A stretch of DNA of 10,473 bases, from the NCBI GenBank assembly GCA_043801585.1, contig JAZDLX010000019.1, positions 1 to 10,473 of the forward strand, read 5' to 3'. The stretch is from a bacterium. Lineage in GTDB: Bacteria > Electryoneota > Electryoneia > Electryoneales > Electryoneaceae. This document shows, one piece after another, positions 1 through 10,473 of this stretch. Every line of letters begins with the position of its first letter. Within the stretch, counting starts at the first letter, position 1. The translations under genes were made by a program, and so were the position numbers. The notes below the pieces were generated by a model, which saw only the letters and a list, made by a program, of their open reading frames with translations, was not told the DNA's origin and ran no database searches.

Positions 1-461
1 TCCGCGGGAACGAACACGGTAAAATTCGGCAGTGCCCTGAGCAGTGCGATGTCCTCGAGCATCTGGTGTGTCGCACCGTCAGGTCCCACGCTGATGCCGC
101 TGTGGCCTCCGCCGATCTTGACGTTGCAGGGAGTGTAGCCGACCGTCACGCGAAGCTGGTCGAAGGCTCGTCCGACGCCGAAAGCCGAATAGGTCGTGTA
201 ATAGGGCACCTTGCCGAAACGGCTCATGCCCGCCGCGACGTTCACCATGTTCTGCTCGCTGATCCCCATCTGGAAGGTTCGCTCGGGAAACTCGGCGAGG
301 AACATGTCCACGTTCAGCGAACGGATGTTGTCGGAGACCAGGACGACAACGTTGTCGTGCGTTTTACCGACGTCGACAAGCCCGGCTCCCCACCCCTCAC
401 GGGTCGTACGGCGGGTGAATTCACGGGCGGGATGTGCATTCGTTTTCAGCGGCCTGCTCAT
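1..461 (-). CDS. tkt: Transketolase C-terminal (pyrimidine-binding) subunit, partial; runs off the left edge
   Basis: Not in the ORF track; translated by hand from ATG at 461, which overlaps the upstream stop as ATGA. Reads MSRPLKTNAHPAREFTRRTTREGWGAGLVDVGKTHDNVVVL...FPERTFQMGISEQNMVNVAAGMS...RAFDQLR...HSGISVGPDGATHQMLEDIALLRALPNFTVFVPA. GIxEQNM and GxDGxTHQxxED are transketolase pyrimidine-binding domain motifs. Confidence 0.93.
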   Translation of the reverse strand, partial: MSRPLKTNAHPAREFTRRTTREGWGAGLVDVGKTHDNVVVLVSDNIRSLNVDMFLAEFPERTFQMGISEQNMVNVAAGMSRFGKVPYYTTYSAFGVGRAFDQLRVTVGYTPCNVKIGGGHSGISVGPDGATHQMLEDIALLRALPNFTVFVPA

Positions 462-1378
462 GACGGAGATCCGTTTTCCCCGAGACGTGACAGCCAGTTA
501 TCGTAAGTCGTCCCCAGTCCACGTAGCGCCTGCTCCGCCTGCTCGACGGTTGGCGGGCGGCCGTGCCAGCGGTGATCCCCCTCGATCTCCGGCCACCCCT
601 TGCCCATCACCGTTCTCGCGAGGATCACGGTGGGTTTGCCCTTTGCGCCACGGGCCTTCTCGAAAGCGCCAAGAATGGACGCCATGTCATGCCCGTCGAT
701 GTCGACGACGTCCCACCCGAAAGCCCGATACTTGTCGGCGAGCGGCTCGACGTTCATCACTTCCGCTGTCGCTCCGTCGATCTGCAGGCCGTTGACGTCA
801 ACGATGCCGCAGAGGTTGTCGAGGCGGTAATGGGCGGCGCACATCGCCGCCTCCCAGATCGCCCCCTCCTGCTGTTCGCCGTCGCCCATGCAGCACCAGA
901 CCCTGCGCGGGTGGTCGTCCATTTTCGCCGCCAGGGCGACTCCGACGGCGACACTCAGCCCCTGCCCCAGCGACCCCGCCGACACCTCGAGGCCGGGTGT
1001 GTCTTGAGCGCTTGGGTGTCCCTGGAGAGCACCCGCAAAAGACCGGAAACCGAGCAGCATGTTCAGGGAAAAATAGCCCCGTTCCGCCATCACACTGTAG
1101 ATCACCGGACTGACATGAGCGTTGGAAACGTTCCAGAAATCGCGGTCGGGCCAATCGGGATGGACAGGATCGACGTCGACTTCATGAAAAAGCAGCGCGG
1201 TCAGAAAATCCGTCACCGAGAGCGACCCGCCGGTGTGTCCGCTGCCCGCATGAGCGAGCATCGTCAGGATGTCCCGGCGGACATCCCGTGCGACCTCAAC
1301 CAGTTTGTCGGGAGACCAGCCGAGACGGCCGGCAGAAGTGCGTTCGAGGTGTTGTGGGGTGATTCTTGTGACGCTCAC
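458..1378 (-). CDS. tkt: Transketolase N-terminal (TPP-binding) subunit
   Basis: Motifs AGSGHTGGSLS, WPDRD, LQGHP, GSLGQGLS, TPP motif GDGEQQEG...DVNGLQIDG, and ARTVMGKG...WHG. GTG at 1378 is preferred as start (GAGGA just upstream); the ORF track starts at TTG 1393. Confidence 0.95.
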   Translation of the reverse strand: MSVTRITPQHLERTSAGRLGWSPDKLVEVARDVRRDILTMLAHAGSGHTGGSLSVTDFLTALLFHEVDVDPVHPDWPDRDFWNVSNAHVSPVIYSVMAERGYFSLNMLLGFRSFAGALQGHPSAQDTPGLEVSAGSLGQGLSVAVGVALAAKMDDHPRRVWCCMGDGEQQEGAIWEAAMCAAHYRLDNLCGIVDVNGLQIDGATAEVMNVEPLADKYRAFGWDVVDIDGHDMASILGAFEKARGAKGKPTVILARTVMGKGWPEIEGDHRWHGRPPTVEQAEQALRGLGTTYDNWLSRLGENGSPS

Positions 1379-1389
1379 GGTTTCCTCGA

Positions 1390-2088
1390 TCAAACTGCGA
1401 GAGCGGCTTCGATTGCTTTTCGCAGCGTGGCGATGTTCGCCGCAACATCTCCTTGGAACACAGCGGTTCCCGCGACAAGTTCGGTAGCTCCGGCGCGGAC
1501 CAGATCTCCCGCATTCTCAGGGCTTACGCCGCCGTCCACCTGAATCGATGCCTTCGACCAGGTGGAACCAAGCAGCCGTCTGACACGTCTGATTTTGTCG
1601 AGCGACTGGGGAATGAACAACTGACCGCCCCATCCGGGATTGACGGACATGATCAGCACACGGTCCAACAGGGAAATCACATGCCGCAGCGTGGGTACGA
1701 TCGGAGTTGCGGGATTCAGGGCGACCCCCGCCTCCAGACCCAACTCGCGTATCCGGCTAAGGACACGGTGAAGATGTGTCTCCGTTTCAGCGTGGACGGT
1801 GATTCCGCGAACACCGGCCCTGGCGAAAGCATCGATCTGACGTTCAGCATCCACGATCATCAAATGAGCATCCACCACGGCGCCAGTGGCGTCGATGACC
1901 GCTTTGACGATGTCCGGGCCGTATGTAATCGGGGGAACGAAACTGCCATCCATGACATCCGCATGCAGCGCATGAGCGCCAGCGTCGAGAGCCTCACGGG
2001 CGTGCTCCGCCAACCGGCCGAAATCCGCCGCCAACAGGGAGGGCCGGATCTCGACAACACCACCGATCTTTCCGCTGGATTTGCTCAT
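1390..2088 (-). CDS. rpe: Ribulose-phosphate 3-epimerase
   Basis: PSLLAADF, HADVMDG, DAHLM, MSVNPGWGGQ, VDGGV and LVAGTAVF match the Rpe motifs; the metal-binding His/Asp residues are present. Confidence 0.96.
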   Translation of the reverse strand: MSKSSGKIGGVVEIRPSLLAADFGRLAEHAREALDAGAHALHADVMDGSFVPPITYGPDIVKAVIDATGAVVDAHLMIVDAERQIDAFARAGVRGITVHAETETHLHRVLSRIRELGLEAGVALNPATPIVPTLRHVISLLDRVLIMSVNPGWGGQLFIPQSLDKIRRVRRLLGSTWSKASIQVDGGVSPENAGDLVRAGATELVAGTAVFQGDVAANIATLRKAIEAALAV

Positions 2089-2123
2089 CTTCGAGTCACC
2101 CCCTGTATCCGGTCCCGACCCGC

Positions 2124-2879
2124 CTACCGGCTGTTCACCGTCAGGTTGACCGTATCACCCACCGCCACCGCCGTTCCCGCAACGGGTAACTGGATCATCA
2201 CCGCTCCCTGGCGGCGGCCTGTGTACCGGTCACGTTCCACCTCCCCAACTACGAGTCCCGCTTTCAGAATCAGGTATTTTGCCTGCTCCTCCGGCAGGTT
2301 GAGGACATTTGGGACGACATAGCGATCCGGCGGGGTGCCAAGGCTGACAGTGACTGTTGCCTTTGACAGTTTTTCGACCACGGTGTCCTGGGGCGGTTGC
2401 TGCGCGATCACCAGTCCTTCAAAGGTCGTGTCGCTGAAGGCGTAAGCGATGCTGTCCACTTTCAAACCCAAACCCTGAAGCTTGAACACCGCATCGTCAC
2501 GGGGCAGCCCGATGACGAGCGGGACCACAGCCGTCGCAGTGCCTGCCGAAACGGCCAGGTGAATACGGCGGCCCCGTTTCGTCCACCCGCCAGGAGCGGG
2601 GAACTGGTCAAGAATCATGCCGGGGGGCTGCGAAGCGTCAAACCGCTGATCATCCACGACGAGTTTGAAACCGCGGCGGCCGAACTCCTGCCGAGCCTTC
2701 GAGATCATCATTCCACGCACGTCCGGCACACGGATTTCCGTTCCCTGACGTGTGTAAATCGGCATCACCACGAAATTTATCACCGCGGCGATGGCGCCCC
2801 ACACGATAAGAACGCCGAGAAGCCGCCACCCCCATGTGATCAGGCTGCCAAATGGGTCTTTCACTCCACCTTTGTCCAT
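2124..2879 (-). CDS. Membrane-anchored PASTA-domain protein (about 3 PASTA repeats, no kinase domain)
   Basis: N-terminal hydrophobic helix (WRLLGVLIVWGAIAAVINFVVMP) followed by three repeats starting VPDVRG / VPLVIG / VPNVLN, with G-x-[IV]-x-x-Q-x-P motifs and ending LAVS / VTVS / LTVN. Alternative start GTG 2864 would give a GTGA overlap with the rsmB stop. Confidence 0.88.
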   Translation of the reverse strand: MDKGGVKDPFGSLITWGWRLLGVLIVWGAIAAVINFVVMPIYTRQGTEIRVPDVRGMMISKARQEFGRRGFKLVVDDQRFDASQPPGMILDQFPAPGGWTKRGRRIHLAVSAGTATAVVPLVIGLPRDDAVFKLQGLGLKVDSIAYAFSDTTFEGLVIAQQPPQDTVVEKLSKATVTVSLGTPPDRYVVPNVLNLPEEQAKYLILKAGLVVGEVERDRYTGRRQGAVMIQLPVAGTAVAVGDTVNLTVNSR

Positions 2880-4180
2880 CGTATCGAGTAGCTCCCATCG
2901 ATGCCGTCACGCGGCGGCCAGGTCATCACCTCGCCCGCTCCCACGATCCAGTCTGGCTGTATCCCGTCGGTCACTTCACCACGGATGAAACGTCCCTCGA
3001 ATGTTCGATCAAACTCCGCCGCCCGCCTTTGGTTCTCTTCCGGTTCAAGGCTGCACGTACTGTATACCAACACTCCACCGGGTTTGACAAACTCCGCCGC
3101 ACGCTCCAGCAGATTCGACTGGAGCAGGGTCATCTGTACCAGGTCCGCGGGCGATCGGCGAGCCGTCAGATCCGCCCGGCGATGGGCCACTCCGGTGCCG
3201 CTACAAGGTACATCAATCAGCACTCGGTCGCCCGGAGGAATCTCCAGGTCCAGGACGTCCGCCGTAACAACCTTGACCGCGCCATGCCCCAAACGCTTCA
3301 ACCCCTCCCGAATCCGTTCAGAGCGCCGCTCGTCACGGTCCACACTGACCAGCGTTCCCTGCCCACCCATCCGCTCCCAGATCAGAGCCGTCTTGCCTCC
3401 CGGCGCTCCACACAGGTCGAGCACCCGCTCCCCGGGCTGTGGGTCGAGCAGCATCACCGGGATGCTGGCGCCTGGATCCTGCACCGTGGTCCGTCCATCC
3501 TGAAAGGAAGGCAGTGTCGGCGGCCGGACGTTGCGCGCATAGGCGAAACCGGGACAAATCGAAAGATGCTGAGGATCGACGCCTTCTGAACGGAGCAGAT
3601 TCAGCCATTCTTCATCGGAAGCCGTCTTCAGAAGGTTTCGCCGAAGCCCCACCGGGGGATGAACGGCGTAAAATCGGATAAGCTCGTCCGCTTTTTCCCC
3701 GGTCCATTGAGCGGACCATTTGACACGCCATTCAGTATAGGATTCTTCTGCACTTAGAGTTGACGATTTAGCTTTTGACCCCTCACGGACGGCACGGCGA
3801 AGAACCGCATTGACCAGTCCCGCGCCTCCCTTTCCACGCAGCTCCTTGGCATGCTCAACAGCCTCATCGACAGCGGCGTGTGCAGGGACGCGATCCAGGA
3901 AACGGATCTGGTAGAGTCCGACGCGCAGGATCGCCAGCAGCGATTCTTCCACGTTGCGCACACCGCTGGTCAGGTAACCGTCGAGTTCCTGGTCCAGTGC
4001 ACGGAGATTCCGAACGACACCGTAGGTCATTTCAGTCAACAGCGCACGGTCGCGTTCATCCCAACTTTGCTGTTTTTTAAGGAATTCATCACGGAGGAGG
4101 TCAATCGTGCCTTCTTTGCGCTCCCAGCGACGGAGGATCGTTGCCGCCGCCCGTCGCGGAGTGGTATCGGCGCCGCTCAT
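2861..4180 (-). CDS. rsmB: 16S rRNA (cytosine967-C5)-methyltransferase RsmB/Sun with N-terminal NusB-like domain
   Basis: NusB-like part: DRALLTEMTYGVVR, ILRVGLYQI, HAAVDEAV, LVNAVLR. Methyltransferase part: VQD, LDLCGAPGGKT, DVPCSGTG, LVYSTCSLEPEEN (both catalytic Cys motifs present). Adjacent to fmt. Confidence 0.95.
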   Translation of the reverse strand: MSGADTTPRRAAATILRRWERKEGTIDLLRDEFLKKQQSWDERDRALLTEMTYGVVRNLRALDQELDGYLTSGVRNVEESLLAILRVGLYQIRFLDRVPAHAAVDEAVEHAKELRGKGGAGLVNAVLRRAVREGSKAKSSTLSAEESYTEWRVKWSAQWTGEKADELIRFYAVHPPVGLRRNLLKTASDEEWLNLLRSEGVDPQHLSICPGFAYARNVRPPTLPSFQDGRTTVQDPGASIPVMLLDPQPGERVLDLCGAPGGKTALIWERMGGQGTLVSVDRDERRSERIREGLKRLGHGAVKVVTADVLDLEIPPGDRVLIDVPCSGTGVAHRRADLTARRSPADLVQMTLLQSNLLERAAEFVKPGGVLVYSTCSLEPEENQRRAAEFDRTFEGRFIRGEVTDGIQPDWIVGAGEVMTWPPRDGIDGSYSIRWTKVE

Positions 4181-5118
4181 CGTTGACCCAGGCAGGTTCC
4201 CGGCGAAAGATCGTAACCACGCAGAAATTCGGAGACGGGCATCCGCCGTTTCCCTTCGAGTTGAACCTTAAGGAATCGAACCGCTCCTTCCCCGCAGGCG
4301 ACCTTGAGATAATCCTGGTCCTTGATTATCCGAATCACCTCTCCGGCACTGGCCCCCTCGTTGCTGAATTCATCGCGAGATTCAAATAATTTTAGAGACT
4401 TGCCGTCAGGAAGATAGGTATATGCCCCCGGCCATGGAGTAACCCCCCGAATCCGGTTATGAACCGCTCGTGCCGTCTGGTTCCAGTCGATGAAGCCGTC
4501 CTCCTTGGTCAGTTTAGGTGCGCGGGAAACCTCCGATTCGTTCTGGGCAAGCGGTGTCAGGGTTCCGGCTTCCAGTCCGGCCAGCGCTTCAAGAACCATC
4601 TCCCCTCCGAGCGGCGCGAGACGCTCGGCGAGTTGTCCGGCGTTCTCGTCGGGGTCCACAGTGACCCGCGCCTGGAGCACAACACCGCCAGCGTCCACCG
4701 TTTCCGTGATCCGGATGATCGAAACGCCGGTTTCCGTCTCGCCGTTGATCAGGGCCCACTGGATCGGGGCAGGTCCACGGTATTTGGGAAGCAGACTCGG
4801 GTGGATGTTGAGAGTGCCAAGGCGTGGAGCGTCAAAAATCTCAGGCGGCAGGATGCGGTAGGCAACCACCACCGCAGCGTCCATCCCGAGGGATTGAAAT
4901 TCCTGGATGAACCGTGGATCGCGGGGTCCGGGTGGGGTCATCACCGGAATGCCCGCGGCGACCGCGCGTTCCTTGACGGGTGTGGGGCGAAGTTTTCTGC
5001 CTCTTCCGGCAGGTTTGTCGGGTCCGGTAACAACAACAGCCACTTGGTGTGCAGAGGCGATCAACACCTCAAGCACGGGAACGGCAAACGGATCGGTACC
5101 GAGGAAGGCGATGCGCAC
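4177..5118 (-). CDS. fmt: Methionyl-tRNA formyltransferase
   Basis: MRIAFLGTDPFA, PDKPAGRG, VVVAY, NIHPSLLPKYRGPAPIQWA, ETGVS, APKLTKEDG, IRGVTPWPGA, QLEGKRRM. GTG start 2 nt after the def stop. Confidence 0.97.
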   Translation of the reverse strand: MRIAFLGTDPFAVPVLEVLIASAHQVAVVVTGPDKPAGRGRKLRPTPVKERAVAAGIPVMTPPGPRDPRFIQEFQSLGMDAAVVVAYRILPPEIFDAPRLGTLNIHPSLLPKYRGPAPIQWALINGETETGVSIIRITETVDAGGVVLQARVTVDPDENAGQLAERLAPLGGEMVLEALAGLEAGTLTPLAQNESEVSRAPKLTKEDGFIDWNQTARAVHNRIRGVTPWPGAYTYLPDGKSLKLFESRDEFSNEGASAGEVIRIIKDQDYLKVACGEGAVRFLKVQLEGKRRMPVSEFLRGYDLSPGTCLGQR

Positions 5119-5120
5119 GC

Positions 5121-5663
5121 TTAGGCCCTCTTGGAATTGGCCATTTCGCTGCTTTCTTTTTCCAACTCCTTCAAACGTGCACGAAGCATACTGCGTTTCA
5201 ACGCGGGGATGTGGTCCACGATCAGCACCCCGTCGAGGTGGTCTATCTCATGCTGCACCACCCTTGCGAGCAGGCCGTCCGCTTCAAGCGTCAGCTCGTT
5301 TCCATCGAGATCCTGGTACTGCACGACCACGCGAACCGGACGCTCCACCTCTTCGTTGATCCCGGGGAGTGAAAGGCATCCCTCTTCCATAACCACCTTC
5401 TCGTCACTCTCCTCGACAGTTTCCGGATTGGCGAACACAAAGATTCGCCGTGGGTCATCTTCTTTTTCACCGGGAATGCCGATGACCAGAAAACGTTCCA
5501 GAATGCCCACTTGCGGGGCGGCGAGACCAATCCCGTCTTCACGGATCATCGTCTCGACCATGTCCCGCGCCAGATCCTCCAACGGCTTGCCGAAGGTCGT
5601 CACCTCGTCGGCCTGGAGACGAAGGACCGGATCACCATAGACTCGTATCTTCAATAAAGACAT
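5121..5663 (-). CDS. def: Peptide deformylase
   Basis: Motifs GIGLAAPQVG, EGCLS and QHEIDHLDG. Start placed at ATG 5663 (MSLLKIRVYGDPVLR); the ORF-track start at 5732 overlaps yajC. Confidence 0.97.
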   Translation of the reverse strand: MSLLKIRVYGDPVLRLQADEVTTFGKPLEDLARDMVETMIREDGIGLAAPQVGILERFLVIGIPGEKEDDPRRIFVFANPETVEESDEKVVMEEGCLSLPGINEEVERPVRVVVQYQDLDGNELTLEADGLLARVVQHEIDHLDGVLIVDHIPALKRSMLRARLKELEKESSEMANSKRA

Positions 5664-5703
5664 CTCGTTTTGCTTCCGTAATGGGCGAGGCGTTGTCGTT
5701 GTA

Positions 5704-6033
5704 TTATGCTGAAATAGTGCGGCTGACCGCACTGCGGTCGATAATGACCTTGGTGTTGTCGGAGATTTTGATGATCAACGCATTGTCCTTTTCGCGGATC
5801 CCGGCGATGGTCCCATGGATTCCACCGATGGTGACAATCTCATCGCCCTGCTTCAACTCATGGATCATCTTCTGCTGCTCTTTCTGCTTTTTCGCCTGGG
5901 GGCGAATCATCAGGAAATAGAGCACGAGGAAAATGAGGATGAAGGGCAGGAATCCAAGCAGTCCGCCGCCCTGGGCGCTCTTCTGGGCGCCAGCCTGAAT
6001 CAGCGCCATCAGTGGTGTTGCAAGAATCATCAT
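5704..6033 (-). CDS. yajC: Preprotein translocase subunit YajC
   Basis: One TM helix (FLPFILIFLVLYFLMIRPQ), then KKQKEQQKM...LKQGDEIVTIGGIHGTI, the YajC signature. Confidence 0.96.
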   Translation of the reverse strand: MMILATPLMALIQAGAQKSAQGGGLLGFLPFILIFLVLYFLMIRPQAKKQKEQQKMIHELKQGDEIVTIGGIHGTIAGIREKDNALIIKISDNTKVIIDRSAVSRTISA

Positions 6034-6080
6034 CTGGTTCTATGCCCCCATCATGGTTTGGGTTGTTCCGTTTGAACCGG

Positions 6081-6089
6081 AATATAACA
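6081..6089 (-). promoter_or_regulatory. Candidate extended -10 promoter element for the yajC-def-fmt operon
   Basis: Minus strand reads TG-T-TATATT about 48 nt upstream of the yajC ATG. No convincing -35 element. Confidence 0.35.
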
Positions 6090-6491
6090 AAGATGCCCTG
6101 CCCGTGCGCTTTACCATGCACCTATGTGGGGATGGGGCGAGCCTCAAAAGATCCTATTGTTTCCCAATGAAATCAATCCTTTCCCAACGATCAGCGAGAA
6201 GCATTGCGCTACCCTCACTTCCACCTGAAAGTACAGGGAATGCACATATAAACCATATCTGAGCCGTTTTCAGGCCGATTTTGTGAAAAAATTCCATTGG
6301 TTCACCTCTCCTCACAATTCCTCGTTCTCGCCGTGTCACCTCTCCCCTCCCGCAGCTAACATCACAATACTTCGAATGTTGCCAGATACCCGCCACCTTG
6401 TGATAGAAAATTCATGACAAGCATTAGGTTTTCCTAAAAATAGCATCCTCCGAGTGGGTTGCGCCGCGCATACGTTGAATGTACTTTCCCT

Positions 6492-6631
6492 CACCCGCAC
6501 TGCGGCTCTTCCCTTGTGAAAACCGTCATCACGGTCTTCACACGGCGGGTGCGTGGTGATGTATCGACCGGTGGCAGGTGCTTCTTTAGGCCGACGGCCG
6601 AGGATCAGGCGGCAGGGAAACGGGTGTGCGG
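6492..6631 (+). promoter_or_regulatory. Structured leader or palindromic operator upstream of the oxidoreductase operon
   Basis: Hairpin TGTGAAAACCGT-CATC-ACGGTCTTCACA (6515-6542, 11/12 pairs), enclosed by CACCCGC (6492-6498) / GCGGGTG (6545-6551). Alternative long-range pairs: CCGCAC/GTGCGG (6495/6626) and TTCCCT/AGGGAA (6509/6614). Confidence 0.4.
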
Positions 6632-6663
6632 ATTCCCTCCGTGATTCACCTGGAGACATGCAC

Positions 6664-7452
6664 GTGAGTGCTACGGTTCGGTCCATCTTTGACGGTGACG
6701 CCGCCATCACCCTCTTTACCGGCAACTATGGCTCGGGAAAGACGGAGGTGTCGGTGAACGTGGCCACCTCTCTCGCCCGCTCCGGCAGTTCTCACATCAC
6801 CGTCGCCGACCTCGATCTGGTCAACCCCTACTTTCGCTGCCGTGAAGCCCGTGAACCGATGGAGTCACTGGGCATCCGTGTCGTCGCCCCCAGCGGCGAT
6901 TACCACAACGCCGACCTTCCCATCCTGATGCCGGAGGTGCGGGGCGCGGTCGAGCGTCCTCAGGGTCCGACGATCCTCGATGTGGGCGGCGATAATGTTG
7001 GCTCCACAGTGCTTGCCGGGCTTGCACCCCTGCTGAGAACCCGTCCCCACCGGATGGCGTTTGTGCTTAACCAGAGCCGTCCGTTCACCGGAACGGTCGA
7101 GGGTGCGATGCAGATCATGAACGAAATCGAATCCGCCAGCAGGCTGAAGATTACGCACATCGCCGGCAACACCCATATGATGGAAGAGACAAACCGCGAA
7201 ATGATCGTTGCCGGTGCGGCGTTCTGCAATGAAGTTGCCCGCTTGCGTGGCATCGAGTTGTTGTTCGTCACAATGGCGGAATCGCTGCTGGACGTCACCC
7301 CCAAGCCGGGCGCCCTGCTGACCGTTAAGGGGATCGACGCACCGGTGCTGCCGCTGAAACGGATCATGCTGCCGCCGTGGCTGGGTGGACCCGCGCCCGG
7401 CTCGATGGCGACACACTCGCGAGATGGTTTCGCGAGGATTACGGAAAGCTGA
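6664..7452 (+). CDS. Uncharacterised P-loop NTPase (SIMIBI; CobQ/MinD/ParA-like nucleotide-binding domain) of the type found upstream of 2-oxoacid:ferredoxin oxidoreductase genes
   Basis: Walker A GNYGSGKTE, then DLDLVNPYFR, ADLP, ILDVGGD, VLNQSRPFT, NTHM. GTG 6664 (GGAG at 6652-6655) or ATG 6658 is more plausible than the ORF-track start at 6553. Confidence 0.85.
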   Translation: MSATVRSIFDGDAAITLFTGNYGSGKTEVSVNVATSLARSGSSHITVADLDLVNPYFRCREAREPMESLGIRVVAPSGDYHNADLPILMPEVRGAVERPQGPTILDVGGDNVGSTVLAGLAPLLRTRPHRMAFVLNQSRPFTGTVEGAMQIMNEIESASRLKITHIAGNTHMMEETNREMIVAGAAFCNEVARLRGIELLFVTMAESLLDVTPKPGALLTVKGIDAPVLPLKRIMLPPWLGGPAPGSMATHSRDGFARITES

Positions 7453-7458
7453 GGAAGA

Positions 7459-7617
7459 AACAGGATTCACAGGATAGTCAGGATCACGACCTGACGGAGC
7501 GAAAAGGGCTGGATGACTGAAAGGTAACAGGATAGACAGGATAGTCAGGATTACTACCTGACGGAACGAAAAAGGCTGGATGACGAATGGTTACAAAATG
7601 GACAGGAGGGTCAGGAT
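7459..7617 (+). repeat. Left arms of CAGGAT 9-bp-period triplets, amplified as a 67/66-bp higher-order tandem repeat (about 2.4 copies)
   Basis: CAGGAT at 7461/7470/7479 and 7528/7537/7546; degenerate CAAAAT/CAGGAG/CAGGAT at 7594/7603/7612. The intervening segments 7485-7525 and 7552-7591 differ by 5 substitutions and 1 indel. Confidence 0.9.
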
Positions 7618-7638
7618 GACTGATGATGCGATTCAATA

Positions 7639-7713
7639 GTCATCCTGAACGAAGTGAAGGATCCATGAGTTGATGATTTCTTAGTTGCGTCAGGTCATTA
7701 GCGAAGCGGATCC
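7639..7713 (+). repeat. REP-like palindromic element (GTCATCCTGAACGAAGTGAAGGATCC) with a degenerate second copy
   Basis: 7639-7664 contains an internal ATCCT...AGGAT stem. 7694-7713 (GTCATTAGCGAAGCGGATCC) is a shortened version. Resembles the GTCATCCTGAGCGAAGCGAAGGATCT type of intergenic repeat (from memory, unverified). Confidence 0.6.
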
Positions 7714-7763
7714 CTGGCACGGAAGAGTCCATAAATCAAAATTCGATCTGTTTTGAATGTCTT

Positions 7764-7799
7764 AATCCTGTGTATCTGTGAAATCATGTGCATCCTGTT
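7764..7799 (-). repeat. Inverted right arm: ATCCTG units at 9-bp period
   Basis: ATCCTG 7765, ATCTGT 7774, ATCATG 7783, ATCCTG 7792. Ends ATCCTGTT, the reverse complement of the AACAGGAT that begins the left arms. Confidence 0.8.
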
Positions 7800-7845
7800 C
7801 AAGCTGTTCAAGGATGTTCGACCATTCAAGCGATTGGGAGAGACG

Positions 7846-8079
7846 ATGCCGCTGGTCACCATAGATCCGGAAACCTGCAAAGGTTGCGAGTTGTGCGTCG
7901 AGGCATGCCCGCAGGAGATCATTCAAATGACCGACACGATCAACACCAAGGGCTATTTCTACGCCAAAGTGTTCGATCAGCCGCGCTGCATTGGATGCCG
8001 GCTCTGCGCGATCATGTGTCCCGACGTGGCGATCGAGGTGGGGGTCAACGCCGTGCAGTACCAGTATTTCCCATACTAA
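7846..8079 (+). CDS. 2x[4Fe-4S] dicluster ferredoxin, delta-type subunit of 2-oxoacid:ferredoxin oxidoreductase (77 aa)
   Basis: CKGCELCVEACP and CIGCRLCAIMCPDVAI (two CxxCxxCxxxCP motifs), with INTKGY between. ATG 7846 follows GGGAG; the ORF-track extension from 7753 merely reads through the repeat arm. Confidence 0.95.
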   Translation: MPLVTIDPETCKGCELCVEACPQEIIQMTDTINTKGYFYAKVFDQPRCIGCRLCAIMCPDVAIEVGVNAVQYQYFPY

Positions 8080-8084
8080 GAAGG

Positions 8085-8336
8085 AACAGGATGGACAGGA
8101 TGGACAGGATAATCAAGGTGATAAAAAAGGAATAATGTTATCGAGGGTGGCCCGGCTGCCCCGTCAGCCGGGAAGCCGCAATTTTTCAGCACAGGCAGGA
8201 AATATCAACGAGTCAAATGGTTCTAAAACGGCACAAGGAAACGAAACAGGATGGACAGGATAAGCAGGATTTTGCAAATAGCACAGCGTTTCGGTCTTCT
8301 GTTTTTATTTCATCCTGATCATCTTGTACATCCTGT
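8085..8336. repeat. Second CAGGAT element: two left arms and one inverted right arm
   Basis: CAGGAT at 8087/8096/8105 and 8247/8256/8265; ATCCTG/ATCTTG/ATCCTG at 8312/8321/8330. Segments 8247-8270 and 8312-8335 are inverted repeats matching at 20/24 nt. Confidence 0.9.
8151..8172. repeat. GC-rich perfect hairpin (REP-like) inside the second element
   Basis: CCCGGCTG-CCCCGT-CAGCCGGG, an 8-bp stem preceded by GGGTGG. No immediate U-tract follows. Confidence 0.55.
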
Positions 8337-8370
8337 GAATTCTTTGATTTTGCTTTAAAAGAGGCATGTG

Positions 8371-9477
8371 ATGGCGAAGAAATTGATGAAAGGCAACGAA
8401 GCGATCGGCGAAGCGGCCATCCAGGCCGGAGCACGTCATTACTTCGCCTACCCGATTACACCGCAGACGGAAGTTGCCGAATACCTGGCGCGCCGGATGC
8501 CGGAAGTCGACGGTGTCTTTCTCCAGGCGGAATCGGAGCTTGGTGCGGCCAATATGATTTTCGGCGGAGCCTCGACCGGCAAACGGGTGTTTACCTCCTC
8601 GTCGAGTCCCGGCATCAGCCTGATGAGCGAAGCGCTCAGCTACATCGCCTGTGCGGAATTGCCCTGTGTCTTCATCAACGTCTGCCGCGCAGGACCCGGA
8701 CTCGGCGGAATTCTGCCCAGCCAGGGCGACTATTTCCAGGCGGCGCACGCGAGTGGGCACGGCGACTTTCACCTGCTGGTGCTGGCTCCCTCAACAGTGC
8801 AGGAGGCGGTGGAACATATCATGATCGCCTTTGACCTCGCGGACAAATACCGCAACCCGGTGATGATCTTCGCCGATGGACTGATCGGCCAGATGATGGA
8901 ACCGGTCGATTTTGACGCGGTCAAAACCGGCAAACCCGCCGACCACAGCGATTGGGCGATCACCGGGGCGAAGGGACGCAAAGCCAGAAGCCTGAGCACC
9001 GGGTCGAAACGGCAGCAAAGTATTGATAACCGTCACCTGGTAAAGACACTCTACCTCAATCCCGTGGATAACGAGAAACACAACATTCACCTCGCCGAAA
9101 AATATGAGAAGATGAAGGTTGAGGTGCGCCACGAGATTTACGGCGACCTGAGCAAGGCAACGATCCTGATCACCGCTTTCGGCACCTCGGCGCGTGTCTG
9201 CAAAACCGCCATCGATCAGCTCGCCGAAGAGGGCATTCACACGGCCCTGTTCCGCCCGATTACCCTCTACCCCTTCCCGGCGCAGGCGATCCGTGAGGCG
9301 GCGGAATTGAAAAACGTTGCCGCCATTCTATCCGTCGAGATGAACAACGGGCAGATGGTGGAGGATGTCAGGAAGTTTACACGCGAGATCAAACCGGTTC
9401 ACTTCTTCGGGCGGCAGGGCGGCATCGTCCCGAGTCCCGAGGAGGTTGTAGAAGTCGTGAAGAAGTTGGTGAAGTAA
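8371..9477 (+). CDS. vorB: 2-oxoacid:ferredoxin oxidoreductase alpha subunit, VorB-like (3-methyl-2-oxobutanoate dehydrogenase type)
   Basis: LMKGNEAIGEAAI, YPITPQTE, QAESE, TSSSSPGISLM, RAGPGLGGI, QGDY, GQMMEPV, FRPITLYPFP, VEMNNGQMVEDV. GAGG at 8361 precedes ATG 8371. Substrate specificity is inferred from family resemblance only. Confidence 0.93.
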   Translation: MAKKLMKGNEAIGEAAIQAGARHYFAYPITPQTEVAEYLARRMPEVDGVFLQAESELGAANMIFGGASTGKRVFTSSSSPGISLMSEALSYIACAELPCVFINVCRAGPGLGGILPSQGDYFQAAHASGHGDFHLLVLAPSTVQEAVEHIMIAFDLADKYRNPVMIFADGLIGQMMEPVDFDAVKTGKPADHSDWAITGAKGRKARSLSTGSKRQQSIDNRHLVKTLYLNPVDNEKHNIHLAEKYEKMKVEVRHEIYGDLSKATILITAFGTSARVCKTAIDQLAEEGIHTALFRPITLYPFPAQAIREAAELKNVAAILSVEMNNGQMVEDVRKFTREIKPVHFFGRQGGIVPSPEEVVEVVKKLVK

Positions 9478-9507
9478 ACAGGCGTTTGAGCAGTCAACGA
9501 GGCAAGC

Positions 9508-10287
9508 ATGGCGACGACAACCATTTTTCAGCGCCCCGAGGCGATGACCGACGTGGAAACTCATTACTGCCCGGGTTGCACCCACGGCGTGATACACCGG
9601 CTGGTGGCGGAATCGCTTGACGAACTGGGGCTGCGTGAAAAGGCGGTAGGCGTTGCACCGGTGGGCTGCTCGGTGCTCGCCTACAATTACTTCAACTGCG
9701 ATTTCCTCGAAGCTGCGCACGGCCGCGCACCGGCGTTCGCGACCGGACTGAAACGGGTCAGTCCCGAGCTGACCGTGTTCACCTACCAGGGCGATGGCGA
9801 TCTCGCCTCGATCGGCACCAACGAGATTCTTCACGCCGCCAACCGCGGCGAAAAGATCACCGTCATCTTCGTCAACAATGCGATCTATGGAATGACCGGC
9901 GGACAGATGGCCCCGACCACCCTGCCCGGCCAGATTACCACCACCAGCCCGATGGGCCGTGACGTCGAGCTCGCCGGATGGCCGATCCGCATTCGCGAAC
10001 TGCTGGCAACCCTGCGCACCCCGGCCTACATCGCCCGTGGCAGCGTGCACAGCCCCCAGTGGACGATCCGTACGAAGAAATACATCAAGAAAGCGTTCCA
10101 GTACCAAGAGGAAAAACGCTGCTTCAGCCTGGTGGAGGTCCTCTCCACCTGCCCGACAAACTGGGGAATGACCCCTGTCGAGGCAACGAAGTGGCTGGCG
10201 GAGAAAATGATCCCCTACTACCCCCTCGGCGAATTGAAAACTCCCGACGAGGAGGACGGGGTCGTAACGAAAATGCTGCACGAATGA
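9508..10287 (+). CDS. 2-oxoacid:ferredoxin oxidoreductase beta (TPP-binding) subunit
   Basis: HYCPGCTHG, PVGCS, AHGRAPA, TPP motif YQGDGDLASIG...FVNNAIYGMTGGQMAPTT, EVLSTCPTNWG, YYPLG. Confidence 0.95.
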   Translation: MATTTIFQRPEAMTDVETHYCPGCTHGVIHRLVAESLDELGLREKAVGVAPVGCSVLAYNYFNCDFLEAAHGRAPAFATGLKRVSPELTVFTYQGDGDLASIGTNEILHAANRGEKITVIFVNNAIYGMTGGQMAPTTLPGQITTTSPMGRDVELAGWPIRIRELLATLRTPAYIARGSVHSPQWTIRTKKYIKKAFQYQEEKRCFSLVEVLSTCPTNWGMTPVEATKWLAEKMIPYYPLGELKTPDEEDGVVTKMLHE

Positions 10288-10310
10288 AAACGAAACCGAG
10301 AACAAAATCT

Positions 10311-10338
10311 GAAACAGGATGTACAGGATAGACAGGAT
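10311..10338 (+). repeat. Third CAGGAT element, left arm only within the window
   Basis: GAAA-CAGGAT-GTA-CAGGAT-AGA-CAGGAT with units at 10315/10324/10333, starting 27 nt after the beta-subunit stop. Confidence 0.9.
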
Positions 10339-10428
10339 TTCTTAAGAGAATAAAAAGCAGTTATCCAAAATCTACCAACCGCTGGATGAAAGATCATCAT
10401 AAAAAACTCGCTTAAGAGCGGAGGGAAT

Positions 10429-10473
10429 ATGGCAAAAGAGGAAAAGAAAAAAGGGACCTGCTTTATTGTTGGT
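10429..10473 (+). CDS. Start of an unknown AT-rich gene (MAKEEKKKGTCFIVG...), truncated by the window edge
   Basis: GGAGGG at 10420-10425, ATG at 10429, then 15 open codons to the edge. Too short to assign a product. Confidence 0.6.
   Translation, partial: MAKEEKKKGTCFIVG

Follow-up and report, generated by a model that had tools for sequence, protein, structure and literature searches.

The operon and its junctions

The window (the whole stretch of DNA analysed, 10,473 nt) carries an operon for a 2-oxoacid:ferredoxin oxidoreductase, upstream of which is a P-loop NTPase-like gene that is conserved ahead of the ferredoxin gene in many relatives. The genes and junction features are as follows.

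6661..7452, + strand: P-loop NTPase-like gene preceding the operon; its start is uncertain (ORF; weak ParA-like matches, E~0.008)
7459..7621, + strand: 67-bp tandem amplification, 2.5 copies, 84% (forward arms at 7461 and 7528, a degenerate one at 7594)
7461..7484, + strand: forward arm, exact CAGGAT triplet, starting 8 nt past the stop at 7452
7639..7663, + strand: GTCATCCTGAA-type palindromic repeat, ~50 in the genome, SRM/CGTC-REP-like as judged by the motifs in PMC11893778
7689..7718, + strand: GTCAGG-type palindromic repeat, a separate dispersed family, 12 in the genome and present in relatives' junctions too
7765..7797, - strand: degenerate inverted arm of four 9-bp slots, two of them exact ATCCTG units; it stops 48 nt short of the ferredoxin start
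7846..8079, + strand: 4Fe-4S ferredoxin, 2-oxoacid oxidoreductase delta-like (matches below curated cut-offs)
8087..8110, + strand: forward arm, exact triplet, starting 7 nt past the stop at 8079
8140..8237, no strand: repeat of ~98 nt that includes a GC-rich hairpin and is dispersed, with copies on three other contigs (76-89% identity)
8247..8335, no strand: complete gene-less element of 89 nt (forward arm 8247-8270, 41-nt interior, inverted arm 8312-8335)
8371..9477, + strand: 2-oxoacid:ferredoxin oxidoreductase alpha, VorB subfamily (NF005507, above cut-off)
9478..9507, no strand: alpha/beta junction, 30 nt, without arms in the window; three relatives have a heptamer-armed four-helix-bundle gene there
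9508..10287, + strand: 2-oxoacid:ferredoxin oxidoreductase beta (profile match)
10315..10338, + strand: forward arm, exact triplet, starting 27 nt past the stop at 10287, common to the C24 allele and L206
10360..10395, + strand: decayed GTCATCCTGAA-type repeat (score 40; shuffles mean 20, maximum 40 of 300)
10429..10473, + strand: ORF start of 15 codons in AT-rich DNA, cut by the contig end, not in the C24 allele

The original prediction placed CAGGAT triplets at three operon junctions, 7-27 nt past the stop codons, and this was borne out, exact triplets of 9-bp period being present at 7461, 8087 and 10315 with AA immediately before each; the alpha/beta junction proved, as noted originally, to be devoid of the element. 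The window contains 15 CAGGAT doublets with at most one mismatch, compared to 0.06 expected from 200 shuffles, and 14 of these are located in the three armed junctions; the remaining doublet (one mismatch) is at 1156, within the transketolase gene. Additional forward arms, overlooked previously, were identified at 7528-7551, 7594-7617 (degenerate) and 8247-8270, those at 7461, 7528 and 7594 constituting one 67-bp tandem amplification. Closure of the two complete junctions by inverted triplets held in part only, in that both are there, but the first is degenerate, with two exact units in four slots, and that of the second junction (8312-8335) has one mismatch. The SRM pattern, as given in PMC11893778, had no match when scanned over positions 6000-10473, placing the arms outside the SRM degenerate motif.

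The supposed cargo of the two complete junctions turned out to consist of other palindromic repeat families as opposed to genes. The junctions are not dedicated sites, since several unrelated repeat families reside there, including at alpha/beta in relatives. Promoter and terminator scans revealed no excess over shuffles, and an Rfam search returned one chance-level match only. In the second allele (on contig C24) the gamma gene comes next, without the terminal AT-rich ORF, and similarity between the two alleles stops where the decayed GTCATCCTGAA-type repeat begins (10360), not at the arm. Nothing matching the ORF start at 10429..10473 turned up in 78 further genomes of the phylum, and its continuation was not found. 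At beta/gamma, G001 and L206 seemed at first to carry different alleles, but the difference was an N gap and was rejected.

Anatomy and distribution of the element

Arrays of CAGGAT with a 9-bp period are found at 32 gene junctions of the window's genome. They form the inverted arms of a small, non-autonomous palindrome in which the core is conserved and the linkers are free. The conserved hexamer core, fixed spacing and variable linkers described originally were confirmed genome-wide, where 19 exact triplets have a 3-nt spacer and none has a spacer of 0-2 or 4-7 nt. The expected preference for intergenic positions near stop codons was evident also (59 of 64 arms are intergenic). However, the fixed orientation that had been advanced as evidence did not survive, since the palindrome has an identical reading on either strand and the genes at 11 of the 32 armed junctions are convergent or divergent; because the element is palindromic, orientation is uninformative for gene-less copies.

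Copies range from 63 to 441 nt, with interiors unlike each other, and the common form, without a gene, is a palindrome of 60-360 nt. Linker complementarity in gene-less copies is no higher within an element (0.42) than between elements (0.43), as expected if the arms are binding sites. When allowed to fold freely, gene-less elements prefer the sense strand in 14 of 18 cases, which fits a role in RNA and counts against the explanation preferred below. An early impression that CAAGAT variants occur in 3' arms failed, pooled G>A changes numbering 11 in 5' arms and 10 in 3' arms. No defined element ends were found and, with the ends only approximately placed, the longest word shared between flanks did not exceed that of shuffles in any of four sets (p 0.36, 0.053, 0.47 and 0.46), revealing no target-site duplication.

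Alignment with relatives revealed empty and filled junctions, as anticipated, with G003 having junctions of 1 and 7 nt without elements. The sister species has 8 of 11 junctions in common with the window's genome, indicating that new insertion is slow or old, a point against the explanation preferred below.

The GxxExxY gene and its arms

A full-length element, comprising a GxxExxY PD-(D/E)XK gene between CAGGAT arms, is located at the nuoH/nuoI junction on C78. The enclosed protein matches TIGR04256 / PF13366 above cut-off (E 9.8e-34) and has the GxxExxY motif, but this copy of the gene carries a frameshift close to the start. The assembly, a bin that is 92% complete and mixes strains, yielded no intact cognate gene, which counts against the preferred explanation. 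GxxExxY/PDDEXK_3 is a widespread family with its function listed as unknown (PMC3424549); a search of solved structures with the GxxExxY sequence gave no significant match, and the catalytic residues E35, D74, E84 and K86 are invariant across 76 of the proteins. The suggested association with GxxExxY extends beyond this genome: among 122 GTDB elements sized 420-450 nt, from 22 phyla, 53 enclose the gene. It is the one of the two proposed small genes to stand, the four-helix bundle belonging with a separate heptamer arm family. Gene capture fared less well: only one of 19 arm pairs in the window's genome encloses a GxxExxY gene, that at nuoH/nuoI, and just two other interiors exceed 300 nt, both consisting of repeats, although the gene caller used missed the AT-rich GxxExxY gene and could likewise miss small AT-rich cargo elsewhere. 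No GxxExxY remnants were detected in gene-less interiors at the scanned G000, G001, G005 or viral loci; a weak one at nuoH/nuoI in G007 is the only one among the loci scanned. Short GIY-YIG genes exist separately in the genome, not between arms.

In a tree of 80 GxxExxY proteins, for which CAGGAT-armed rows were picked by pattern across phyla and the other rows from one phylum, 53 of the 56 CAGGAT-armed proteins fall within one 55-row clade (97/96), and the arm-type label changes 3 times compared to 20.8 when shuffled (minimum 16). Different phyla have proteins that share up to 82% identity, and horizontal spread is evident. Within the 16-genome family the gene is at nuoH/nuoI in 6 genomes, the proteins of which do not form a supported clade.

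The expanded repeat type in this family is mostly the arm type that surrounds the genome's own GxxExxY gene. Among these genomes, which are kin and so not independent, CAGGAT matches number 18-50 and CACGRA matches 0-1 in the five whose gene has CAGGAT arms, whereas the four whose gene has CACGGA/CACGAA arms contain 12-48 CACGRA matches and 0-1 CAGGAT; four genomes without a PF13366 match have 0-2 matches of any of three arm types. The match extends to a local variant common to the dispersed arms and the gene arms of G005, where C is the first letter of the third unit in 1 of 36 cases as opposed to 19 of 21 in the window's genome. Exceptions are G007, with 19 CACGRA and 6 CAGGAT matches and no intact gene so armed at the loci examined, and G009, where repeat type and enzyme arms are also unmatched.

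Candidate explanations and related systems

The arrays probably represent a small element family, composed of arm, GxxExxY gene and inverted arm plus gene-less palindromes, with the cognate nuclease acting in trans. The master copy at the nuoH/nuoI junction in the window's lineage would be expressed by operon read-through, and the nuclease would recognise and bind in trans its own three-unit arm, with its fixed 6-bp core and free 3-bp linker. It would then nick or cut at the arm, in DNA as opposed to RNA, and host repair could feasibly copy, duplicate and reshuffle the arm-bounded DNA, a route of insertion that would seed gene-less copies and turn over the interiors. Copies would persist mainly right after stop codons. 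A lone PD-(D/E)XK domain is not known to have strand-transfer chemistry, which counts against this explanation.

Classical MITEs of IS elements are non-autonomous, with inverted ends and dispersed intergenic copies, all of which are seen here also; however, no target-site duplication was detected here, interiors and lengths vary, and there is no DDE transposase partner. The pattern of the element is that of REPIN-RAYT or SRM-Ssn systems, but the enzyme differs. In REPIN-RAYT (PMC3116915, PMC5581495) and TIRtrons (PMC3733652) a low-copy enzyme gene is flanked by its own repeats. Many gene-less, extragenic inverted doublets that form hairpins are features of those systems and of the present element, as are repeat groups matched to particular enzymes (here with the exceptions of G007 and G009) and a gene often held at one locus per lineage. 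Conversely, the enzyme here is a PD-(D/E)XK protein of ~125 aa (PF13366) and not an HUH/Y1 transposase, the arm is a 9-bp-period tandem array and not itself a palindrome, and horizontal spread across phyla is also evident. PMC11893778 describes Ssn nucleases with SRM/NTS repeats, homologues of which cut their own repeat, with cleavage proven, and this may serve as a model for the specificity proposed here. There too a small single-domain nuclease gene lies between cognate repeats, and copies of these are dispersed as well. In the window, SRM-like repeats are nested within the same junctions as CAGGAT arms. However, Ssn enzymes are GIY-YIG proteins (cd10448) whereas a PD-(D/E)XK gene lies between the repeats here, and SRMs are short self-folding hairpins, the present arms being paired tandem arrays with tens to hundreds of bases between them.

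It is possible, and is proposed tentatively, that the element constitutes a distinct mobile or domesticated class, in which a minimal PD-(D/E)XK nuclease would read a periodic three-unit site, with a subfamily-specific core, a conserved operon-junction seat, dozens of gene-less copies and hypervariable junctions. If so, the GxxExxY family would gain a function, and many small enzymes predictable sites. Should the enzyme act on the arms, RAYT and Ssn would be joined by a third enzyme class that propagates intergenic repeats, and fast junction turnover in core operons would be accounted for in more than 20 phyla. No description of the element was found in the largely open-access literature searched. 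New here are the enzyme-repeat matching within one family, the common nuoH/nuoI site and the two-allele comparison, and the matching names candidate pairs of enzyme and substrate, for which the same family also offers non-cognate controls.

Alternatively, the arms could be selected as long mRNA hairpins that tune operon expression via RNase III processing or stability, akin to mRNA versions of 23S rRNA intervening sequences, with the nuclease gene as a passenger. Consistent with this, the RNAs of the junctions form stronger folds than shuffled sequences do (z -2.56 and -3.54), the sense fold is stabler than the antisense in 13 of 16 element junctions compared to 76 of 150 others, and the Coxiella intervening sequence (PMC4990558) combines heptamer repeats with a four-helix-bundle ORF and is excised by RNase III. 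That sequence resembles the present elements in being a ~430-nt unit with complementary ends and tandem short repeats before a small decay-prone ORF, and a heptamer/four-helix-bundle sister family occupies the alpha/beta junction of this operon in three relatives. It differs in lying within an rRNA gene and not between protein-coding genes, in encoding a four-helix bundle as opposed to a nuclease, and in having a period of 7 and not 9. Selection for hairpins nevertheless seems unlikely: ungapped arm pairing on the transcribed strand has no G-U excess over A-C (28 vs 27 here, and 74 vs 83 for elements that carry the gene), the sense strand is favoured in only 23 of 53 gene-bearing elements, and plain G>C skew (413 vs 349) can account for the folding bias. 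An invariant core at fixed period and the match to the resident enzyme are not needed for structure alone, and relatives such as G003 manage without elements.

That the arms are host-maintained cassette sites, capturing or swapping varied genes (defence, toxin-antitoxin) at operon junctions, is more doubtful still, since the sole recognisable gene within the 19 arm pairs is the nuclease itself, the other long interiors are repeats, and the window alleles part at a decayed SRM-like repeat, not at an arm. An AT-rich ORF start follows the last arm in the window allele and not in C24, stretches of AT-rich DNA (0.7-1.3 kb) come after lone arms on C139 and C171, and two ORFs checked among the 69 GTDB elements without GxxExxY are a HicB-like antitoxin and a methyltransferase DNA-binding domain; however, most of the other GTDB interiors appeared by eye to have only short or repeat-derived ORFs. 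Slippage microsatellites or fold-back duplications, arising locally in A/G-rich DNA after stops without a trans-acting factor, are barely credible as the source of the arms. Local tandem amplification is real, as in the 67-bp unit of the window and the three tandem units at nuoH/nuoI in G015, but linkers of neighbouring units differ while the cores are fixed, a single core dominates the genome, and the same arms recur with the same gene in 22 phyla. This reading is already largely refuted by the enzyme-arm matching, in which the repeat type follows the resident enzyme.

CAGGAT arms in the window and its genome

The CAGGAT arms, 9-bp-period arrays of a 6-bp core and a 3-nt linker, are a real feature, of the kind that pairs an enzyme with its cognate repeat, and the interpretation offered in the original prediction stood in part. 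The window's operons and further arms are as follows.

Minus strand: yajC-def-fmt-rsmB-PASTA-rpe-tkt operon
Plus strand: NTPase-ferredoxin-alpha-beta 2-oxoacid oxidoreductase operon
7528, 7594 and 8247: additional forward arms
7765-7797: inverted arm, degenerate
8312-8335: inverted arm

The predicted triplets after three stop codons were confirmed, starting 8, 7 and 27 nt past the stops at an exact 9-bp period, and the window holds 15 CAGGAT doublets against 0.06 expected. The cargo predicted for the complete junctions was not found: their interiors are devoid of genes, and consist instead of a 67-bp tandem amplification and other dispersed palindrome families. The gene at 6661-7452 is P-loop NTPase-like, has no Pfam family, and in many relatives is likewise kept 5' of the ferredoxin-alpha-beta genes.

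Within the genome bin (G000; assembly of 3.28 Mb, 92% complete), 19 exact triplets were found, with a 3-nt spacer only, and a weight matrix located 64 arms at a score of at least 16, with none in the reversed genome. The proposed genome-wide scan placed the arms mostly between genes and near stops: our own gene caller classes 85% of the genome as coding, and 59 of the 64 arms fall outside the genes it called, at medians of 28.5 nt from stops vs 59 nt from starts (p 0.0008). By the same caller, they fill 32 junctions (19 tandem, 8 convergent, 3 divergent, 2 contig edges), with enrichment at convergent junctions (p 0.012). Since paired arms face inward, a complete element is the same on both strands, and the fixed orientation relative to transcription adduced earlier is uninformative.

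Nineteen strict arm pairs span 63-441 nt, and one encloses a GxxExxY (PF13366) gene, on contig C78 between nuoH- and nuoI-like genes (named by sequence, not by family scan); this copy has a frameshift near its start. A second GxxExxY gene, on contig C126, is accompanied by CGCCAAG-type repeats, triplets of which were not found elsewhere in G000.

Several further loci were noted. At L020:2265-3546 and L016:2551-3210, a lone forward arm precedes 0.7-1.3 kb of AT-rich DNA in which no gene was called. A phage-like region on contig C209 has two arms in one of its intergenic spaces (L025:2337-2474), indicating that the element also gets into probable prophage DNA. Three short GIY-YIG genes of G000 (C15:23380, C212:12892, C174:22621; open frames of 91-105 aa) are candidates for an Ssn-type partner to the nested palindromes. 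On two contigs, restriction-modification-like genes that resemble each other are directly preceded, one by a GxxExxY gene whose CGCCAAG repeats read outward (L029:2268-2708) and the other by a four-helix-bundle gene (L030:2-385).

Filled and empty junctions among relatives

Alignment with relatives, as had been proposed, revealed both filled and empty junctions. Among the matches listed for 20 relatives, junctions of the oxidoreductase operon range from overlap or 1-7 nt up to 1,414 nt. CAGGAT arms recur at the NTPase/ferredoxin junction of the sister species (G001), and in G005, G006 and G012 the alpha/beta junction, empty in the window, is filled by a four-helix-bundle gene with heptamer arms (L047:1078-1464; L046:1014-1400; L036:1066-1434). 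G002 has gene-less heptamer arms at this operon. From 46 matches, 30 G001 loci yielded 11 junctions whose two neighbours also lie next to each other in G000; at eight of these, both species carry arms, with interiors unlike by eye, and three have arms in G001 only (147 vs 41, 104 vs 17 and 210 vs 107 nt, G001 vs G000). Element junctions carry other palindrome families at ~4-5 times the density of the remaining junctions, indicating that they are general hot spots.

The bin itself contains a second allele of beta (contig C24, 94.6% identical), and its 21 overlapping contig pairs at 88-99% identity (C116/C24 and 20 others) indicate that it mixes two close populations. After a common forward arm, the C24 allele continues with SRM-like repeats (the Ssn nuclease-linked type), an inverted arm and then gamma, and the window allele (10360-10473) with a decayed SRM-like repeat, a ribosome-binding site and an ORF start of 15 codons in AT-rich DNA. 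This ORF start, present in one of the two beta/gamma alleles, is possibly a recently gained gene.

The nuoH/nuoI junction carries a CAGGAT-type gene in 6 of 16 family genomes, scattered over the host tree, with a weak GxxExxY remnant in a seventh (E 0.019) and, in the remainder, either a short junction or gene-less arms of other types; the G002 copy has an internal stop. Since one tree group of weak support takes in five of the six proteins together with three foreign rows, vertical descent is likely, repeated entry being a possible alternative. Three tandem CACGAAT-armed gene-less units fill the ~550-nt junction of G015 (L295).

GxxExxY enzymes and their arms

Enzyme type and arm type go together: most GxxExxY genes inspected in the phylum, at 29 loci labelled by eye, have their own 9-bp-period arms, with differing cores. 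In a tree of 80 proteins, from which one split gene and three pattern hits whose open frames were short had been left out, a 55-row clade (support 97/96) takes in 53 of 56 CAGGAT-type proteins. Arm labels on the tree change three times vs 20.8 in shuffles, on uneven sampling with CAGGAT rows from many phyla and other rows from one. Likeness in the 10 nt outside the arms rises with protein likeness, from 0.32 to 0.52.

Repeats were counted as overlapping matches in the 16 genomes. Those with a CAGGAT-armed gene (G000, G001, G002, G005, G012) hold 40, 39, 18, 50 and 18 CAGGAT matches, respectively, and at most one CACGRA match each; those with a CACGGA/CACGAA-armed gene (G004, G011, G013, G014) hold 48, 12, 20 and 25 CACGRA matches, respectively, with no more than one CAGGAT match each. 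In G006, 12 CACAGAG matches accompany a CACAGAG-armed gene, and a single CAGGAT match accompanies an eroded cassette of the CAGGAT type. PF13366 was not found in G003, G008, G010 (80% complete) or G015 (86%), which have 0-2 arm matches of any type; G015 has degenerate CACGAAT arrays, and neither G007 nor G009 is a clean fit. Because the genomes are kin and not independent, no p-value is attached to this match.

Residues G32, E35, Y38, D74, E84, K86 and Y102 are invariant in the protein alignment. D74 with E84-x-K86 matches the PD-(D/E)XK catalytic motif, and Q98-Y102 is reminiscent of the RecB-type QxxxY motif. A search by sequence gave no solved relative, and PF13366 is entered as unknown function in one table of PMC3424549.

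Mode of action and distribution

The proposed arm-nuclease mechanism, whose biochemical steps we infer throughout, would have the enzyme bind its own periodic arm in trans and nick or cut there; host repair would copy and scramble the arm-bounded DNA, and purifying selection would leave copies directly past stops. Alternatively, the arms may act as RNA hairpins. Of 18 short elements, 14 fold more stably in the sense direction, as do 13 of 16 element junctions vs 76 of 150 background junctions, so that an RNA role is possible even though G>C skew may explain this bias. However, gene-bearing elements show no such bias (23/53), and G-U and A-C oppositions on the transcribed strand are equal. Complementarity of linkers and inner flanks within gene-less copies does not exceed the between-element level; in the 53 gene-bearing elements it is 0.59 within vs 0.41 between, which may reflect subfamily-specific ends. 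Target-site duplications were looked for at the elements and none was detected.

From the portions of the literature consulted, the system works like REPIN-RAYT (PMC3116915, PMC5581495), TIRtrons (PMC3733652) and Ssn-SRM (PMC11893778), and resembles the Coxiella IVS (PMC4990558) in layout, but differs from each in enzyme or location. Literature searches found no published description of the CAGGAT-arm/GxxExxY element.

A GTDB scan, sized on the C78 element, sought paired CAGGAT units that 390-420 nt separate from a pair of inverted units, and returned at least 120 loci. Among the matches listed, 53 of 122 elements encode GxxExxY, representing 14 of the 22 named phyla, with none in 15 cyanobacterial elements; sites are diverse operon junctions, e.g. 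gyrB/gyrA and hemC/cobA. A Pfam scan of element flanks covered 55 of 86 flanking ORFs, and by manual tally of the matches listed 17 of 18 Pfam-confirmed upstream genes share the direction of the GxxExxY gene, indicating an orientation of the gene-bearing form suited to read-through. Short arm pairs are present on 16 viral contig stretches. In other phyla, CAGGAT arm pairs surround a HicB-like antitoxin gene (L084:687-902) and a methyltransferase DNA-binding-domain gene (L129:805-1185).
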